A stretch of 64,000 nt of DNA from a virus. The stretch is from the IMG/VR virus record IMGVR_UViG_3300031772_000001, positions 32,001 through 96,000 of that record; one strand, 5' to 3'. The notes below the pieces were generated by a model. That model saw only the letters and a list, made by a program, of their open reading frames with translations, was not told the DNA's origin and made no database searches. Positions within the stretch are counted from its first letter, which is position 1. The number at the start of each line of letters is the position of its first letter. Below are positions 1 through 64,000 of the stretch, in pieces. The position numbers and the translations under genes are program-made.

Positions 1-298
1 TAGTAGAACCAACAAAACATCCAGTAATTATAGTTTCAGGTTTTTTAGAGTCTATATAAGTTGGTAATGCTTCCTTCCAGTACGGATACAAGTCTTTCGC
101 AAGTGATCCCAAATAATATGTGTAATTTACCCACTTATTAACAGGTACAATCTCTTTTACCTGAGTAGCTTTTAATACACCAGTCTCTTCAGAGATTGCA
201 CGACCCAACAAGCTCTCAATAGCGGAAAATTGAGAATCACCTATACCCTCAAAGAACTTTAGGGTTTCAGGAGAGATTTTTTCTGGGATCTCTGACAT
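1..298 (-). CDS. Probable terminase large subunit, N-terminal part (runs off window); probable intein starts at nt 19
   Basis: Not in the ORF track; my translation is MSEIPEK...YYLGSLAKDLYPYWKEAL...ETIITG|CFVGST. YYLG..LYPYW..E.IITG resembles the pre-Walker-A segment of large-phage TerL; CFVGST resembles intein block A. Confidence 0.6.
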   Translation of the reverse strand, partial: MSEIPEKISPETLKFFEGIGDSQFSAIESLLGRAISEETGVLKATQVKEIVPVNKWVNYTYYLGSLAKDLYPYWKEALPTYIDSKKPETIITGCFVGST

Positions 299-929
299 CT
301 TTGTAGTTCTCTACTGCGTCAAGAAACTTGTTTATATCTGTCTGAAGCATCAACGGAAGAAACTTTTTGATTTTCTTCTCCGACCAATCCCACCACTTAA
401 CCTGAAGAAGCCTCTCAATAATCTTCTCATCAAACCGCATCCGAATTACCTTTGCAGGATTACCACCCACAATTGCATACGATGGAACATCTTTGGTAAC
501 AACTGAGTTTGCTCCTACAGCCGCACCATCACCTACTGTAACACCGGGAAGTATAGTCACCGAGTCACATATCCAGACATCATTTCCGATAACCACCGGA
601 CCCTTCACCCGACCGTGCCCACTAACCCCTTCTGCCGCATCCCAAAGAACAGGGAAAGGGTAGGTAGTCACCCAATCAGTTCTATGATCTCCACCAATCA
701 TCACAGTTAAACAATCAGAAATAGAACAAAAAGAACCTATGGTCAAGCTACCGCCGTACTCCAGCCTACCCAAGATACTCGTGCGTCCAATATATGTGTG
801 TCTCCCCACAGAAACCCAAGGACACCGTTGTTTGAAAACATCTGTAAAAAGCACAGCATCACGACGGCACTCTATGTTGAACTTCTGCCGATCCTTCTTG
901 TCCATTCTATCAATCTCAATAGACATCAC
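267..929 (-). CDS. CatB/Vat-family hexapeptide-repeat O-acetyltransferase
   Basis: IGSFCSIS, HRTDWVTTYPF, IGNDVWI, SVVTKDVPSYAIVGGNPAK and KWWDW motifs. Confidence 0.9.
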   Translation of the reverse strand: MMSIEIDRMDKKDRQKFNIECRRDAVLFTDVFKQRCPWVSVGRHTYIGRTSILGRLEYGGSLTIGSFCSISDCLTVMIGGDHRTDWVTTYPFPVLWDAAEGVSGHGRVKGPVVIGNDVWICDSVTILPGVTVGDGAAVGANSVVTKDVPSYAIVGGNPAKVIRMRFDEKIIERLLQVKWWDWSEKKIKKFLPLMLQTDINKFLDAVENYKDVRDPRKNLS

Positions 930-1142
930 CTTTACCTCTTAATTCCGCGCAGCTTATCCACCAGTGCCAGCATCTCCTCACTCGGCCTCTGTACCTCTCC
1001 TACCTGCACATCCTCAACTAGAGGCTTCCTACGAGGCTTATCCCCGCAACACCCTACTGGCCCCTGCTTCGCAAACCCACCCCCATGAGTCCTCAAAGGA
1101 TTGTCTCTGTTCATACTACTAACTCCTTGTTTTCCCTCACAA

Positions 1143-1445
1143 TTACATCACCTCATCAGTATCTCTCTGCACGTCTTCTACCTTTTCATAAGTAGCTAAA
1201 AATATGTCATTTCGGCAAGGATAAAATTCTCCTTTTACATCACGAATAATGTAATCACCAATATTAGCTACAAAAACACCTTCAAGTGTAGTTATTTTGA
1301 ATTGACCGTCTGTTGGATCAATACCATAACCGCAATCCAAAAAACTTCCCTTATTCGTTATACCAAGAAACTCGTATAACTCATCAAGACTATATTGTGT
1401 TAGCTGAACCGCCTCAATAATAACTGGCTTTTTTCGATACTTCAT
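1143..1445 (-). CDS. Conserved phage hypothetical protein (KYRKKPV.IEA / GEFYPC family)
   Basis: MKYRKKPVIIEAVQ, TLEG, GDYII, GEFYPC..DIF..TYE. Confidence 0.8.
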   Translation of the reverse strand: MKYRKKPVIIEAVQLTQYSLDELYEFLGITNKGSFLDCGYGIDPTDGQFKITTLEGVFVANIGDYIIRDVKGEFYPCRNDIFLATYEKVEDVQRDTDEVM

Positions 1446-1480
1446 TTACATTTTTACCTTTCTTGGTTTCAGTTTACTAA

Positions 1481-1528
1481 CTCTTCGGTTTTCAGGATCA
1501 ATGCTGTAAACCACTCGACCAACTCTCC
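1481..1528 (-). pseudogene. Truncated tRNA-Ser(TGA)-like 5' half
   Basis: GGAGAGTTGGTCGAGTGGTTTA followed by an imperfect anticodon arm with CTGAAA; no T-arm or acceptor 3' strand. Confidence 0.55.
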
Positions 1529-1535
1529 AAGTAAA

Positions 1536-1623
1536 TACGGGGGATGGGACTCGAACCCACAGGCTCCCTTTCGGGAAAAGCGAATTTTAAGTTCGCCGTC
1601 TATGCCAATTCGACTACCCCCGC
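1536..1623 (-). tRNA. tRNA-Leu(TAA)
   Basis: GCGGGGG acceptor; GCGAA-CTTAAAA-TTCGC anticodon arm; long variable arm; GGTTCGAGTCC T-loop; no encoded CCA. Confidence 0.95.
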
Positions 1624-1628
1624 AAAAA

Positions 1629-1708
1629 TACGGGTGAAGGGACTCGAACCCCCACGCTTTCGCATCAGATTTTGAATCTGAGATGTCTACCAATTCCATC
1701 ACACCCGC
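1629..1708 (-). tRNA. tRNA-Leu(CAA)
   Basis: GCGGGTG acceptor; TCAGA-TTCAAAA-TCTGA anticodon arm; variable arm; GGTTCGAGTCC. Confidence 0.95.
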
Positions 1709-1713
1709 AAGTA

Positions 1714-2109
1714 TTACTCATAAACTCTCTTTTTTCCCACCCACGGAATCCCACCCGCCTTTACAAACTTCTTAGTAGACACCTCAGAGTCAAGTGTTTC
1801 CCTGACTCTTGGAACCCAAGCCTCGCCAGACCGCAACTTCATATCCCCGTCTGTCCAACGGATCATAGGAACTTTTCTAACCGGATGCAATTGCTTCTCA
1901 TCCATCTCCCCACAACGTATCAACCTACCATGCCTGTCATACACCCGAAAACAAAGGTCTTTTTGTGCAGAACTCCATTTGAAAATCTTTGCCCTCGCCA
2001 CACACTCTTCACATCCCCGCTCAGATGCCGAACGGTAGATTGTAGTCCAAACACCACTCCTATCCAAAACATCAAGAGACCACCTCCTTCTCAGTTTTTT
2101 GACATACAT
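1714..2109 (-). CDS. Hypothetical protein
   Basis: 131-aa ORF packed in the minus-strand operon. Confidence 0.6.
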   Translation of the reverse strand: MYVKKLRRRWSLDVLDRSGVWTTIYRSASERGCEECVARAKIFKWSSAQKDLCFRVYDRHGRLIRCGEMDEKQLHPVRKVPMIRWTDGDMKLRSGEAWVPRVRETLDSEVSTKKFVKAGGIPWVGKKRVYE

Positions 2110-2277
2110 AAGAGCACTCCGGTAATCTTACCAATTTAGGGTAGTATGTTCCGTGACTTACAGGCTTACCATATTTCAAACAAATATGAAGACTCTTGTT
2201 CTTTGGAAACCTCTCTCTGCCACTCTCTTCAGGTGACACATAACCACAAAACTCGTCACAAAAACACGCAGTCGATG

Positions 2278-3114
2278 TCATACCGTCACCCGACTTCTCA
2301 CAATCCCCATAAAATGCACACCCTCACCATCCTTGATTGACTTACAATACTTTATCCAAGCATCAGTTGTTGTACTGTAAAAATGATCCTTAATCTTGTT
2401 AAACATAATATGAAAAAAAGGCTCCTCAAGTTTCATAGGCTTGCCAGCATGTTGAAACCCTGCAAACTCTGGTGGAAGATACTGTGTAAACTCATACCCA
2501 TGATGAATATTGATGTAGTTTATGGGAAGACCGTCTACTTCATCACAAAATTCCTTAGTACCAACACGAGGAGCACCATGAGCTACACAAACACAAGGAA
2601 GTCCCAGATTCTTAGCCTTATCCCTTGCTGACAAAATAGTAAGTGCTCCACCCCGCGAATGTCCAGTATCGAGAATTGGAGGAAGATTATTTTCTCTCCA
2701 AATCTCCCCAAGACGTGTCTTCTTGTCTGCCATCATGTGCGTCTTATCATAAGCATATTTTTGAAGATACTCTTGAAAGGTCTGCTTATAGTACAGCCAA
2801 GACTTGTAAAAATCACAGTGAATATAGCCAGCCTTCGTACTACCATCACCAACATACACCAAATATTTCTCTGGACTTGGATCTTGTAGAGGGAACGCAT
2901 CAAAATCACCTATCCACGCAGCAAGATCCTTTGTTCCTCGAAAAGAGAAAACTATCTTATCTGGAAACTCCGCTATGTATGCAAAATCTTTATCATTCTC
3001 CAACGCCGTGTAGATTGAATTTTCAAATTCTGGAAACTTGTCAATAGGAGGACGCTCGTGCATCCCATGACTTGCTGCCTCTGCATACATCCACGACTTT
3101 GCAAAACTATCCAT
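2278..3114 (-). CDS. Class 3 lipase family alpha/beta hydrolase
   Basis: FSFRGT, IH.GF-like segment, TGHSRGGA nucleophile elbow, GAPRVG, late DH. Confidence 0.85.
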   Translation of the reverse strand: MDSFAKSWMYAEAASHGMHERPPIDKFPEFENSIYTALENDKDFAYIAEFPDKIVFSFRGTKDLAAWIGDFDAFPLQDPSPEKYLVYVGDGSTKAGYIHCDFYKSWLYYKQTFQEYLQKYAYDKTHMMADKKTRLGEIWRENNLPPILDTGHSRGGALTILSARDKAKNLGLPCVCVAHGAPRVGTKEFCDEVDGLPINYINIHHGYEFTQYLPPEFAGFQHAGKPMKLEEPFFHIMFNKIKDHFYSTTTDAWIKYCKSIKDGEGVHFMGIVRSRVTV

Positions 3115-3125
3115 AAATCCTCCTG

Positions 3126-3782
3126 TTACCTTTTGACAAGTCCAAGAAACTTCTCTAACAACTCCTTCTTGGCTTCTCCTTGTATCCCGTAAGGATGAAT
3201 TATGAAAGCATTATCCAAAACATCACCATCATAATCCCTTGAATGTTTATTAAAAATATCGTTCTTCCACACACAAACATGACTCTTATTTTCTTCTTGA
3301 TTACAAAAAAAGTCTATGGCTCTCTGCTCACAGCCATCATGTAAGTAAGAACAACCCGGACATCTTAACTTACATGGATCAGAATAACCAACCTTCCCAT
3401 AAACATCCCTCAAAAAAGACTCTGACCAAGAACAACTCTTTACAAAGAAAACCCCTGCATTAACACTGCCATTATCAGCCCTTACTCTACTATCACGATC
3501 TCTTGTAATAACAAAATCATTTTCAAAAAACTGCTCCAACCTCATACCCATATCAACAATCACCGCATCAGCGTCAATCCACACTATACCATCGTATATT
3601 GGGGTATAAGTTTGTATAAGTCGTATTTTACTCCAAACCAAAGGTCTATCGGTAACTACACTACTACCGACAGATATTAGTTTATATTTATTCCTTTCAC
3701 AATACTCAAACTTATTCCCAAGAGTCTGCAATGCGTAATCACTAATCTCATGTGTATGCATCGTCAAAACAGCAATTTTCAT
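3126..3782 (-). CDS. Glycosyltransferase (GT34 / GMA12-MNN10-like)
   Basis: WSKI, WIDADA (DxD), NAGVFFV, EQ.A, FIIH motifs. Confidence 0.85.
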   Translation of the reverse strand: MKIAVLTMHTHEISDYALQTLGNKFEYCERNKYKLISVGSSVVTDRPLVWSKIRLIQTYTPIYDGIVWIDADAVIVDMGMRLEQFFENDFVITRDRDSRVRADNGSVNAGVFFVKSCSWSESFLRDVYGKVGYSDPCKLRCPGCSYLHDGCEQRAIDFFCNQEENKSHVCVWKNDIFNKHSRDYDGDVLDNAFIIHPYGIQGEAKKELLEKFLGLVKR

Positions 3783-4450
3783 CGTATGTACGGAATCCTG
3801 TGGTAAGGTGCGGGTATTCTTTCCGGTCCTATCAAAGAATATCTTCGTAGGTTCGACAAATGGTAATGATACAACAGCACTTTATCACAAGGGTTCTTTA
3901 CAGTATACCCGACCTTTACAAACTCATAAGCAAGTCTTAGATCACACCCAAATATCCCTTGAGTAAAGTCACAAAACAAATTCTTCTCATCCTTCAAAAA
4001 ATTCCCTCTGAAAATCCAACAATCCTGCCTGTCCGTCATAATATCACCAGCAATAAACGGAACAACACTCAAAACATCCCTTCTCGAAACACACCAAACC
4101 TCATCATAAGTGATGTTAAAAATGTAAGGCAAAGAACTGTGTTCAAGCCAGCAATCTGAATTTATTATTACATTTATATCGTTTGGGAGAGAAACCTCTT
4201 TTATCAAGTCAAAATACTCCCTAAAAGTAGGTCTTCCGTCTATCAACTGTATTGAAGCAATATCTGGAAGACCAACCTGAGTTTGTTGGTAAGAATAAAC
4301 CAACTCTGCGTCACGAACAGGGTCAGGATCAACATACAGGTTGTAAAAAATATTGATCATGTATGGAAATCTATGGTTGATGGAATAGACATCCAATGCG
4401 TGACCTTCCATGAAGAATCGTCTTCGCGGTCCCCGCACCAATCCGACCAC
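3779..4450 (-). CDS. Glycosyltransferase-associated hypothetical protein (true start probably near 4360)
   Basis: NSD, QDCWIF, G.FGCD, NPC, H.H.S motifs; overlaps the upstream ORF. Confidence 0.6.
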   Translation of the reverse strand: MVGLVRGPRRRFFMEGHALDVYSINHRFPYMINIFYNLYVDPDPVRDAELVYSYQQTQVGLPDIASIQLIDGRPTFREYFDLIKEVSLPNDINVIINSDCWLEHSSLPYIFNITYDEVWCVSRRDVLSVVPFIAGDIMTDRQDCWIFRGNFLKDEKNLFCDFTQGIFGCDLRLAYEFVKVGYTVKNPCDKVLLYHYHLSNLRRYSLIGPERIPAPYHRIPYIR

Positions 4451-4581
4451 CCAACCTCTTTTTGATACTTGACCTGAAAAACAACCTTCTGTCGGTGTTC
4501 TGGAAGTCCAACCTCACATAATCCAAGTACCCACACATTATCATCTGGCAACCAACCCTCTACCTTTATCCACGTATGCAT
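4357..4581 (-). CDS. DUF551-like phage protein
   Basis: WIKVE..LP start and VTHWM.IP end. Confidence 0.7.
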   Translation of the reverse strand: MHTWIKVEGWLPDDNVWVLGLCEVGLPEHRQKVVFQVKYQKEVGWSDWCGDREDDSSWKVTHWMSIPSTIDFHT

Positions 4582-4585
4582 AATC

Positions 4586-4852
4586 TTACTTCCTACCTCT
4601 CTTGCTTTTATGAAACTTCAAAGTCGAAGAAGCATCTTTACTACTTAAAGCATACTCAGGTGGAACTTCGTTGTCGTGAAATGACCTTACAACAAATGTA
4701 TAATGATTCTCTGGATCTTTAGGAACCCTGTACTTAAACCCTACAAGAGCCACATCACACTTCTTATCCTTTGGGTCTGAAATATCCGGGGTAAGTAAGA
4801 AAGATCCCCAATGATCAATCAAATCTTCAGCAACGTCAACGATAATCCTCAA
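4586..4852 (-). CDS. Hypothetical protein
   Basis: 88-aa ORF with GGAGG RBS. Confidence 0.6.
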   Translation of the reverse strand: MRIIVDVAEDLIDHWGSFLLTPDISDPKDKKCDVALVGFKYRVPKDPENHYTFVVRSFHDNEVPPEYALSSKDASSTLKFHKSKRGRK

Positions 4853-4870
4853 TAGACACCTCCTGTAATT

Positions 4871-4971
4871 AAAAAAGCCCGTAGGATAACTGGAAGGAAA
4901 AACGAGTCCCCACTAAACTCGTACCAGAACCTTACGGCAACCGGCTTCCAGTAGATCAAACCCTACGGGCT
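4871..4971 (-). ncRNA. Multibranch structured RNA candidate closed by a terminator-like stem and U-tract
   Basis: Nested stems AGCCCGTAGG/CCTACGGGCT, ACTGGAAG/CTTCCAGT, GCCGG/CTGGT with CC-GTAA-GG, ACGAGT/ACTCGT; then T6. Confidence 0.5.
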
Positions 4972-5119
4972 ACACTACTTTCTTTTTTCAGTTTTCGTAG
5001 AACAACAACTCTTAGTTCCATCAGGGAACTCGTAAGTAAGCGTTCTTTCTAACAAATCTACCTTTAACTTCTCCCCTGTCAAATTAAAGTACATTGTCAT
5101 AAGTCTTATCATGTGTAAA

Positions 5120-5189
5120 CTCAACTCCCTTACCAAGTCACTATCCGTCGTAAGCTCAACTCCCTTACCAAGTCACTATCCGTCGTAAG
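5120..5189. repeat. Perfect 35-bp tandem duplication frameshifting ORF 5130-5441
   Basis: ctcaactcccttaccaagtcactatccgtcgtaag at 5120-5154 and 5155-5189. Confidence 0.95.
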
Positions 5190-5441
5190 ATCCGAATTGA
5201 TAATCTGCGTCAAAGAAACTACATCCCCGACAATTTTCTCTTGTTGCTCTCTCTGATCCCGCTGATTAACGGGTGAAGGCCGCACAAGATTTACCGTATT
5301 CAAAAAAGAAGACAATTCCACATCACTTACTTTCTTCTCTATAACTTCCTGTCCCTTATCTCTGTTCTTCCATGAAAAAACAAGCCAACGTGCAACATCA
5401 ACTATACAATCAGACAAACTTATTCTCATACTCTCCTCCAA
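5130..5441 (-). CDS. Hypothetical protein truncated by the duplication (likely originally extended to about 4956)
   Basis: Removing one repeat copy restores an open frame: ...DLVRELSLHMIRLMTMYFNLTGEK... Confidence 0.6.
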   Translation of the reverse strand: MEESMRISLSDCIVDVARWLVFSWKNRDKGQEVIEKKVSDVELSSFLNTVNLVRPSPVNQRDQREQQEKIVGDVVSLTQIINSDLTTDSDLVRELSLRRIVTW

Positions 5442-5444
5442 TCA

Positions 5445-6197
5445 CTATACCATTCCAGCAATATCCGACAAATACAGCTTCCCACTCTTAGCAAGCAACT
5501 CAAGTATCCTCTTTCCTATTACGTTTCTCAAGGGTGACTTTATAAACTTGAAAGCAACCTTAGTCATCTCTATATCAACCCTCTGCTGCTCTTTACCATC
5601 CAATTTCTTACTATTATCTACAATCAAAAAGTTTTCCCCTCCAAACAACGTCTGAAATCCTCCTATATTTCCCTGAACCTGATTCCATGCCTGTTTTACA
5701 AAATCCTCTGGAACACTTCTCTCCCTTTCTTCATTACGCTCAATAGCTACCTCCAAAGAGGTATTTACAAAAACCATGTATGTATCATACCCTATCCTCT
5801 CCATAGTCTCTTTCTGCTTTGTAATCTTCGCTAAATCCTTACCAGTACCGTCAATCACCAAAGGTAACATACCATTCACCCAATAACCCATACGAGTATC
5901 AGTAAGACGCTTCGCAGCCTCCCTTGCTGACAACTGCTTTGCATGAATCTCTTTGTTTGAAGGGTCTATGTCAAACGGAAGATTCTCTTTTTTCAAGTTT
6001 CTCTCAAATACAACATCAGAATTTACAAAATTAGCAAATCCAGCAAACATTTTCTTAGAGTAGAAGCTCTTGCCACTGCCCGGTCCCCCCGCCATAAACA
6101 CACACTTGAACAAGTTCGCATCGTTTATGCTCTCTTTAATCTCATTATCCTTAACATCGTCTTCATACATATCTCTAAGAAGAGCTTTTACTGCCAT
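5445..6197 (-). CDS. Zeta-toxin/AAA_33-like P-loop kinase
   Basis: FMAGGPGSGKS, VNSD, LVIDGTG, A.ERN..R.R.VP. Confidence 0.8.
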   Translation of the reverse strand: MAVKALLRDMYEDDVKDNEIKESINDANLFKCVFMAGGPGSGKSFYSKKMFAGFANFVNSDVVFERNLKKENLPFDIDPSNKEIHAKQLSAREAAKRLTDTRMGYWVNGMLPLVIDGTGKDLAKITKQKETMERIGYDTYMVFVNTSLEVAIERNEERERSVPEDFVKQAWNQVQGNIGGFQTLFGGENFLIVDNSKKLDGKEQQRVDIEMTKVAFKFIKSPLRNVIGKRILELLAKSGKLYLSDIAGMV

Positions 6198-6212
6198 AAG
6201 TTTCTCCTGTGT

Positions 6213-6413
6213 TTAATTGATTTCTGAAAGTAACACCTTCATCTTCTCTTGCTTACCCTGCATTAACTTCTCATAACAATCATCACACACCACGTCACAC
6301 TCCTCTACAGGCTTATCAAATTCTTGCTTCATCTCGGCAATCGCCTCTTCGTCAGACCACGCTTTTTCAAAAGTACCTCCGCAGACACAACACTTGAAAG
6401 TATTGTCAGGCAT
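6213..6413 (-). CDS. Zinc-binding hypothetical protein
   Basis: CxxC...CDDC. Confidence 0.6.
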   Translation of the reverse strand: MPDNTFKCCVCGGTFEKAWSDEEAIAEMKQEFDKPVEECDVVCDDCYEKLMQGKQEKMKVLLSEIN

Positions 6414-6415
6414 AA

Positions 6416-6703
6416 TTACTTCTCCACTCTTACGCTCAAGTTACCATTACACTTAGGACATTGAACCACAAACTCTCTTGTGTCTGGCTTATCAACATGA
6501 TTGACGTTATAGATACCAAACTCGAAGACAAGAACATTCAGGACAATCAAACGTGCGGATATATGAGGATTATGGTCACTTTTGTAAAGATCAATCTGAG
6601 ATTCAAAGTTTACAAAATTGATCCCATCCTTAAACTTACGAATAACATAGAAAAACGCAAGCTCCCAAGCATAGTTCTTAGATATTTTCGTTCCTATGAC
6701 CAC
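6416..6703 (-). CDS. Hypothetical protein
   Basis: 95-aa ORF with C-terminal CPKC. Confidence 0.55.
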   Translation of the reverse strand: MVIGTKISKNYAWELAFFYVIRKFKDGINFVNFESQIDLYKSDHNPHISARLIVLNVLVFEFGIYNVNHVDKPDTREFVVQCPKCNGNLSVRVEK

Positions 6704-7191
6704 CGTTCTTTCCTTCCTTATTCTTGTTCTTATCTCTTCATCAACGAATGGTCAAGGCAATATTTCTTCCTTCGTACAACACGAAATTCAGCGGTGCATC
6801 CTTCCCACTGACACCGCCTCATAGAAGTATATCGTCTTTTGCTCTGTATTTTAGTTTCTTCTATGTAATACTTATCTATGTACTGATGTCCTTTACTTAC
6901 TATCTCATCAATCCTTGACATGACACACCACTTACTCAAACACCACAAGAAAGCATGTTACATAGCTTTGATCTTCTACTTTTCTCTCTGCTTCCAAACA
7001 AGCCTCGCAACGCATTATCCACCCGTTTATCTGAATCAACTCGGTGTAAGATTTTTCTTCAAAAGGGAAAAGTCGGCACACAGAAACTGTCCAAAAGTCT
7101 TAGTCCCAAAAAATTTGCAAAACTTGTTAGGCTCACTGACGTTAAAGCACCACAATTAAGATCAAACCGTACTTCTATCATAGAAATCCCC

Positions 7192-7512
7192 TTACTTTGA
7201 TCCCACTCTCTGCTTTCCGCACATAGGACAGAATTTTACACCGTTATCTGTTGCTGTACCTTCAGAAAAACACCACTTATCCCCACACTCCGTATCATAA
7301 GAGTCTGTTGTAGAGTCGTATATCCAATGACAAGTCTTCTTTGGCTTCGCACACACCTCTCCTTCCACTATGATCTCACCTCTTGGACGAACTGGAGGTG
7401 GAGGAGGTGGAGGAGGTGGAGGAGGTGGAGGAGGTGGAGGAGGTGCCGGAACTTTCTTCATTCGCTCCAATTTCTCTGGTGACGGTAAGGATCGTGGCGC
7501 GTTTGTAGTCAT
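7192..7512 (-). CDS. Hypothetical protein with poly-Pro tract and C-terminal FCPxCG zinc ribbon
   Basis: Long (CCT/CCA)n run at about 7393-7446; YDTECG...FCPMCG. Confidence 0.65.
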   Translation of the reverse strand: MTTNAPRSLPSPEKLERMKKVPAPPPPPPPPPPPPPPPPPVRPRGEIIVEGEVCAKPKKTCHWIYDSTTDSYDTECGDKWCFSEGTATDNGVKFCPMCGKQRVGSK

Positions 7513-7949
7513 TTCTCACCCACTACCTTCAACAAATCATCCATTGTCTCTCTGTCAGCAACAACTACAAAAAGACGCAAAAGATGGTCTACAGCATCTT
7601 TAAGTTCTACCCACTTAGCTTTGAACTTAACATAAAACTTCTCTGGTAACTCATACTCAGAATAGTTAATCTGCTTTTGCATATCAAAAATCTTTGTCTT
7701 AACAACAGCTTCAACATCAGAAACAAGTGAAGGTGAAACTACTAAACGAACTCTTCTATTCCAATACTCTACCGCTTCCTTCTCAGAGTAAACCAACCCA
7801 CCACACGTAGCTCCACAATCACACTGCACTCGAAAATCACCAAGATCGTCAAGCTCCTCGTACATCTCAGGAGTACCGCCACAAAAAGGACAAGGCAGTA
7901 ACCCCTCTACTGGATGGTCTGTCTTAACACTCATTGAAACTCCTTCCAC
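7509..7949 (-). CDS. Lar-family restriction alleviation-like protein
   Basis: LLPCPFCGG...C..CGA...A...WNRR. Confidence 0.75.
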   Translation of the reverse strand: MEGVSMSVKTDHPVEGLLPCPFCGGTPEMYEELDDLGDFRVQCDCGATCGGLVYSEKEAVEYWNRRVRLVVSPSLVSDVEAVVKTKIFDMQKQINYSEYELPEKFYVKFKAKWVELKDAVDHLLRLFVVVADRETMDDLLKVVGEK

Positions 7950-8714
7950 ACATAACCATGATTCTCTGTGTCAGGATCTACCTTCCACTTCTCATGTTCT
8001 AACCTACCATCATCCTGGTCTTCATTCTCTCTTATATCAGGCTCTTTACCTGCCCCATGAAGAAAATTCTCGTCATCCTCGTACCCCATATACTACGTTC
8101 TTTCTCTCTCAAAGGCACACAAGCAGTTTACATAAGACACTGAGTTATATCCTTTAGAACGAAATATCGGCCAGAACTTCTTACCATCAAACTCTGTTAT
8201 CTGTTTTATCTTCTTTGGTATGTGCAACTCCCCATACTTTTCACCTTTTGGTATAGGAACACCATTCACCTCACACTGAGTATACCTCACCGCTTTCATG
8301 TGCAAATAGCGACGTTCAAACTCCTGCTTAGGCATCTAACAGCATTCTCCTCCAACGCTCAAGTGCAGCTACGAATTCCTCTTTTTTATCTTTACCTCTT
8401 CCACAAGCAACATCTGTCCCGTTAATAAAAACCACTCCCCACGGGTCAACGTCAAATAATTCCATGACTCTCTTAATCAACTTTTCGGGGTCTGTTGGCA
8501 ATGCTTCAAAGTATGATTATCAAACATGTACCAATAATTTCTTTTTAGAGGACTCTTAGCCTTGCTAACCTCACGAATGAAAAACTTTGCCTGCTCAAGA
8601 CCTTTAATGAAAGAGTCCTGATCAATACCCTTTGGGGCCATATTAGCTTTACACCACTCAATTTCCTTATCTACAGCATCAAGATACTCCTGCATATTCT
8701 TCCTCCATTATTTC

Positions 8715-8918
8715 TCAACCTATAGTGTCAAGCCGTGTTTTGGGCTTTAGCTGTTGTACGAAGTGGCGCAAATTCCGCAGTGTCCGCCACGCCTTATCCA
8801 ACAGCGTGTACCAATGATAAACTATGAATGCACGCGGGAATCCTGACCAGAAATGCCACTTACCGCAATACGGATAGTTACAGAACGATTTACTTTCAAT
8901 AATGAAACCTCTCCACAT
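8715..8918 (-). CDS. Cassette H hypothetical protein
   Basis: Only plausible ORF between junctions 8975 and 8719. Confidence 0.5.
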   Translation of the reverse strand: MWRGFIIESKSFCNYPYCGKWHFWSGFPRAFIVYHWYTLLDKAWRTLRNLRHFVQQLKPKTRLDTIG

Positions 8919-8968
8919 AAACTTCTACTTTCCGGCGCGGCCTATAAATTCAGGCTTTGCGCCATTTT

Positions 8969-9092
8969 GTACAACGTCTACGCAATGGGCGATAGTTTGC
9001 CCCTACAATTACACTGGCCTACCACGACCACATGTATGCCATCGGTGTCCTCAAAATAATGAGGGCAAATTTCGGCCCTTGCGGTGTTGGGT
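8969..9092 (-). repeat. attC-like site, cassette G
   Basis: CCCAAC-AC-CGCAA-GGG...CCC-A-TTGCG-TAGAC-GTTG with one extrahelical base. Confidence 0.8.
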
Positions 9093-9214
9093 GCCGGTTT
9101 GTCAACCACCACGCGGTTGGCCGCGCTCCAACCGATCTCCGCACTCACCATATCTATCTGATAATCACCAGGCCCTTGCGTCTTCCACCACTCACGGAAT
9201 GTCTTCGCGGCCAT
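8978..9214 (-). CDS. Cassette G hypothetical protein
   Basis: GGAGG RBS, start MAAKTF; reads into the attC-like site. Confidence 0.6.
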   Translation of the reverse strand: MAAKTFREWWKTQGPGDYQIDMVSAEIGWSAANRVVVDKPAPNTARAEICPHYFEDTDGIHVVVVGQCNCRGKLSPIA

Positions 9215-9241
9215 ATCACCTCCAAAGTTGACAAACTGGCA

Positions 9242-9367
9242 TCCCAACGTCTTGCGAAACGTGCGCCGTGCTACAGATTATAGTGGCACACCATACACGC
9301 TTCGCCGAGCGAATACCGCCCTGCACGCTCACCACAGTTCGGACATGGCGCACTTTTGCTGTTGGTT
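9242..9367 (-). repeat. attC-like site, cassette F
   Basis: CAAC-AGC-AAAA-GTGCGCC...GGCGCAC-G-TTTC-GC-AAGAC-GTTG. Confidence 0.8.
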
Positions 9368-9486
9368 GTCTGTTGAGCGAGTACAGCGGTTTTCAGAGTT
9401 TGCCATGCTTCATCCGCAAGAACGACATTACCTACATGTATAGCACAATTTTTCTCGATAGCATCAATAGCCTCGATTGGCGTCAT
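9271..9486 (-). CDS. Cassette F hypothetical protein with C-terminal zinc ribbon
   Basis: AGGAG RBS; CPNC...CMVC encoded inside the attC-like site. Confidence 0.65.
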   Translation of the reverse strand: MTPIEAIDAIEKNCAIHVGNVVLADEAWQTLKTAVLAQQTTNSKSAPCPNCGERAGRYSLGEACMVCHYNL

Positions 9487-9522
9487 GGCATACTCCTATA
9501 ATAAATTTTAGAGCGAAATTGC

Positions 9523-9582
9523 AAACAACGTTCCGGCAAATTGCCGAAGTGTGCATCACATTTTGGCATTTGCCTGTTGTGT
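9523..9582 (-). repeat. attC-like site, cassette E (60 bp)
   Basis: CAAC-A-GGCAAAT-GCC-AAAA-TGTG-ATG-CACA-CTTC-GGC-A-ATTTGCC-GGAAC-GTTG. Confidence 0.85.
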
Positions 9583-9780
9583 GCTGTTTTTTGCGCCACC
9601 GCTGCTTTCAGAGGTTGGCGGGGATGGAACGAGCATCCAATGCGTTATTTTGCAATTATACTCGCAATGGCCAGCAATAAAATCCTGTGCGTGAATAGTC
9701 TCGATACTGCCGTTGTCAAAATGAACTAATATCGGGCCATCGTAATCCGGGACAACACCTTCACCTTTTTTGTACCACAT
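9556..9780 (-). CDS. Cassette E DUF551-like protein
   Basis: AGGAGG RBS; MWYKK...ITHWMLVPSPP. Confidence 0.65.
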   Translation of the reverse strand: MWYKKGEGVVPDYDGPILVHFDNGSIETIHAQDFIAGHCEYNCKITHWMLVPSPPTSESSGGAKNSTQQANAKM

Positions 9781-9817
9781 AGCCAACCTCCTATAATTTG
9801 AAAGCGCAAAAAATTGC

Positions 9818-9950
9818 ATACAACGTTTTGCTCTATTGCGACGTGCGTGACAACCACTTGTCAACCTTATTACGGTAGCACTCCGAACAACGCGGAGATT
9901 TGGTCCGCACAAAAACGCACTCTCCGCATGGCGTAATAGCGCTGTTGGGT
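9818..9950 (-). repeat. attC-like site, cassette D
   Basis: CCCAAC-A-GCGCTATT...AATAGAGC-AAAAC-GTTG. Confidence 0.7.
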
Positions 9951-10090
9951 GCCGTGGAATGAGCATCCGCCAGATAGTGGCCACAGTCGCTGCACAAAGA
10001 ATAGTTGCTGTCCCGAACTATGCATACATCTCGCTTAATGCAATCAAGTTTTTTGTGGCCACCTATAACCTCCAAGCGAATGAATGGCAT
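9833..10090 (-). CDS. Cassette D Cys-rich hypothetical protein
   Basis: Several CxxC pairs; start uncertain. Confidence 0.45.
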   Translation of the reverse strand: MPFIRLEVIGGHKKLDCIKRDVCIVRDSNYSLCSDCGHYLADAHSTAPNSAITPCGECVFVRTKSPRCSECYRNKVDKWLSRTSQ

Positions 10091-10228
10091 CCCAACGATC
10101 CGCGCTACTGGTTCCGTTGCTCGATCTCACGCAGAAAATCACAAAACCTCATTTTTTGCGCATCAGACCGAGAAGAAGACAATGCCAGTTTGCGCACGAG
10201 AGCAATGGCATCTATAGCGCTGTTGGGT
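10090..10228 (-). repeat. attC-like site, cassette C
   Basis: CCCAAC-A-GCGCTAT...GTAGCGC-GGATC-GTTGGG. Confidence 0.7.
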
Positions 10229-10329
10229 GCCGTTGTTGACAATTCCTCCGGTTTGGAGGCGCAGCGATCGCACGAACCTGCCGGTATGCCGTGCTGACAC
10301 CACCCGTTGAGCAATACGCTATCATTCAT
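10105..10329 (-). CDS. Cassette C hypothetical protein
   Basis: GAGGAGG RBS; MNDSV..CQHG..CDRC. Confidence 0.6.
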   Translation of the reverse strand: MNDSVLLNGWCQHGIPAGSCDRCASKPEELSTTAPNSAIDAIALVRKLALSSSRSDAQKMRFCDFLREIEQRNQ

Positions 10330-10368
10330 TTTGCGCCTCCTCGGCATATCGACTTGTCAACTATGGCA

Positions 10369-10496
10369 TCCCAACGTCCGAGCAATGTACGCAGTGCTAC
10401 TGCTTGTGACAAATCGGAACTCCGGTACAGCAACAACTTTTGATAGGATACTTGCAGCTCGCATACAGAGAGCATTGCGTACTTGCTTTGTTGGTG
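10369..10496 (-). repeat. attC-like site, cassette B
   Basis: CCACCAAC-AA-AGCAA-GTACGCA...TGCGTAC-A-TTGCT-CGGAC-GTTG. Confidence 0.8.
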
Positions 10497-10609
10497 GATG
10501 TAAATCTTTCCACCATAGCGTTCTGTGCGGCATTCCAGACGTTGCTATACTTCTCCATATCTCCGCCGCCGCCAACGTTGCTCCACCACTGCTCAAATGT
10601 CATTTCCAT
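10397..10609 (-). CDS. Cassette B hypothetical protein
   Basis: TFEQWW...WNAA; Cys-rich tail inside the attC-like site. Confidence 0.6.
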   Translation of the reverse strand: MEMTFEQWWSNVGGGGDMEKYSNVWNAAQNAMVERFTSTNKASTQCSLYASCKYPIKSCCCTGVPICHKQ

Positions 10610-10643
10610 GCCGCACCTACAATTCCAAAGAAAGGTTTATTTC

Positions 10644-10721
10644 CACCAACGTTTGCGCAACAGCCGAAGCCGCTACGCCCCCTTGCTACGCTTACGCGGT
10701 TTTGGCTTTGCGCTGTTGTTT
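10644..10721 (-). repeat. attC-like site, cassette A
   Basis: CAAC-A-GCGCAA-AGCC-AAAA-CCGC...GCGG-CTTC-GGCT-G-TTGCGC-AAAC-GTTG. Confidence 0.85.
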
Positions 10722-10936
10722 GTTGTTGCCGTGCGCTCAACTGCTTTCTGCGCGGCGGCGATTTCGCTACGTAACGATTCAATAGCTTTGTCAACGCCGT
10801 GACCAAGGTTGTCCTTTAACATACTGTCGAAAAGCATAGAATACACTTGGTCGGTGATAATGTTTTCGGCGTTGACATAAGGATATCCAAACTCACGCAT
10901 ATTGCGGATAGCCGCAGAAATCAATTTATCTCGCAT
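10673..10936 (-). CDS. Cassette A hypothetical protein
   Basis: AAGGA RBS; MRDKLISAAIRNMREFGYP. Confidence 0.65.
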   Translation of the reverse strand: MRDKLISAAIRNMREFGYPYVNAENIITDQVYSMLFDSMLKDNLGHGVDKAIESLRSEIAAAQKAVERTATTNNSAKPKPRKRSKGA

Positions 10937-10987
10937 ACATTCCTTTCCGCCGCGCCTATAATATGGTCGCACGGCAATTGCAAACAA

Positions 10988-11275
10988 CTACCTCAATAAC
11001 GCACTCTCAAACCGTAGACATTTCTCTTTTTCTCTCCTTAATTCCTTTACTTCCCGAAACTTACTTGCATTATCAACCTCTAACCAAGTAACCCTCTGTT
11101 GTAACCTGTCAATCTCTTTTCTTAACCAAGCAACCGCATCCGAAGTACCATTACGCTTATTATCCTTACTCTCACTCTCATTCTCACTTGTAAGTCTTTT
11201 TGCAATTCCGAGTAACCAAGTGTTATCCCTGAGATACACACGCGAATTTACAACAACATCAATGCCCCGCACCAC
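10988..11275 (-). CDS. Hypothetical coiled-coil protein
   Basis: 95 aa; the G of its TAG stop is the G of the first cassette junction. Confidence 0.55.
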   Translation of the reverse strand: MVRGIDVVVNSRVYLRDNTWLLGIAKRLTSENESESKDNKRNGTSDAVAWLRKEIDRLQQRVTWLEVDNASKFREVKELRREKEKCLRFESALLR

Positions 11276-11510
11276 AAACCTCTTTCAATTCAACTCTCTT
11301 ATTCCATTGCGTCAAGGCAGGATAATGCATAACAACCCCACATCCACTACACTTCACAACCTGCTCATTCCCTACATCATTCTGTATCGACTCCCAATCT
11401 ATATACGCTTTCCCGCCACAAAAAGGACATGGAAGTAACTTCTTCTTGTCTCTATCGTTAATTAAACCTTCCCACATTTCAACCTCACAAAATAAAACAC
11501 TACCCACCAT
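11259..11510 (-). CDS. Lar-family restriction alleviation-like protein
   Basis: LLPCPFCGG...CSGCG...WNKR. Confidence 0.7.
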   Translation of the reverse strand: MVGSVLFCEVEMWEGLINDRDKKKLLPCPFCGGKAYIDWESIQNDVGNEQVVKCSGCGVVMHYPALTQWNKRVELKEVCGAGH

Positions 11511-11871
11511 AATGACAATGATGACAGCAGTACCCGTTCTTTACAAGATGGTCACACTTAGGACACCTGTGGGTCACTACCCAAACTCTATAGTCAGCAT
11601 TATCCCTAAGAAGCTGATCAACCTGAAGTTCAAGACTCTCAATTCTGGTATCCTTTGACTGTCCCGGCAAACACTCAGCCATACCTATCAGCCTTTTATC
11701 TTACTTTTAGATAAATACTCAGCTACTTCACGCCTTTCAGCCTCAAACTCTTCTCGCTCACTCAAATCAAAAACCTTGATCCCGTCCCGCGTCATTATTC
11801 TATACCCCTGACCAGCAGGACAAGACACGTCCTCCCAACCTATTTTACGTTTTTCAATCATACTTTATACA

Positions 11872-12129
11872 CTACAACGAAACGGCTAACAGTTGCCGCA
11901 GCTTATTAACTACATAAGGTATAAAAATTTCACTCTCATTTTCATAAATACCAGAAAGCTCATTCATGTAAGCGGCAATTTCATCTCGTAGATGTTTCAG
12001 GGTATTCTCTTTGTCTTCTACCAACTCAAGCATCACACATTTTGCCTCTTCCAACATAGGGTTTGGCGCGTGATGCTCAATCAAAGTTGTAATAACAGAC
12101 AGTGCCTCTTCTTTTGTCATCCGGCTCAT
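11872..12129 (-). CDS. Hypothetical protein
   Basis: 85-aa ORF. Confidence 0.55.
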   Translation of the reverse strand: MSRMTKEEALSVITTLIEHHAPNPMLEEAKCVMLELVEDKENTLKHLRDEIAAYMNELSGIYENESEIFIPYVVNKLRQLLAVSL

Positions 12130-12172
12130 ACAACCCTGCCTTTCATTGGTTTTACTTACAGCATCCTATATG

Positions 12173-12520
12173 TCAATGATAATCCTTCTCATCCTGCTCC
12201 CATCCATCCTCAGACCTCAACTCACTTTCCTCCACACCCAACGCCTCAGCCGCTTCCTCGTATCCCCAAGGGTATTGATCTTGCCTGTACCGCACACCCC
12301 CACGTCTTTCCAACCCATGCTTAAATACCCTCGAAATAAACTTCTCCCCCGATGCACCTTCTACCAGTGCAAAATACACAAAATGCCCTACGTCCAGTTT
12401 TACCCGGTATCCTGTCCTCCATTGAAGCTGGTGTGATTGTATTGCATCAACCTCAGATGTACCTTCATACTCAAGCCACTCAGACAAATCAGGCTTCACA
12501 TACCTGAATTTGAAAATCAT
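12173..12520 (-). CDS. Hypothetical protein
   Basis: 115-aa ORF. Confidence 0.55.
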   Translation of the reverse strand: MIFKFRYVKPDLSEWLEYEGTSEVDAIQSHQLQWRTGYRVKLDVGHFVYFALVEGASGEKFISRVFKHGLERRGGVRYRQDQYPWGYEEAAEALGVEESELRSEDGWEQDEKDYH

Positions 12521-12548
12521 ACTTACACCCCATCCTACTCATATACCA

Positions 12549-12851
12549 TCACGCATCCGTAACTTCAACTCCAGGAAATGCCTCAACAAATTCTACGCGC
12601 CGCTCGGTCAGATTTTCCCAGAACGTCACCGCCTCATCTACACACAACGGCTCTATGCGGTCCTGTTCGCCCTGCCATTTCGTCAGATGCACCGCGAAAT
12701 ATCCACCCTTGAATGTACGATACAGGAAAGTCTGCCGTCCGTGCCGCTCGAAGTTGTGGCCGTCCCAATAGTCATTCCCGGCGATCAACGTAGCAGATTC
12801 AGTGTTGTACTTCTTGCGGTCGATAATCTCGGTCATGGATACTGGCTTCAT
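12549..12851 (-). CDS. Conserved phage hypothetical protein
   Basis: I...KYNTESATLI, LYRT..G.YF pattern; first gene behind a promoter. Confidence 0.65.
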   Translation of the reverse strand: MKPVSMTEIIDRKKYNTESATLIAGNDYWDGHNFERHGRQTFLYRTFKGGYFAVHLTKWQGEQDRIEPLCVDEAVTFWENLTERRVEFVEAFPGVEVTDA

Positions 12852-12948
12852 ACTCGGTACTCCTTTGGGGTCTTTGCCCCGGTTTGTGTGTGGTCTGTGC
12901 CACTATGCTACTACAACATCAGAATCAAAAATCTTGTCTTACACCTCT

Positions 12949-12977
12949 AATATACTAAACATAATCAGCAAAGTCAA
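12949..12977 (-). promoter_or_regulatory. Sigma70-like early promoter
   Basis: TTGACT-N17-TATATT followed by AGAGGTGTAAGAC. Confidence 0.8.
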
Positions 12978-13130
12978 CAGAAAAATAAATTAAATTAAAT
13001 CTACGAAGCCACAACACCCCTATCAGTATCAGTCGCCTCTACACCCGACGGGATCTCAGATCATTTTGTAAATAATCCTCAAACAGATCCAACTTCCAAT
13101 CATTTTCTGGTGATAATTCTTCATCTTTTC

Positions 13131-13343
13131 TTACCTGTGGCAATGCGTATTCATCCACTTCGCCGTATCCACCCACCCTTCAACAGTCATACTGGTAAGG
13201 TATAGGGTAAACACAGATGTCTCTGTCCACTTCTCAGTCACCCCACCCGCGAAATACCAGTATCCCTGCCCCTTTACCACCTCTACCCCACGAAACCCTG
13301 CTTTCTGGAGTGCGAGATTCACCTTTTTTACAGTTGTACGCAT
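13131..13343 (-). CDS. Hypothetical protein
   Basis: 70 aa; LVKG.GYWYF-like motif. Confidence 0.55.
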   Translation of the reverse strand: MRTTVKKVNLALQKAGFRGVEVVKGQGYWYFAGGVTEKWTETSVFTLYLTSMTVEGWVDTAKWMNTHCHR

Positions 13344-13384
13344 CCCGGTCCCCTAATTCTTTTGAATTCTCTATCGAGCAAGCC

Positions 13385-13591
13385 CTAATAGTCTAATTGC
13401 CAATTCTGTGCGGCCTCGTAAGCTGCCCCACCATCACGCTCAACATCACGCTCAACATCACGCTCAACACTTTCCTTAGCAATCAGTGAGGAATACCAGT
13501 TGGCTTCTGCCTCAGTCTCAAACCGAACAACCGTCCCATCATCAAATCGAACATACCATCCAGACTGTTCCTGCTTAACAACACTTTTCAT
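13385..13591 (-). CDS. Hypothetical protein with VERD x3 repeat
   Basis: GGAGG RBS; 12-bp tandem repeat. Confidence 0.55.
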   Translation of the reverse strand: MKSVVKQEQSGWYVRFDDGTVVRFETEAEANWYSSLIAKESVERDVERDVERDGGAAYEAAQNWQLDY

Positions 13592-13655
13592 TCTCTACCT
13601 CCTTAGTCTTATCAACTCTATCTTATCTTTTTTCTCTCCCCTGTCTTACACCTCT

Positions 13656-13684
13656 AATATACGCTATTTCGCCGGTAAAGTCAA
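13656..13684 (-). promoter_or_regulatory. Sigma70-like early promoter
   Basis: TTGACT-N17-TATATT followed by AGAGGTGTAAGAC. Confidence 0.8.
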
Positions 13685-13845
13685 GTTATTTCTAATAAAA
13701 ATGCAAGTAATCCTCGCTGTTTACTGCAAATAGCAACAACATCAATGAGTTACAGAGTTATTTTTTGTGGTTTTGCCGTATTTTTGAGCTATGTCCAATG
13801 ATCTTACACCATCTTTCTGCATTACATCACATATTACTGCCCTTA

Positions 13846-14118
13846 TTACTTCTTGTCTACATCACCATCAGCTTCCTTAATAACATCCTCCAAATCCTCA
13901 CCCTCTACATCTGAAATAACATCATCTGAATCCTCCACCGGCAACGGCTCATCAAACGCTACCGCAAATGCAATATCTACCGCCTCCTCTATACACCCCA
14001 ACATCTCATAGTAATACCCCGTGTGCCGCTTGACAAACCCCGTTACATCTACCCACTTGTCAAACCTGTGACACGCCTCCCGCTTCGCATACTCTACTTC
14101 CCCACGCTTACATCCCAT
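13846..14118 (-). CDS. Hypothetical acidic protein
   Basis: 90-aa ORF. Confidence 0.55.
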   Translation of the reverse strand: MGCKRGEVEYAKREACHRFDKWVDVTGFVKRHTGYYYEMLGCIEEAVDIAFAVAFDEPLPVEDSDDVISDVEGEDLEDVIKEADGDVDKK

Positions 14119-14318
14119 ACAATACCCCCCTATGATACCTGATCAACGCTACATCAACGGTAATCTGATTGACGGTAATCTGATTGACGGTAGTTTTTAT
14201 CAAAAATCAACATTTTTTGACACTAGACGCCCCACCGTTTTTACGACCCCCGCCAACAGGCCCCATAGGGTAAGTCGTCAAGTATATTTTTGAAAAAGAA
14301 TAGAAGAACTGTCTACCC

Positions 14319-14648
14319 TTACCGTTCCCCCACCGTAGCATCAACAAGACACTCCCTTATACACTCTTCAGGATGATAACCTATCACCCTATCTACCTGC
14401 CTACCCTCTTTGTAAATCACCAATGTAGGCACTGCTGTTATGTGATGTAACTTAGCTTGTTCAAAAAACCCTTCGTGATCCTCTACATTTACTTTATAGA
14501 ATTGAATTGAAGGAAACTCTTTTTCAAACCCCTCTATTATAGGGAGAACTTTATTACAAGGAGCACACCATCCTGCATGAAACAAGATCGCCACAATACC
14601 CTCACCATGTGTCACCTCATCATACTGCAACTCTTTTAATAATCTCAT
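14319..14648 (-). CDS. trxA: Thioredoxin
   Basis: FHAGWCAPC active site; AVPTL cis-Pro motif. Confidence 0.9.
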   Translation of the reverse strand: MRLLKELQYDEVTHGEGIVAILFHAGWCAPCNKVLPIIEGFEKEFPSIQFYKVNVEDHEGFFEQAKLHHITAVPTLVIYKEGRQVDRVIGYHPEECIRECLVDATVGER

Positions 14649-15310
14649 GGTGTCACCTTCCTTACTTCCTTCTTGTGTTCCTTACTTTCAGCCTTCTTGC
14701 CAAACATGTGTGTGGACATCAAATCCGCGCCATGTATCAAAGCTGAAAACTTTGTCATCCCACTACCATCACTCATATAACTGTACGGGCTTGACAAGTT
14801 ACAAGACCAACCTCCGTGATGGTGTGCAACCGCTTCTATTTGAGTGTCACTTAAAATTATCCCATGTAAAGCACAAAGCTGAGTTACCTTTGCACTTTCA
14901 TCAGGATATGTAATACCGTCTGCTACTTCCCAAATCTGTCCACCATATTTTGCTTGCCTTCTGTAATCACCCTCCGGCATATCCTTGTACCTGTATAATT
15001 TGTCAAGATCATGCACATAAGCCACAAGTATTACATCGTCCAATGTAAAATCAATAGGATTAACTGCAAGTTTTTCACAATAGGCTGTTACATTATAGTA
15101 ACTCTGAATCGCCAACATCATCACTTCCTTTACATGATCCACATACCCACCTACCCAAGCGTGATGATGCCGCTTTGACGCGGGCCAATAAATAATCCGA
15201 TCCTTCAAACTAGAATGCATCAACGGCAAACTCTCCCTCAACTCCTGATCTAAAATCATGTTGAGCATCTGCGTAATCTGATCGTAACTACTCAGTACCG
15301 TATCTGACAT
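14645..15310 (-). CDS. HD-domain phosphohydrolase (YhaM-like)
   Basis: PAS..HHH...GG...H, HDLDK, HHG, H.AD. Confidence 0.85.
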   Translation of the reverse strand: MSDTVLSSYDQITQMLNMILDQELRESLPLMHSSLKDRIIYWPASKRHHHAWVGGYVDHVKEVMMLAIQSYYNVTAYCEKLAVNPIDFTLDDVILVAYVHDLDKLYRYKDMPEGDYRRQAKYGGQIWEVADGITYPDESAKVTQLCALHGIILSDTQIEAVAHHHGGWSCNLSSPYSYMSDGSGMTKFSALIHGADLMSTHMFGKKAESKEHKKEVRKVTP

Positions 15311-15576
15311 CTGAAACCCCCTTATTACTTTTGATTCAGTTTAAGATAATCCCTGCACTGCAACAACGCCCCAATCAACTCCTCAAATGTCAGACTGTCT
15401 ACAATCTCATCCTCAATGTTGTGCTTATTATCCCTAATCAACTGCTGATAACAAAACTCCAAAGTAACCTTCACCGGCTCCTTTGGACGATAACTCTCAA
15501 GTTCAACCTGACTCCTATCCCTCATAGAACCCCCCTCAGTTTTTGAACAAAGGCGCGGATCAATGGGCGGCTCCAC

Positions 15577-17326
15577 TCAGTACCCCGTAAAAGGATAAAC
15601 GGGGCACACTAGGGTTGCTTCCGCTTCACCCACCCCCACCAACCCGCGCCAACTACTACCTTTAATACTACGCTTTTTGGCACTTAACAATTAAGTTAAA
15701 AGCCTTAAAATTAAGCAGAATTTGACCCTCTAAAGAACTCGTGCTCCAGCAACTGCTCTCCTCCAGGCTGTGGCCCCCACCCCTCCAAAATCATAAAAAC
15801 TTCATCCAGCCGACACCCACCACCCTAAGTACACACTCGCTTCCGACTCAATCCAGCAAATCGCAGCTACAACAAGGCTTGGCTATTTAACAACAGACGT
15901 ACTTAACAATGTCGCATAATATACATTACGTAAACTTAACAGGGGATGCGTCTCTAACCCCATGATATATCTGGCTTAAATTGCTTCCGTTTGTCAACTT
16001 TTAGACTTTTCGTTAAGTTAAAATAACCCTAATTTCGCAATGTTTACTTAACGACTGTACATTGCGTGTTATTACTGCTATTTTACCGCAAACCAGAGTA
16101 AAACCACCCAAAACCGTCTGGAACTGGAACCTCACGGCTTCGCACAACACCGCAAGGGCGAAGCCTCAAAACCTGACCCCACCACCCTGACCCCACCACC
16201 CTGACCATGACCTCACATCCAAAACCATGTTAAATGCCGTTAAATAGACCTAGTTTTGGTTAACGCCAACACCAAACCGCTAGCTCTCTCAAAACAAACC
16301 CACTGCCCAAATTTCGCCAAAATCGCCATTTCCAAAAACCCTAAAAGAATTTCTGATGAAAAAGGGAACCGCCGTCGCTTTGAACCCTGTACTTGTTCAG
16401 AAAAAATAGTGCCCTAATTTCGCCAAAATCGCCAGTAGGTAAATTGTGCAGTACGATAATTTTAATGCTCCCATTTAACAGCACTTAACCGATAAACTCG
16501 ACCAAAAACCCCCACCCCGTCTTAACCACGCTCTGCATACCAAACTTTCTTAAAGATTCATCCAGACACACCTACCTGAGTCCACTGTGGCTCGCCTCCA
16601 CCATCAGGCTCCGCTCCTTTCAAATCTAAATAAACCTAAAATTTACGCCCGGAACTCACCCCCACTGCCACTTCCCCGTTCCCTCCACCATCAGGCATCA
16701 GGCTCCCGACCCCCTACCGCCTATATCGAATCTTAAAAAGAACACTGTCCAATCCCCCACCAAGGACCACTGGCTCGATAACAGTCTCGATCCCTCTGAC
16801 CTGTGCATACCCTATTCCGGCCTGCATCAAAGTCCATCTATCAAGCCGGGAAACCGTCACAACCGCTGTACAACCATCCAGAACCAGCATCAAAGCCATA
16901 AGGACCACCAGCCCTATTGACTTTCGCCTGTAGGAATAGAACCCTCTAACCCCACTCAAAGCACACTCCCTCTTATATCTATGATTTCTTCTTAATTCCG
17001 ACCTTGTTGACTTTTGCCTATAGGAATAGAAACCTTCACCACCTTTTGACCCTTACCAAACTTGACACGCGAGAACTCGTAAACCTACTTAACGTCTTTT
17101 TGAAAACTGGCATTGATTTTAACCAAGTTAAATCAAAAATTAACTAATATTAACTTGACAAACTCGAATGACAAATGATAAATAAACTCCAAGACCTGTG
17201 TACCAACACCAACTTCTCAAAATCCTGTCATAATCCTTGACATAATGACTTAACAACCCAAATCTCCGTCCTTACATCATGCTTACCAAATCAATTTTCA
17301 GTGCTACACCACAGACTTTTCAAATT
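15577..17326. other. Largely non-coding region with multiple repeats; candidate replication origin or genome-end region
   Basis: 8 ACTTAAC/GTTAAGT boxes; AATTTCGCCAAAATCGCCA x2; 14-bp CCTGACCCCACCAC tandem; about 30-bp direct repeat at 16917 and 17007. Confidence 0.5.
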
Positions 17327-18088
17327 CTATAGCTTCCCTTGACCTTTCTCGAAATCCTCTACTCGCACACCCTTCTTGCTGGACCCCACCGACGAACCTG
17401 TCCTGGCCTTCTTTACCTGTCCAAGCATCTCTTTAACTGCCTTCAGACCTTCCTCGTCCAATGACCTCACCAGATTCACCAACTCATCACGTTCTGGGTC
17501 TATGATAATTTCCTTTGCCTCTACAGAGAATCTTCTTGCAAACTCCAAGAAGTCATTTACGGTATTTTTTAGTCTTGTATGATGTGTAAACAACTGAGCA
17601 TCACTTAATCCATCTATATTCCTGTCAATTAACAGCTTGTCCTCTACTCTGTGAAGCTGCCCAAGCAATCCATTCAGGTTTGTCATCCGCTGCATTATCA
17701 CATAGGCAATGTAATAACCCATCTTATTTGAAATATCAGCCATCATCTTAGCCAACTGACTCGGCGGCACCGTCTTCTCGCCCCGCATCCACTCGAAAAT
17801 CTCCTTCGGGATCACCGAATTCTTCGCAAGCTCCTCCGTTGGATTAGGCTGCAACTCAGGTTGCTGCCCCGCTGGCTTGAACTGCGTGTCTTCTGGGCTA
17901 ACTTTTTCAAAATTTCTATGTTCCTGCAAGCTACGACTTACCAAGTTCGATATGCCCTCAGATGCCTCTGTAAACCTCGGCTTCGGCACCACCGGCCTCC
18001 CTGCCCTCCCCAAGCTCGTTCTACGCGATGGAATCAATGACATACTACAATTTCCTTTTACAAAAAGAATATATTTCGCCTTTGTCAA
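17327..18088 (-). CDS. Hypothetical helical protein (start likely near 18043)
   Basis: Long ORF. Confidence 0.65.
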   Translation of the reverse strand: MTKAKYILFVKGNCSMSLIPSRRTSLGRAGRPVVPKPRFTEASEGISNLVSRSLQEHRNFEKVSPEDTQFKPAGQQPELQPNPTEELAKNSVIPKEIFEWMRGEKTVPPSQLAKMMADISNKMGYYIAYVIMQRMTNLNGLLGQLHRVEDKLLIDRNIDGLSDAQLFTHHTRLKNTVNDFLEFARRFSVEAKEIIIDPERDELVNLVRSLDEEGLKAVKEMLGQVKKARTGSSVGSSKKGVRVEDFEKGQGKL

Positions 18089-18205
18089 ACAGACTCTAAC
18101 TCATTATCAAATATCATGTATATTCTATTTACTTAACTCCGATCTCACACTACTACTTCCCAAAACCCCAACAACCTCTCATAAAAAGAGATACTACCAT
18201 TGCTA

Positions 18206-18796
18206 CTACTGCAATAATTCCGTAGGCAACACACTCTCTGTCGGTCCAATACTGTCGCCACATGTAAACAACTCCTTGAATTGGTTCATACACGTCCTGA
18301 CCTTATCCGTTATGATCCTCAATTTCTCTACTGACTTTTTATACTTTTTAGATGCAGCTTCATAAGCCTCATCTGTAAACTCATTCTCCTTTATGTAAAG
18401 ATATATCTTAGAAAACTTCTTTAACTTCAACAAGTACCGTATATCCGGCACCTTCATTGAACACCCATTAAACATCGACAGAAATAAGATGGTTTCCCTC
18501 CCAAACAATGAATACAACTTACAATAAAAATCATTCTTTGAAAATCCTGATAGCAAACTTACCATCACTATCAGGTCATTCTCTGTGAAGGATGAGGAAA
18601 AATTAAACAATGACTTGTTCTTGTTATGTAAATTATCCCCCTCACTACTATCCCCACTATTATCTACGTCTGCATCAGTTATCTCCGCAACTAATTGTTC
18701 TAATAACCGCTGACTTGATTGAGAACCAATCAACTCCGGTCTTACGCTCATGTCTACTACAGTGTCCGGTGTCAAGCTCGCTGTCGTGTCTGCCAT
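18206..18796 (-). CDS. Hypothetical protein, possibly Mor-like regulator
   Basis: FLSMFNGCSMKVP resembles the Mor-family F.G..I.IP motif; weak. Confidence 0.45.
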   Translation of the reverse strand: MADTTASLTPDTVVDMSVRPELIGSQSSQRLLEQLVAEITDADVDNSGDSSEGDNLHNKNKSLFNFSSSFTENDLIVMVSLLSGFSKNDFYCKLYSLFGRETILFLSMFNGCSMKVPDIRYLLKLKKFSKIYLYIKENEFTDEAYEAASKKYKKSVEKLRIITDKVRTCMNQFKELFTCGDSIGPTESVLPTELLQ

Positions 18797-19388
18797 GACT
18801 AATCATCTCACTTTCATCTGGAAGAAATGACTGTATTCCACAAGTTGTAATTCCCATTTTATTAAATCTCTCAGATATTGTTTCATACCCCACTGTCAAG
18901 GCACTACGCGCAGCATGACCATCATCCCCTTGCTCATCATCATCCATCAAATAATCAAAGTCTTCGTCAGGAGTCAACTTCTCTCTCCTGAGTTTCCTTA
19001 GAAAATTCCCAATCTCGTTCCTTGCCGTCGAATAAACTATAATTACCAAATCAATATCTGGGTTTATCCAAGGTTCCTTCAGCTTTATAAACGCTTTACA
19101 ATACCCTAATGAGAAAACTTCCCTAATATCAAGATGTGGATTCCTTGGCAAAAAATGTCTTCTTATTACAAGGGAAACAACATCTGAAATCGTAGCCTCC
19201 AACAAATATTTATCGTACTTCTCACCCCTCACAAACAATGAAAGATTCTTATCTGATATTCTCTTCTCCCACCCCGGCCTCTTACTCTGTGCATACACCC
19301 CCGCTAATCCTGTTCGCATAACAAAACACTCCCGATTATCTGTGGTGTAACAACACTTGACAGAATACCAGTAGTCACCAGCAGACAA
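18675..19388 (-). CDS. Hypothetical protein, possibly sigma-factor region-2-like
   Basis: YSTARNEIGNFLRK..RE resembles sigma region 2.3-2.4. Confidence 0.4.
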   Translation of the reverse strand: MSAGDYWYSVKCCYTTDNRECFVMRTGLAGVYAQSKRPGWEKRISDKNLSLFVRGEKYDKYLLEATISDVVSLVIRRHFLPRNPHLDIREVFSLGYCKAFIKLKEPWINPDIDLVIIVYSTARNEIGNFLRKLRREKLTPDEDFDYLMDDDEQGDDGHAARSALTVGYETISERFNKMGITTCGIQSFLPDESEMISHGRHDSELDTGHCSRHERKTGVDWFSIKSAVIRTISCGDN

Positions 19389-19871
19389 TCAGGCAAAGAA
19401 TACCAAAAAAGGAATTAAAACCAACCAACTTGACAAACACAAAAAGTAGCAGATATACCAGCAGATTATACAAGCAAAAATTTACAAAAGAAAGTCAACG
19501 CGGCTCAAATAAAAACCCGAAGAATTATTATAAGTTAAGATAACCATTTTCTTAAAAGTCATTTTTAATTATTGACAAAACGCAACAATAACACGGTTTA
19601 TGGCACAAATTCCGGTTGTTAATCTTTGTTCTTCTTTGTTCTTCTTTGTTCTCTTCCATCCACACTTTTCCTTATTCTTCTCATCTTTAATTAACCTCTA
19701 TCCCACCTGTAAATATATGTAATCTCTCCCCAAATATCAAGTACCCAAAACCCGTGTACCAACATCAGATTTCTACATCCCTTACTATCACCTATCCTTT
19801 CCCCTTATCATAACCGTACTATCTTACCTTCTCTAATCCTATAGCCATATCCTCTCTCCCTATACGTACTC

Positions 19872-20699
19872 CTACCAGAATATCCATCTCTTCTTTTCTT
19901 TCTTTGTCTTTATCTTTGTTACTATTTCAGGTTTCTTCTTTGTTAAAGCATTAACATAGAAATCCTTCCTTAATTCCTGTAGGTATCTCTTTTCCATTCT
20001 ACTCAACTGCTCTTCCTCTGTACCCTCCTCTACTCCATTCATTACTCCATCTTCTCTGTTCCTCTCTCTACTCCCTTCCTTCTCCGTCTCTATTCTGCCT
20101 GAAAGAGAAGACTCGATTTCAGATCCATACACTTTCTCAAAATGTATAGGTATAACACCACTTTTTTGATACATTTTAGGGACAGGTTTTGAAGTCACCT
20201 GACTGGCTGAACCACTGGCTGAACCATCTACCTGACCCGCAACAGCCGCAGATGAAGATGAACCATACGGCATAACAAACATACCATTCTGATTCTTCCT
20301 TTGTAAACCCGAATCTGCCGAAAACTCGTATACCGCCTTATACACCTGAACTGTGTATCCACATAAATCCGATAACATCTTAACAAATACTGATATGCTT
20401 ATACTAGAATAAACCCTACACTTATGCGTGACATCATCAAATACCACCAAACCACCCTGAGTATTTTCATATACAATTATGGTAATAACCTGAGTTGACT
20501 CAACCATCTGACCACCATTAGGTATTTTTATAGTTGACAAATCAGAAATACTACCCCCAATATCCAGTTGTATCTTGTCAAGATCAAATAGCCCCCTTTG
20601 ACCACCTTGACCACCCTTTTCATCCTTTTCAACAACCTGTGTAATAGATACATCGTATAAAATAGGATGATCCGTTGATACAACTTGCAAAATATACAT
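19872..20699 (-). CDS. Hypothetical protein
   Basis: 275-aa ORF. Confidence 0.65.
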   Translation of the reverse strand: MYILQVVSTDHPILYDVSITQVVEKDEKGGQGGQRGLFDLDKIQLDIGGSISDLSTIKIPNGGQMVESTQVITIIVYENTQGGLVVFDDVTHKCRVYSSISISVFVKMLSDLCGYTVQVYKAVYEFSADSGLQRKNQNGMFVMPYGSSSSAAVAGQVDGSASGSASQVTSKPVPKMYQKSGVIPIHFEKVYGSEIESSLSGRIETEKEGSRERNREDGVMNGVEEGTEEEQLSRMEKRYLQELRKDFYVNALTKKKPEIVTKIKTKKEKKRWIFW

Positions 20700-20987
20700 T
20701 GCTAAAACTCCGTTTTGTCAATCAATAGTTTGCACCGCACCATGACCTTGAAAAAATACCCCAAAACCTGCCCACATATACCCCAAAACTACCCATTCTT
20801 AATACCAAAAATGAATTGATTTTCCAATTATGTAAGCCATACTCATAATACAAGAAAACCGCATGATATGTCTACAAACTTGAACCTAATTTGATCTAAA
20901 TTTGAACCAGATCCAACCAAACCCCAACCCCACATAACCCTCTAAAAGAAAATGCCCCGAATTAAATCAATAATCCAAAGGCATAAC

Positions 20988-22307
20988 TTAACTTTGCTTT
21001 TTGATTCCTGTTACTAACTCAGAATCTAAACGATCCGCCAACCTATTCTCATACTCCTCAATTATAAAATCAGCCAAAACACGAAAATCATCAGCCCTAT
21101 CTACAATACCAGCACGAAACTCCAACACAGCCTTATCTAATACAATCCGAGAAGCCGCACGTATACCCCTATCTATACCAGCACGATAAGAATTATTTAT
21201 CTTTTCATCCAAAGCATCAGTTGTAAGACCACATACAGCCGAAGAATTAGGTCTTTTGTCAACCTTAAAATACCCAGACCCCTCATCAGGACCACCCTGA
21301 CCCTTACTCTTAACAACCTCCCCAACCTGTTTTACAACGTCACACGTGTTAGGATGAGTAAACTCCCGTACCTTCGGAATAGCCCCTAATATCTTTGAAC
21401 TCTGCACCCGAACAGACTTATTACTTTGTGCCCCCTGAGAAACCATCTTAGCCGTCTCAATCACCTGACCAACCTTACTCCCATCCTTTGACCCACCCTT
21501 TGACTCACCCTTTGACTCACCTTTTGTCCTTACCTTTGACATCCGTTGAATCTCATCCTCAGTAGACTCACATACAGCCGCACAATCCTTCTCGTACTTC
21601 TCCTTCAATCGCTCCAACCGCTCCACAGCACTACCAACCGCCCTGTCAACCTTACCCTTATCAACCAACGGAACACTACCATCCTTGACTGATTGCTTGA
21701 CTGGCTGCTCCACCGGCATACCCGCTATCATCTTTGCCCTGACCCTTGCACGCTCCTCTACCTGCTCTGGAGTAAAACCCCGCCAACCATCACACACATG
21801 CTTTGCAGTAATACGCCTCTTACCACACATCTTAACCCCACAATTACTACAATCCTTTACATCCGAAAACATGTCCTGTGACATAACTCCACTCCCTTTG
21901 TTTTGTAAAGAAACATCACCAACCTTATCACCATTATTATCACCCTTATCAACACCATTTACTTTACTCTGCATAATACTCCTCTCGTGAATCCTAGGAA
22001 GCCCCATCACAACATGATAATCAATAGCCTTCTTCCTGCCAAGCATAACAACATCCTTTTTTATTTGCTTAGTTACATCAACATCATTTAGAACAAAAAC
22101 CTTTTTGACCTTACTTTCTATTACTCGATCTACTGCATTTACATTCTCCACTGCATTTACATTCTCCACTGCATTTACATTCTCCACTATCCACCTATCA
22201 CACACGCTATTGAAAACACGCCATCTCTTACCACACGAACTAACCCCACAATTACTACAGTGTCTACTCACAAATATTCTTTCATCCAACTTCTTTTCCT
22301 TTGGCAC
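20988..22307 (-). CDS. Hypothetical protein with two CSNCG..CGKR Cys motifs and short tandem repeats
   Basis: 439 aa; VENVNA x3 and SKG(E/G) repeats. Confidence 0.65.
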   Translation of the reverse strand: MPKEKKLDERIFVSRHCSNCGVSSCGKRWRVFNSVCDRWIVENVNAVENVNAVENVNAVDRVIESKVKKVFVLNDVDVTKQIKKDVVMLGRKKAIDYHVVMGLPRIHERSIMQSKVNGVDKGDNNGDKVGDVSLQNKGSGVMSQDMFSDVKDCSNCGVKMCGKRRITAKHVCDGWRGFTPEQVEERARVRAKMIAGMPVEQPVKQSVKDGSVPLVDKGKVDRAVGSAVERLERLKEKYEKDCAAVCESTEDEIQRMSKVRTKGESKGESKGGSKDGSKVGQVIETAKMVSQGAQSNKSVRVQSSKILGAIPKVREFTHPNTCDVVKQVGEVVKSKGQGGPDEGSGYFKVDKRPNSSAVCGLTTDALDEKINNSYRAGIDRGIRAASRIVLDKAVLEFRAGIVDRADDFRVLADFIIEEYENRLADRLDSELVTGIKKQS

Positions 22308-22320
22308 AACATCATCCTTT

Positions 22321-22515
22321 TTACTTCTTATTCTTCTTAACCTTAATCTTAGACTTCACTGCCTTTCTTTTTGCCTTCTTGAAAATCCACTTACAGTAAT
22401 CAACATAATTCAAGTTACCACCCCAATATCCCGAATACTAGCAATGATAACCCCTCGCCTTGTGCCATCTCTTACACGTACCACAACATCTCTGTGTAGG
22501 CATCTTATTACTCAT
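22321..22515 (-). pseudogene. Small Cys-rich/basic ORF interrupted by one in-frame TAG
   Basis: MSNKMPTQRCCGTCKRWHKARGYHC*YSGYWGG...CKWIFKKAK...; TAG at 22438-22440. Confidence 0.4.
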
Positions 22516-22754
22516 ACGCTTATTTGCCCCCAAAACGAAAGAAGGGCTTTTCAGCCCTTCAAAATAACCATCAAAATCTTTTCCTCATCAATTCCCTCAT
22601 TCCTACAAGTAAAGCCATCAGCGGACCAAATAACACCAACAACATCACCGAAGATAAAACATGAAACCATGACCACGGATACTCAACATCCCAAACATCC
22701 CTCAAATACGCAATCACCAAAAGTAAACTTATTACAAAGTAAATCACCAATAGC

Positions 22755-23282
22755 CTATGATGCAACATCAAAAAATGTAGTATCATTCTCTGCTCCTTTT
22801 CTATCTCTCCGATCCTCCAACATCGAAAAATTCTGTGACTTCATTCTTTCAAAAAATGTCTGATCCTTTAGATGATCATACAAATACGGCATAAACACCT
22901 CTATAAACTCCGCTTGATCCAATTCAATCAAGCTCATCTGCACATCAATCCAATCCGATAAAAGCCGCCACGCCGTCCTCTCTGCTTGTGCGGCAATGCG
23001 ATCCAATGTACCCTCGTGCAGCTTCTTAATCTCCTTCTTCAGCCTTTCCTCCACCCTATCAATACGCGCAGGCAATCTAAATGACATATCACGATTATTT
23101 ACAAATATCACAAAAGCAACACCAACAAGTTTCCCCTTCTCTGCCATCTTCACAACAGTCTTCGCACCAGCAGCTATAAGCCGGTCCTCAATATGCTGCA
23201 CTGACTTACTTGCGGAAACCATCGAAGTGTAATTCTTTATCATCAAGAACCCTTTGTAATAAGCAACCTTTTCTTTACCCAA
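22755..23282 (-). CDS. Conserved phage hypothetical protein
   Basis: KNYTS..S...I...L...GA, FRLPA, QAERTAWR...DW, EVFMPY. Confidence 0.75.
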   Translation of the reverse strand: MGKEKVAYYKGFLMIKNYTSMVSASKSVQHIEDRLIAAGAKTVVKMAEKGKLVGVAFVIFVNNRDMSFRLPARIDRVEERLKKEIKKLHEGTLDRIAAQAERTAWRLLSDWIDVQMSLIELDQAEFIEVFMPYLYDHLKDQTFFERMKSQNFSMLEDRRDRKGAENDTTFFDVAS

Positions 23283-24482
23283 GAAGATACTTCTTTTTCT
23301 TTTGCTTCTGCATTACTCGCATCTATAACAGTCTGCTTCTCCCACCACTCATCAACCTCCTTCGGCACAACAATACCTGCCGCTTCTGCTTCATGCAAAA
23401 CATCAAGTATCTCACGAGGAGGAAGAATATCACAAAGCATTTTCTTTTAAGCTCCAATCCCATTACCAACAGAAGTCAAAACATCAATAGCCCTCTTAAC
23501 TTCCTCTTGTTGCTTTAACACTTCATTAAAATCATCTATATCTCGAACAGAATCATACCTTTTCATAATAAACTCCAACTCGTCATACCTATTCTGAAGG
23601 TATCTAATAGTATGTGGGAATTTCTTGTAATTCATATTTTCCTCTACAACTCCCAAATAAACATGTCCGTACCAAATCGCCTTCCTAAAGTCCCCAAATA
23701 AATTGCTTTTTGAACAGGAGTAACTACGTCCGGGTGAGAATCACTAACACTAAACAAATCAAAGGATGGGTGACTATCTGTAGACTGATTTTCCTTGATA
23801 GCATACTCTGTAGCAACTGCCTTTGAACCTACAGTGTAGATACTGCCAGTAACATTATTCCGAACAAGATACAACATACAAATCCTCCTTTATATTGCCA
23901 GCCAATTACTAATCTCCGTAACAACTGCACTTATCTCCCGAACATCAGCATCATCTACCCTATCCAAAAAATAAAAAGCCTCACAAATAGTCTGCCTCAA
24001 CTCAGCAACCGTAAGCTCTGAAACCTTCTTCTCAACACCATCAAAAACACCAGCAATTACTTCAGTTGGCTTATACCTCAAAGGTATAATAATTCTCTTT
24101 TTGATATTTTTCATAGTTAATCCCTCTTCCTTCTCAGAATCTTCTTGACCTCTTCAATCTCCTGCTTGTTAGGACTCCTATACTGATCATCCAACACCCA
24201 CGCATTCCCATTCTCAAGATCAAAACATCAACCATCCAGCACCACAACACCAATCACACTCGTAGGGAACCTTACACCCACAAGCAACAGTACATGCCTT
24301 ACTCGGCCCCACCGTATGCGCCGCACCATAATCCCGCTCACCCCAAAGTAAACTTGCCTGCTGCATCACAAACCCATAGCCCAACCTCTCACAAATCTGT
24401 TTTACCTGTGCAGTATGCAGCTTATTCATCCCGTCAATCCGACGCTGCAACGCCTCACTCGCCTTTATTTCTTTTTCACTTC

Positions 24483-24869
24483 TCATATTGTAGGCTCCAC
24501 AACAGGGACAATAATTGTAGCTTCACTTACAGCAATGCTAAGACCTTCAACAACAGGCTCAATAACTGGCTCGATAACTGGCTTAACCTCAGCAAGAACT
24601 TCCGGGGCAACTTCTTTTACAGTTTCCTCAACCACAACAGGAGGTGGAGGGTACATCTCATCCCAATTTGACGGCTTCACACCAACAACCTCAATGTCCT
24701 TCTCCTTGTAACCGTTCTTCTTCAGCCACTCCAACGCACGCTCCGATACATCAACAATGGTAGGAAAATCCTTACCACGATGAATCTGTGACACATGCGC
24801 GTAACCCCACGGAGTAGTCAACGTAACCGTTGTGGTCTTAGGCGGCAGCTTCTCTTCCTTCTTAGCCAT
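24483..24869 (-). CDS. Hypothetical protein with Pro/Val/Glu-rich tail
   Basis: 128 aa; GGAG RBS. Confidence 0.55.
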   Translation of the reverse strand: MAKKEEKLPPKTTTVTLTTPWGYAHVSQIHRGKDFPTIVDVSERALEWLKKNGYKEKDIEVVGVKPSNWDEMYPPPPVVVEETVKEVAPEVLAEVKPVIEPVIEPVVEGLSIAVSEATIIVPVVEPTI

Positions 24870-25241
24870 TATTTATCTCCCTGTTCCTATTACAACGTGA
24901 TACAATCCCCACAGAACTGTCAACACAAAAGCCAAAAAATACGAGTCATCCTTACAAACCATAGACTGAATGCCTGTGATGATCCATGACAGGATCACCA
25001 CAGACAAACCAGGATGATTTAACATCGCCCTAACAACATCAAACACCTCACTCATCCTTTTTCTTTTCAAAAACAGGAATACCCTGACAACTCATCTCGT
25101 GCTGCACTCCCTCATGCACCACATGCACCGGCCTACGCTCACCATCAGGAAATTTCAAAAAAGAAACATCCTCCTCCGGGGTGCAATCCCGTTTGCAAAA
25201 ACCACAAATTACTTCTTGCTTGGACATCAAAACCCCCTGTT

Positions 25242-25880
25242 AAATCACCATTACCATACCTGAAATCACCATACAACACCAATACTGGACTCCACATCAC
25301 ATAATTCTACTGCACATCACCACACCTTTACGTCACATGACATCACCCGACCGCACGTTACTATACCATCACCTAACTGGACAAAACCGCACGCCACTCC
25401 ACCGCACCGTCACATGACCACACCGAACGCCACTACACCATACCATAACTATACGATACCGCATAACAACTGCACCCCACCAACACTGAAATCCACTGCA
25501 ATCTACTGTACCAATACCTAACGTCACGCAAAGACACCTTATCTTCACCCAACCTGACAGTAGATAACTCCACGGAACGACACCAAACCAATACTGAACA
25601 TCACTCCAACAGACCGGACCCCACCCAACACAACTCAACCGTTACCGTACTCGACGTAACCCCACAAAACTCTACCATCACCAAATTGTACACAATCTCA
25701 CCGAACTCCACCGTCACATCATTGTACAGTAGATAACTCAACCATCACAATATCGTAACGAAACTCGATGTCACTTAACCCAACTTCACCATAACAGCAC
25801 GGAACGATACTGCACCCCACCGCACCAAACCATACCCTAACAGCACGGTATCACACCCCACGACACCCGACCATTACATT
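25242..25880 (-). ncRNA. Pentamer-periodic array (NNNGT)n punctuated by hexamers; candidate guide-RNA array
   Basis: Parses exactly into 105 pentamers and 19 hexamers (639 bp); all units end in T; 91/105 pentamers end in GT; 16/19 hexamers end in GGT; starts at the stop codon of the Cas7-like gene. Confidence 0.85.
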
Positions 25881-26583
25881 AAACTACTTTTGTCAAGGTG
25901 TAGTCATACCTTCCGTACATGCCTGAGTTACGCCACTGACCAATACCCATATACCGGGAAGAGTAATCCAGCAACGTCCTCAGCAACTCCTCGGTCAGTG
26001 TGAACCTTGGTGTCTCCAAGCACTGAATCTGACAATCAAAATGAGCACCCTCCTCAATCATCTCACTCCGCAACAGAAACACACGCGGCCCATCCTTACC
26101 TATCACACGTACTCCACGCTCCAGAAACCCAATCGGCTTATCTGTAATGAGGGGAATCCTTCTGGGATTGACATTAACTGTCCGTGTCACGTTGGCAAGA
26201 AAAGCAGTTACTTTCTCACCAACCTCAACAACATCATCACCATCACTATCATCACCCTTTTTCTTCTTCTTAGTCACCATCTTACCCGTTGCCAAACCAT
26301 TCAACGTAGACGCGGAATCCTTCAGGGCACCCTTCACAACATACGTATAGAGAAGAGGGTTCCCGTCTGCATCCCGATGAAAGCACGTAGTGCCCTTCTT
26401 CACCTCATCCGGCAACGAATCAATTTCTTCTTGAACCTGCTGCGGAGTAAGGTGTGGGTTCTCTTCCAAAATCTTCTTTATCAGATAGTCAAGGGCAATG
26501 GAATCATTGCCAGGCTGACTACCAAGAACCTGAGAATTGAACACCACACTCAAATCGTACACAGACTCTTTCAACAAAGACAT
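25879..26583 (-). CDS. Stand-alone Cas7/RAMP-like protein
   Basis: N-terminal strand plus VLG; P.L....VKGALKD (cf. RAMP P.IPGSSLKGALR); C-terminal Gly-rich loop GIGQWRNSGMYGRY. Confidence 0.75.
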   Translation of the reverse strand: MSLLKESVYDLSVVFNSQVLGSQPGNDSIALDYLIKKILEENPHLTPQQVQEEIDSLPDEVKKGTTCFHRDADGNPLLYTYVVKGALKDSASTLNGLATGKMVTKKKKKGDDSDGDDVVEVGEKVTAFLANVTRTVNVNPRRIPLITDKPIGFLERGVRVIGKDGPRVFLLRSEMIEEGAHFDCQIQCLETPRFTLTEELLRTLLDYSSRYMGIGQWRNSGMYGRYDYTLTKVV

Positions 26584-26635
26584 ACACCCATCCTTTGATT
26601 AAAGTTAAAATAACACCCATCCAATTCAGACATCC

Positions 26636-26670
26636 TTATAGTATACGTTATCCTCACCAAAAAACATCAG
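26636..26670 (-). promoter_or_regulatory. Putative second-class promoter motif shared with the SSB-like gene
   Basis: CTGATG-N12-GATAACGTATA(C/A)TATA here and at 45863-45897. Confidence 0.6.
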
Positions 26671-26690
26671 CTTGTCTTACTGCTATTAAT

Positions 26691-27278
26691 TTAGGCAACC
26701 AGAGACTCCTCAGACTCATCAACCGCCGGACCACGCACCACCACATAATCTGAAAAAATGTCCTCTATGATCTCAGCCGTAGTCCTCTTGTCATACCAGA
26801 CGTTCAATTCAGTAATACGGTTGTTGCACTCCTTGGCATCATCAATGTATTTCTTAGCCTTACTTAACGCACCACACCCCAAGGCATCAAAAACTTTCCT
26901 CAAAATCGTCGCAGCAGTGTCTTCACCATCAACAAGAACTGTGTTTTCTTTTGAATCTAAAATAAATTCATGGAAAACTCGCTTTGAAAAGACAGGCACC
27001 TCCGACTTTGGCAGCTTCCGAAGATAGTAAAATTCCCGCATCAAGCGTGGAAGATCGGCCTCCCGAACAGACTCCGGGGATAAGCTATACTCTGGCATCA
27101 CCGAATCATCACGCACGAGCTTCTGTATCATCACAAGATATACCTTGTCACCAACGGCAATCTGTGACCAAAAAGGCTTCTGATTCAGTGCCTCAAGCAC
27201 CAAATCGTCCTCAGCAATCAGCATGTACTTCTTATCATAAGACAAGAACCTCTTCTTGAACAACTCAAGATCCTGCAT
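26691..27278 (-). CDS. Hypothetical protein
   Basis: 195-aa ORF. Confidence 0.65.
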   Translation of the reverse strand: MQDLELFKKRFLSYDKKYMLIAEDDLVLEALNQKPFWSQIAVGDKVYLVMIQKLVRDDSVMPEYSLSPESVREADLPRLMREFYYLRKLPKSEVPVFSKRVFHEFILDSKENTVLVDGEDTAATILRKVFDALGCGALSKAKKYIDDAKECNNRITELNVWYDKRTTAEIIEDIFSDYVVVRGPAVDESEESLVA

Positions 27279-28083
27279 TGATTACCCCACTTCTTAGAAC
27301 ACGAATACGTTCTTCTGCTACCTGACAATACTTCTCTTCCTTCTCAATCCCAATAAAATTTCTTTTGGTATTTATACAAGCAATCGCAGTTGTTCCTGAT
27401 CCTATGCAATTATCAAGAACAACATCATTTTCATTTGTGTAAGTACGAATAAGATACTCAAACAATGCTACAGGTTTTTGGGTTGGGTGAAGCCCCGCCT
27501 CCCTCGCATGATATGCTGTTGAAAATTCTACAACAGAACGAGGATACCCGACATCAGTACCTACAGAACGAAAAACCCCTTCCGTAAATTTACCACACGT
27601 CTCAGTCATCACTGTTTTTTGTGCTGCTCTATGACTTGGCTTTACAAAAAATTGTGGGTTATATGGAGGAACACCATAACAAAAAATAAGAATATCCTCA
27701 TGCTGTCGAAGAGGACGCTTTTTTGCATTTAAGAACCCGACAGTATTAGACTTTCTCCAACACATATCATACTTAAAGTTTGAGACATTGCTCATCACTA
27801 AAGCAGAAGTAAATGGCTGTGACGCAGTTAGTACAATGACACCATTACAGATTCTCTCATACTCCTTCCATAACGGCTCAAATGGAATAACTGTGTCCCA
27901 TTTACACTGTGTAGTTCCATAAGGCAAATCACATAACACCATATCAATACTCTTATCAGGTATTAATGGCATTACCTCAAGACAATCACCATGAATTATT
28001 GTATTTATTTGCAACGCACCATCTCCCGTTAGATACTCTCCCCGGCCACGGTGAAGTTGTATTGCCAGCCCTTCTCTGTCCAC
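27265..28083 (-). CDS. Orphan N6-adenine/N4-cytosine DNA methyltransferase (beta-type order)
   Basis: GDCLE, DLPYG, HPTQKPV, VLDNCIGSGTT, FIGIE. Confidence 0.92.
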   Translation of the reverse strand: MDREGLAIQLHRGRGEYLTGDGALQINTIIHGDCLEVMPLIPDKSIDMVLCDLPYGTTQCKWDTVIPFEPLWKEYERICNGVIVLTASQPFTSALVMSNVSNFKYDMCWRKSNTVGFLNAKKRPLRQHEDILIFCYGVPPYNPQFFVKPSHRAAQKTVMTETCGKFTEGVFRSVGTDVGYPRSVVEFSTAYHAREAGLHPTQKPVALFEYLIRTYTNENDVVLDNCIGSGTTAIACINTKRNFIGIEKEEKYCQVAEERIRVLRSGVINAGS

Positions 28084-28425
28084 ACACCAGCAATCAAAAT
28101 ATTCTTAACAGTCGCAGCAACAGAAGAGACATTCAACGAAATCTCATAAACTTCCGGGTCCATACTCACAGTTGTTTCTCTGTCAACTATCACAGAGTAA
28201 AGATACGGTCTACGGTTGTCTGGGTCAATCCAATTAAAGCTGAAAGCAAAACTCTCACGCCCATCCTTGTGTGTCCGTCGTATTACCTTCACCTTATCAA
28301 AGTAATACTTGAAACTCTTATCCATCTCCTCCCATGTCAACAAAGTCATATAGCTCATGTGATGGACAATATCATCACCATCGGAAATATCACATAGAAC
28401 ATCAGTATCCATATTATCCTCTGTT

Positions 28426-28911
28426 CTAAAAGAACTGTTCGTCTCCATTCTCACTACATACGATATGTTCAATCTCATCCTCCAAGTTCGGTAGGATCAT
28501 CCTGGCTTGATGACACCCATACTTGCAGAAATCACACTCCTTAATCCACTTCTCCCAATTATCTGACAGAAGAGATACAAAACTTTCTGGTGATCCCCGG
28601 TCACGAAACCGCTTGAGGAAATCTTCTTTCCTACATTCATCTGGGTACACCAGATAGAAAAATATGCAAGAGTCCAACAAAGCATCACGAACTTCCTTAT
28701 GGGAAGAAACGAAGATGAACTCGTACTTCCCAATATTCTCCTTGATGTGCTGGATATAATTCGCTGGAAAATCTGGATGACGTACTTTAAGTCCAAATTC
28801 TGTAGTCCAGCTAAACAAAGAAGAATCCGAATCCAAAGTTGTTTCATGGTGATTCTTATGATAATAGCTTTTTCCAGTACCAGGAAATGCAGATATTATT
28901 CTAGTTCTCAT
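28426..28911 (-). CDS. P-loop NTPase/kinase-like phage protein
   Basis: IISAFPGTGKS, DSDSS.F, FP.NY. Confidence 0.75.
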   Translation of the reverse strand: MRTRIISAFPGTGKSYYHKNHHETTLDSDSSLFSWTTEFGLKVRHPDFPANYIQHIKENIGKYEFIFVSSHKEVRDALLDSCIFFYLVYPDECRKEDFLKRFRDRGSPESFVSLLSDNWEKWIKECDFCKYGCHQARMILPNLEDEIEHIVCSENGDEQFF

Positions 28912-29098
28912 GTTATCTCCTTTTTCACCTTATCAAGTTCCGTCTCAAACATGTAGACATTCTTTGCTTCACCATTCAAAAAGTACCTTGTCTCGTACTG
29001 CACCCCAGACTTTGAAACCCAGACAGAAACAATGACTCCAATAGTGTCAAGCTCTTTTATTTTAACCCTCTCAAACAAATCAAATGCTGTCTCTACCC

Positions 29099-30211
29099 TC
29101 ATCGTGCAGCCGTCCTATTCCGGTCAACAAGTGATCCACTGGACTTCTGACTTCCTGAAGACATTGCAGGGGCACCATTCCTGAACTGATTATAGACCAA
29201 CCACAACAACGCCTGTAGTGTGGTGTCATTCCTGAAAGAATTAACTGCCCAATCCTGCATCAAAATAGTGAAAAGTTTGAAAATGTCCTGATTCCAAACA
29301 GCACTGACCTTCTTGTAAAGATCCTCAAAGTAAGAAGACCTTATCTTATTGCACGAGATACTGTAGATCAAATTGTTTACAACAAGATATATGTCGTTCT
29401 TAACACACTCCAACATGCATGTAACCAACTCAGCTATTGTCTCAGCAACCACATTCTCATCTGCCACTCGTACCGCCAGCAGGTAATCAAGTACCTTACT
29501 CTCCGCAGACCTGACAGAAGCAAAAAACTTGTCCTTGTCCTCCATCATCGCATACAGATCAAGAAACATGACCGAATCCCGAACGTGCCCCTTACTTGTT
29601 ATTGCTATGTAATAAAGAATCTCGTCAGATATTGTGATGTTTTCTGACTTCACAATCCTTTTCAGATTCTCGGTAATCTCCTCCACAGTCAACGTGCGAA
29701 ACACCAACTCAACTGACCGAGAACGAATAGTATTCTCAATCTTCTCCACATCTGTAGAACAAAAAATTACAAACATGTTCTCAGGTAAATCTTCCAGCAC
29801 CTTTAACAACTGTCCTTGTGCTGGTTTAGATATAAGATGTCCCTCATCAAACACAATCACACGCCAATCACACACTGTAGACGCAGTAAAAAACACCCCC
29901 TTCATTTCCTTAATAGCATCAACATTACCTACATCTCCTGAATCAAACTCTTGGTAGAACGGGACAAACGAAAGATCCGATTGACAAATATCACAAATAC
30001 CACATGGCTTCTTTTCTGAATGTGATTTACAATTCAGACCACGAGCAAGCAAACGGGCAGATGTTGTTTTTCCTGTTCCAAAATCTCCAGACATAACAAG
30101 ACATCTTGGCGCATTGATAGGATTCCGTATGATGGACCTAAGAATCTCCACAGGAGCATCTTGCCCGTAAAGCTCATCAAATATTCTGGACCTATACTGC
30201 TGTGTGAACAT
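29099..30211 (-). CDS. dnaX: DNA polymerase III clamp loader gamma/tau
   Basis: QYR...F....GQ, GDFGTGKTTSAR, LNC..PCGICDIC, DEGH, TIRSR, G.VRD. Confidence 0.9.
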   Translation of the reverse strand: MFTQQYRSRIFDELYGQDAPVEILRSIIRNPINAPRCLVMSGDFGTGKTTSARLLARGLNCKSHSEKKPCGICDICQSDLSFVPFYQEFDSGDVGNVDAIKEMKGVFFTASTVCDWRVIVFDEGHLISKPAQGQLLKVLEDLPENMFVIFCSTDVEKIENTIRSRSVELVFRTLTVEEITENLKRIVKSENITISDEILYYIAITSKGHVRDSVMFLDLYAMMEDKDKFFASVRSAESKVLDYLLAVRVADENVVAETIAELVTCMLECVKNDIYLVVNNLIYSISCNKIRSSYFEDLYKKVSAVWNQDIFKLFTILMQDWAVNSFRNDTTLQALLWLVYNQFRNGAPAMSSGSQKSSGSLVDRNRTAAR

Positions 30212-30859
30212 CTACTTCCCCACCAAAATCTTATGTACCGGACAAGAGGAAATACCAAAAACCATAGCAGCGTCATGTGGCTCACTCACAATCGTAAAAT
30301 TACAAGAACAAGTGTCTCCTCTCTTGACAGACCCTACAAGATCGTGACCGTCAACAGCGACTATTACAGCCCTTCCGTCCTCGTGAACAAGAAGACTCAG
30401 CTTCACCTCATCACACGCATGAGAAAACATCCTCACCGCATCTTCAGTAAGACCAATCTTTTTTCCAATGTCCCAAAGTATCTCATCAGATCCATGCACA
30501 TACACGTCAACGTAATGCATAAGTCACCTCGAAGATTTCGGCAAATCTAAGTTGTATCTTTCTAAAAATTTCTTCTTCCATACCAAGGCAAGTTCTGATC
30601 CCGACTTCATCTCCCCTATCGCCTTCTGCAACTCATCAACACAAACAGGAACTTCCCCACCCAAAATCTTCAGCTTCTTCTGGGCTATGAAAAGAACAGT
30701 ACAGAACGGCTTGTTCAAGACAACTTGCTCACCAAGATCCCCACCATAAACGGCCAAAAATGCCAGCACCCAAACACAAAACTCAGTTGAGTACATTGGC
30801 GCACCAACAGTATCAAAAGCGTCACTGAGATCCATCAAAAGTGCAGAATTATCCATAGA

Positions 30860-31282
30860 TCACCCCTTAACAAGAACATCCTTGTTCAAATGAACCACAA
30901 AACACCGTATCTTTAACTTCTCAAAAACTCCGACTGCGTTCTTAACCCCACTCGCCTGAAAAGCCAGATCCAAAGCATTCTTTTCAAGAAGTAAGATAGA
31001 CCTGACCAACCTACCCATCGGCGTATTAAGTAGCTCTACCTTAACGGTGAAGTCATCCAAAATCTCCTCTATAACACACACCGCACTCGAAAGACCAAGC
31101 TCAGAATTGATATAACACACCCGACCAAGCCAGTTCTCTTCGTTTTTTATCTCATCCCTAAATAAATAGATCGCCTTCCTTAGAACATCCTTCGGTATAC
31201 CATGCGTGTCCTTTATGTGAAACTCCGCGTACACCTTCTGGTTTTTCGCAAACAACACACTTTTAAGGGTTGCCCTGTCCAT
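30860..31282 (-). CDS. Hypothetical protein, weakly T4 gp21 prohead-protease-like
   Basis: LLNTPMGRLV resembles gp21 ILDTPMGKIV; the catalytic SSRG is absent. Confidence 0.35.
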   Translation of the reverse strand: MDRATLKSVLFAKNQKVYAEFHIKDTHGIPKDVLRKAIYLFRDEIKNEENWLGRVCYINSELGLSSAVCVIEEILDDFTVKVELLNTPMGRLVRSILLLEKNALDLAFQASGVKNAVGVFEKLKIRCFVVHLNKDVLVKG

Positions 31283-31504
31283 ACATCTTTATACGATTTT
31301 ACTTCCACTCTCTGTCAGTAGGTTCCCTTGAGGCATCGTGTGGACGTTAATGTGACCCCCAATAGCATCTATCACACACCGAGAAATCACACCATCCTTT
31401 TCAACCTCAATCTCAATCTTGTCTGATAGCTCCGAGTCAATAACCGAAAAATTGTTTTGGTCTTTGTCTTTCGTGTACAGTGTAACCTTCATACCTGCCT
31501 CTCT

Positions 31505-31548
31505 AAAAAATGTGGCTGTGACACTAATAGTATAATGTCACAGCCACA
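31505..31548 (-). terminator. Intrinsic terminator
   Basis: 13-bp perfect stem TGTGGCTGTGACA/TGTCACAGCCACA plus T6. Confidence 0.8.
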
Positions 31549-31568
31549 TCCCATCACACCACCAATCT

Positions 31569-32531
31569 CTATGCTGACAACCTACTCTTTGCCCAAGCAT
31601 AACTTCCCTTCTCACAATTCTCTCTTACTGCAAAAAGGGTTGACGTTTGACACAGAAAAGTGAAAAGGTTCACCCAATTCCACACTGAATCAAGTGAAGG
31701 TATCCCGGCACTCACAAGATTCTCTTCGTTTGACTTGATAGCCGCTCCCTTAACACGAGCATCCTTAATAACTCTACGAGGAATCATCTTTGCCTCTTCT
31801 GCCTTATCACACACCACCTCGACAGGCTCATCTACCTTCTTGGCATCAGCTTCCTCAACAAACTGCTTCATACCGGCACCATAAATATCACAATCCCTTG
31901 CACGGGCCTGAAGAACATCCGCAATGAATGTTGGTGTTGCGTTCTTTGTGTCAATCTTGTAGGTCTGGCAATGTGTAGCATTTATCAAGCCATTCTTACA
32001 GATTACACGATAAGTCATAAAGTCAGAACTGATTTTCCCGTAGTTGATGTTCGATACCCGAATACGCTGACCAACAAACATGTCCTCCCCAATCGGGTTA
32101 ATTTCCATACTCTTTGTTATGATCCTCAAGGAATCATCAACAAGAGGATCACCATAAATAGACCACACATCTTTTTCAAAAGGCTTAATCAAATCATTAT
32201 ACCGGAGGTACGGCTCCTGAATAGGCTGAATAAAGATAACCTGATTCGGGGAAGAAGGGTTCTTTCCTATACGGAATTTTGCATAATTCCGTCGAATAAA
32301 CTGCTCCTGCAAAAGCTGGTTAAACATCGGAAGCGTAAGTTCCCGCTGCAAACCTTTTGGAATATGTGACCACTTACACACATTCTTAACCGCCCTCTCT
32401 GAAAATACCCCAATACCATCAATCGCCAACGCCCCGTCAACTTTTGTAAAAGACTTGTTAGCCAAATCCACTTCCTCAACCGAGTCATCAATCCTCTCCA
32501 CAAGATCCACAAACTCTGGAGTACACGCCAT
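31569..32531 (-). CDS. DUF932-like protein (divergent)
   Basis: ISN-like segment, YRVICKNGL, W..VN..T. Confidence 0.55.
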   Translation of the reverse strand: MACTPEFVDLVERIDDSVEEVDLANKSFTKVDGALAIDGIGVFSERAVKNVCKWSHIPKGLQRELTLPMFNQLLQEQFIRRNYAKFRIGKNPSSPNQVIFIQPIQEPYLRYNDLIKPFEKDVWSIYGDPLVDDSLRIITKSMEINPIGEDMFVGQRIRVSNINYGKISSDFMTYRVICKNGLINATHCQTYKIDTKNATPTFIADVLQARARDCDIYGAGMKQFVEEADAKKVDEPVEVVCDKAEEAKMIPRRVIKDARVKGAAIKSNEENLVSAGIPSLDSVWNWVNLFTFLCQTSTLFAVRENCEKGSYAWAKSRLSA

Positions 32532-32566
32532 ACTACACTCTCCTCACGTTAAGGTTTATCAATCCA

Positions 32567-32917
32567 TCATTCCCAAACCGAAGCCGCGTCAGCAATACCT
32601 ACACTATCATCTGACTTTTCTACTTTTTGTGTGTATCTACAAAGGGGGTAAGAGTCACAAGCTAAAAAAATCTCCTTAGTCAACTTATTTTTTCTCCTAA
32701 TCAACATCCCCTTACACTTAGGACACGGCCATGTCGTAGTGCCGGGCTTCTCATTCTTACTTGCCATCTCCAACCTATTTTTTATAGCAATATCACGATA
32801 TTTTTCATATTTCCCTTGATACACTGCTTTTCGAGCAACAAATATTGATGGGCAACACCCAAGAGCTTTCAACTCTTGTGCTTTCTTCTCGTCCTCATCA
32901 TCCATCATATCACCCAT
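32567..32917 (-). CDS. Topoisomerase-type C4 zinc-ribbon protein
   Basis: CPKCKG.L..R....FLACDSYPLCRYT. Confidence 0.75.
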   Translation of the reverse strand: MGDMMDDEDEKKAQELKALGCCPSIFVARKAVYQGKYEKYRDIAIKNRLEMASKNEKPGTTTWPCPKCKGMLIRRKNKLTKEIFLACDSYPLCRYTQKVEKSDDSVGIADAASVWE

Positions 32918-33535
32918 ACTATCTCCTTACAAAACCTTCGACAAGTAAAACAACACCCTATTCTTATGTTTCAAAAAAGCCCGAAACTCTTCCCGCTGCA
33001 TATCACGGACATTCATTGACTCACGTATAATACCAATTAAATCATCATAATGCTCTGGAGGATTAAGCACCCCCACATCCACCAACTCCCCTATACCGTC
33101 AGAACTATTCAGATAATTAACTATTTTTTCTAAAACCAAAAGACTATCCTTTGACAATACAATTTTCCTGTTCTTACTATCCCTTGATTTTCTCCCTGTT
33201 ATGTACGCCCACTGAGTAAACCCACCCTTACCCTTACAAATCTTCTTGTACAAAGAAGACCGTATTACCGTCCAAAACCTTTCTCTTAGTAAAGAAGCCA
33301 TATCATCAGCCTCTTCTCTGCTTTCATCAAAATACAAGTAAGAATAATCTTCACCCATTACTTCTTCTTAGAGAGAATCCCAAACTCAATATCAGACATA
33401 ACCCTAAACGATATATTATGCTGACTTCCACCACTTACCGGAACTATCACCGGATTCTGAGGAAAATGACACTTCTCACACCGACCCTGAGAATTCATCT
33501 TCTCGGATTTACAAATAGGACATATTGAATTCATA

Positions 33536-34282
33536 TTACGCCCTTTGATATGACTGAATTTCTTGAACCAACTGGTCTACAACCATACTGTACTTTGGGA
33601 GATAACCATTCACAGCAATACCCTCGATAAGCTCACCAGGGTCTTTATACTCCTGACCCATTCTTGATATATGGCAAGTAACATCATACTTTTGAAAATT
33701 TTTCTTAGTTATTCTCGCACCTTCGTCCCCCGGAATTATCCCCTGACTGTTCGGCTTATCGTTATCCTTAAAATAAACCACCTTATTTGTGAACATCGAA
33801 ATCAATTGGGCCTGATAATCGTTCACATGATTCGTCAAACAAGCATACGAAAACGGCCACGCCATTGACAACGCCTCAGCGTCCAGTACCCCCTCAGAAA
33901 TCACCAGTATCGTTCCGTAAACAAACATCTCCCCCTTCATTGGACTCAACATTGTCCTCAAAGAACTGTAGATTGCTAACGGGGAATATGACAGCAGGAT
34001 GAAATTCTTATCCGCAAGAGAACGAAACGCATACCCAAAAACAACCTGCCCAAACGTCAACGGATACATCACAGACGGTCCAACCGACCTAATAAAATTT
34101 GATATATAGGAAGAATCCTGTCTTACATCATAAGGAGTAATAACTTTCAAGTGGCTCAAGTCAAAGACTTTAGCTACAACTGCCCACTTCGCGGGAGAAT
34201 TGAATTTAGGGAGAGAGGCTAAACTATCATAAACTTCATCAAATTGCTTAACAGTCTCGTAACCGTAACTCATCAATGACAT
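33536..34282 (-). CDS. DnaG-type primase TOPRIM domain protein
   Basis: ISEGVLDA, KDND, KDPGE. Confidence 0.75.
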   Translation of the reverse strand: MSLMSYGYETVKQFDEVYDSLASLPKFNSPAKWAVVAKVFDLSHLKVITPYDVRQDSSYISNFIRSVGPSVMYPLTFGQVVFGYAFRSLADKNFILLSYSPLAIYSSLRTMLSPMKGEMFVYGTILVISEGVLDAEALSMAWPFSYACLTNHVNDYQAQLISMFTNKVVYFKDNDKPNSQGIIPGDEGARITKKNFQKYDVTCHISRMGQEYKDPGELIEGIAVNGYLPKYSMVVDQLVQEIQSYQRA

Positions 34283-34511
34283 CCAACGTAAAAAATTCCA
34301 TCATCCACAGTAATAACAACAGGCTGTCTACAACTGTCCATTACATCAAGCCAATAAGGTTTCCAACCTTCAAGATCCTCGCATGTACCAAAGCCAAACT
34401 CTTTAGGGACAAAAACAACCCAATCCTCATCCCCTCCCTGATCTGCTATCTTCTGGATCTCCTCTGGTGCCTTCTCAAAGGACCAGACCGAGATATGGTC
34501 CAACGCTAACT

Positions 34512-34940
34512 TCACAAGTCCTCCATACATGATACGATAAACGGGACAAAATCATCAAGATAATCTTCAAAAGAATCAGTCAATGAAAGATCCTCTAAGT
34601 CCTCTGGCAGCACCCATGCAAACCCCTTCGTCTCAATATTTGGTATCACCTTCATTAACTTCTCACCCGGAGCATACGGAAAAATCTTATTGTCACCAAA
34701 CTCAGCAGGAACCCCAAGGAATAATGGATTCAATGGTATCCCTGTTTCCTCGAAGAACTCTCGCTTAATGCAGTCTACAGTATTCTCATTGCCTGTCCTA
34801 TGACCTCCAAATAATCCCCACGTACCATCAATAGCTCTCTCCTGAATCATTATATGACCATTAAATATTGGAACAACAAAGCATTTCTTGATCTTCTCCA
34901 TTTTTACCTGTCCTTCCTCAACTTTTGACCGTCCGGGCAA
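34512..34940 (-). CDS. NUDIX hydrolase
   Basis: WGLFGG...E......REFFEETG. Confidence 0.85.
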   Translation of the reverse strand: MPGRSKVEEGQVKMEKIKKCFVVPIFNGHIMIQERAIDGTWGLFGGHRTGNENTVDCIKREFFEETGIPLNPLFLGVPAEFGDNKIFPYAPGEKLMKVIPNIETKGFAWVLPEDLEDLSLTDSFEDYLDDFVPFIVSCMEDL

Positions 34941-35811
34941 ACACAGAAATTCTTTCGACCATGTGGCTTATCTGAAGTATCTATGATTCCAGTATCCTCA
35001 CACAAAGTACAGTGACCACCAAATGAATAAAAATCTTCCCAATACCTAACAACAATATATGATGCTCCATTGGGAAACATCTCTCCCCTGCTTGTTTCTC
35101 GCCTTAATTGAGACTCGGATTCCATCTGTCAAACCTTCTCTGTCAAATCCTCTACCCGTACCCACTTCCTTGCCCCTCCAAACAACTCCACAACGACAAG
35201 AGCACCCTTCTCCTCTAAAGCAACAACCTTCCCAATGTATAGAATACCCATACCACACGTCCACTGAACCATCATACCCGGCTTCACAGCTTCTCTTTTC
35301 ACAATTCCCCCAAAACCTTTTCAAGATTAACGATAATATCTTCTCGCTGTTCCTTCTCCTTAGAAGTTAGATACCCACGTACTAACACCACAATCTTTGA
35401 ATATATGTTCTCCATTATCTCCAAATCAACCCCTACTATCACGCCCTTATCCTGCAACAACTTTTGAAGATATGAAATTCCTCGAAGATCCTTCGCTTCT
35501 TCAACTGTGATGATGTTCTTTTTTGTGAGCAGGTGTAATAATGCTATATGTGAAATATTGTCTGTCATAACCTTTCCTAAAAGTTAAAATAAAAAGAACA
35601 GGTATGTCAACCTGCCTTGTTAATCCTTATGTTACTGCAATGGTCTTTCGACGTTCCCCCCTTTGAAAATGGCTCAACTTATTCCAAAAACTCTTCTTCC
35701 ATTTCCGAACACCATTAGAGGACAGGTAAGACTGCTTCGGGTTCTCAGGAACAAGCTCTTCAATATTCTTTGCTACTAGACCACGCATAAACTATCCTTC
35801 CTTTCAAGTTA

Positions 35812-36336
35812 CTACTTAGAGTAAGACTGAACCTCGTCCTTGTACTTATAATATACGTGTATACCGGCAAAAGCAAAAATGTCTTCAGATTCTTTTGCCT
35901 TCTGATAACATCTCTCACAGAAGACATCCGTGATTCCTACAGTAATTATCGCTTCGGCACACTTTCGGCAAGGAGTCATCCGGCAATACAACATAGAGTC
36001 CTGCAAAGAAATCCCGTACTTTGCCGCATGAAGAATTGCATTCATCTCAGCATGAATGGTACGAACACAGTGCTCTGAAAACGTCCTTATATCAAGGTTC
36101 CCTGTCCCTTTTATATAATCTTTAGAACGTAGTTCAAACTCGTGCCCTACCTTGTCACATTCTGGAAATCCCGCTGGAGACCCAACGTACCCACAAGACA
36201 GGATATGGTTATTCTTTACAATAACACAGCCAGACCTACCTCGATCACAGGTAGCTCTCTTGGAGACAGCATCCATTATCCCAAAGAAATAATCGTCCCA
36301 CTTAGGCTTCACATAAATTCCAGTACCATCAGTCAT
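35812..36336 (-). CDS. dCMP deaminase
   Basis: WDDYF, RATCDR, HAEMNA, PCRKC. Confidence 0.92.
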   Translation of the reverse strand: MTDGTGIYVKPKWDDYFFGIMDAVSKRATCDRGRSGCVIVKNNHILSCGYVGSPAGFPECDKVGHEFELRSKDYIKGTGNLDIRTFSEHCVRTIHAEMNAILHAAKYGISLQDSMLYCRMTPCRKCAEAIITVGITDVFCERCYQKAKESEDIFAFAGIHVYYKYKDEVQSYSK

Positions 36337-36358
36337 ACCTCAGTCCATTCTATAACCG

Positions 36359-37546
36359 TTAGTTCTTCTTGACAATAATCACACACTCTTTATTACCAGC
36401 CGTAAATGTCACTTTATCATTGATAAAAGTAACACTAACAATAGTATCTCCCTTAAACACCTTGATAACAGTCAAAAGAGTCTTCAAAGAAACCCCAAAT
36501 ACCGCCTCTGAAGTAACACCATCAACCTTATCTGAAACTGTAAACGTAGATACATCACCTCTACGGGTCTTAAACACACACTTCAATGCTTCTTTTGTAA
36601 AAACCAAATCCACAGTACCAGAAGATTCCGGCAACCCTACCAAGGTATTTATTGCAGATACAAAATACAGAACACTAACAAAATAACTACCTGCACCCTT
36701 AACAAATGCTGCCTTATATTGATTTACAAACTGAGTGGTTGTCTTAGGAAAAACGTAACTAAACTTATCAGAATCTATAAAATACTTATCAGCATAACAA
36801 GAAATAGTCAAGTCAGAACTACCAATCACTGCCAATATTGACTGAATCAAAGAAATGTCACTTCTACGAAACACCACCGGAAAACTGTCTCTCTTTACTC
36901 TACCAACTACAGCACCATTACAAGCATAGATCCCGTCAGGCTCAACAAAGATGTAGTCAAAATCAGAAACATCCACATAGGAAAGTATAGGACTTAACGT
37001 CTGAATCGAAGACAAAAGATCGGGTGACTTGGTAACTCCAGTAGATGTCGGAGAACCACTTACAGTATGACTATTGTAAATATTTGCATCCAAATTGAAC
37101 ATAGGAATGTACAACTCCCCACCAAAGAAGTTGACATACATATTTGGACTACGGTAAATCAGGTACGTCTTCCTTTTGTGACTTCGCACCCCCCTGTAAA
37201 ATGTCTCCACGTCAACCATCTTATGATCGGGGAAATGATTGTTTCTGCAAGAAATAAGACAGGACATCAAAGTGACACCTTCACAAAGTTCAAACTTTAC
37301 TTGAGTATCACTGACAACTGAAATTCTCAAAGAACGAGAAATCACCATCCTTGCAGCAGACTTCCTATTTACAAAAGGAGCAAGGAACTTATGGAGAATA
37401 GAAGAATCAAACTCCAGGTAATCCACGCTATTAGGAAGATCCACAGCAACAACATCAACAGACTGATCCTCTGGTGAAACCACTTCATCATTGGAAATAT
37501 CCCCGACTACCTGACCTTCAAAAACATCACCCATCCTACCCTCCAA
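36359..37546 (-). CDS. Probable sliding clamp (DNA pol III beta-like)
   Basis: Size, repeating alpha/beta pattern, IYACNG (cf. ATDG), location in the replication module with dnaX. Confidence 0.55.
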   Translation of the reverse strand: MEGRMGDVFEGQVVGDISNDEVVSPEDQSVDVVAVDLPNSVDYLEFDSSILHKFLAPFVNRKSAARMVISRSLRISVVSDTQVKFELCEGVTLMSCLISCRNNHFPDHKMVDVETFYRGVRSHKRKTYLIYRSPNMYVNFFGGELYIPMFNLDANIYNSHTVSGSPTSTGVTKSPDLLSSIQTLSPILSYVDVSDFDYIFVEPDGIYACNGAVVGRVKRDSFPVVFRRSDISLIQSILAVIGSSDLTISCYADKYFIDSDKFSYVFPKTTTQFVNQYKAAFVKGAGSYFVSVLYFVSAINTLVGLPESSGTVDLVFTKEALKCVFKTRRGDVSTFTVSDKVDGVTSEAVFGVSLKTLLTVIKVFKGDTIVSVTFINDKVTFTAGNKECVIIVKKN

Positions 37547-37753
37547 TATGTTTTACCATCCCTGTCATAGCAACACCTATCACCACAAGAGAAACACCAG
37601 ACACAAGCATGGTTATTAACGAAATCATCGGAACACCAATCCTTGTATGGCACCTATCACATCGCTCATTACAAATGACAAACCCGCAAACTAAAAACAG
37701 TGCAGACAACAACGCCAAAACCCCAACAATAATAAACAAAATTGGAAGTATGG

Positions 37754-38761
37754 TCATACAGAAATCCCGAAATTAGTAAAGTATTGCTTGATAAACTGAA
37801 ACAACGTAAGATCCTTCTCACATAGCTTCATCAGACTACTCCCTATCTCAGAAGAAACATCCTGCTTTGACTTATCCTTCAAAACTGAAATAAACTCTGA
37901 CATCTTCTGTGAGACTGACTCACGCTCAATCCTCGCAAGACTGAATACCTGCTCTGCTGGAGCCACTGGCAAGGTTTCCTGCCTCACATCTACCTTCACC
38001 TGACCATCGACCACCTTCACAGATACCACATCAAAAAACACATCCCTGACGCGGTTCACAGTATGTTTTGTACCGCGTGATAGTGCCCCCGGCCTAACTA
38101 CAATCTTCCCGCCAATGTCTATCACCGGATAAGGCACATGGTCATGCCCCAAGAAAAGACAATTCCATTTAGAATCCTTAATTTCGTCATGTAAAAAAGC
38201 CTCATCCTTTGTAATAACTGTCAAACTATTTACCACAAAGGCATGTCCACAGAACATATTGTAGTCCGCATGGACAGAAGGCTCTGGCAGCTTCGGATTC
38301 AAAAAGTAGTCCTCACCCTGCAAGAGAACTCGTTTACCATCCACGTTAAAAACCAAAGACCCAAGATGTTGTAAACGACCAGATGAAAGTAATACCCCAA
38401 GAGGAGACTTACAAACCGTGTCAGGATTCGCATGGTACACATCATGGTTTCCAAATATGGTATAGACAGGGACTTGAAACTCTGCAAACGTATGAATAAC
38501 TTTCGTCTTGTAAAGATCCGTCTGAGGTTTCTGATGGTAAATATCCCCACCAATCAGCACAAAATCACATGCCATTGCAGCGGAAACTTTTGCCATCTTC
38601 GAGATTTTATTAAGAATAACAGTAGGGTAATCATCTTGTCTTGAGATAGGCCCAACATGGTTTACATGAGGGTCTGAGAAATACAAGAACCGAACTTCCT
38701 TCCGTGACTCAGGAAATTCAGCTACTACCTTGTCCAAAAACCTCAAAGGGAAATCGGTCAT
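37754..38761 (-). CDS. SbcD/Mre11-like metallophosphoesterase
   Basis: SDPH, GGDIYH, GNHD, GHDH, PGAL.R. Confidence 0.88.
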   Translation of the reverse strand: MTDFPLRFLDKVVAEFPESRKEVRFLYFSDPHVNHVGPISRQDDYPTVILNKISKMAKVSAAMACDFVLIGGDIYHQKPQTDLYKTKVIHTFAEFQVPVYTIFGNHDVYHANPDTVCKSPLGVLLSSGRLQHLGSLVFNVDGKRVLLQGEDYFLNPKLPEPSVHADYNMFCGHAFVVNSLTVITKDEAFLHDEIKDSKWNCLFLGHDHVPYPVIDIGGKIVVRPGALSRGTKHTVNRVRDVFFDVVSVKVVDGQVKVDVRQETLPVAPAEQVFSLARIERESVSQKMSEFISVLKDKSKQDVSSEIGSSLMKLCEKDLTLFQFIKQYFTNFGISV

Positions 38762-39262
38762 CGCTTACCTCTCGTCAAGATTGTCCAACAAATCGTTATC
38801 CTCACCCTCCATCAACTTGTCCTCAATCAACTCTCCATCATCCTCATCAATCTTATCAAGTAAATCTCGATCAACTGGAAACTTCTCACTCTCTACCAAC
38901 TCATTATCCCCGTCTGGAACTTCCTGAAACAACGGATCTTCTGTAAAATCTTTCCTCGACATTGTTACGCCTCCTAATCCATGAATTTTGTTAGGTCCAC
39001 ATCCTGTACTTCAGTCTTAGAAACATTATCAGACCCAACAGGCTTAACAGACTCATCAACCTTAACAGGCGAAACAAGGCCAGACCTTTCTAAGTACCCA
39101 AGAACACCTTTACTTTTCAGGTATTTCCTTACTGCAACATGTGACCCGTCGTGAGTAGACCCCTTTGGTGGAGTAATCTCATCTAAGCCATCCCACAAAT
39201 CAAAAAGAATTTTTTGAGATTCCGAAAGTCTAACACTGTCATCCCTAAAAACCATAGACATA

Positions 39263-39916
39263 CTATCTCTCTTTTTTCAGATTCCCATTAGTCATCCGAT
39301 AAATAGAGTCAGCGTAAGAAATGTATCTTACATCATGGGTTATCCAAAGAATGTTAAACCCCAAATCAGCGTTACACTGCCGAATGAATTTGAAAAGACC
39401 CTCAACATACGCCTCTGAAAGCTGAGACAGGGACTCATCCAGAATCAAGAACCTCCGAAGACCCAACGAAAGCATAAAATAAATTCGGAGTATAAATGAA
39501 ACAACAACTTGAACCCCTCCACCTACACTATCGCGCAACTTGCATTTATGGATATTATTTCCAACACTCTCGACAAGAAAGAACTCAGCAGTCTTTAGAT
39601 CACCCCTATCAGCAATCTCAATCTCTATAGAGTAATTCTTATCATCAAAAATGGTTTGCATTCCGTAAGTCAACAACTCCTGCAACTTACGGATACTCTT
39701 CTCAGACAACTCACCAATCAACAGCTTTGTTACCTCAATTGCTTTCTCCGTATACTCAAGCTGGACAATCTTATCCGCGTGTTGTTTCTTCACATTTCCC
39801 AAGCTAATATCAGTCCCGTTAATAGTCTCACGGGTAGACTGAAGTTTAGCTTGACAAGACACAAACAAATCCTCAAGCTGTGAGGCTTTTGATAAAATCA
39901 ACTCAGCACCCATCAC
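39263..39916 (-). CDS. SbcC/Rad50 ABC-ATPase, C-terminal half
   Basis: Coiled coil, SVGGG signature, LILDE Walker B, ITHD. Confidence 0.85.
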   Translation of the reverse strand: MMGAELILSKASQLEDLFVSCQAKLQSTRETINGTDISLGNVKKQHADKIVQLEYTEKAIEVTKLLIGELSEKSIRKLQELLTYGMQTIFDDKNYSIEIEIADRGDLKTAEFFLVESVGNNIHKCKLRDSVGGGVQVVVSFILRIYFMLSLGLRRFLILDESLSQLSEAYVEGLFKFIRQCNADLGFNILWITHDVRYISYADSIYRMTNGNLKKER

Positions 39917-40506
39917 ACAGCCCCTTCCTGCTCATCAAGCATCTTGATAGTCTGAATTACACGCCCAAGAACAACCGACAACGAAGCTTCAGCATCCACA
40001 ATAATACCATCACACTCCGTCTGGTAGTAAAGATGTACCCTCTTCAGGTACTTCTCACCACGAGTCTCTATATTGTCAACCCTCTGTATCCTACTCCTTG
40101 CAACATCAAAAGGAAGATCCAAAATAATACACAAATCAGGGTGACAAATATCTGAAGTATCTATCAGTTTATCAATAAATGACTTTTCTATCCCATAAGA
40201 AAACTCTTGATGTGCTTTTGTAGAGTAATACCAACGATCTGCAATAACCAACTTACCCTCAACCAATGCTGGCCTCACCACCTTATTTGAAGCCTCAACC
40301 ATCGAAGCAACAAACAAGAATAATTCTGTCTGCTTTTCAAGTTTTTCCCTTGAGTTAAGAAGAATACTACGCAACTTCCCACCAATATAAGTAGTTCCCG
40401 GCTCCTTTACATGCACAGCATCAGGGAACTCTTTTTTCAGATTCCGTATAACAGTAGTTTTACCCGAACCACTAACACCCTCAATACAAACAAACTTTCC
40501 GTGCAT
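39913..40506 (-). CDS. tmk: Thymidylate kinase
   Basis: IEGVSGSGKTT, KEPG, DRW..S..A.Q, PDL.I.LD. Confidence 0.92.
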   Translation of the reverse strand: MHGKFVCIEGVSGSGKTTVIRNLKKEFPDAVHVKEPGTTYIGGKLRSILLNSREKLEKQTELFLFVASMVEASNKVVRPALVEGKLVIADRWYYSTKAHQEFSYGIEKSFIDKLIDTSDICHPDLCIILDLPFDVARSRIQRVDNIETRGEKYLKRVHLYYQTECDGIIVDAEASLSVVLGRVIQTIKMLDEQEGAV

Positions 40507-40649
40507 AGACTACAGTACCTTTCCAAGTTCTTCGGAATCCTTGATGTCCCTCCGTATCTGACTAATATGCCGCTTATCAGCCCACATATTCTTATAAGGT
40601 TTACATAAGGAGCATGACCTCTTCTTCTGCTTAGTTCTTTTTCTCATAG

Positions 40650-40901
40650 CTACACATTCACTTTTGACAATACCTGTTCCATCGTAGAAAGACTCTGGTT
40701 CAAAGAAGAAGTCAGAGTCTCAATCTCTACTTTCAACTGCTCGTAGGTAGTAATCCCGTACTCCTGCTGCAACTTTTGAAGAATTGCGGTCTTCTGCTCA
40801 TTCAACGCAGTCTGACGCGCTTGGAGCTTCTTCAAGTTGTCCTTGACAGCCTCCACCTTTGAACTAAGCAAATTGAACTTCTCAACTAACTGGTTTGCCA
40901 T
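40650..40901 (-). CDS. Small coiled-coil protein
   Basis: MANQLVEK..., heptad pattern. Confidence 0.65.
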   Translation of the reverse strand: MANQLVEKFNLLSSKVEAVKDNLKKLQARQTALNEQKTAILQKLQQEYGITTYEQLKVEIETLTSSLNQSLSTMEQVLSKVNV

Positions 40902-42159
40902 GTAGACCTTCCTTGTGTGAGTCAAATGACGTTTGGCATAGAGGGCACACCCCCACATCCTTCTTATACGATTCAAGATCGGAAATAGACAACCTCAAAA
41001 CCTTTTCATCTTTCACAACAGAATCACCAACACCCAACAAGGACAGTGTTAAATTACTTAGGTTAATCTCCTCTCCCAACAAAAAGACATACTTCTCAAC
41101 CAATCCCTTATCCGGTACGTTTGCCTTATGTAGAATATCAACACAATTGCCTTGCTCATCAAAACACGCCGCGAGCTGCATATCTGTGTTGTAAAGACCT
41201 ACTGCTATCTCCCGAAGTTTTTCTTCTTTATCAAGACTACTCCTATTTGGAATCTGTATAGAACTAACTATCTTCTCCCTCCCACTCACGGCAACATCAA
41301 CACCACACAACTCAGAATCAATTTTTGAAATTTCGGACTCAACACCAACCAACTTCTGACACTTTGAAACCTGTGATGGTACGTTTGAAAATGCTATCAA
41401 CGGAGTAACTACTTCATTATCCAAAAAAGATATTGACGTTGAAACCTGCTCCAACTGAGGAACAACAACATTATAACTCTGTTGAATCCCCAATAACCTC
41501 TCATAACGAACTTTCCACTTCCGTAAATTTACAAAATCATCTTGAATAGTAGAAATCTGTGCTAACACACCCTCACGCTGCTTCAACTGGATAAGAGAAT
41601 TTTGGTACGCTTGTATCTGACCTTCCAAGGAGACAAGATCAACTCGTATCGCCTTCGAGTCAACCGTCATCTGTTTGAGAACAGGTGTAAGTTTCTTGTC
41701 CTGCATCAACTGAGAAACAAAGTCGAAAATATACGAAGGAGCACGAAACACAAGAAAAGGCTCTTCCATCTGTCTCCAAATGAAAAGCCGTTCTTTATTA
41801 TCACGAATCACTATGTCCTTAATACCCGACTTCTCTAACTCATCCGGCGCGGTCTTGCCTGTCTTCTTGTACTCCACACCATCAATCACATATTCCGACC
41901 CGCCCTTCCTCCCCTTTGTCCATGTAAGATCCAAATCTTTTCTCTCATCATCCGCTGGAAACTGCATAGACACTTCACACTGGTCCATATCATAATTGAT
42001 AAAGTCACTGCCCTGATTAGAACATAAAGCAGACTCCACTGCACGAGTCAGTGCTGACTTACCGTGATTGGTAGAACCAACAATCATGGTAATACCATCC
42101 ACAGCAAGAGCAGCTTCTTTTATGATCTGAAAACCTTTGACACTTATTGCTATCATCAC
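40882..42159 (-). CDS. SbcC/Rad50 ABC-ATPase, N-terminal half with zinc hook
   Basis: KGFQ, GSTNHGKSAL.RA Walker A, Q-loop, coiled coil, CPLC. Confidence 0.85.
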   Translation of the reverse strand: MMIAISVKGFQIIKEAALAVDGITMIVGSTNHGKSALTRAVESALCSNQGSDFINYDMDQCEVSMQFPADDERKDLDLTWTKGRKGGSEYVIDGVEYKKTGKTAPDELEKSGIKDIVIRDNKERLFIWRQMEEPFLVFRAPSYIFDFVSQLMQDKKLTPVLKQMTVDSKAIRVDLVSLEGQIQAYQNSLIQLKQREGVLAQISTIQDDFVNLRKWKVRYERLLGIQQSYNVVVPQLEQVSTSISFLDNEVVTPLIAFSNVPSQVSKCQKLVGVESEISKIDSELCGVDVAVSGREKIVSSIQIPNRSSLDKEEKLREIAVGLYNTDMQLAACFDEQGNCVDILHKANVPDKGLVEKYVFLLGEEINLSNLTLSLLGVGDSVVKDEKVLRLSISDLESYKKDVGVCPLCQTSFDSHKEGLHGKPVS

Positions 42160-42698
42160 TATCTCCTGCTAAAGCTACGATCATCCCGGTGCTCATATCT
42201 ATCATCACGCCGACCATCACGATCATCACGCCGGTCATCCCTATCACCCCACTCACCCCTGCCTAAATCCCTACGAAATTCCCGGTCATCATTCCGAACA
42301 GGATAGTCCCCAAAACTATTCCCCCGCTTATTTACAAAAATAAGATAGGCTTTGCAGATAGCCAAAGTAGGGTCTTTTGATCTCGCCAAATGCTTATAAT
42401 AAATACCCCTCTTCTGGTAATCTTTTGGAAAAATCCGAAGCTCACACCAAAAATCATCATCTTCGTGACTCTTTGACAAACGAAACCAAGAAAAACCAGC
42501 TACTATGTACTCAAAACACAGCCCTATGTTAGACGAAAATGGTCTAGGTTCATCCCCCTCTTTTCTTTCATCAAAAGAATCCTCTATCATCTGGTCCATC
42601 TTCTCACCAGCCTCAAGATCATATATATCTTCACGAGTCAAATAACCCCCTCTAACATCTTCTCTATCATATCCTCGATCAAAAATCTTCTCACTCAT
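42159..42698 (-). CDS. Hypothetical protein with Arg/Asp-rich tail
   Basis: 179-aa ORF. Confidence 0.6.
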   Translation of the reverse strand: MSEKIFDRGYDREDVRGGYLTREDIYDLEAGEKMDQMIEDSFDERKEGDEPRPFSSNIGLCFEYIVAGFSWFRLSKSHEDDDFWCELRIFPKDYQKRGIYYKHLARSKDPTLAICKAYLIFVNKRGNSFGDYPVRNDDREFRRDLGRGEWGDRDDRRDDRDGRRDDRYEHRDDRSFSRR

Positions 42699-42729
42699 AG
42701 ATGCTGCTCCTTACTATAGTGTTGTAAAC

Positions 42730-43941
42730 TCAAAGTCTTTCTTTTGATTTCAAAAAATCTATCACCGCAATCTCGTTCTTAATAACCCACTCCTCTACCT
42801 GCCTCCGTCCTTGACAAGTCTCTTTCATACCATTCATGTCAATGTAGTAGTATGACTTATTCTGAGTCATCGCCCCCTCCTCCTGAAGAAGGAAGGTAAA
42901 GGCCCGAATATTAGAAATCCCCCTCCCAAAGAAAACTGATATGATTGTCTTCACAAAAGGCATAGTTACTTTGTTCTTTGGACACTCCGCAGTAATATCT
43001 GCTCCTATCTTCCTCTTTACACCACCGGACTCCTCTTCAATCCAACTTGCAAGAGACATATCCACCCGAATATCAGGGTAAAACTCTAAGGCAACACCTC
43101 CCGCTGCCTTAACAACAGAAGGACCAAAGAAGTTTATCTTGGTTCTTTTTTGATTCACAATGACAAGACTCGATCCGGCACGAGCAACAGCATCCTTATA
43201 CTTCATCAAAAATGAACTTGACATCCTTGAATGCCATCCCGGTTCAACCTCTTCAATTTTTAACTCCCCTGAAACAATTTTCTCAGAAAGTAAAGATGTA
43301 ACAGAATCCACCACAATAATATCTGGTATTCTATTACAATTCAAATACGAATCCATGATGTCTTCTGTATGTGCGAACGTACCAACCTTCAAAACAGTGA
43401 ATGACTTCTTATAATAAGGTTCCAACCCCACACCAAAAATCAAACTTTCATTAAGTGCCTTCTCAGCGTCCAAGTACAGAGCAACCCCGCCCATCTGACA
43501 AACCTTCAGACACCAACAAAGGACACAAGTAGTCTTTCCCAGACCTGAATCCGAGTGAAGCTCTATGATCCTACCTCTTGGTATCCCACCACCAAAAATA
43601 TAATTAAACCCAATTGATCCACTATCAATCATCTTGACTTCACTACTAATTGTAAATCTCTCTGCAAAATTCTGGCATAAAGTGTCGTAGTCTTTTGAAG
43701 ATTCCTTTGACGATCCCCTCTTACCAGACTTCCCTTTAATAGTAACAACAGGTGTAGCTGTTTCCATTTGCACCACAGAAGCAGTAGGGGCAGAAACTCC
43801 CGCACTCTCTGTCTGACTCATCAAAGGCTGAGGAGCTTCTGACTTCTCAATTACGGTTTCTGGAGTAATCAAAGGCTTCTCTCTTGGAGGAATACTTGCT
43901 ACAGCAGGAACACCATTCTTCTTTTTATCAAGATCAAGCAT
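42730..43941 (-). CDS. recA: RecA-family recombinase
   Basis: GGGIPRGRIIE, GLGKTT, DAEKAL, VVDSV, NQ.R, GG.ALEFY, KNKV..PF. Confidence 0.92.
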   Translation of the reverse strand: MLDLDKKKNGVPAVASIPPREKPLITPETVIEKSEAPQPLMSQTESAGVSAPTASVVQMETATPVVTIKGKSGKRGSSKESSKDYDTLCQNFAERFTISSEVKMIDSGSIGFNYIFGGGIPRGRIIELHSDSGLGKTTCVLCWCLKVCQMGGVALYLDAEKALNESLIFGVGLEPYYKKSFTVLKVGTFAHTEDIMDSYLNCNRIPDIIVVDSVTSLLSEKIVSGELKIEEVEPGWHSRMSSSFLMKYKDAVARAGSSLVIVNQKRTKINFFGPSVVKAAGGVALEFYPDIRVDMSLASWIEEESGGVKRKIGADITAECPKNKVTMPFVKTIISVFFGRGISNIRAFTFLLQEEGAMTQNKSYYYIDMNGMKETCQGRRQVEEWVIKNEIAVIDFLKSKERL

Positions 43942-43959
43942 CGAAAACTCCTCCTGTTA

Positions 43960-44601
43960 TCAGTTATCAATATACCTAACCATCAACCCGCGCATCTTCA
44001 AAGACTCACTATCCTTTAATACGGAAAACTTGTCCTCCCACTTCACAGAAAGATCCAACGGTATATTCAGCTTACGAACAAAATTATGGAAGGCCCACAA
44101 CACCAACAACAACGCATCCGCACAGTCACTCACAATCTTAATACTTCCATCTTTCGTAAAAGTTGAAAATTTCAACTTGTTCTCTTGTGACAGATAAACG
44201 ACATAATTCTTTATCTCGGTCTTTGTTGACTTCCTACCCATCAACATGTGAATCTTATTTGGATGAGCTAAAAGCAAGTCACAATTTCTAAGACCTTGAA
44301 TGATTATCATATAATCAAGAGCATACAACAATGGAGAACTTAGATTATACGGGACAGGATATTCCGAAACAAACAAAACCTCATGTGTTGAAAGCTGCTT
44401 ACTCTTCAAAAACTCCTCAATTGTCTTAGTCAGTAGGTCATAGATGTCACCCACCCTACCAAGCCATGCGTGAAATCGAAAATCCTTCTCCCCTTCTGAT
44501 TTGAATAGAAAGGTAGTAACTTCCAAAGTATCCACACTTAAAAAGGATAGACCCAACTTTGCGGGAGCCGGGTCTATCCCACACACATAGCGGTACTTCA
44601 C
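43960..44601 (-). CDS. RuvC-like Holliday junction resolvase
   Basis: GIDPA, VSE, K..I, DCADA. Confidence 0.7.
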   Translation of the reverse strand: MKYRYVCGIDPAPAKLGLSFLSVDTLEVTTFLFKSEGEKDFRFHAWLGRVGDIYDLLTKTIEEFLKSKQLSTHEVLFVSEYPVPYNLSSPLLYALDYMIIIQGLRNCDLLLAHPNKIHMLMGRKSTKTEIKNYVVYLSQENKLKFSTFTKDGSIKIVSDCADALLLVLWAFHNFVRKLNIPLDLSVKWEDKFSVLKDSESLKMRGLMVRYIDN

Positions 44602-44649
44602 AAAATTACCTCGATTTGTTTCAATCCACGTACTTTCTTAAAAGTACGA

Positions 44650-45816
44650 CTACCTCAGAAACGATTTTAGGTTCGTTCCCTGTGAAGGAATAGGCTGAGA
44701 AGCATCCGATTGTCCTGAAATAACTTTCATAAAAGATGCTTCGTTGAGAACACGAGCAATGACCGTAGGAAGCAACGCTCTCAAAGCAGGAATACCAGCT
44801 TGAGGATTGCCGTTCCACTTCTGCATTACCTGTTCTCCCAACTGAGGATACTGTCTCCACGTAGCGGGTCCAACATTCTGCATGTGCAAAGCCTGAAACT
44901 TCTGATCAGAACACGTCACAATGAAGTCCAATTGGTCAATAGGGATATTTGCATCAAGGGACTTCAGTGCCTTATACTCATCATCGGCTACTGACAAATA
45001 CATCACGTCAAACTTCGGTGAAATAATCTGCCCGGTCATGTCAGTATCATAAAGAACGATAGGGACGATATACCGGACAGACGGAATCCCGATCTGCTCA
45101 CAACACTTCCCCTGGAAACAGTAAAAATATCCAAAATCATCTAGCCAGTGAGTACGCACTACCCCGATATTACGATCAATCACAGATAGCCGATAGGTAG
45201 GCCCAACTGATGCCTTGAAACGATTGATTGGGTATCTCTGCACCTCAATTCCAAAACTTCCCCACATAAACCCCGACTGAGGAGGTGCTGAGACATTTGA
45301 CGCTGTAGGGTTTACCATCATCGGGGGCTGAAATTGCTGAGTAGGGTACTGCATCGGCTGAGATGCCTGTGGTGCAAACATCGTCTGCATTGCCTGAGAT
45401 ACCTGTGGTGCCTGCTGTGGAGCTTGCTGAGGCCCAAACATCTGCTGCATCGGTTGAGGTGCCTGCTGTGGTGCAAACATTGGCTGTGGTGCCTGCTGAG
45501 ATGCCTGCTGAGATGCAAAAATAGCAGGGTTGACAGGAGCAACTTGTATAGGTTGCATACCGGGAGTAGGAACTTCTGCTGATGCTGTATTAAGTGCAGT
45601 TGAAACACGTTTTGCTACATCAGGAGCTTCCACTACTGTCTCTGGAGTCAATATCTGTGATTGACTTATAGGGGCAATAGGGGCAGCAATAGGGGCAGCA
45701 ATAGGGGCAGCAACCGGAACAACTTGAGCGACTTGAGTAGGTTGAGCAGCAGGAACCTTACCACCCAAAATATCATCAAGACTCATCGTACCCATCCCCG
45801 GCTTACCATCCGACAT
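44650..45816 (-). CDS. Probable ssDNA-binding protein (gp32-like) with Pro/Gln-rich N-terminal extension
   Basis: HW...YFYC...CC, RYIVPIVLYDT; adjacent to recA and ruvC. Confidence 0.55.
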   Translation of the reverse strand: MSDGKPGMGTMSLDDILGGKVPAAQPTQVAQVVPVAAPIAAPIAAPIAPISQSQILTPETVVEAPDVAKRVSTALNTASAEVPTPGMQPIQVAPVNPAIFASQQASQQAPQPMFAPQQAPQPMQQMFGPQQAPQQAPQVSQAMQTMFAPQASQPMQYPTQQFQPPMMVNPTASNVSAPPQSGFMWGSFGIEVQRYPINRFKASVGPTYRLSVIDRNIGVVRTHWLDDFGYFYCFQGKCCEQIGIPSVRYIVPIVLYDTDMTGQIISPKFDVMYLSVADDEYKALKSLDANIPIDQLDFIVTCSDQKFQALHMQNVGPATWRQYPQLGEQVMQKWNGNPQAGIPALRALLPTVIARVLNEASFMKVISGQSDASQPIPSQGTNLKSFLR

Positions 45817-45862
45817 AGAAACCTCCACCTTTTAAGATAATATGAATTACATGATCGGCACA

Positions 45863-45897
45863 GTATATTATACGTTATCAAAGGCAAAAATCATCAG
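45863..45897 (-). promoter_or_regulatory. Second copy of the CTGATG-N12-GATAACGTATA promoter motif
   Basis: Same spacing as 26636-26670; contains TATAAT. Confidence 0.6.
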
Positions 45898-45929
45898 AAA
45901 AAAGCCCGTAGGGATCACTACGGGCTTTT
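45898..45929. terminator. Intrinsic terminator (possibly bidirectional)
   Basis: AAAAGCCCGTAG-GGATCA-CTACGGGCTTTT. Confidence 0.85.
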
Positions 45930-45955
45930 ATTGTAAGTGCGAACAGAAGAAAATG

Positions 45956-46555
45956 TTATTCCTCTGAAGGCTTCTGAATCACACCCTCTTCAATGAGCTT
46001 TGCAACATCGACGTTATTGATCTTTTGAATAAGCCACTTAAAATACCGAAATGACGGCTTCCAACGGAAATGCGGAATCTCACCAAGAGCCGCGTATTTG
46101 CTCACAGGCTTTGTGCTGATTCTACGCGGATGCCCCATCTTAATATAGAAACGCCCAATACCTGTCAAGGAAATCCTTCTTTTCTCACATGTAGCCGTGT
46201 GCATCACGATTGTATCAAAGGCTTCAGCAAAAAGATCATACGCCAACCCCTGGGAAAGTGGGGGCTGTCCCTCAGTAATAAGGACTTTCGACAAGTTGAC
46301 CTGAAGAAGTGCCTTAAACTTCTCAATCTCTTTGATATTAAGTACCAAAACCCTCTTTTTACGTCCACGTTTTTTTGGCAGTACAACAGGAGCATCAGCC
46401 GGGGCAACCACCTCTACCGGGGCAACCGGGGCAACCGGGGCAACCACCTCTACCGGGGCAACCGGGGCAACAGGGGCAACCGGGGCAACAGGGGCAACAG
46501 GGGCAACAGGGGCAATAGGGGCAACAACCGCAGCCGCCAAAGTCGAATCACTCAT
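45956..46555 (-). CDS. HU/IHF-like DNA-binding protein with (PVA)n extension
   Basis: AGGAGG RBS; I.L.GIGRF, P.FRWKPS; 9-bp tandem repeats. Confidence 0.65.
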
Positions 46556-46660
46556 CTCAAACCTCCTAAAAAGTGAAGAGAAAACAGATAGGGCTGACCA
46601 TCTTACCAATACTACTAATACTACGCTAAACACACAGAAAAACAAAAGTAAACTTCTTAC

Positions 46661-46933
46661 CTATCCAACATCCTTTCGCACGTCCCTCCTCTCAACTGCC
46701 TCACTTACTTTAAGCACACGACCACTCAACAACTTCCCATTCATGTCAACTATAGCTTTCTTAACAAGGTCTTCACTTTCCATCTCAACAAAAGCATAAC
46801 CTTTAGATTTTCCTGTTTCTTTGTCCTTTACAATAAAAACCCCAATTACCTTCCCGCTAGTAGAAAAAGCCTCTACCAACTCTTCATCTGTTAGCTTAAA
46901 TGGAATATTACCTACATAAAGTCTCTTAGACAC
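46661..46933 (-). CDS. RRM RNA-binding protein
   Basis: RNP2 LYVGNI, RNP1 [15 protein letters not shown]. Confidence 0.93.
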
Positions 46934-46946
46934 AGATACTCCTTGG

Positions 46947-47465
46947 CTAATTGTCTATAAACTGAGCAGGTAGACGATCTGACTTGGGAGCGTCATACTT
47001 CAAAGTCTTCAAGGCCCAATGACACTTATCAAGCGTCTCCACCTTACTTCTCAGTATATTCTCTACATCCACTAGCCGAGATATGTAGAAGTTCACATCT
47101 TTTGCAAAACTCTTTACTGAACCTTCCCCACACTCCCGCTCCGTATTATGTAAGAAAACTCGCACTTGTATCTTCTTAGTTGCCAGTTCGTGCATCGCAT
47201 TAGCAACCTTTATCAATGCAGACTCATACTGTGCTACCAACTTAGCAACAAAACTCCAATTAAGAATACCGTTATTCACAATCTCATTTATTGTAGGAAA
47301 ATCATCAACTTTCACACAAGCTATACCAATAGGCCCGTTTTGTGGGTTATCATTCACAAGACCCATAGTGTACTCAGAAATCAACTTCAATAATCTTTCC
47401 TGAGAAGATAAATTGTAAGCTGAATTAGGATTAGTAACTGGAGACGGGGGCTGTGAAATATTCAT
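46947..47465 (-). CDS. Hypothetical helical protein
   Basis: 172-aa ORF. Confidence 0.6.
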   Translation of the reverse strand: MNISQPPSPVTNPNSAYNLSSQERLLKLISEYTMGLVNDNPQNGPIGIACVKVDDFPTINEIVNNGILNWSFVAKLVAQYESALIKVANAMHELATKKIQVRVFLHNTERECGEGSVKSFAKDVNFYISRLVDVENILRSKVETLDKCHWALKTLKYDAPKSDRLPAQFIDN

Positions 47466-47477
47466 ATAAAACCTTTC

Positions 47478-48179
47478 TTAAACAAGCCACTTCAGTCTTC
47501 CTTCTCTGTCTGCCTCTATAATCTCTTTTGCAGCCGTAAGGTAAGCAAACACTCCCCCTGCAAGCTCATTACCTCGCTGTGTAGCTGCTGGATGTGGTAC
47601 AGGGAAGACAAGAAGAGGTTTACCATAAAAACGGGCTTGATACACGTCACCAAATATCCGCATGATGGACATAAACTCGTAACCCATCGTCTGCTTCAAA
47701 GCATCCCCTCCAAGAAGGAAGAGATACTTCATATTTTTCAATCTAAGAAACTCTAAATATCGCCAGACAGAACACCATAGAAGTTCTACATCCGTAGGTG
47801 AACGATCCTTTTCTGTGTGACAAAGCAAGGCATTTGTTAGGTATATTTTTGATCTATCAACACCAAGAGTCTCAAGGTATCTCATAAACCATGCACCAGT
47901 AGTCGAAGACGGATGAAATGGTTTACAGTAAATATCCTCAGTAGATCCTGGATTTCTACCAACAAACACTGTATCTGCTGTAACATCCCCCTCAGACAAC
48001 ACAACATTTTTTGATTCTTTACGTGCATCACAAGACACACAATTTGACATCATAAATCGAAACTTCTGATAATCCATATCTGAAAACCGAGCAATAACAG
48101 ACTTATAATACCCTTGGTACTCCTGTCTCTCATACACCAGTTTATTAGTGTAAGGCTTGATGAAAACGCCGGAAGACAC
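47478..48179 (-). CDS. Uracil-DNA glycosylase family 4
   Basis: CxxC, FVGRNPG..ED...PF, YLTNA..C, LG, HPAA. Confidence 0.85.
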   Translation of the reverse strand: MSSGVFIKPYTNKLVYERQEYQGYYKSVIARFSDMDYQKFRFMMSNCVSCDARKESKNVVLSEGDVTADTVFVGRNPGSTEDIYCKPFHPSSTTGAWFMRYLETLGVDRSKIYLTNALLCHTEKDRSPTDVELLWCSVWRYLEFLRLKNMKYLFLLGGDALKQTMGYEFMSIMRIFGDVYQARFYGKPLLVFPVPHPAATQRGNELAGGVFAYLTAAKEIIEADREGRLKWLV

Positions 48180-48196
48180 GCATACTCCTAAGTAAA

Positions 48197-48271
48197 TTGC
48201 GGGAACTGGATTTGAACCAGTGATGCATGGTTATGAGCCATGTGTCTTAGACCGGGCTAGACGACCCCGCA
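48197..48271 (-). tRNA. tRNA-Met(CAT) (Met or Ile2 type unresolved)
   Basis: TGCGGGG acceptor; CATGG-CTCATAA-CCATG; GGTTCAAATCC. Confidence 0.9.
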
Positions 48272-48493
48272 TTATTTTCAAGGTACTTCTTCTTGTACCA
48301 CTCCAACCATTTCTGATATACCTTACCTTTCAAGTCAACATCAATAATCCCATCAAACTTTTCTGGGTCCAATCTAAACTCAAGCTGAAAATGCCTTATG
48401 CAAAAAGTCAAGCACCCTACACGAACCATAAACCTCTCAACATTATCACAACAAACACACTCGTTATTTACAAAAACAACAACCTTAGCCACA

Positions 48494-49240
48494 CTACCCC
48501 CTCAACGCCAACAAAAAATAAAGAACCCGACTATCCATCGGCACCTCATTCTTTATACGAATAACCTCACTCAAAACAACAGGAATACTTTCAGGCTTAA
48601 TTACATTCTCTAAAGAAGCCAATAATCGTAGATAATAGTCAGAAAATCTCTTGTCCTTCCTGTTATCCTTAGACTTAAACTTATATAACATTGTCAAGAC
48701 AGAGGAGAATATCTCATTAGCAGACAACCTCTTTCTAAGTAAGAAATATTCTGCTACCAACGCCTCCTTAGATTCTCGCAATGCCTCGAACAACTGGTAC
48801 ATCCGCTCTTGTTTTTCAAAAAGCTCGTGATACCACCTGCCTAAGACTATGGACATCTTGATAAAGAAAAAGAACTCCTGATCCGTGAAAATCTTCTTCT
48901 CTTTCCACTTCTGCTCCTGTCCCTCTTTCACCGGAGGACAAGCATACTTCTCAACAACCTTTGTCAACCGAAGTCTCTTTATCTCAGACACATATTTCGT
49001 AATACTATCTGAATTTTCAAACTTTCGGTCAACAATATGTGAATCATTCTTTGTTACTATCACATAATCAGTAAATCTATGCTGCATCTGCCTGTCAATC
49101 TCAACTATCTTATCCTTCGGCTGAACAAAATAAATAACTTTCCCACTCGCGCCACTCCACTCAACATCAGCTACCGTCTTGTACCCTGGGAACAAGAAGT
49201 ATAAAAGTTGAATAGTATCTTGATTAAAGTAGACCCTCAC
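48494..49240 (-). CDS. Hypothetical protein (possible clamp-loader accessory subunit)
   Basis: 248 aa in the replication module; no clear motif. Confidence 0.5.
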   Translation of the reverse strand: MRVYFNQDTIQLLYFLFPGYKTVADVEWSGASGKVIYFVQPKDKIVEIDRQMQHRFTDYVIVTKNDSHIVDRKFENSDSITKYVSEIKRLRLTKVVEKYACPPVKEGQEQKWKEKKIFTDQEFFFFIKMSIVLGRWYHELFEKQERMYQLFEALRESKEALVAEYFLLRKRLSANEIFSSVLTMLYKFKSKDNRKDKRFSDYYLRLLASLENVIKPESIPVVLSEVIRIKNEVPMDSRVLYFLLALRG

Positions 49241-49406
49241 AGTTACTCCATCCCTACTTCTTGATCCCCTATGTCCTCATAACAAACATCATCCTCGTAC
49301 TCATCTCCATTACTCTCCTCTTCCTCCTCCAAGTCATAAACAAACGCTTCCTCTTGCCAATAAAACTCCCGAAACTCGTGTGAAGATAGATCAGTAGTTT
49401 GTATTG

Positions 49407-49886
49407 TCATAAGTATATCTGCCTCATTTTATCTTTTGTTGGTAAATTAGTCCGGTCTATCGCTACATGTAAAGGGTAGTACGAAACTGCTAACCTTACC
49501 CAATCCGAATCTGTAACATTACCCTCCACAAAATCTTCACACACCAATTTGAAATTGTCTGCTTCTCTTTTCAAAATCACTGGTGTCTTCTTAACCGTCT
49601 TAAACCTTGACAGAAAGATAGGTGAGAAGTTATCCTCAGATGCAAGGCATATCAACGGGATCTTTGTTTCCTCTATAAATTTCAACAATTTTGAATAATA
49701 CCTTTGCAAAACTGACAAGTTAGAAAGAGCTACCGGACTGTTCAAAGAAATGCATGAATATTGCCTAATGAAATCAGATAAGTCCTCTTGTCCCGTAACT
49801 ATATTAATGTCAATCCCACAAGCAGCCAAGTTTTCGTGTAGGACCGCAAGATGGGATGATATTACTAGTGCAGGATACTCACTCAC
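49407..49886 (-). CDS. Degenerate clamp-loader small-subunit-like protein
   Basis: LLKFIEE and FLSRF resemble the LLK.LEE and sensor SRC motifs. Confidence 0.5.
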   Translation of the reverse strand: MSEYPALVISSHLAVLHENLAACGIDINIVTGQEDLSDFIRQYSCISLNSPVALSNLSVLQRYYSKLLKFIEETKIPLICLASEDNFSPIFLSRFKTVKKTPVILKREADNFKLVCEDFVEGNVTDSDWVRLAVSYYPLHVAIDRTNLPTKDKMRQIYL

Positions 49887-50302
49887 TGTAGTTCCTTACC
49901 GCGACGGTTTTTCAAGGCTATCTGACACAGCAGGTCAGCCCTCTCGTTATAAAATGAACCCGCGTGTCCCTTCTGCCACACCCACACAACCTTTTTATGC
50001 GGAATAACCAGCCTGTCAATTTCTTCCCAAAGATCAATATTTGCCCCTCTATTCCAACCCTCATTCATTGTATTAACAAGGTACTGACTATCGGAAAATA
50101 TCGTCACTACAGCAACACCGCGCTTCAACGCGCTCAATCCCTGAATTGCCGCCATCAACTCCATTCGATTATTTGTCGTGTGTTCTGACACATACCCTGA
50201 AATGTCTTTAGTCTTACCTTTACAAACAAAAACCGCAGCCCAAGACCCTGGCCCCGGATTACCTAGACACGCCCCATCGACGTAAATCTCCACATACTCC
50301 AC
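49883..50302 (-). CDS. rnhA: Ribonuclease HI
   Basis: YVDGACLGNPGPG, TNNRMEL, SDSQY, KGHAG..NERAD. Confidence 0.95.
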   Translation of the reverse strand: MEYVEIYVDGACLGNPGPGSWAAVFVCKGKTKDISGYVSEHTTNNRMELMAAIQGLSALKRGVAVVTIFSDSQYLVNTMNEGWNRGANIDLWEEIDRLVIPHKKVVWVWQKGHAGSFYNERADLLCQIALKNRRGKELQ

Positions 50303-50727
50303 TATGAATTTACTCCAACGTAGGGAAATGTATCAATAACCTCAATATAGTTCTTTTCCATCGAATGTGCCAAAAAAGCCGCAGTAACTTCCTTTTCAGC
50401 CGTACCCTGAATAACTCCGGGGGATACCCTATTGTATGCACAAAGTAAACATCCGTCTGTATCTACTGCCGTGTTACCCCCATGAGCACGTATACCATCA
50501 AATCCCGGAACATTCAGCAACAAAATCATCTGTCTTTGAAATCTATTTGAAAAGTTTACCACCACCTCATACCGTCCAGCCGGTATCGCTGTCTTACCGG
50601 GCACTTTCACAGCACCCTTTGGCCTGACCACATCTTCCAACATGTAACAAAATCTGGCATCGTTTACTACAAAAATCCCCTCTGTCCAAGAAGGATTATA
50701 CAGTTGACGCAAAAGATATGTCTGCAT
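50302..50727 (-). CDS. DUF5675-family protein
   Basis: T.G, LED, TAIPAGRY, VPGFDGIR.HGGN...T.GC.L. Confidence 0.85.
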   Translation of the reverse strand: MQTYLLRQLYNPSWTEGIFVVNDARFCYMLEDVVRPKGAVKVPGKTAIPAGRYEVVVNFSNRFQRQMILLLNVPGFDGIRAHGGNTAVDTDGCLLCAYNRVSPGVIQGTAEKEVTAAFLAHSMEKNYIEVIDTFPYVGVNS

Positions 50728-50738
50728 TTTCTCTCTCC

Positions 50739-51734
50739 TTAATTGTTAATAACTGGTTGCAACTTCATCAATGAAATACCTATCTCAATACGCTCCTCAT
50801 CGGTCAAATCACGCACCGCCCTCCTCTTAATCCTCGTCTTCTGAGACTGAGACAGCTTATCAAGATCAATCATTTTCCCCTTATCCGTCACTGCTACCCA
50901 CTTACTTTTTGGAACACCAACCCACCCCTCAAAATACCCGTCCAAGTCATCAAAACCACCCCTCGGGGCACACAATTTTTTGTCTTTGTCTCTGTTCTTC
51001 ATAGAAACTACATCAAAATACTCCCGCCTACCATCAACCCTATCTATCCCGGAAAGTATGGACCTACAGCCCTGAAGTATCTGGTGTATTCTAGTGATAG
51101 ACACATTAAATAACTCAGCAATTTCTGTATTAGACCAATCCTCCAAGTGAAGGTAATAAATCCAATAATGACAAAACCAAACCGTTACTTTCTCGGGTTG
51201 TCCTTTGATGTTTATATAAACTTCGTGATCCTCGTGAATTTTTCCGTGAAAAAGATGCTTACGCCTGTCCTTGGGAAGAACACTAATTGCTTCCTGTAAA
51301 ATTAACTCACCCAAAACATCAACATTATCATCATCTGGAATAACATCGTAAAGTGACAATTCCTCCCCTTCTTCACACCTGAAGGTATTGCGAGATACCT
51401 TCATCTTACGAGAATCCTCTCTAAGAATATCGACTGCCCTGTTTTTCATTCCCCGAAGAAGATAATAGAACTTTGTACAAATTCTCACTGACGGGTCAGA
51501 CACTACTCCATACTTTTCAAGGAATTTAGATTCCTTAAAATGAATGTAGCAATTAGATATAAACTCGTCAATTTCCATGATGTAACACAAAGACGGGTAT
51601 CTCTTAAAAAGTCCAAAAGCCAACGGGCGAAAGTAATCCAACGCCTCCTTAACCGTAAACGAAGTTACAGTTACCACAGGAGAATTATCGGTTGTAGACA
51701 CAGAATCAAGGACTATGGAAGTAGTGGGCAGCAT
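50739..51734 (-). CDS. Probable phage sigma70-family factor
   Basis: Region-2-like MKNRAVDILR; LSLYDVIPD; region-4 HTH EIAELFNVS..RIHQIL. Confidence 0.7.
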   Translation of the reverse strand: MLPTTSIVLDSVSTTDNSPVVTVTSFTVKEALDYFRPLAFGLFKRYPSLCYIMEIDEFISNCYIHFKESKFLEKYGVVSDPSVRICTKFYYLLRGMKNRAVDILREDSRKMKVSRNTFRCEEGEELSLYDVIPDDDNVDVLGELILQEAISVLPKDRRKHLFHGKIHEDHEVYINIKGQPEKVTVWFCHYWIYYLHLEDWSNTEIAELFNVSITRIHQILQGCRSILSGIDRVDGRREYFDVVSMKNRDKDKKLCAPRGGFDDLDGYFEGWVGVPKSKWVAVTDKGKMIDLDKLSQSQKTRIKRRAVRDLTDEERIEIGISLMKLQPVINN

Positions 51735-51759
51735 CCAATCCTCCGATATTCTTTGAGAT

Positions 51760-52158
51760 TTATTCCATTGTTTTCTTTAGGTCATCCTCAGTCACTCCTA
51801 ACCCTACCGCAAGTTTCGATAGAGTCTCTGAATTAACCCCCCGAGTCACACCCCTGATAATTTTTGATATTGCCATCTGAGTTACACCACTTTGAAAAGC
51901 TAAGTCATGCTGAGAGTAACCCAACTTAGCCATCTTCTTCTTGACAAAAGCACCAAGAGAAGATGTAGCTGTAGGCTCAAATATCTTATCAAAAATTATC
52001 TTAGGAACTGACAGGCACACATTATCTTCCCCTACTTTTGCCGCAACCTGCACAGAGTCAGTCTCCTTGCAGTATAGGAGATAGTGCCATTCCTTCACGA
52101 TACAATGAAAGACCTGACTTGACTTGCTGGAATCAACTTTCAATCGCAATCGGCTCAT
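51760..52158 (-). CDS. XRE-family HTH regulator
   Basis: SQ.DLA..SGV.Q.AISKI..G, L.KLA..LGV. Confidence 0.85.
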   Translation of the reverse strand: MSRLRLKVDSSKSSQVFHCIVKEWHYLLYCKETDSVQVAAKVGEDNVCLSVPKIIFDKIFEPTATSSLGAFVKKKMAKLGYSQHDLAFQSGVTQMAISKIIRGVTRGVNSETLSKLAVGLGVTEDDLKKTME

Positions 52159-52519
52159 ATTCTTTTTCTCGCCTCAATGCCTCAAGGATATAGTGCTTCA
52201 TCACCGACCCATGACAAAACAAACCTCCCGCATCAACACAATCACAAACCAGAGTAACGTCCCCCTTTCGAGCTAATCCTACTAAAATAGAAAATGATGC
52301 TGCGAAATGCTCATCCGCAGACATCATATATGTAAGATACTCTCTGTAGTTAGTAAAGGCAAATCTTATCCTCTTGGTAAACACCCTTCCTACTACTCTA
52401 AAAAACCTAAAAGAAAACCACCGAGGAAACGGCTTGTACTTCTGCTCAAAAACCGACCCATCACCAATAAAAACTGAATTCCGAGAAACCCTTGCATTGC
52501 AGGAAATAACGTAAACCAT
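52133..52519 (-). CDS. DUF4326-like protein
   Basis: VFIG.GS, Y.EYL, L.C.C...CHG.V. Confidence 0.6.
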   Translation of the reverse strand: MVYVISCNARVSRNSVFIGDGSVFEQKYKPFPRWFSFRFFRVVGRVFTKRIRFAFTNYREYLTYMMSADEHFAASFSILVGLARKGDVTLVCDCVDAGGLFCHGSVMKHYILEALRREKEYEPIAIES

Positions 52520-52527
52520 AACTCAAA

Positions 52528-53154
52528 CTACTTCCCGCGCCGAAACGTCACCAAACTGCCCTTTACAACTAACCCCTTTACAGTAGGCACAACACGACCA
52601 CTCAAAGAATACTTCACAACACCAGAAGTATGTGTTATATTTCTACATTGTAAAGTATTTCTAACAGTAGCAGATGTTCCCCACTCCCGTACTCTAAAAG
52701 TCTTAGAGATTATGACCGTACCCCTACGAAAATCATAGAACTTAATTGCATATCCAGTATCCGGTAACATATTCACATTTATAGTAAAAACTATCCAAAC
52801 TGTATCTCCCTTGCTAAAATCACTACTCAAATGCATCCTATCCAATTCAGCACCTCCTTTATTGACCCTTATCTGACTTATAGAATCCCCATCATGTAAC
52901 AACACAAATCTCCAATTCACCGATTGACCAACTGAAGGATCTGACTGATAATTCCAATGAGCTTGATGAGTCAAAAAAGCACACCCTCCCGTAGGATACA
53001 TCCTGTTATAACCACACCCAAGACCACAGGTATTTTCAGCCCCACCATACGAAAGAAAAAAGAAATCCCCTTCAAAATCTATCTGACTCTGACCAAAAGA
53101 CAACCCACAAAACAACGCAACAATTCCAAGAACCTTACCAAGAACCTTACACAT
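52528..53154 (-). CDS. Secreted hypothetical protein with signal peptide and C-terminal sorting-like tail
   Basis: Hydrophobic N-terminus ending SFG|Q; C-terminal YSLSGRVV. Confidence 0.6.
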   Translation of the reverse strand: MCKVLGKVLGIVALFCGLSFGQSQIDFEGDFFFLSYGGAENTCGLGCGYNRMYPTGGCAFLTHQAHWNYQSDPSVGQSVNWRFVLLHDGDSISQIRVNKGGAELDRMHLSSDFSKGDTVWIVFTINVNMLPDTGYAIKFYDFRRGTVIISKTFRVREWGTSATVRNTLQCRNITHTSGVVKYSLSGRVVPTVKGLVVKGSLVTFRRGK

Positions 53155-53184
53155 AACACACCTCCTGTTTATTAAAAATATTAC

Positions 53185-54498
53185 TTAGAACACCATATCT
53201 TTCAACATAGCCTCATAAACCTCACACTGATCCGAGTTCTTATCATCCCTCCACCGAATCAATCTACAATGACGTATCCTCATAGCCTTTGACGAAATAT
53301 TCTGCCCATCAATTTCTGCAACCTTACCCATAAATACCGGGTCAAGATGAGGAAGACCTTGCTCGTCTACAACTGTTATTGATTTTCGGAAATCCAAAGC
53401 AAGTCCAGAGATATTACCTATCTCATGTTGCACACGCTCACCATTAGGCTTTACAAGCCATACAGAGAACTTCAAAGTTCCCACCAAGCTCTCGTATGCC
53501 TTACCCTTATCCCCCGGCTCCCAACCGCTCACAAAGGCATCCATAGTGTCATTAAGCGCAGTATCCGTCAACGACCCTGAAACAGTACGCTTAATCTTAA
53601 TCCACTTACAGCGAGCACGACTCTCTTGTGCCAAGTACAGAGCTTTAACGTGCTTCGCAATCACTCCCTCACCCTTGGCCGCAATAATCTTTTCGTAAAA
53701 ATCCTTCTTGCCTACCTTATCGTAAACCGTCTCAAGAAACTCTACGTTAAGCCCCGCAGCCTTTTCCACAGTACAAACAATCCTTGTGACTTTCTCTCGC
53801 TCGATCTGTGTAAGCTGCCGGTTTCCACCCTCAATCAACCATGACCCATTAAAATTCATAACGTCAAAAGCAAAAAACTTCAGTGGACAACCTTCGTTTT
53901 TCTGAATTGAGATAGAGTCAGCATCGTTAAGACCAAGCAACGCAGTTACAGCACTCAACTGAGTCTCCGTATCCGAGACACCCCTTGACCTCATAACAGT
54001 GCTGATATTTGGATTCGTACAAACTAACTCTGAGTCTGCCATGTACTCATCAAACTGACAAGACAACTCTTCGAGATTAAGATTCGGTTGATAGATGTTT
54101 TTGTATTCTATCGGCAGATAATCACGAACTGAAATACCTCTTGAATAAAAATAAAGACCTTCCCCACGCACAAACACGCGCAATAAACGAACTCCGTCCA
54201 TCTTCTCCTGAAATCCCCACTCATCAGAGTCCCATATCGCAGCCTGCACATCAGGAGCAGCCGCGTTAAAACGATTAGCCAACATTGGACTTTCCAGCCT
54301 CATTACCATCTGTAAATGCTTTGGAATACGCCCGTCAGGATACCTCAATTTGAGATGATAATTACGAAGTGCTAGAATATAGTCATCCTTTGAGCACTTC
54401 TTTCCACCTGTCTTACTATTCCGTGTAGGCTCAACAAAAAGCCCGTACTGACGGCACTCTCTGTCTAAATCAGCAATTGTTCTTATTCCAATACCCAT
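53185..54498 (-). CDS. ATP-dependent DNA ligase
   Basis: EKMDGVR motif I, DSE, FDV, EGVIAK, W.KIK, R.DK. Confidence 0.92.
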   Translation of the reverse strand: MGIGIRTIADLDRECRQYGLFVEPTRNSKTGGKKCSKDDYILALRNYHLKLRYPDGRIPKHLQMVMRLESPMLANRFNAAAPDVQAAIWDSDEWGFQEKMDGVRLLRVFVRGEGLYFYSRGISVRDYLPIEYKNIYQPNLNLEELSCQFDEYMADSELVCTNPNISTVMRSRGVSDTETQLSAVTALLGLNDADSISIQKNEGCPLKFFAFDVMNFNGSWLIEGGNRQLTQIEREKVTRIVCTVEKAAGLNVEFLETVYDKVGKKDFYEKIIAAKGEGVIAKHVKALYLAQESRARCKWIKIKRTVSGSLTDTALNDTMDAFVSGWEPGDKGKAYESLVGTLKFSVWLVKPNGERVQHEIGNISGLALDFRKSITVVDEQGLPHLDPVFMGKVAEIDGQNISSKAMRIRHCRLIRWRDDKNSDQCEVYEAMLKDMVF

Positions 54499-54507
54499 GA
54501 GATCCCC

Positions 54508-54903
54508 TTAGACATCACTAATCTTCGACACCCGCTGACACCAATTCAACGCCCACTGATTCCGAACATCCTCATAACAAGAGTTCCCGGCCCTATCACC
54601 GAGCTTTGCAATAAGTTTTTTCAAAAAGAACACCATCTCATGTTGATTAGACCTATGCTGCTCTACAAAAATCTCTGCTACTGCCTCTGAATCCAGCCCC
54701 TCAAAATCAAAAGGGGTCTTACTGACCAATGCAGCAAAACCCTCTATAACCTTCCGGTAACGCTCCACTTTTCTCCTCAGAGCCTCACGATTCGCACAAC
54801 CCACACAGACAGACTCCCCGTGTGTGAGCGGCCCTACGGTGTCCAGATACAACCGCGTACCATCTTGTACAATACTCTTATGGCAGATGAAACAAGACGG
54901 CAT
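54508..54903 (-). CDS. Hypothetical protein
   Basis: 131 aa; CxxC pairs. Confidence 0.55.
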   Translation of the reverse strand: MPSCFICHKSIVQDGTRLYLDTVGPLTHGESVCVGCANREALRRKVERYRKVIEGFAALVSKTPFDFEGLDSEAVAEIFVEQHRSNQHEMVFFLKKLIAKLGDRAGNSCYEDVRNQWALNWCQRVSKISDV

Positions 54904-56104
54904 ATCAATCAGCCCTTCACAATATCTTCCCGAACAACAGTCACACCATGCTTTTCAAGGTACTTAATCACCGTGTTGTGCAAAATCAAATCGTCTACCA
55001 ACTTGCGCTTAACCCTGAGCTTCTTAACCTCTCCCTTTTCGACCTGAGATAAAACCTCAAGCAGATCGAACCTGCCCCGAATAGCAAGCTCAATCCATAA
55101 TCTCTGCTCAACATCCTTGCTAAACCCGTTCAATATACTCACTTGTGACTCCTCCCTCTTGAATATAATCTTTGAAAACTGTAAAGTCAAGAAGTTTTTG
55201 AAAAAAGATTGAGTAACCAAGCCAAGAACCGGGCTAACAACTATCTTTGTAAAACTACCTTACGGCCATCTACCAACGTATGAATAATAGCAACATCATC
55301 CACGGTATACCGATATGAAGGATGAAACTTAGAAGCCTCCACAAGAACAGTCAACGCTTCTCGTGTAATGGACACAAAAGGCTTGTCCAACTCCAGAGAA
55401 ATCTTAGCAAGCTCTACGGCTTTCTTGACATCCATAACAACTACTCCTGTTTTTTCTCAACAAGATTCTCAATTGGCTTCCCGCACTTCTGGCAAACACC
55501 AGCAACTTCCGCGCAACCACGACACGCAACCGACACTTGAGGATAAAAATCATACTCCCCATGAAGACGGCATACCTGCTTTCCCTGGTAGACAAACAGG
55601 GAAGGACACGGGGAATACATCTCCAAACACCTTGCGCAAAGCTGAAAAACTCGTTCTGGGTTATTCATAAAAGCTCCTCACGAATCATCCACACTTAGCA
55701 TAGCCTCATTGTGCCGAAGCCGCATATTAACATCATGCAAGGACATCCCCAAATCCTCCTCTTCGAGGATCTGCTCTTGATCCTGCTCATTTCTCAAAAA
55801 ATCCTGCACACCCTGCACCTGATCCGAATTCCAAATAGGGCAAACCCGAAAGTTACATTTGTCATAACCCTTCTTACACGTCACGAAGAACTTCCCCGAC
55901 ACTCCCATATACGAAAAATGCCGGTCATCACAATGGTTCTGAAAAACGTGAAAGGGAACTACCTTTTCTGAAACACTCATGGTATATCTGCTACTTTCTA
56001 TGTGAGCACAAGTGAGGGGTTTACAACCCCGCGTCACACACACACAAATCAAAGAACAAAACTTGAAAAGAAGGAGGAGGCTTTTCAGCCCCCTCCCCAC
56101 CAAC

Positions 56105-57079
56105 CTACGGAATCTGCACGGTATCAAGCTGGACCGCCAGCCCAAAAGCCTTCTCCTTGATCGCCGCACCCGAACCGAACCAGATATTCTCCAGCCGGGC
56201 CGAACCCTTGATACTCCGGTAGTAATCCACGTACTCAACTACCGAGTTGTAAAGACCCCACGCAGTTCCCTTAAATTCAGGAAGATCGGCACCCTTTGCC
56301 TTACCCTCAAAAAGTTCCTTGATCGTATCTCGAACATTGATCGACCGAGTTGAATTCCCACCCACACCCATTGAAGGGATCACGTACTCAAGAAAGTAGG
56401 CCAACATCCCGGTATCAACCTGAATCCGCGCCATCTTCGAGAAAGCATCTTCGGCCTGAGCACTCTGCTGCTTGGCAAGTCCCAACACCCGAAGCCCTTC
56501 CTGCAACCCGGCATCCATCGACTTCGTGTGACGAACCTTTATGATCCGCGAAGCACGACCCAACGCCATTGACAGAGTGTTCTGACACACAACCCGAACC
56601 GAAGTCAAAGCGGCAGTGATGGAAGAAGTACCATCGTGCGAGTTTGACAGAAGAAGATACTGGTCAATAATGTCGTTTGCGCCAACCTTAATCTGATCCG
56701 GCAGTTTCGCCAGCACCCAAATCCGCTCACCGCGACCAAGAGCACCTGCCGTATCATAAGCAGCCGCCCCTTTGTCAATCACGGTATCGAAGAACTTGAA
56801 AGCCTCACGGTTTTGCAGTGGGAGGTACTGTTTGCCTACCGCACCAATCACCCCCGGCAACCCGTCTACATCTGACCGCTTGACGAAGAAATTTTCCTGA
56901 GACTCCGCAAAAGAACCATCGGGAGTTTTCAGGAAACACGGCATCTTAACGGCATCCCAATTCAGCCCCGCCGCGACGATTGCTTCCGAAGCGGTCAGAA
57001 GCCCTTGCACGATTGTCCCTTCCTTGTGCCACGGCACAATTCCCTGGCCCGAAAACATTGAGTTCACATTCGCTGACAT
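56105..57079 (-). CDS. DUF932/DUF945-family protein
   Basis: PWH..G, QN.EAF.FFD, TAG.L..G..IW.LA, NSHDG, RVVCQNTL, RHT, TAWGLYN. Confidence 0.92.
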   Translation of the reverse strand: MSANVNSMFSGQGIVPWHKEGTIVQGLLTASEAIVAAGLNWDAVKMPCFLKTPDGSFAESQENFFVKRSDVDGLPGVIGAVGKQYLPLQNREAFKFFDTVIDKGAAAYDTAGALGRGERIWVLAKLPDQIKVGANDIIDQYLLLSNSHDGTSSITAALTSVRVVCQNTLSMALGRASRIIKVRHTKSMDAGLQEGLRVLGLAKQQSAQAEDAFSKMARIQVDTGMLAYFLEYVIPSMGVGGNSTRSINVRDTIKELFEGKAKGADLPEFKGTAWGLYNSVVEYVDYYRSIKGSARLENIWFGSGAAIKEKAFGLAVQLDTVQIP

Positions 57080-57174
57080 AACCGTCCTCCTCTTAGATGA
57101 TTGTTTATTTGCCCTTACATCCCACATCTTTCTCTTCTTCTCTCTTCCCTCACTCTCATCTTCCCTACACTCTT

Positions 57175-57203
57175 AATATAACACAAGTCGAAACAAAAGT
57201 CAA
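57175..57203 (-). promoter_or_regulatory. Sigma70-like early promoter
   Basis: TTGACT-N17-TATATT followed by AAGAGTGTAG. Confidence 0.8.
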
Positions 57204-57272
57204 TAGAAATCTTCAAAAACTTTTAAGGTCTGTAACCCATTGAAAAATAACAAGTTACATCAGGTAGCTTTT

Positions 57273-57605
57273 TCAAAAATCCGTCTTCACCCAACACAGC
57301 TTCTTTGGGGGCCACTGCTTCGGCAGTATCTCGGTGTCTGCCCAATCATAGACCCGACTGAAAATTTCATCAAAAATATCAACGTCATCCTTATCCTCTG
57401 ACCCGGCAAGATCGCGCAAATCAAAAACAATATCATCAAGCTCAGAAAGTATACCTGAATCCTCTTTGAACTTGATAGCCAACGATGGGCGAAGAGCTTC
57501 CATCTTATCAGCAATCTCATTTGACAAGACAGACAACGCAACTTCCTCGTTCTTAGACTTCTTCCAAGTCTTCTCAATGTCAAGAGTATACTGCCAGTTC
57601 GCCAT
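57273..57605 (-). CDS. Conserved phage hypothetical protein
   Basis: MANW...L.I...W...YDWAD...CWV pattern; GGAGG RBS. Confidence 0.65.
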   Translation of the reverse strand: MANWQYTLDIEKTWKKSKNEEVALSVLSNEIADKMEALRPSLAIKFKEDSGILSELDDIVFDLRDLAGSEDKDDVDIFDEIFSRVYDWADTEILPKQWPPKKLCWVKTDF

Positions 57606-57615
57606 AAAACCTCCC

Positions 57616-58029
57616 TTATATCATCCGATTGTACCCACAAACCTTGATGCCATTCTTCCTATCCTCCCACACAGTCTCAAACCCCGCCTGAGAGTATGGA
57701 CCGTCAGGATAAACAAAAGTTGAAATAAAAGATATGTCTATCTTCTCAGGAAGGTACTTTTGGTATGCCTCCATCGTATCAATCAGAGACAACACAGCAC
57801 GACCGGGATTACCTTGTGCAAAAAGCTCTAAAGCAAGTAGCGCAGATTTTTCAAACAAAGGTAGCTGAAAAGCCTCAATACGCTTCTCCAGCACACTAAG
57901 GATGAAAGAGTTTTCTCTCATCTCAGGATAAACCAAAGCAAATGCCTGTGGATCTTTCTTATTGATCAGCAAAATAGCAAGAAAAGTTTGCGCCTCATCA
58001 TCGGTCATTGGTCTATGTGCAAAGCTCAT
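57616..58029 (-). CDS. Hypothetical protein
   Basis: 137 aa; GGAGG RBS. Confidence 0.6.
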   Translation of the reverse strand: MSFAHRPMTDDEAQTFLAILLINKKDPQAFALVYPEMRENSFILSVLEKRIEAFQLPLFEKSALLALELFAQGNPGRAVLSLIDTMEAYQKYLPEKIDISFISTFVYPDGPYSQAGFETVWEDRKNGIKVCGYNRMI

Positions 58030-58273
58030 AGACTACCTCCACAAGAACAACACCGGATTTTTTCTTTTTCCACTGAAGTAAACCCGACAGGGATTTAGGG
58101 ACACGACAAGAGCACTTTGGCCGAAGAACAATCACCGTATCAGGATCGTAAATGTTAAGCCCAATCATCCCAAGAGCAGGCTCAACAACACCACGATCCG
58201 GCCATACCAAAAGATCACCCTCTTGCACATGACCCTTCAAAATATGCTCATACCTCTTCATAAATCGCTTCCC

Positions 58274-58540
58274 CTATCCATAAATATACTCTATTGCAGA
58301 ATGTACCATGTAAACACAAGGCACGCCATCGTAAAAACTCTTGTGATAAGATACATGATAGTCATTCTTCAAAACAAGCCACTCCCGGCCATACCCAAAC
58401 TTCCGGTTAATCTCCCCGGTATCTACATACTTCCGAAAAGTTTCGTAGGTAATAGACCGTGCCCGATCCACCATCCTGTGAATCTTCTCAGCAGTTGAAT
58501 CAACACAGCAGATAATGTAGTGGTATTGTTTCATGCCCAC
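58274..58540 (-). CDS. Conserved phage hypothetical protein
   Basis: ITYETF, D.HVSY.KS, HSAIEYIY. Confidence 0.65.
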   Translation of the reverse strand: MGMKQYHYIICCVDSTAEKIHRMVDRARSITYETFRKYVDTGEINRKFGYGREWLVLKNDYHVSYHKSFYDGVPCVYMVHSAIEYIYG

Positions 58541-59001
58541 TCAGACCACACCCCATCCTTGATCACCCCGCGAGGGTAATCTTTTGGGTCAAGGCTAAGG
58601 TGGGTTTTTATGGAGTCCAGAAGAACCTCATAGTTATTCTCAATCCGTGAACCAAACCGACGAACCCACTCACCCAACTCTCCCCCAACAAACTCCTCAG
58701 AAAAAACCTCCAGACAGACTCGCAAAAATTCCTCAGCAGGAACCTCAACCCTTCCCGAACTCCGAACAATAACACCATTGAAAAGGGCAACCCCGTCTTC
58801 CTCTTCCAAATCTAAAAACATGGAAGACCTACGGGATCGAACCTCATGCACTGCCTCATCATTAGAAAGAATAAACCGCTCCTTCCCAACAATCAAAGCC
58901 CGCATATCAGGAGTTTTAGGGCGAGGAGTAACGTGATCCCCACCAGCATTCAGCAACTCCCGAATCACAGCAGACACATCAATGATCTTGACGAGACTCA
59001 T
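58531..59001 (-). CDS. Hypothetical protein
   Basis: 156 aa; AGGAGG RBS. Confidence 0.6.
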   Translation of the reverse strand: MSLVKIIDVSAVIRELLNAGGDHVTPRPKTPDMRALIVGKERFILSNDEAVHEVRSRRSSMFLDLEEEDGVALFNGVIVRSSGRVEVPAEEFLRVCLEVFSEEFVGGELGEWVRRFGSRIENNYEVLLDSIKTHLSLDPKDYPRGVIKDGVWSEWA

Positions 59002-59282
59002 TATCTACCTCCTATAAAGAAACATCCTGCCCTATTACGGGAAAATGCGTTTCAAGAACGCCGGGACGTGAAGAATCTATCCCACCTGACTGTTGCCCGT
59101 GACTCCCCTTATATGCGGCGCGTTTTTCGCAACAATTACTGGCAATGTCCTTAAAAAAATGAGGGCATACTTCACCAGACAAACAACACATTTCGCTGTC
59201 ACTCTCGTTAGTAAAAACATGTTCACAATATTTGTTCATTCACAACTCCTTAATAAATGGTGAGCATTTCTTACAACCACAC

Positions 59283-59555
59283 TTAAAGAGAATAAGCACG
59301 AGAAACACCACCACCAGAAACCAACCGATTGACAACATCTTTGTAACCTTGCCCACCATCCCGAAGAACTTGTTTGAACTTTTTAGGATAGTAGAATCCG
59401 TTACCACCAGACTGAAACGCCAGATTCTCAACTGGCACCTTACCATCCTTCCAACAAGATTCTGGGAGTATATACCCAAGCCCAACACCACCCAACTCAC
59501 ATACCGTTGTCACCTTTTCACCAATCGCCTGTACTGTACTTGCTCTGAGATTCAT
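59283..59555 (-). CDS. Hypothetical protein
   Basis: First gene after a promoter; GGAGG RBS. Confidence 0.6.
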   Translation of the reverse strand: MNLRASTVQAIGEKVTTVCELGGVGLGYILPESCWKDGKVPVENLAFQSGGNGFYYPKKFKQVLRDGGQGYKDVVNRLVSGGGVSRAYSL

Positions 59556-59627
59556 TCTCTACCTCCCTTATTTTTTCTTCTCTTTCCCGTCTCTCCCCTG
59601 TCTCTCCCCTGTCTCTCTTACACCTTT

Positions 59628-59656
59628 AATATACACCTTATTTGGATGATTGTCAA
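59628..59656 (-). promoter_or_regulatory. Sigma70-like early promoter
   Basis: TTGACA-N17-TATATT followed by AAAGGTGTAAGA. Confidence 0.8.
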
Positions 59657-59775
59657 TAGAAATCTTCAAAAACTTTTGACCTCTGTAAGTGATTGAAAAT
59701 AAACGACATAAAAAAGGCCAGAGTAATCCAACTCCAGCCAACTTTCAAATCACCTTGTTTTCAACTTGACATTTT

Positions 59776-60603
59776 TCAGCACTTGGAGAATGAGCACCGC
59801 CTACAGATCACACACCCCTCCTCATGCCCCAACGCAGCCCGACACTCAGGGCATAACCCCCGCTGTATCCAGTAATCCTCACCCTTGCCCTCATCACCAA
59901 CGTAGGGCACACCAGCCGTAAAAAACTTTGCTCTCTCCTTCGCCTGACTCAACCGAATAGGTTCCAACAAAGGAGATCCTACAGAAATGTCACTTATTTC
60001 AAAACTTTTCACTCCAGCAACATTGTCTTTGACCACACTCATGTCCGCTGGAAGATCCACCAGAAGATCCTCTGGCAACACATCAAACGGTTCTGATTTC
60101 TCAAAAATCTCAGACAATCTTGATTTTTCGATCCTATCCTTCGCAAGTTCTACGGTCTTACCTCGCAAATCATCTACGGATGAAAAAATCGCCCTCAACT
60201 CATCTTGATGATCCTCAAAAAACTTTTGCGCTTGTAAAGTCTTTCGTATCGCAGATGCAAGTGCCTTACTACAAGAACTATTTCCAGTTTTCTTAAACCC
60301 CTCATCACGCCCTGCACGATACCGAGCCGTAGGACATATCTCAGACTCAAGCTGATCCAAAATCTCCTCAATAGGGACATTGTTTTGTAAAGCGAGAGAG
60401 ACAAGCCGCCCCGTCATTTTTGTATTTGAAGAACACCCGCCCTTAGAAGATGACCCACAAAACACTTCGACCAGCTTCACCTTATCATGCCAATTAAACT
60501 TGATAGAGAAAAAAGATGACCCACAACCTGTCTGCTCCTTGAAAGTCAACCCGATAGTAGGATTATCCCTATGGACTCTTGCGTCTGTAAGACCGTCACC
60601 CAT
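59776..60603 (-). CDS. Class II ribonucleotide reductase C-terminal (TSCPD/zinc ribbon) domain protein
   Basis: TGCG, EVF...KGG, GRLVSLAL, I.DQL..I.C, SC..A.A, CPEC..L.HEEGC..C..C.FSKC. Confidence 0.85.
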   Translation of the reverse strand: MGDGLTDARVHRDNPTIGLTFKEQTGCGSSFFSIKFNWHDKVKLVEVFCGSSSKGGCSSNTKMTGRLVSLALQNNVPIEEILDQLESEICPTARYRAGRDEGFKKTGNSSCSKALASAIRKTLQAQKFFEDHQDELRAIFSSVDDLRGKTVELAKDRIEKSRLSEIFEKSEPFDVLPEDLLVDLPADMSVVKDNVAGVKSFEISDISVGSPLLEPIRLSQAKERAKFFTAGVPYVGDEGKGEDYWIQRGLCPECRAALGHEEGCVICRRCSFSKC

Positions 60604-60817
60604 CTACCCTCCCTTTAAGTTCTCTATACACGACCAAAAGACTCACCATTGACATCTTATATAGATTATCCATGAGAAGTCTCACAATGTCAATAGCAAT
60701 TTCCCGTCTCTTGTCTAATGCCTTTGAAGAAAGGTCAAGAGAAGTCTCAGAGTTTTCAACAACAAAATCAGGGGAGTCGTTCATTGGTAAAGTCTATCAC
60801 ACCTACACAACAAAAAT

Positions 60818-60993
60818 CGGGAAGACGGCAAGTTGGGAAATCCTAAGTACAACAACTAACAACAACCAATGAAGGTTTGTGTATGTAAGGTCAGCAACAA
60901 CAAGATAAATATAGCCCTACATTGCCACAACCATGACGTAAAGGAAATTCCCCGGCAACAAAGCAAGCCCTGTCACCCTTGCCGTCTATCCCG
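60818..60993 (-). ncRNA. Candidate ncRNA closed by a long stem, downstream of the DIP1984-like gene
   Basis: CGGGA(T)AGACGGCAAG pairs with CTTGCCGTCTTCCCG, enclosing 145 nt with repeated TTGTTG. Confidence 0.45.
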
Positions 60994-61010
60994 CATTATC
61001 CCACGTACAC

Positions 61011-61292
61011 CTACTCAATCGGCTTCATCAGAGAGGCACAATCCACATCAACATCAACCATCGTCTTTGCATTGGACTCTTTGATTGCATTCTCAATCGT
61101 AAAGAGAGCGTTCTGAAGATCCGTTGTCAGCCTGTCTACCTTCTTAACATCATAGGTAGGCTCAATAATTTTCTTGTCATCCCCGTAATAAGATGTACGG
61201 GAAGTCAAAGAACCCTTCATGTTGACCAACTCAGACAACCGGCCACGAAGCTGCTTCTCCCGCACAAGCCACGAATTAACAGACGCTACCAT
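61011..61292 (-). CDS. DIP1984-like short coiled-coil protein
   Basis: L...K.L..RL.EL, YD.K.VD, I..AI..SNA.T.V pattern. Confidence 0.55.
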   Translation of the reverse strand: MVASVNSWLVREKQLRGRLSELVNMKGSLTSRTSYYGDDKKIIEPTYDVKKVDRLTTDLQNALFTIENAIKESNAKTMVDVDVDCASLMKPIE

Positions 61293-61325
61293 AGCCCCTC
61301 CTCAGTGTAGGTGATAATCCTTGTA

Positions 61326-61853
61326 TTAGAACTGGTCAAGATCAAACCGCTCAAAAGACTTCATCCCCTTGATCTTCTTAACAAGAGCAATACTGACCTT
61401 ATTATACCAATCAATATCCTTCTGCCTTTTGGCAAAAAGTTTTCTCCTCTTATCATAATACAACCTCTTCCTCTGCATTGCATCCACATCAAGGGCATCA
61501 ATCACTTTCCTACCAGAAATAAGTCTCTCCCGTACAGCTTGCCGCCACTTAATCAGATCATCAGAAGAGTTTTCCTCTACAGCCTTCTGCTTTTTCAAAA
61601 ACTCCGTTGCTTCCTGAATATCTGACAAACACCCAAAAGAGACGTACTTGTACCTTTTCAGAAAATCCTTGGTCTGCTCTGGTGTCTCCAACCCAAGACG
61701 TTTCCCCTGAGCAAACAACTCACAAAAAACAACTGCCTTATCCTTCTTTGTAGCAACAAAATCATCAGCTATACGCTTTGCACTGTTGTCAATCTTCTTA
61801 TCCAGGATCTTATCTGGAATATTAACCAACTTCTTCATACAAAACCCTTTCAA
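61326..61853 (-). CDS. Hypothetical basic protein
   Basis: 175-aa ORF. Confidence 0.6.
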   Translation of the reverse strand: MKGFCMKKLVNIPDKILDKKIDNSAKRIADDFVATKKDKAVVFCELFAQGKRLGLETPEQTKDFLKRYKYVSFGCLSDIQEATEFLKKQKAVEENSSDDLIKWRQAVRERLISGRKVIDALDVDAMQRKRLYYDKRRKLFAKRQKDIDWYNKVSIALVKKIKGMKSFERFDLDQF

Positions 61854-61905
61854 GAAAATAGAAGGTGTTACTTGAATAACACCCTCATGTTATCTGTTAA
61901 TCACA

Positions 61906-63123
61906 CTACTTCTTACCGGGAACACTCAAATCCAAAGACAGATCACGCGCCGCCTTCGCAGTCATAATCTCCATGAAGTTCGTAGCACCATTTCCACCAC
62001 CAACCGACCCACCCATCACCGTAGTCGGAACAATCTGACCTGAATATTTTGAAAAAGCCTCTGACCACATCTGCTGAACAGCCTTGTATGCTTCGAGCTT
62101 CTTCTCCAAAGCACCATCCGCTGACATAATCAACTTACGCTTTTCAGCTTCACCCTCTCCCTCCAAAATGAGCTTCTTCTTTGTAAACTCCGCTGCATCC
62201 CGCATCAAAGAAGCAACAGCCTTTTCCTTCTCAGCATCAGTTACCGCTGCTTGTTTCTCCTGCTCCTTCTGATACTTCACCTTCATCACAGCAGCAAGAC
62301 CTTCAGCTTCCGCAGTCAACTTATCCTGATTCGCACGGATAGCGTTCTGCTTCGCTACCTCCGTCTGCAATGTCTGATCCCTCTGCTTCTTAATCATATC
62401 ATCCACTGCATTATCAAACTTCGGTACGTCAATCTGACACTGCGTTACTCGACACCCCAACTGCTCCAAAACTGTAGGATTTCTTAGTGGTTTATTCGTA
62501 CTGTCAAGCACAATCTCAGTCATTCGTACACGCTCGGAATCACCTACAGCCCTATGAATCCACTTATCAACAGAACGTGTCTGATAAGTACCATACATCA
62601 ACTGATCCTCAATCTCACTCTGCAAAACAGCAAGAGTAGTATAAGCCTCTCGTGCTGAATGAAGATTCGCTGAAAGTTTAATTGCATTCGCACCTACAGG
62701 CACAATGCCGTTACTCACAAGATGCTCAAACCCTCCGGCAAACTGACTTTTAATTGCCTTCATCTGTTCAGAATTTGACGGAAGAGAAACACGAAGTTGA
62801 GCACGGATCAAAGCACGAGTACCATCATTGAAAATAACAGGAACTTCATCAGCCTCAAAACTCTTGTGTCCCGGTGCCTGTCCAAAAACTACTGTCACTA
62901 CCTGACGGTACACATCCACATGACCAAGAAATTTCCCATACGGCCCTGCCGTTGTCTTTACATGAAGCGCACCACCAAGATCCTGCACAATCACAAACTC
63001 ACCGGCCTTATTGAACCCCACAATGTTAAGAGCAACAACCAAAGCAATCAACAAAGCACCACCAAGACCAATAAGAGACAAAATGGACTTGAGAGGCACA
63101 ACAGACGGATCATTCTTTGGCAT
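61906..63123 (-). CDS. SPFH/band-7 (flotillin-like) membrane protein
   Basis: N-terminal TM, V.FNDG, EA-rich coiled coil, ADGALE.KL, VP..VMG. Confidence 0.85.
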   Translation of the reverse strand: MPKNDPSVVPLKSILSLIGLGGALLIALVVALNIVGFNKAGEFVIVQDLGGALHVKTTAGPYGKFLGHVDVYRQVVTVVFGQAPGHKSFEADEVPVIFNDGTRALIRAQLRVSLPSNSEQMKAIKSQFAGGFEHLVSNGIVPVGANAIKLSANLHSAREAYTTLAVLQSEIEDQLMYGTYQTRSVDKWIHRAVGDSERVRMTEIVLDSTNKPLRNPTVLEQLGCRVTQCQIDVPKFDNAVDDMIKKQRDQTLQTEVAKQNAIRANQDKLTAEAEGLAAVMKVKYQKEQEKQAAVTDAEKEKAVASLMRDAAEFTKKKLILEGEGEAEKRKLIMSADGALEKKLEAYKAVQQMWSEAFSKYSGQIVPTTVMGGSVGGGNGATNFMEIMTAKAARDLSLDLSVPGKK

Positions 63124-63154
63124 ACCAGAATCTCCTTAAAAAAATTGTGAAATA

Positions 63155-63373
63155 TCACTGTCTCAGAAAAGAATCAACCTTCTTAGAAGCCTTGTCTGCT
63201 TTCTTCATATCGACCTTAGAAACCGTATCTGCCAAAGAAACATCCTCCTCTATTGCAGCTTTCTTAAAAAGAACTGCAATAAAAGGAACCCTTGACAAAA
63301 CCAACTTCCAAGACACAAAAAGAAAAGCAACCAAAATCAAAACAACAAGAAGAAACTCCATCAACATACGCAT
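63155..63373 (-). CDS. Small membrane protein
   Basis: Single hydrophobic segment; upstream of the SPFH gene. Confidence 0.6.
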   Translation of the reverse strand: MRMLMEFLLVVLILVAFLFVSWKLVLSRVPFIAVLFKKAAIEEDVSLADTVSKVDMKKADKASKKVDSFLRQ

Positions 63374-63412
63374 ACAGTCCTCCTATTTTGGATAATTCAT
63401 ACATCCTCCTTA

Positions 63413-63640
63413 TCAAACATCAACATCCTTGAGAACAGCAGATACCAGCTTCCTAATACCATCTGATTTGTTATGATACACCTGCCCCCGCTTTATCTTA
63501 GACTTTACTTTCTTTTCTAAAGAAGGTTGATAATACTCATAATCATAAACACCTTCACCTTCCTCAGTTGCCCAACCCGTATTCTGTCCGGTAGCACATG
63601 CCACAAGACTACCATTAACACGAATCTCAACTGTAAACAT
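63413..63640 (-). CDS. Hypothetical protein
   Basis: 75-aa ORF. Confidence 0.55.
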   Translation of the reverse strand: MFTVEIRVNGSLVACATGQNTGWATEEGEGVYDYEYYQPSLEKKVKSKIKRGQVYHNKSDGIRKLVSAVLKDVDV

Positions 63641-63652
63641 CAGACCGTTCCT

Positions 63653-64000
63653 TCATACGCCTTCTGGTTTTTTACACACTACCCTATCCCGAAAGAAAGG
63701 CTCATCACAATCCTCAAGACGAGCAAGGTTTGGTACTTCAATTTTGAACTTCTTACACATAGGAATACGGATATTTTCATACTGATCACTAACCACAAGA
63801 TCAAGAAACTCACACCCCCGGCACGTCCCATCCTCTACCTTGAAAAAAGAAAACTTCCGAGCCACATTCTTAGCGAAGTACGAACCCACGGAAGGAGCAC
63901 CCAGACACTCGATAAACACGTTCTCCGGCACGTCATGGTACTCGTACAAAGAACCATTCGTAAACGCGGCATGGAGTACCTGCTTACTTGCAATGTATCC
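63653..64000 (-). CDS. KTSC-domain protein (5' end outside window)
   Basis: Frame open to the window end: GY.....L...F.NG..Y.Y.DVP......APSVGSYF..N. Confidence 0.8.
   Translation of the reverse strand, partial: GYIASKQVLHAAFTNGSLYEYHDVPENVFIECLGAPSVGSYFAKNVARKFSFFKVEDGTCRGCEFLDLVVSDQYENIRIPMCKKFKIEVPNLARLEDCDEPFFRDRVVCKKPEGV

Follow-up and report, generated by a model that had tools for sequence, protein, structure and literature searches.

An eight-cassette array with attC-like sites in a large sediment phage, probably part of an integron-like system circulating among phages

Between two genes of a large phage lies a run of eight small ORFs, each closed by a hairpin. Are these units mobile gene cassettes of the integron type, and which enzyme would have moved them? 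The phage, of virulent type and from sediment, has a complete genome of 167,660 bp and carries T4-like replication genes. The window analyzed is a stretch of 64,000 nucleotides (positions 32,001 to 96,000 of IMG/VR record IMGVR_UViG_3300031772_000001), and coordinates refer to the window unless the genome is named. A preliminary description, made from the letters of the window, had proposed an array of eight integron cassettes accumulated through a host or distant IntI-type recombinase. The features of the locus are as follows, the slash marking the cassette boundary.

8719-10988, minus strand: whole array, cassettes A to H, co-directional, with A at the high-coordinate end, lying between two phage genes
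10985-10991, minus strand: upstream insertion junction; the stop codon of the phage gene 10988-11275 overlaps the first G/TTG
10651-10988, minus strand: cassette A, 338 bp; ORF 10673-10936 (87 aa); inner box 10715-10718; recombination site at about 10647-10726
10376-10650, minus strand: cassette B, 275 bp; ORF 10397-10609 (70 aa); inner box 10490-10493
10097-10375, minus strand: cassette C, 279 bp; ORF 10105-10329 (74 aa); inner box 10222-10225
9825-10096, minus strand: cassette D, 272 bp; ORF 9833-10090 (85 aa, CxxC pairs); inner box 9944-9947
9530-9824, minus strand: cassette E, 295 bp; ORF 9556-9780 (74 aa); short site, inner box 9576-9579
9249-9529, minus strand: cassette F, 281 bp; ORF 9271-9486 (71 aa); inner box 9361-9364
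8976-9248, minus strand: cassette G, 273 bp; ORF 8978-9214 (78 aa); inner box 9086-9089
8720-8975, minus strand: cassette H, 256 bp; ORF 8715-8918 (67 aa); inner box 8753-8756
8695-8722, minus strand: downstream insertion junction; terminal G/TTG, then directly the RBS and start codon of the phage gene 8477-8695

The proposed division into eight one-ORF units is exact to the base, all lengths being reproduced from the cGTTG junctions on the minus strand (10988, 10650, 10375, 10096, 9824, 9529, 9248, 8975 and 8719). Behind the GTTG junction that opens it, each unit has a single small ORF of 67-87 aa and is closed by an imperfect hairpin stretching from the inner CAAC box (10718, 10493, 10225, 9947, 9579, 9364, 9089 and 8756, from A to H) to the next junction; as had been claimed, all eight sites fold as hairpins. 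The GC content of the array is 0.49 (0.45-0.54 in single cassettes) vs. 0.41-0.43 in the flanks, and the GC skew is about -0.12 vs. about -0.3 to -0.45, which bears out the description of a GC-richer block lacking the strand skew of its surroundings. In the whole 167.7 kb genome elements cluster only at the array, and the junction motif occurs four times genome-wide, each time within the array. The array region had no match in 50,697 phage records searched by megablast and blastn, and neither flanking phage gene has detectable relatives among viral contigs.

The cassette ORFs are not paralogues of one another, and the cargo is orphan or phage-type; searches of Pfam, PHROGs and PADLOC explained hardly any of the cassette proteins. 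ORF E weakly matches DUF551 / phrog_924, and none of its distant DUF551-type relatives in metagenomes resides in a cassette context. Many ORFs extend into the hairpin, the variable centre of which often codes for the C-terminal tail; the Cys-rich tail of ORF B and the zinc-ribbon-like tail of ORF F are both encoded within hairpins. The stop codon of cassette H straddles the terminal junction, and the terminal hairpin is short and degenerate.

Folded in array form, the eight sites gave z values from -0.5 to -3.6, H alone being near the level of shuffled sequences; in circular form H reaches -2.4. Sites B and E gave -1.6 and -1.8 when refolded with a second tool, and the lower stem of D contains one mismatch. 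The inner box had been said to complement the 5' end of its own unit, rather than that of the next. This holds for A, B and H (7 vs. 3, 8 vs. 2 and 8 vs. 2 matches out of 10, respectively), and, among 28 cassettes taken across arrays, own-end matches exceed next-unit matches in 17, equal them in 8 and fall below them in 3 (Wilcoxon p = 0.0003).

The same anatomy was found in 85 elements from 14 unrelated phage contigs or sources. YAAC and GTTR are invariant in all 85, and the bounds of the sites fit an RYYYAAC inverse core and a GTTRRRY core with the cassette boundary at G/TT, as in integrons. Sites range in length from 41 to 173 nt and differ in sequence from one another. Alignment of ten short sites by MAFFT with RNAalifold predicted no structure, because bulged arms lose register, and homologous sites were compared instead: the whole-cassette homologue of B in contig L226 (74% identity over 283 nt) features compensatory stem changes, and three compensatory pairs were counted within the 7-bp stem of homologous B sites. 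No Rfam family matched the sites. A short unpaired spacer and one extrahelical base had been noted earlier; both are present, and their position is now refined. The spacer measures 1-2 nt at the 5' side (about 1 nt in this array) and 4-5 nt at the 3' side. Of the elements, 57 carry the extra base in the 3' arm (the junction side), 4 carry it in the 5' arm and 20 lack it; 4 more, placed by hand, were left out of the scoring. Bottom-strand folding, a check put forward in the preliminary description, came out in its favour, the bottom strand being more stable than the top in 71 of 85 elements (mean difference -1.68 kcal/mol, p = 3e-10); the corresponding advantage of attC sites is -2.12 (Nivina et al.).

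Clusters of attC sites without an integrase are known as CALINs (Cury et al. 2016, PMC4889954), and CALINs have already been published in virulent phages (Qi et al. 2023, PMC9892861). The array might be one of these, made up by cassettes of host integrons which a host IntI with its I2 helix inserted and handles. R boxes agreeing with the attC consensus (YAAC, GTTR), own-end complementarity, size range and bottom-strand stability are all as in attC, and phage attC sites have been recombined by IntI1 (PMC9892861). The asymmetry of the sites does not match. In attC, extrahelical bases are near L'', opposite the cleaved R', and the central spacer has 5-6 nt per arm (PMC5027507), whereas here the extra base is on the crossover-bearing arm and the spacer has 1 vs. 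4-5 nt. Judged from their predicted folds, the sites appear to be attC-like but not canonical attC, their geometry being mirrored. Of the proposal of integron-type cassettes, the cassette array, the G/TT crossover, the folded sites and the own-end box stand, and the canonical identity finds no support.

Elements occur at 2.05 per kb in arrays and at 0.024 per kb in 3.77 Mb of other DNA. One alternative is that the hairpins work at RNA level or arose by chance, without a part in DNA mobility, and that the array is nothing more than a series of small paralogous genes; this 85-fold difference argues against it. ORFs do enter the hairpins, the stems of which are thus included in the transcript and might have a function in the mRNA; yet the ORFs are not paralogous, homology between arrays breaks at junctions, and the composition of arrays is unlike that of the backbone, staying at 45-55% GC even where the latter is at about 27%. 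We consider such an origin very improbable.

Homologues of cassettes B, E and F reside in L208, L223-L226, L229 and L239 in different neighbourhoods and orders, homology beginning 0-5 nt from the junction; B-type bodies or leaders were found in L208, L223, L224, L225 and L229. An invariant gene order in relatives had been named as evidence against mobility. Order varies among unrelated phages and breaks at junctions, so this objection falls. In bulk, alignments start near a junction in 18% of cases vs. 6% at random, a modest enrichment in a set including many alignments outside arrays or beside undetected elements; individual alignments are clearer. New combinations of ORF body and hairpin are also formed at the inner box. 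The E body is 80% identical to a body in L208, homology stopping 1 nt past the inner box, F bodies in L223 and L226 span the tract from junction to inner box and are followed by unrelated hairpins, B bodies are likewise found with unrelated hairpins, and the hairpin module of A is 78% identical to a module located behind another ORF in L225. Simple exchange at junctions only does not explain this reassortment, and homologous recombination between shared cassettes could be the source of part of the array variation.

Variation was also observed within one phage type. A near-identical phage in run X5, from another sediment sample, has the same backbone and keeps cassettes A and H, B to G being almost uncovered. 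Cassette A makes up a separate 342-nt contig at 740x, and H is found at about 300x behind a different upstream hairpin. X5 contigs, which rather than reads are the source of this population evidence, end at 8976, 10647 and 10986-10988, all corresponding to junctions.

Every array found is in a phage context. The hairpin of cassette G is the commonest type in the family, and as a probe it led to L230, L231, L233 and L239. An 18-nt probe of this type found arrays in viral contigs and, among prokaryotes (185,579 bacterial and archaeal species, each represented by one genome), a single phage-like contig of 9.3 kb only, a distribution at odds with a pool of host cassettes, as is the restriction of arrays with orphan or phage-type cargo to phages. 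Seeds of 14-15 nt from junctions and boxes yielded about 200 single matches in viral contigs and no clustered elements, the number being that of chance hits.

No tyrosine recombinase was detected in the window, as had been stated, nor in the whole 167,660 bp genome, by PF00589 and TIGR02249 profiles and by tblastn for remnants. With eight attC-like, non-canonical sites and no integrase in the entire genome, the phage may be set beside the definition of CALINs (at least two attC sites, no integrase nearby). In L239, L251, L252, L253 and L255 the array begins 4-16 nt past the stop codon of a recombinase encoded by the same strand, and 9, 13, 7, 4 and 3 elements, respectively, were detected behind the gene. 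A conserved attI-like core sits between the stop codon and the first cassette. Adjacency was found in all five contexts scanned; contexts P0025, P0026 and P0054, which came without DNA, were left out of the scan. The five enzymes are 273-288 aa long and 51-100% identical. No elements are near a control enzyme, a cellular Xer 38% identical to them. Back-translated patterns found no recombinase in viral contigs, and relatives were recovered by protein database search.

The array-head enzyme aligns end to end with XerA (4a8e), has all catalytic motifs (R, K, HxxR, H, Y), and matches PF00589 (3e-35) and PF13495. It scores below the cut-offs of TIGR02249 (149 vs. 265 bits) and NF040815 (202 vs. 220 bits). 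The hallmark of integrons is an IntI whose catalytic core contains an inserted alpha-helix, I2 (PMC7790495); this insertion is absent, 25 residues being present where VchIntIA has 61. The proposal of a host or distant IntI-type enzyme finds no support, the commonest hairpin type being nearly absent from the genomes of 185,579 species, one for each, and a compact Xer-type enzyme without the IntI insertion residing at five array heads. With the mirrored geometry, the viral distribution of the probe and the phage context, the lack of I2 makes a canonical CALIN improbable. The enzyme could be a lysogeny integrase with its attP at that spot by chance. The recombinase is absent from the present phage and from G003 and G004, two further phages that carry arrays and have complete or nearly complete genomes; for this reason activity in trans is assumed.

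The recombinase-bearing phages help to read the array ends. At the recombinase side, the core is followed directly by a cassette body; at the far end a hairpin, G/TT and phage DNA follow each other. Each array end seen fits exchange at the junction. A scheme with the plus strand as top strand and the crossover at the inner box was rejected as the main pathway because every end fits junction exchange. The upstream junction of the present array (10985-10991), spanned by one contig in the X5 variant, is preceded by neither a hairpin nor an attI-like core, and is similar to the final bases of that core. A single attI-like 10-mer at genome position 121664 adjoins no array or recombinase; 0.3 matches are expected by chance.

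T4-type phages carry promoter-stem-loop modules, PeSL or PmSL (Arbiol et al. 2010, PMC2839356; Comeau et al. 2014, PMC4122927), and the cassettes might be regulatory units of this sort, stem-loops and promoters lying between small genes of a T4-like variable region, and reshuffled without a site-specific recombinase of their own, by homologous or illegitimate recombination. The two agree in the succession of stem-loop, conserved leader motif, RBS and start codon, the phage has T4-like replication genes, arrays lie amid small orphan genes, and a conserved motif is found 27-30 nt past the junction in 36 of 84 cassettes. Yet sigma-70-type sites (4 found vs. 5.3 +/- 2.0 expected) and terminator-like sites (3 vs. 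3.2 expected) are not enriched, and no T run is found behind any hairpin, the longest at the 37 junctions tested being 2-3. The sites are alike in structure and not in sequence, which makes them poor substrates for homologous recombination; own-end complementarity and a fixed bulge geometry are of no use to a promoter-terminator. Array heads feature a recombinase and a conserved core, and some array-bearing phages, with a P22-type portal and RecT, are unrelated to T4. We give this alternative little credence.

The block is thus probably a real eight-cassette mobile array of an integron-like gene-capture system circulating among phages. This rests on anatomy, own-end complementarity, compensatory stems, reshuffling with breaks at junctions, the change of content in X5 and the absence of a recombinase. 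As the recombinase is missing here, and arrays lie behind a XerA-like enzyme in other phages, the array would be CALIN-like, an orphan of an integron analogue borne by phages.

A cassette consists of a junction core (G/TTG and about 8 cassette-specific bases), a short leader (its own conserved motif and RBS), a small ORF and a structured site. In the R stem the inner box, made up by YAAC and the complement of the cassette's own 5' end, pairs with the next junction; past it come the asymmetric spacer (about 1 vs. 4-5 nt), a 6-bp L stem usually with an extra junction-side base, more stem and the variable centre. Sites may fold in single-stranded DNA, the bottom strand being the stabler, and recombine at the junction, with a second site or an attI-like core as partner. 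This step would be catalyzed by the compact XerA-like tyrosine recombinase, devoid of the I2 insertion, whose gene is at array heads in other phages. In the present phage the array may have entered at a secondary site of TAGTTG type lying between two genes. By now it would either be static or depend on a recombinase supplied in trans, for instance from a co-infecting phage that encodes one. In a fuller picture, to which we assign even chances, phages of sediments and bioreactors keep their own integron analogue, composed of a XerA-like recombinase without I2, an attI-like core past its stop codon and hairpins mirroring attC. Cassettes of about 280 bp with their own expression signals would pass among unrelated virulent phages, those without recombinase being served in trans at co-infection, and the inner box would be a second exchange point at which C-terminal tails are swapped.

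No description of a Xer-type phage cassette system was found in the literature searched; phage CALINs are already known. The usual view takes integrons for bacterial devices whose defining part is IntI with its I2 helix, and phage CALINs have hitherto been read as stray bacterial cassettes. Here cassettes, sites and cognate recombinase all appear native to phages, and the array-head enzyme lacks the domain thought necessary for recombination of single-strand hairpins. If true, the system would be a test case, provided by nature, for the ability of a Xer-type enzyme to operate integron-like recombination, and would bear on the origin of integrons. It would also provide a mechanism for the fast turnover of small orphan genes in virulent phages, suggest a route to shuffle protein tails, and mark out, by recognisable boundaries, a pool of tiny accessory genes of phages, hundreds in number and possibly host-takeover or anti-defence factors.

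With integrons and CALINs the arrays share unidirectional one-ORF cassettes, a folded imperfect-hairpin site at the 3' end, YAAC/GTTR cores, the G/TT crossover, an inner core complementing its own 5' end and a stabler bottom-strand fold. They also share the existence of integrase-less arrays beside complete versions headed by a tyrosine recombinase and an attI-like site. In contrast, the phage recombinase is XerA-like, of 273-288 aa and without I2, and is oriented with the array, ending 4-16 nt before the first cassette. Phage sites have a junction-side extra base, a spacer of 1 vs. 4-5 nt, and R pairing reaching about 9-12 nt; phage cassettes have their own leader motif, their ORFs usually terminate within the site, and this pool has been seen in phages only. 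Like PeSL and PmSL, cassettes carry small orphan genes of variable regions of large virulent phages, each behind a stem-loop and a conserved regulatory block, and both are implicated in modular gene shuffling. Unlike PeSLs, which combine a sequence-conserved terminator and a sigma-70 promoter, the sites have no T run, no sigma-70 enrichment and conservation of structure only, along with own-end complementarity and a dedicated recombinase in relatives. The hairpin of the CTX-phage attP is recombined by XerCD. Xer-dependent gene modules are also found as pdif modules in Acinetobacter plasmids (PMC7399989). The 28-bp dif-like sites of the latter are replaced here by cassette-specific hairpins, and the enzyme is phage-encoded at the array head, rather than being the host chromosome-dimer resolvase. 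In these two cases Xer-type enzymes that lack I2 mobilise gene modules or work on a hairpin of folded single-stranded DNA, unpaired at its centre, and such an enzyme could therefore plausibly process the phage sites.

In the array part of the window the minus strand carries all genes, and the cassettes, lettered A to H from the high-coordinate end, are delimited by two sets of motifs.

Window positions of the array features
10988, 10650, 10375, 10096, 9824, 9529, 9248, 8975 and 8719, minus strand: cGTTG junctions (motif positions)
10718, 10493, 10225, 9947, 9579, 9364, 9089 and 8756, minus strand: inner CAAC boxes

Junction spacing gives eight cassettes of 338, 275, 279, 272, 295, 281, 273 and 256 bp, exactly the lengths listed in the preliminary description, each with one small ORF (67-87 aa) and one inner box. 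The imperfect hairpin said to end each unit spans the inner box to the next junction; in our own folds z values against shuffled sequences range from -0.5 to -3.6, and sites B and E score -1.6 and -1.8 in those of a separate tool. Cassette H alone is near the shuffled level in array form (z is -2.4 in circular form). The inner box is complementary to the 5' end of its own unit rather than the next, as had been claimed: matches over the 10 residues before CAAC are 7 vs. 3 in A, 8 vs. 2 in both B and H, and the flanks in C, D and G pair with their own 5' ends given a one-base indel. In cassette F (9361-9375, minus strand) the fit is poor (5/10); an extra CAAC lies 4 nt upstream of the box, and the same doubled box is found in the F homologue of the array contig L226. 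The compositional distinctness reported for the block is also borne out, the array having 49% GC and a weak GC skew vs. 41-43% GC and a strong skew in the surrounding genome.

The source virus record is 167,660 bp long, has direct terminal repeats and is estimated to be complete. It encodes T4-like replication genes (clamp loader, UvsX-like recombinase, ligase), and its DNA is present in sediment metagenomes from several studies. The reported lack of an integrase in the window extends to the whole phage genome, where neither the integron-integrase model nor the general tyrosine-recombinase family gave a match, and no tyrosine-recombinase remnant was found by tblastn. The array is the sole cluster of such elements in this genome, and the four occurrences of the junction motif all fall within it. 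The small proteins flanking the array (7509-7949 and 11259-11510, both minus strand) share an LLPCPFCGG-type motif reminiscent of Lar restriction-alleviation proteins; in one relative a Lar_restr_allev gene immediately precedes the recombinase gene. In a 106-aa ORF (7192-7512, minus strand) about 20 prolines in unbroken succession precede a C-terminal part that is rich in Cys and resembles a zinc finger.

Further arrays of this design were located by protein homology to cassettes E and B and by means of two sequence probes.

Contigs with arrays of the same design
First group: L208/L209, L223, L224, L225 (a complete phage, 254 kb), L226-L228, L229
Second group: L230, L231, L233
Third group: L239, L251, L252, L253/L254, L255

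The phages bearing them are unrelated, judging by backbones that are unlike in size, GC and gene content. The consensus site (n=85, coding strand) opens with YAAC and 1-2 unpaired bases, the first nearly always A; a stem of 6 bp then continues into more stem and a variable centre. On the way back the return stem, in most cases with one extra base, leads into the 6-bp stem again, then into 4-5 unpaired bases, as a rule with AC at the end, and GTTR. The extra base is on the 3' arm in 57/85 sites, on the 5' arm in 4, and missing in 20 (4 hand-placed sites were left unscored). Sites vary from 41 to 173 nt (median 118, 85 elements). Element density is 2.05 per kb in arrays, compared with 0.024 per kb across 3.77 Mb of the remaining DNA retrieved; beside recombinase genes the coding strand bears 36 elements and the opposite strand 4. 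In the comparison across arrays, a cassette's own end is the better complement in 17 cases, the next one in 3, and 8 are tied (p = 0.0003). The bottom strand forms the stabler fold in 71/85 elements, by a mean of -1.68 kcal/mol. Homologous B sites of the window and L226 fold alike, with three compensatory pairs within a 7-bp stem. A conserved motif 27-30 nt past the junction occurs in 36/84 cassettes vs. 6% at random, with no enrichment elsewhere in the phage of the window; the ORF stops inside the site in 59/76 cassettes. An identical 11-nt loop was observed in unrelated short sites (L208:406-471, L224:4515-4579, L251:11085-11149), and CTTC(G) tops the 3' arm in many sites of all lengths in all arrays; both may be further protein-contact features. 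The last of 16 cassettes in L226 (5826-6090) has a minimal site, with a 4-bp stem between inner box and final GTTG, and may be decayed or hybrid.

A probe for the commonest hairpin type, run on 185,579 prokaryote genomes, one per species, gave nine matches (about 17 expected by chance). Eight lack elements; the remaining match is a phage-like contig of 9.3 kb that carries nine elements and encodes a 288 aa tyrosine recombinase ending 16 nt before the first junction. About 40 relatives of this enzyme are 48-88% identical to it. Four with DNA context (L251, 88%; L252, 81%; L253, 55%; L255, 51%) all lie within phage genomes, and in each the same conserved core, ending TAACTTA before GTTR, comes within 4-16 nt of the gene's end, with a same-strand array after it. 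One homologue at 38% identity is a cellular Xer amid housekeeping genes, with no elements beside it. L239 (CAIOJS010000371.1) and L255 (JARYGD010000200.1), both carrying recombinase and array, are filed in bacterial MAG bins; their gene content suggests phage contigs or prophages, and the binning, if right, could give a host assignment. The best match of the recombinase is XerA (4a8e), aligned end to end. At one place in the catalytic domain it has 25 residues vs. 61 in VchIntIA, a gap which, going by Messier and Roy 2001, probably coincides exactly with I2. In IntI this helix of the catalytic domain docks extrahelical bases (PMC7790495).

Box complementarity alone being symmetric, array ends were used to place the crossover. 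Recombinase-side ends feature the conserved core, then directly the cassette body; at distal ends a hairpin leads through G|TT into phage DNA (window 8719; L208 1668); the first window cassette opens at G|TTG with no hairpin ahead. Exchange at the junction, not at the inner box, fits all of these ends. If the two flanks of the window array are joined, the target would read TAG (a stop codon), then TTG, then the ribosome-binding site of the downstream gene, a sequence similar to the final bases of the attI-like core. Some bodies are found paired with hairpins that are unrelated to each other (body E in two arrays, body F in three, body B in several); the inner box may serve as an additional, less frequent site of exchange, or hairpins may be swapped by some other route.

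Cassettes recur across phages. Cassette B is found in L226 as an entire unit (74% identical across 283 nt, beginning 4 nt past one junction and stopping 15 nt short of the next), body E again in L208, body F in L223 and L226, homology starting 0-5 nt from the junction, and hairpin A behind a different ORF in L225. In X5, a sediment metagenome run with a near-identical phage, contigs carry the same backbone at about 300x on either side plus cassettes H and A, with almost no B-G; they end at junctions (8976, 10647, 10986-10988), and past cassette A the sequence runs into another cassette start. Cassette order is hence not invariant, and its breaks, in both the cross-phage recurrence and the changed content of X5, fall at junctions. 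The X5 variant also has a 134-nt deletion within ORF 7509-7949 (window 7613-7748), and 632 other letters replace 28 nt near 11478-11507; other small-gene positions of the region therefore vary too. Arrays hold 45-55% GC even within a backbone of about 27% GC, which points to a shared cassette pool. Contrast is sharpest in L251 (5142-13100), about 50% GC in a 20-37% GC backbone.

The eight window ORFs are orphans, bar weak DUF551 and phrog_924 matches for E, as are the bigger cassette proteins of other arrays; one is an HNH endonuclease. A role of the cargo in host takeover or anti-defence is a guess.

The window block is a genuine cassette array. Phage arrays resemble integrons in core motifs, crossover point, own-end complementarity, folded sites and bottom-strand bias, the latter also a property of attC sites (Nivina et al., PMC5027507), and, in relatives of the window phage, in having a recombinase and an attI-like site at the array head. 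In contrast to integrons, the array-head enzyme lacks I2, and is co-directional with the array and abuts it. In canonical attC sites the extrahelical bases lie near L'' and each arm has 5-6 unpaired nt (PMC5027507); phage sites bear the extra base and the longer spacer on the crossover-side arm. Unlike integron cassettes, phage cassettes carry the conserved motif past the junction, and their ORFs mostly stop inside the site. The order of parts is that of PeSL (promoter-stem-loop) modules of T4-type phages; unlike in PeSL, sigma-70 sites and terminators in phage arrays are about as frequent as expected by chance, and no T run follows the hairpins. CALINs (clusters of attC sites without integrase) in virulent phages have been published (Qi et al. 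2023, PMC9892861); the literature searched yielded no description of a Xer-type cassette system borne by phages. The window array is best read as belonging, without a recombinase of its own, to an integron-like system of phages that is a variant on the integron.

What the first reader, a model, noticed from the sequence alone, without database searches (positions are those of the whole stretch)
25242..26583. Stand-alone Cas7/RAMP-like gene plus a 639-bp pentamer-periodic array: candidate non-CRISPR RNA-guided system
Seen: a 234-aa ORF with RAMP hallmarks (P.L...VKGALKD and the Gly-rich loop GIGQWRNSGMYGRY). Starting at its stop codon, the sense (minus) strand parses without gaps into 5-nt units, e.g. 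ATGGT TTGGT GCGGT GGGGT GCAGT ATCGT TCCGT GCTGT. There are 105 pentamers and 19 hexamers; every unit ends in T and 91/105 pentamers end in GT, while the first 2-3 bases vary freely. No CRISPR repeat-spacer array and no other cas gene is present in the 64 kb. Known: Cas7-type RAMPs polymerise along guide RNA with a fixed nucleotide step. Inference: each subunit binds one pentamer through the constant GT, and the variable bases together spell a gapped target sequence, possibly against competing phages or host genes. This resembles my recollection of recently reported viral RAMP plus GGY/NN repeat (VIPR-type) loci, which I cannot verify here. In this array the base before GT is not fixed as G, so it may be a distinct variant.
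Basis: partly seen in the sequence, partly recalled or inferred. Interest (0 to 1): 0.97.

Follow-up and report, generated by a model that had tools for sequence, protein, structure and literature searches.

The report
Phage VIPR locus, NNNGY guide array
A 168-kb sediment phage carries a small Cas7-like protein gene followed by a 637-base array of five-letter repeats; this is a divergent member of the recently described viral VIPR RNA-guided systems, so it is real and interesting but not a new kind of system.

Summary
The minus strand of 25242-25878 parses into 104 pentamers (all end in T, 90 in GT) and 19 hexamers (16 end in GGT). The parse score is z=17 against dinucleotide shuffles, and the array is unique in the 167,660-bp phage genome. 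With a 118-sequence alignment the 234-aa ORF folds at pLDDT 91. Its best structural matches are all CRISPR RAMPs (Csm3 Z 13.4; type VII Cas7 E 6e-9).

The system type was published in 2026 as VIPR: a Vipr RAMP plus vrRNA pentamer repeats. The family profile aligns over its full length with the characterised SUSP1 Vipr clade (hhalign 92%, E 5e-7). In 71 of 73 related viral loci the only period-5 DNA lies directly downstream of the gene, on the same strand.

This subfamily differs from characterised type II in several ways:
- The repeat is NNNGY, with only G and Y fixed.
- The Asp that reads the first G in SUSP1 is Gln here.
- There is no 3' tail and no linked accessory gene.
- NNNGGY hexamers cut the array into 19 segments (2-10 units; 15 of them have 6-10).

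No targets were found under any decoding rule, and no RNA data exist.

Verdict: a new member of a known kind, with an open question about its recognition code.

The parts
25879..26583 (-). vipr-like gene: 234-aa single-domain RAMP (Cas7-like) protein
   Evidence: ORF. AlphaFold2 with alignment A2 gives pLDDT 91.1 and pTM 0.84. The Foldseek top 50 are all Cas7/Csm3/Cas7-11, best 8z4l_F at E 6.4e-9. VIA-align gives Csm3 9g9a_D Z 13.4 and 6ae2_B Z 12.6, and the top 31 are all CRISPR RAMPs. hhalign of A2 against the SUSP1-clade Vipr alignment A3 gives 92.4%, E 5.1e-7, 185 columns.
25906..25947 (-). G-loop, residues 213-226 (GIGQWRNSGMYGRY)
   Evidence: It aligns with the SUSP1 Vipr G-loop GVGDWRPRFGRF. 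Q216, W217 and R218 correspond to D177, W178 and R179, which contact G1, G2 and Y3 of GGY in the published structure. Across A2, Q is present in 112/118 and W in 118/118 sequences. In the SUSP1 clade the first position is D/E in 41/44. The PDB profile search hits type VII Cas7 (E 5e-7) and Csm4 (E 2.7e-4) on this segment.
26056..26133 (-). long beta-hairpin, residues 151-176: probable thumb
   Evidence: DSSP on the model gives strands 151-162 and 165-176. The segment contains the invariant or nearly invariant R156, L158, R159, T162, G165 and R167. Calling it the thumb is an inference from RAMP architecture; I did not inspect the model in 3D.
26218..26277 (-). Lys/Asp-rich insertion, residues 103-122
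   Evidence: It is present only in the window protein and, in shorter form, in its 55%-identical relative P0002. Local pLDDT is lower, 72-75. Its function is unknown.
25242..25878 (-). putative vrRNA array: 104 NNNGT pentamers and 19 hexamers that define 19 hexamer-led segments of 2-10 units (15 have 6-10; 16 start NNNGGT)
   Evidence: Parse and statistics are. Segment starts on the + strand, read leftwards: 25875, 25839, 25793, 25757, 25746, 25715, 25679, 25643, 25592, 25546, 25515, 25484, 25468, 25447, 25411, 25370, 25329, 25283, 25252. There is no terminator-like site between the gene and the array, and promoter-like sites inside the array are no more frequent than in shuffles. No Rfam family matches. 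The same architecture is seen in relatives.

Best explanation
This is a VIPR-type (Viral Interference Programmable Repeat) locus of a complete 168-kb sediment phage. It consists of a vipr gene for a minimal Cas7-like RAMP and, starting at the gene's stop codon on the same strand, a 637-nt array that encodes guide RNA.

Shown here:
- The protein has the RAMP fold and is a distant homologue of the characterised SUSP1 Vipr.
- The array has the form (NNNGGY)(NNNGY)n. Only G and Y are fixed, and the other three positions are close to random.
- The gene-plus-array pairing, with the same orientation, is conserved across a large viral family.

Inferred by analogy with published type II VIPR:
- The array is co-transcribed with vipr.
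- One protomer binds each pentamer through the fixed G (stacked on W217) and Y (held by R218).
- The variable bases are presented for gapped base pairing with double-stranded DNA of competing mobile elements or the host, which silences transcription.

My own inferences:
- The first G of the canonical GGY is not read in this subfamily, because the Asp that reads it is Gln. This leaves up to three programmable bases per unit.
- The semi-conserved hexamer junctions (R-A-N-G-G-Y, followed by a pentamer whose first base is a purine) split the precursor into 19 segments. The 15 longer ones (6-10 units) could act as short guides or filaments, in place of the promoter-plus-tail units of type II.
For: - VIPR is published: a Vipr RAMP plus YNNGG vrRNAs, a 1-nt-skip code on dsDNA, seven types, and the alternative repeats NNNGG, YNNNG and NNNNG. 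Its structural basis is also published.
- RAMP fold.
- Homology to the SUSP1 clade: hhalign 92.4%, E 5.1e-7, over the full length. The single-sequence comparison already aligns the G-loops.
- The family is large: 2332 representatives at E<=1e-3, and at least 554 loci in IMG/VR.
- Array periodicity is z = 17 and the array is unique in the genome.
- In all 8 loci fetched first, and in 71 of 73 IMG/VR loci, the period-5 DNA sits directly after the gene (median gap 1 nt). Only five loci show a few isolated high windows elsewhere.
- GGY outnumbers RCC on the gene-sense strand in 71 of 71 arrays.
- Logos from 187 unique blocks: G4 is 96-100%, position 5 is mostly C or T, positions 1-3 of internal pentamers carry 0.15 bit or less, and the hexamer reads R-A-N-G-G-Y.
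- Among near-identical blocks, changes fall on positions 1, 2, 3 and 5 (8, 7, 12, 8) and almost never on G4 (1).
- G-loop D/E changes to Q while W and R are kept.
- Context is viral and not CRISPR.
Against: - There is no RNA evidence; no RNA run is listed for this phage.
- No target was found for any guide under NNN+0/+1/+2/+3 or NN+1. This covers the phage itself, two large VIPR-bearing phages (one a 72% relative of this phage), 1.6 Mb of VIPR loci, and exact scans of IMG/VR, JGI metagenomes and GTDB genomes.
- The link to characterised Vipr exists only at profile-profile level. Profile-to-sequence scores are insignificant.
- There is no 3' tail and no conserved accessory gene, so processing and effector steps may differ from type II.
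- The closest solved structures are RNA-targeting Cas7 proteins. Structures released after April 2026, which may include VIPR, were not in the library.
Confidence: 0.85

Rival explanations
1. Same ribonucleoprotein, different substrate. The Vipr-vrRNA filament binds or cleaves RNA transcripts, as type III and type VII Cas7 backbones do, rather than double-stranded DNA.
For: The best structural neighbours are Csm3, Cmr4, type VII Cas7 and Cas7-11, all of them RNA-targeting backbones. No DNA-binding accessory gene is linked.
Against: The only characterised VIPRs bind dsDNA, on either strand. Fold similarity to Csm3 reflects the shared RAMP core and does not indicate the substrate. I did not examine a catalytic residue.
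Confidence: 0.08
2. The array is one long scaffold, sponge or decoy RNA coated by the protein, not a set of programmable guides. The 'variable' positions would then be unconstrained spacer bases.
For: No targets were found. There are no tails and no internal promoters. Satellite-encoded decoy vrRNAs exist in the literature.
Against: Positions 1-3 are close to equiprobable in a 41.5% GC genome (the array itself is G/T-rich) and turn over between near-identical arrays while G4 stays fixed. Block contents are almost entirely different between related phages. The characterised family is guide-based.
Confidence: 0.05
3. The periodic DNA acts as DNA, for example as protein-binding iterons, a curved or structural region, or a recombination hot spot. 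Its position next to the RAMP gene would then be incidental.
For: There is no direct evidence of transcription. In one metagenome the abundant strain's contigs break on both sides of the array interior, so the region varies between strains.
Against: Position and strand relative to the RAMP gene are constant in 71 of 73 loci across proteins that share only about 30% identity. No period-5 array occurs elsewhere in the genome. RAMPs bind RNA.
Confidence: 0.02

Closest known systems
Type II VIPR of Escherichia phage SUSP1 and the Pseudomonas fulva prophage (bioRxiv 10.64898/2026.04.26.720920 and 10.64898/2026.04.26.720927)
   Same: Both have a small single-RRM RAMP with a G-loop, encoded in a phage, and a same-strand pentanucleotide repeat RNA locus next to the gene. 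In both, fixed G/Y positions alternate with hypervariable positions, and there is no CRISPR array or cas operon. The W-R pair of the G-loop is conserved.
   Different: - The repeat here is NNNGY, not NNGGY.
- The G1-reading Asp177 is Gln.
- There are 19 abutting segments of 2-10 units separated by NNNGGY hexamers. SUSP1 has about four separate vrRNAs of 9-16 repeats in total, three of them in the downstream array, each followed by a structured 3' tail.
- No vap gene is linked.
- Protein similarity is detectable only profile to profile.
- The code and the targets are unknown here.
Non-canonical VIPR arrays: 'YNNNG', 'NNNGG' and 'NNNNG' repeats and 'staggered arrays' (10.64898/2026.04.26.720920, methods and fig. 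S17-S18 legends), and the 21 clusters with motifs such as WGT/NN or TGH/NN (10.64898/2026.10.21.760802)
   Same: T-NNN-G is the same repeat as NNNGT read in another register. The arrays lie next to Vipr-like folds. [quoted passage not shown]
   Different: I could not see the figures, so I cannot say whether this subfamily is one of the seven types, or whether the hexamer punctuation is what they call staggering (they describe a 1-nt overlap; here there is one extra nt). The second paper models all units as XYZ/NN with about 10 repeats. Here position X is fully degenerate and segments are shorter.
CRISPR class 1 backbone RAMPs (Csm3/Cmr4 of type III, Cas7 of type VII, Cas7-11)
   Same: They share the fold: RRM core, G-loop and thumb-like hairpin, with Z 11-13 over about 150-175 aligned residues. 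By analogy they also share the principle of one subunit per fixed RNA step.
   Different: The step is 5 nt rather than 6. There is no crRNA repeat handle, no CRISPR array, no Cas1, no Cas10/Cas5/Cas6 partners and no Pfam RAMP match. The context is viral.

Membership tests
VIPR system (Vipr + vrRNA) | Vipr protein with RAMP architecture (RRM core, glycine-rich loop, thumb), small and single-domain | tested here: met
   The protein is 234 aa. The model has pLDDT 91. All top Foldseek and VIA matches are CRISPR RAMPs, with Csm3 at Z 13.4. The G-loop GIGQWRNSGMYGRY matches Cas7/Csm4 G-loops in the PDB profile search.
VIPR system (Vipr + vrRNA) | Sequence homology to a characterised Vipr (SUSP1 clade, which contains a marine-sediment protein that may be the seed X1U2U4) | tested here: met
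   hhalign of A2 against A3 gives probability 92.4%, E 5.1e-7, 185 columns, end to end. Caveat: profile-to-sequence scores are not significant at database scale, so the link is remote.
VIPR system (Vipr + vrRNA) | Adjacent tandem pentanucleotide repeats with fixed positions alternating with hypervariable positions | tested here: met
   The feature is conserved in 71 of 73 related loci.
VIPR system (Vipr + vrRNA) | Canonical GGY/NN (YNNGG) repeat | tested here: not met
   The base before G-Y is degenerate: A .27, C .23, G .30, T .20 in internal pentamers. The repeat is NNNGY, equivalent to the 'YNNNG' alternative that the authors accept within VIPR. GGY occurs only at the hexamer junctions.
VIPR system (Vipr + vrRNA) | Viral or proviral location, with no CRISPR array and no cas operon | tested here: met
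   The record is a complete 167,660-bp virus with terminal repeats. There is no Cas1, no Pfam RAMP match and no repeat-spacer array.
VIPR system (Vipr + vrRNA) | Conserved structured 3' tail after each repeat tract (type II) | tested here: not met
   Segments abut one another with no intervening non-periodic sequence. No Rfam family or ribozyme matches. No terminator-like hairpin lies inside or at the end of the array.
VIPR system (Vipr + vrRNA) | Linked vipr-accessory protein (vap) | tested here: inconclusive
   Flanking ORFs have no significant Pfam or PHROG match. The upstream 195-aa ORF has its homologue 5 kb away from vipr in the related phage, and the downstream ORFs are not shared. The paper names six vap genes for seven types, which leaves room for a type without one; I did not verify this.
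VIPR system (Vipr + vrRNA) | vrRNAs are expressed and bound by Vipr; DNA is recognised by the gapped 1-nt-skip code | not testable with these tools
   No RNA run holds this phage. Computational target searches under several codes found nothing above shuffled controls.
CRISPR-Cas class 1 (Cas7 family) | RAMP encoded with a CRISPR repeat-spacer array and other cas genes | tested here: not met
   Only the fold is shared.

The most novel reading that the evidence does not exclude
This large subfamily may use a second noncontiguous code. Only G and Y of each pentamer would be sequestered, because the G1-reading Asp is replaced by Gln. Three bases per protomer would then be programmable. Short guides of 5-10 units (15-30 programmable bases) would be packed head to tail in a tail-less multiplex array whose units are delimited by an R-A-N-G-G-Y junction. 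That would imply a target periodicity different from the published 2+1, for example 3+1 or contiguous triplets, and a different way of maturing or delimiting guides.
Probability: 0.35. Interest if true: 0.7.

Novelty: new member of a known kind. Interest (0 to 1): 0.45.

Why it matters
VIPR was described only in 2026, and only type II has been worked out experimentally. This locus is a clean, complete example from a very large, uncharacterised branch: at least 554 loci in IMG/VR and 2332 protein clusters.

The branch has two fixed RNA positions instead of three, a matching Asp-to-Gln change in the base-reading loop, no tails, and 19 abutting segments (15 of them with 6-10 units). It is therefore a natural test of how flexible the VIPR code is, and of whether three bases per protomer can be read. 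If they can, guides could be shorter and multiplex arrays more compact for programmable DNA binding.

It also shows that standard tools (Pfam, PHROGs, TRF, Rfam) miss the whole system.

Tried and rejected
**Family and fold searches that gave nothing**
- Pfam and PHROGs on the protein and its neighbours: no significant family.
- Single-sequence AlphaFold2: unusable, pLDDT 37.
- megablast of the locus against GenBank phages: no match. tblastn finds only four unannotated gut phage records at about 28% identity.

**Periodicity and RNA features**
- Fourier power at period 5 in 200-nt windows was insensitive, because the hexamers break the phase. I replaced it with lag-5 identity.
- Rfam found nothing and no hammerhead.
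- Promoter-like sites are not above the shuffled level, and there is no terminator in or after the array.
- TRF does not report the array.
- RNA fold of the array gives z -2.9 with only 20 shuffles. I did not treat this as evidence of structure.

**Target search**
- Mismatch-tolerant local searches used the window's guides, 104 unique guides from relatives, and the guides of G001 and G002. The targets searched were the phage itself, G001 (156 kb, 72% nt identity over 70 kb), G002 (172 kb) and 1.6 Mb of VIPR loci, under NNN+0/+1/+2/+3 and two NN+1 registers. Nothing rose above shuffled guides. The only perfect hits were unmasked array copies under NNN+2.
- Exact gapped scans of the cleanest 8-triplet segment under NNN+1 and NNN+0 gave 0 hits in viral contigs, metagenome contigs and genome contigs.
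- Scans of a 12-unit guide of G002 under NN+1, NNN+1 and NNN+0 gave 0 hits.
- The gapped scan works: a positive control found the array's own contig and one more.
- Exact matching tolerates no mismatch, so these blanks are weak.

**Other tests**
- In-frame stop-codon depletion among the window's triplets, estimated by hand from the unit counts: about 6 stops observed against about 6 expected.
- Position-specific substitution counts do not separate N3 from N1/N2.
- No RNA holder is listed among public runs.
- Contigs of run X1 did not lay at all, and the other runs give only fragmentary cover.
- I could not read the papers' figures or supplementary tables, so the type assignment is left open.

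Full report
**What is there**

On the minus strand, ORF 25879-26583 encodes 234 aa. Immediately after its TAA stop, bases 25878-25242 read as TGT followed by 104 pentamers and 19 hexamers. Every unit ends in T. 90 of 104 pentamers end in GT and 16 of 19 hexamers end in GGT.

- The parse scores 201, against 120.4 +/- 4.7 for 300 dinucleotide-preserving shuffles (z = 17). Random windows of the same genome reach at most 100.
- T autocorrelation peaks at lags 5, 10 and 15.
- A lag-5 scan of the whole genome marks this stretch throughout; one isolated 100-nt window elsewhere just reaches the cut-off.
- Tandem Repeats Finder does not report the array, and Rfam has no match.

**Genome context**

The window is bases 32001-96000 of a 167,660-bp IMG/VR virus record with direct terminal repeats, rated complete. 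GC content is 41.5%. Its DNA occurs in sediment metagenomes. Its replication proteins are only about 31% identical to those of cultured jumbo phages, so the host is unknown.

There is no CRISPR-like repeat-spacer array in the window. Neither Cas1 nor the Pfam RAMP model matches anywhere in the genome.

**The protein is a RAMP**

Pfam and PHROGs give nothing, and a single-sequence fold failed. A word-based search found 25 relatives. A profile of them found 2332 cluster representatives at E <= 1e-3, 992 of these at E <= 1e-30.

With a 118-sequence alignment (A2), AlphaFold2 gives pLDDT 91.1 and pTM 0.84.

- Foldseek against the PDB returns only CRISPR RAMPs in the top 50. The best are type VII Cas7 (E 6e-9) and Csm3.
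- An independent all-against-representatives alignment gives Csm3 at Z 13.4 and 12.6, Cmr4, Cas7-11 and Cascade Cas7. The first 31 rows are all CRISPR RAMPs.
- A profile search of PDB sequences hits type VII Cas7 (E 5e-7) and Csm4 (E 2.7e-4) on the C-terminal glycine-rich loop.

**It is already a described kind of system**

A literature search found three 2026 preprints on VIPR. Vipr is a minimal RAMP of phages. It polymerises one protomer per pentamer on vrRNAs made of YNNGG repeats, sequesters GGY, and presents NN for pairing with dsDNA while skipping every third target base. The result is silencing of competing phages and satellites.

The methods of the first paper state that some loci have NNNGG, YNNNG or NNNNG repeats instead. 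Array architectures include 'staggered' arrays, ribozyme-interspersed arrays and single vrRNAs. A fourth preprint reports 21 clusters of non-canonical period-5 arrays next to Vipr-like folds.

**Membership**

I located the SUSP1 locus in GenBank record KT454805. The vipr gene is 28474-29061 (195 aa), flanked by NNGGT arrays with tails. The residue numbers given in the structure paper (R138, C173, D177, W178, R179) fit this protein.

- The window protein aligns with it weakly, mainly at the G-loop.
- A 44-member alignment of the SUSP1 clade (A3) aligns with A2 end to end. hhalign gives 92.4%, E 5e-7, 185 columns.
- Profile-to-sequence scores between the two groups are insignificant.

So this is a remote branch. 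I cannot tell whether it is one of the seven published types, because the figures and data files are not held.

**The gene-array pairing is conserved**

In eight loci that encode relatives with 27-55% identity, the only period-5 DNA lies directly after the gene.

Among 80 further IMG/VR loci (at least 554 exist), 73 contained my protein motif. Of these, 71 have the array directly downstream (median gap 1 nt, median length 352 nt). Only five loci show a few isolated high windows elsewhere. On the gene-sense strand GGY outnumbers RCC in 71 of 71 arrays.

**Anatomy of the arrays**

Across the family the unit is NNNGY. Y is T in the window and in its 55%-identical relative, C in the distant relatives, and mixed in intermediates.

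Every few units there is a hexamer NNNGGY, which shifts the register by one nucleotide. I defined 256 well-formed blocks (187 unique). Each is a hexamer followed by 3-11 pentamers, most often 5-6 units in all.

Logos:
- G4 is 96-100%.
- Position 5 is mostly C or T (about 0.9), with some A.
- Positions 1-3 of internal pentamers carry 0.15 bit or less.
- The hexamer reads R-A-N-G-G-Y, and the next pentamer starts with a purine in 90% of blocks.

The junction is therefore a semi-conserved signal and not just an indel.

The window has 19 such segments, 16 of them starting NNNGGT, with lengths of 11-51 nt. The segments abut directly. There is no tail, ribozyme, internal promoter above chance, or terminator.

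Among near-identical blocks from related phages, changes hit positions 1, 2, 3 and 5 (8, 7, 12, 8) and G4 only once. In one sediment run, an abundant variant strain's contigs stop on both sides of the array interior, while a minor strain identical to the window spans it. This is a weak hint that arrays turn over between strains.

**A matching change in the protein**

In the published structure G1 of GGY is read by H17 and D177, G2 stacks on W178, and Y3 is held by R179.

| Position (SUSP1 numbering) | SUSP1 clade | This subfamily |
|---|---|---|
| 177 (reads G1) | D/E in 41/44 | Q in 112/118 |
| 178 (stacks on G2) | W/Y | W in 118/118 |
| 179 (holds Y3) | R in 44/44 | R in 113/118 |

The residue that reads the first G is replaced in exactly the branch whose repeat has lost that G. 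This rests on two clades only, so it is an inference and not a statistical test.

**Mechanism proposed**

The array is co-transcribed with vipr. Protomers bind G-Y of each pentamer. The hexamer junctions delimit the guide segments. The variable bases then pair in a gapped fashion with DNA of competitors.

An information argument favours three read bases. Type II guides have 9-16 repeats x 2 = 18-32 programmable bases. Here 5-10 units x 3 = 15-30, whereas x 2 would give only 10-20. This is inference.

**What I could not establish**

No target was found. Local mismatch-tolerant searches under six decoding rules, and eleven exact gapped scans of the three public collections, gave nothing above shuffled controls. 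A positive control showed that the scan works.

The guides of the window do not target the phage itself, its 72%-identical relative G001, or G002. No RNA run is available. No accessory gene is conserved next to vipr.

**Verdict**

The system type is already known. This locus is a new member from a large, uncharacterised, divergent branch. Its recognition code and its way of delimiting guides are open and testable.

Noticed in passing
proteins P0026 (458 aa) and P0027 (432 aa): These are natural tandem fusions of two Vipr-like domains in one chain. The halves of P0026 are 36% identical (E 3e-41). This would be a two-RAMP fusion within a family described as single-domain.
   Followed up: partly
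window 25369-25638 (-); L001 5883-6005: ORFs that fall inside the arrays are probably artefacts of the G/T-rich repeat, not genes. One is 89 aa and rich in W/G/V/C here; the other is a 40-aa gene called in a public annotation.
   Followed up: no
window 24900-25176 and 25725-26673, run X4: A variant strain at about 100x depth has contigs that end on both sides of the array interior. A 12.9x contig identical to the window spans 25147-25754. This suggests strain-level replacement of array content between otherwise 96-99% identical flanks.
   Followed up: partly
L109 (IMGVR_UViG_3300033405_000004, 157 kb) 2269-2306: A second large viral contig carries exactly the same guide triplets as G002's 12-unit block, matched over eight triplets. 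Individual guides are therefore shared between phages from different samples.
   Followed up: no
window 27265-28083 (-): A 272-aa ORF with a DLPYG motif looks like a DNA methyltransferase. It lies two genes upstream of vipr. This is read from the translation only.
   Followed up: no
window 8719-10988: Earlier notes of this scan describe an integron-like cassette array with hairpins in the same phage. I did not examine it.
   Followed up: no
window 26218-26277 (-): A Lys/Asp-rich insertion (KKKKKGDDSDGDD) is found only in this Vipr and, in shorter form, in its nearest relative. Read mapping skipped it as low complexity.
   Followed up: no

What the first reader, a model, noticed from the sequence alone, without database searches (positions are those of the whole stretch)
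25242..25880. Hexamer punctuation divides the array into about 16 guide-sized segments
Seen: the 5-nt register is broken by 6-mers (AATGGT, TATGGT, GATGGT, GACGGT, AACGGT, ATTGGT, GTTGGT, AAAGGT; 16/19 end in GGT), mostly every 5-9 pentamers, giving segments of about 31-51 nt. Inference: the hexamers mark processing sites or filament boundaries and play the role of CRISPR repeats, so the array would encode many separate guides.
Basis: partly seen in the sequence, partly recalled or inferred. Interest (0 to 1): 0.8.

Follow-up and report, generated by a model that had tools for sequence, protein, structure and literature searches.

The report
Hexamer-punctuated VIPR guide-RNA array
A 639-base stretch in a 168-kb phage is a guide-RNA array of a VIPR system (a CRISPR-related system first described in 2026); six-base units split its five-base rhythm into about 17 short guides, making it a clear new example of a known kind.

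Summary
On the minus strand, 25880-25243 is a run of about 108 NNNGT pentamers. It is broken by 17 NNNGGT hexamers, two further +1 slips without GG and one tetramer-plus-hexamer pair with no net shift. The 16 hexamer-closed blocks after the opening 11-nt block are 26-51 nt. Hexamer spacing is far more regular than chance, and every hexamer carries GG.

The array starts right after the stop codon of a 234-aa Cas7-like RAMP gene (25879-26583, minus strand). This pairing matches VIPR systems (bioRxiv 10.64898/2026.04.26.720920). That preprint lists YNNNG repeats and tail-less "staggered" arrays, which it did not confirm by RNA sequencing.

- The same grammar holds in 9 divergent arrays and in 156 of 162 further loci.
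- Those loci hold 1,816 hexamers, 98% ending GG-C/A/T, against 69 tetramers. Blocks are 5k+1 nt long.
- Related arrays differ by gain, loss and reshuffling of whole hexamer-bounded blocks. Homology breakpoints are about 5 times denser at hexamers than at GG-ending pentamers.

So the hexamers delimit independent guide modules. RNA ends, cleavage and targets remain untested, and no target was found. This scan noted punctuated VIPR arrays earlier in other genomes. Verdict: real and well supported, a new member of a known kind.

The parts
25879..26583 (-). vipr-like gene, 234 aa: a stand-alone Cas7-like RAMP with the C-terminal G-rich loop GIGQWRNSGMYGRY
   Evidence: AF2 model has pLDDT 89. Foldseek top hits are type VII Cas7, Csm3 and Cas7-11, E 3e-8, prob 1.0. 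The family profile hits PDB Cas7 at 1.8e-6. hhalign to phiSUSP1 Vipr gives prob 59%, E 9e-5.
25243..25880 (-). vrRNA-type array: about 108 NNNGT pentamers plus 17 NNNGGT hexamers, in an 11-nt opening block and 16 hexamer-closed blocks of 26-51 nt
25870..25875 (-). hexamer 1, AATGGT; lies a few nt after the vipr stop codon
25834..25839 (-). hexamer 2, TAGGGT
25788..25793 (-). hexamer 3, TATGGT
25741..25746 (-). hexamer 4, GATGGT
25710..25715 (-). hexamer 5, GACGGT
25674..25679 (-). hexamer 6, GATGGT
25638..25643 (-). hexamer 7, AACGGT
25587..25592 (-). hexamer 8, ATTGGT
25536..25541 (-). hexamer 9, TAAGGT
25510..25515 (-). hexamer 10, ATTGGT
25479..25484 (-). hexamer 11, GTTGGT
25442..25447 (-). 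hexamer 12, TATGGT
25406..25411 (-). hexamer 13, GACGGT
25365..25370 (-). hexamer 14, GATGGT
25324..25329 (-). hexamer 15, AAAGGT
25278..25283 (-). hexamer 16, ATTGGT
25247..25252 (-). hexamer 17, AATGGT; last one, followed by 2-4 degenerate units
25752..25752 (-). extra base giving a +1 shift without GG (TACGA-T-ATTGT); atypical, meaning unknown
25468..25468 (-). extra base giving a +1 shift without GG (GCAGT-T-GTTAT); atypical, meaning unknown
25048..25230 (-). 60-aa ORF with a CxxC motif directly after the array on the same strand. It is not conserved next to vipr in relatives, so it is not shown to belong to the system.
   Evidence: no Pfam or PHROG hit
25074..25086 (-). first terminator-like hairpin with a T-run downstream of the array. 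None lies between vipr and the array, so vipr and array are probably one transcript.

Best explanation
The locus is a phage VIPR system with two parts: a single Cas7-like RAMP protein (Vipr) and, co-transcribed directly downstream, a tail-less array of guide RNAs.

Each 5-nt unit is N-N-N-G-Y, the preprint's 'YNNNG' repeat class. By analogy with the published SUSP1 structures, one Vipr protomer binds each unit, holds the constant G-Y and displays the variable bases for gapped pairing with double-stranded DNA.

About every 5-10 units one unit is 6 nt long and always reads NNN-GG-Y. Its first bases are weakly conserved (consensus .ATGGT here). This +1 shift puts the next G-Y out of step. A filament growing in 5-nt steps must therefore stop or restart there.

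The long transcript is thus parsed into about 17 independent ribonucleoprotein guides of 5-10 protomers, roughly one to two filament turns. The exposed junction is probably cut to release them. In this role the hexamers do the job of CRISPR repeats with only 6 nt.

Shown here:
- the grammar and its regularity;
- its conservation across the protein family;
- block-wise evolution of related arrays;
- the RAMP fold.

Inferred:
- one protomer per unit;
- filament stop at the hexamer;
- cleavage;
- DNA targeting of competing elements.
For: 1. The grammar in the window is real and non-random.

2. The same grammar holds in 9 divergent homologous arrays. Spacing CV is 0.14-0.39. The permutation count was 0 of 5,000 in eight arrays and p = 0.045 in the short L009 array. 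GG occurs in nearly every hexamer (154 of 155) against 3-33% G at that position in pentamers. Only two tetramers were called.

3. In 156 of 162 further loci there are 9,966 pentamers, 1,816 hexamers (98% ending GG-C/A/T) and 69 tetramers. The commonest gap is 6 units. Block lengths fall on 5k+1: 26, 31 and 36 nt.

4. Homology breakpoints between related arrays cluster at hexamers. 78% of right ends lie within -1 to +8 nt of a hexamer start, against about 32% expected. There are 0.47 breakpoints per hexamer, 0.09 per GG-ending pentamer and 0.06 per other pentamer.

5. Related arrays are different orders and subsets of the same blocks. That is incompatible with one long contiguous guide.

6. Block content is entirely different between this phage and its 55%-identical relative, while the punctuation is kept.

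7. The protein is a Cas7-like RAMP with a weak profile match to phiSUSP1 Vipr.

8. The literature supports the frame. It reports VIPR, YNNNG repeats and 'staggered' arrays where one vrRNA's end marks the next one's start. It also reports one protomer per repeat, with vrRNA length setting filament length.
Against: - Transcript ends, cleavage and protomer counts are untested.
- No DNA target was found for any block under several pairing rules, so 'guide' is by analogy.
- Breakpoint clustering could partly reflect recombination at the only recurrent short motif. The 5-fold excess over GG-pentamers argues against GGY microhomology alone.
- Two +1 shifts in the window lack GG.
- In many related arrays the first hexamer is not at the array start. 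Arrays are therefore not always hexamer-flanked on both sides.
- I could not see fig. S18 of the preprint, so equating 'staggered' with this hexamer grammar is my reading of its legend.
Confidence: 0.72

Rival explanations
1. The array is one long guide or scaffold. Vipr forms a continuous filament over the whole array, and the extra base about once per helical turn is a structural 'stutter' that relieves strain. It is not a boundary, and no separate guides are made.
For: The commonest spacing of 6 units equals the six subunits per turn reported for the relaxed SUSP1 filament. The structural preprint says some natural vrRNAs reach up to 30 repeats.
Against: Spacing varies from 4 to 10 units within single arrays, which does not fit a fixed per-turn need. 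Related arrays reshuffle, gain and lose blocks, which would destroy a contiguous long target. The canonical SUSP1 filament needs no such stutter over 12 units.
Confidence: 0.1
2. The hexamers matter at the DNA level, not the RNA level. They are scars or recombination sites of the process that adds or exchanges blocks, like cassette junctions. RNA parsing is done by something else or not at all.
For: Breakpoints of homology concentrate at hexamers, and arrays look like cassette strings. The hexamer with its flanks is the only recurrent motif available for microhomology.
Against: A pure DNA junction would not need to add exactly one base to a 5-nt RNA register. It would also not need GG at the positions the published structures assign to protein contacts. 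GG-ending pentamers share the GGY motif but carry 5-fold fewer breakpoints. This reading does not exclude the main one; both may hold.
Confidence: 0.1
3. The hexamers are neutral slippage errors, G to GG, accumulating in a degenerate pentamer repeat.
For: G-to-GG slippage would by itself give NNNGGT.
Against: Spacing is far more regular than random placement (0 of 5,000 permutations in 8 of 9 arrays). Shifts are +1 only: 1,816 hexamers against 69 tetramers. The same spacing is kept in arrays with no shared sequence.
Confidence: 0.02

Closest known systems
VIPR systems with alternative YNNNG repeats and 'staggered' vrRNA arrays (bioRxiv 10.64898/2026.04.26.720920, text and legend of fig. S18; also 10.64898/2026.04.26.720927)
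   Same: A phage-encoded stand-alone RAMP next to a tandem 5-nt-periodic array. G and Y are constant and the other bases hypervariable. There is no structured tail between guides, and one guide abuts the next with a 1-nt offset.
   Different: The accessible text gives no hexamer rule. The NNNGGY delimiter, the 5k+1 block lengths and the block-wise shuffling are worked out here. The preprint did not confirm staggered arrays by RNA sequencing. No conserved vap gene is seen beside this clade's vipr. I could not view the figure or tables, so identity with their class, and the type number, are unverified.
Type II VIPR of Escherichia phage phiSUSP1 (KT454805, Vipr at 28474-28061 region: gene 28474-29061; arrays at 27.5-28.0 kb)
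   Same: A RAMP protein with the same C-terminal G-loop (GVGDWRPRFGRF against GIGQWRNSGMYGRY). The RNA has a 5-nt rhythm ending in G-Y.
   Different: SUSP1 units are NN-GGT with all three constant bases. Each vrRNA has 9-16 units and its own conserved 3' pseudoknot tail and spacer sequence. Here only G-Y is constant, guides are 5-10 units, and a single 6-nt unit replaces the tail. Protein similarity is marginal (hhalign prob 59%).
CRISPR arrays and Class 1 Cas7 backbones (type III Csm3, type VII Cas7)
   Same: The Cas7-like fold. The logic is a variable guide module between short constant delimiters, with arrays evolving by gain and loss of whole modules.
   Different: The rhythm is 5 nt with sequence-specific G-Y contacts, not 6 nt with no sequence preference. 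The delimiter is 6 nt rather than a 23-50-nt palindromic or structured repeat. There are no cas1/cas2, Cas6 or other cas genes among the neighbours scanned.

Membership tests
VIPR (Vipr + vrRNA) | Effector is a minimal RAMP with an RRM core, thumb hairpin and glycine-rich loop | tested here: met
   AF2 pLDDT 89. Foldseek hits to Cas7/Csm3/Cas7-11 at prob 1.0, E down to 3e-8. PDB profile hit to type VII Cas7 at 1.8e-6 over the G-loop. G213, Q216, W217, N219, S220 and G224 are invariant.
VIPR (Vipr + vrRNA) | Sequence homology to a founding Vipr protein | tested here: inconclusive
   Profile against phiSUSP1 ALH47069.1: hhalign prob 58.8%, E 9.4e-5, 171 columns including the G-loop. tblastn finds no SUSP1 match at E <= 1. 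The reference X1U2U4 was not available here.
VIPR (Vipr + vrRNA) | Adjacent tandem pentanucleotide repeats with constant G/Y and hypervariable N (GGY/NN, or the listed variants NNNGG, YNNNG, NNNNG) | tested here: met
   Pentamer composition is G 86% at position 4 and T 97% at position 5, with positions 1-3 near uniform. The array is conserved next to the gene in 165 of 171 relatives. It matches 'YNNNG' in the preprint's methods.
VIPR (Vipr + vrRNA) | Non-CRISPR, mostly viral context | tested here: met
   The record is a 167,660-bp IMG/VR virus with terminal repeats. Neighbours are a DNA methyltransferase, a clamp loader and unknowns, with no cas genes among 10 ORFs scanned. Relatives lie on phage contigs.
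VIPR (Vipr + vrRNA) | A vap accessory gene in the locus (described as 'typical', not universal) | tested here: not met
   None of six flanking ORFs of the window (excluding vipr) has a homologue near vipr in 170 related loci at tblastn E <= 1e-3.
VIPR (Vipr + vrRNA) | The RNA is expressed, binds Vipr and directs gapped pairing to DNA (1-nt skip rule) | tested here: inconclusive
   No RNA data. No target was found above shuffled controls, either locally or in IMG/VR and GTDB pattern scans.
Type II VIPR (SUSP1-like) | Each vrRNA carries a conserved structured 3' tail (pseudoknot) after 9-16 YNNGG units | tested here: not met
   No recurrent sequence other than the hexamer lies between blocks. 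The SUSP1 tail is plainly visible for comparison.
'Staggered' vrRNA arrays (fig. S18 of the preprint) | Guides abut without tails, and boundaries are offset by 1 nt | tested here: inconclusive
   A +1 register shift at every boundary is shown. Only the figure legend could be read, so equivalence is my reading.
CRISPR array | Direct repeats of about 23-50 nt alternating with spacers of similar size, with cas genes nearby | tested here: not met
   Tandem Repeats Finder reports no such repeats in 23000-28000, and Rfam gathering-threshold hits in the window are three tRNAs only. The delimiter is 6 nt.

The most novel reading that the evidence does not exclude
In this VIPR clade the effector's own 5-nt stepping is the ruler. 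A single extra base, with GG, is enough to end one filament and start the next. A long transcript is therefore parsed into guides with no structured repeat, no ribozyme and no dedicated processing nuclease. That would be the simplest array-parsing signal known in an RNA-guided system, and a plausible forerunner of the CRISPR repeat. The blocks also turn over like spacers, which hints at an unknown way of acquiring or exchanging guides.
Probability: 0.3. Interest if true: 0.75.

Novelty: new member of a known kind. Interest (0 to 1): 0.45.

Why it matters
VIPR was described only in 2026, and the experimentally characterised examples use guides with a structured 3' tail. How tail-less arrays are cut into guides is open: the preprint names 'staggered' arrays but did not confirm them by RNA sequencing.

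This window and about 165 relatives give an explicit, testable rule. The delimiter is NNN-GG-Y, the shift is always +1, and blocks are 5k+1 nt long. Comparative evidence shows the blocks are independent, exchangeable modules.

The rule makes these arrays machine-annotatable. It predicts the RNA ends and the filament sizes (5-10 protomers). It also suggests very compact multiplexed guide arrays, at about 31 nt per guide, for engineering.

Tried and rejected
1. DNA similarity of the array to GenBank phages found no match. Rfam shows only tRNAs in the window.

3. Near-identical array pairs (L004/5, L006/7, L009/10, L011/12, L013/14) were identical or differed by one base. They gave no information on turnover.

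4. Target search by pairing rule:
- Rules tried were NNx, xNN, NxN, NNN, NNNx, NN, NNxx and NNxxx.
- They were run against the phage's own genome and about 1.1 Mb of related phage loci.
- No excess over shuffled controls appeared.

5. Pattern scans for window blocks:
- Three window blocks (8, 2 and 15) under NNx gave 0 hits in IMG/VR.
- Block 8 gave 0 hits in GTDB genomes.

6. Scans with the commonest gut-phage block:
- As contiguous triplets it gave 0 hits.
- One cluster of 19 gut-phage contigs matches 14/14 fixed positions plus 5/7 third positions at an 'IRKACFE' coding site.
- The control also shows a 9-fold cluster, and no other block converges on those loci.
- It is kept as a lead only.

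7. Codon-tracking test on related blocks:
- Substitution rates are equal at N1, N2 and N3.
- There is no clear excess of synonymous changes beyond what the observed transition bias would give.
- This gives no support for or against a three-base pairing rule.

8. The zero variation of the hexamer GG among related blocks is circular with my block definition, so it is not used.

9. The idea that arrays always begin and end with a hexamer was rejected. It is true for 58 of 136 unique arrays at the start and for few at the end.

10. Readings considered from the sequence alone and dropped once the RAMP link and the literature were found: T4-type primase template sites (NNNGT gives ACNNN primers), TRAP-like or CsrA-like protein sponges, Rho utilisation sites on the opposite strand, and a pentapeptide-repeat ORF.

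Full report
**What is there.**
Read on the minus strand, window 25880-25243 is a G/T-rich run with no long ORF. GT recurs every 5 nt 67 times and every 6 nt 16 times. No other part of the window comes close in lag-5 periodicity.

A register-tracking parse gives:
- about 108 NNNGT pentamers;
- 17 hexamers, every one NNNGGT (coordinates under 'parts');
- two further +1 slips without GG, at 25752 and 25468;
- one tetramer-plus-hexamer pair with no net shift.

The array opens with an 11-nt block (AATGT + AATGGT). After it come 16 hexamer-closed blocks of 26-51 nt.

**Is it more than chance?**
Hexamer gaps are 5-10 units, with CV 0.19. None of 5,000 random placements was as regular. G at position -3 is found in 16/16 hexamers against 35/108 pentamers (p = 1.3e-7).

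**Context.**
- The window is part of a 167,660-bp IMG/VR phage record with terminal repeats.
- Genes here run on the minus strand.
- The array begins a few bases after the stop codon of a 234-aa ORF (25879-26583). A 60-aa ORF follows it.
- The first terminator-like site is at 25086-25074, and none lies between gene and array.
- The ORF has no Pfam or PHROG family.

The protein's AlphaFold model (pLDDT 89) matches Cas7-type RAMPs at Foldseek probability 1.0: type VII Cas7, Csm3 and Cas7-11. A profile of 25 homologues hits PDB Cas7 through the C-terminal glycine-rich loop.

**What it is.**
[quoted passage not shown] It describes VIPR: a phage-borne ancestral RAMP (Vipr) plus vrRNAs made of pentamer repeats (GGY/NN). 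These direct gapped pairing to DNA and silence competing elements.

Details of that work relevant here:
- Its methods list alternative repeats NNNGG, YNNNG and NNNNG. The window's units, written from the Y, are YNNNG.
[quoted passage not shown] It states that only the ribozyme-interspersed and single-vrRNA architectures were confirmed by RNA sequencing.
- The companion structural preprint shows one protomer per repeat, GGY held between adjacent protomers, and filament length set by vrRNA length.

I fetched phiSUSP1 (KT454805) for comparison:
- Its arrays are NNGGT units followed by a conserved structured tail.
- Its Vipr aligns with my family profile at hhalign probability 59%, E 9e-5, including the G-loop. 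This is a weak but consistent link.

**Testing the punctuation idea.**

1. *Nine divergent homologous loci* (protein identity 28-55% to the window). All carry an array directly downstream with the same grammar:
- hexamers every 4-10 units, spacing CV 0.14-0.39;
- 0 of 5,000 permutations as regular in eight arrays, and p = 0.045 in the short L009 array;
- GG in nearly every hexamer (154 of 155), against 3-33% G at that position in pentamers;
- only two tetramers.

2. *About 160 more loci* from profile-guided scans of metagenome and IMG/VR contigs. Of these, 156 of 162 have arrays. Together they hold 9,966 pentamers, 1,816 hexamers (98% ending GG-C/A/T) and 69 tetramers. The commonest gap is 6 units, and block lengths fall on 5k+1: 26, 31 and 36 nt.

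3. *Related human-gut phage arrays.* The points where homology between two arrays ends pile up at hexamers:
- 78% of right ends lie within -1 to +8 nt of a hexamer start, against about 32% expected.
- There are 0.47 breakpoints per hexamer, 0.09 per GG-ending pentamer and 0.06 per other pentamer.
- GGY microhomology alone therefore does not explain the clustering.

Written as strings of block identities, these arrays are different subsets and orders of the same blocks. An example is 83-2-14-13-9-40-41-... against 83-2-14-13-9-213-214-6-38. That is how CRISPR spacers behave. It is incompatible with one long contiguous guide.

4. *The closest relative.* The window's blocks share nothing with those of its 55%-identical relative, although the punctuation is the same.

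**Mechanism proposed.**
One protomer binds each 5-nt unit through G-Y. The 6-nt unit puts the next G-Y out of step, so a cooperative filament ends or restarts there.

The transcript thus carries about 17 short filaments of 5-10 protomers. The published relaxed filament has six subunits per turn. The junctions are probably cleaved to release separate guides.

Weak extra conservation sits at the boundary, with consensus .ATGGT in the window and AAxGGC-A in relatives. This suggests the hexamer is also a preferred start or stop site.

All of this paragraph is inference from anatomy, comparative data and the SUSP1 structures. No RNA ends, protomer counts or targets were obtained.

**What failed.**
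- No DNA target was found for window blocks or for common gut-phage blocks under eight pairing rules. This covered local searches and capped scans of IMG/VR and GTDB.
- One match is not distinguishable from chance: a gut-phage block against an 'IRKACFE' coding site in 19 gut-phage contigs.
- The number of read bases per unit (two or three) is unresolved.
- No conserved accessory (vap) gene accompanies vipr in this clade.

**Comparison and novelty.**
The system is a member of the VIPR kind. It fits the YNNNG repeat class and, as far as the legend lets me judge, the 'staggered' array architecture.

It differs from the characterised type II systems in four ways: it has no tail, only two constant bases, shorter guides and no evident vap.

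I did not find three things in the accessible text of the three VIPR preprints or the Evo-PIN preprint:
- the explicit delimiter rule;
- the 5k+1 block lengths;
- the block-wise turnover.

I could not read their figures or tables.

Earlier notes of this scan report punctuated VIPR arrays in other genomes, so the scan has seen this kind before on other DNA.

**Verdict.**
Real, well supported, a new member of a known kind. It has a useful, testable grammar for how tail-less VIPR arrays are parsed.

Noticed in passing
window 25739-25726 and 25570-25557 (minus strand): The 14-nt block GAGTTATCTACTGT occurs in register in two different blocks (4 and 8). Both copies include the off-consensus unit TATCT. 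This suggests duplication within the array rather than convergence.
   Followed up: partly
window 25879-26583, residues about 98-123 of the protein: The window's Vipr carries a lysine-rich then acidic insertion (KKKKKGDDSDGDD...), and its 55% relative a shorter one. It lies in the predicted beta-hairpin (thumb region) and is absent from the 23 other homologues aligned.
   Followed up: no
L104, L142, L170, L060 and about 100 other human-gut phage loci, directly after the vipr stop: In the abundant gut-phage clade (genomes of about 58 kb), the fifth base of ordinary units relaxes to C/A/T while hexamers stay GGC/GGA. The array runs straight into the ribosome-binding site of a small hydrophobic protein gene.
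   Followed up: partly
L178, L188, L238 and 16 other IMG/VR gut-phage loci (site ATTAGAAAGGCTTGTTTTGA): This is a candidate target of the commonest gut-phage block (ATG AGA AAA GCT TGT TTT GAA, present in 20 arrays). It matches 14/14 first-two bases and 5/7 third bases, in frame with the peptide IRKACFE of a conserved gene in contigs of about 45-165 kb. It is not significant against a shuffled control.
   Followed up: partly
L175 (KT454805) 27499-29511: This is the phiSUSP1 VIPR locus as deposited. Two 'hypothetical protein' genes (28031-28471 and 28474-29061, minus strand) are flanked by 450-530-nt unannotated gaps. The downstream gap (27499-28031), which was read, holds the NNGGT arrays with their tails.
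   Followed up: partly
window 27265-28083 and 29099-30211 (minus strand): An N6/N4 DNA methyltransferase (PF01555) and a clamp-loader subunit lie upstream of the VIPR locus. A 195-aa ORF of unknown function (26691-27278) sits between the methyltransferase and vipr. It has no homologue near vipr in relatives.
   Followed up: partly
L004 5160-5205: In a 42%-identical relative the array ends at a strong intrinsic terminator (GC-rich hairpin plus T-run). This supports the view that the array is transcribed from the vipr side.
   Followed up: no
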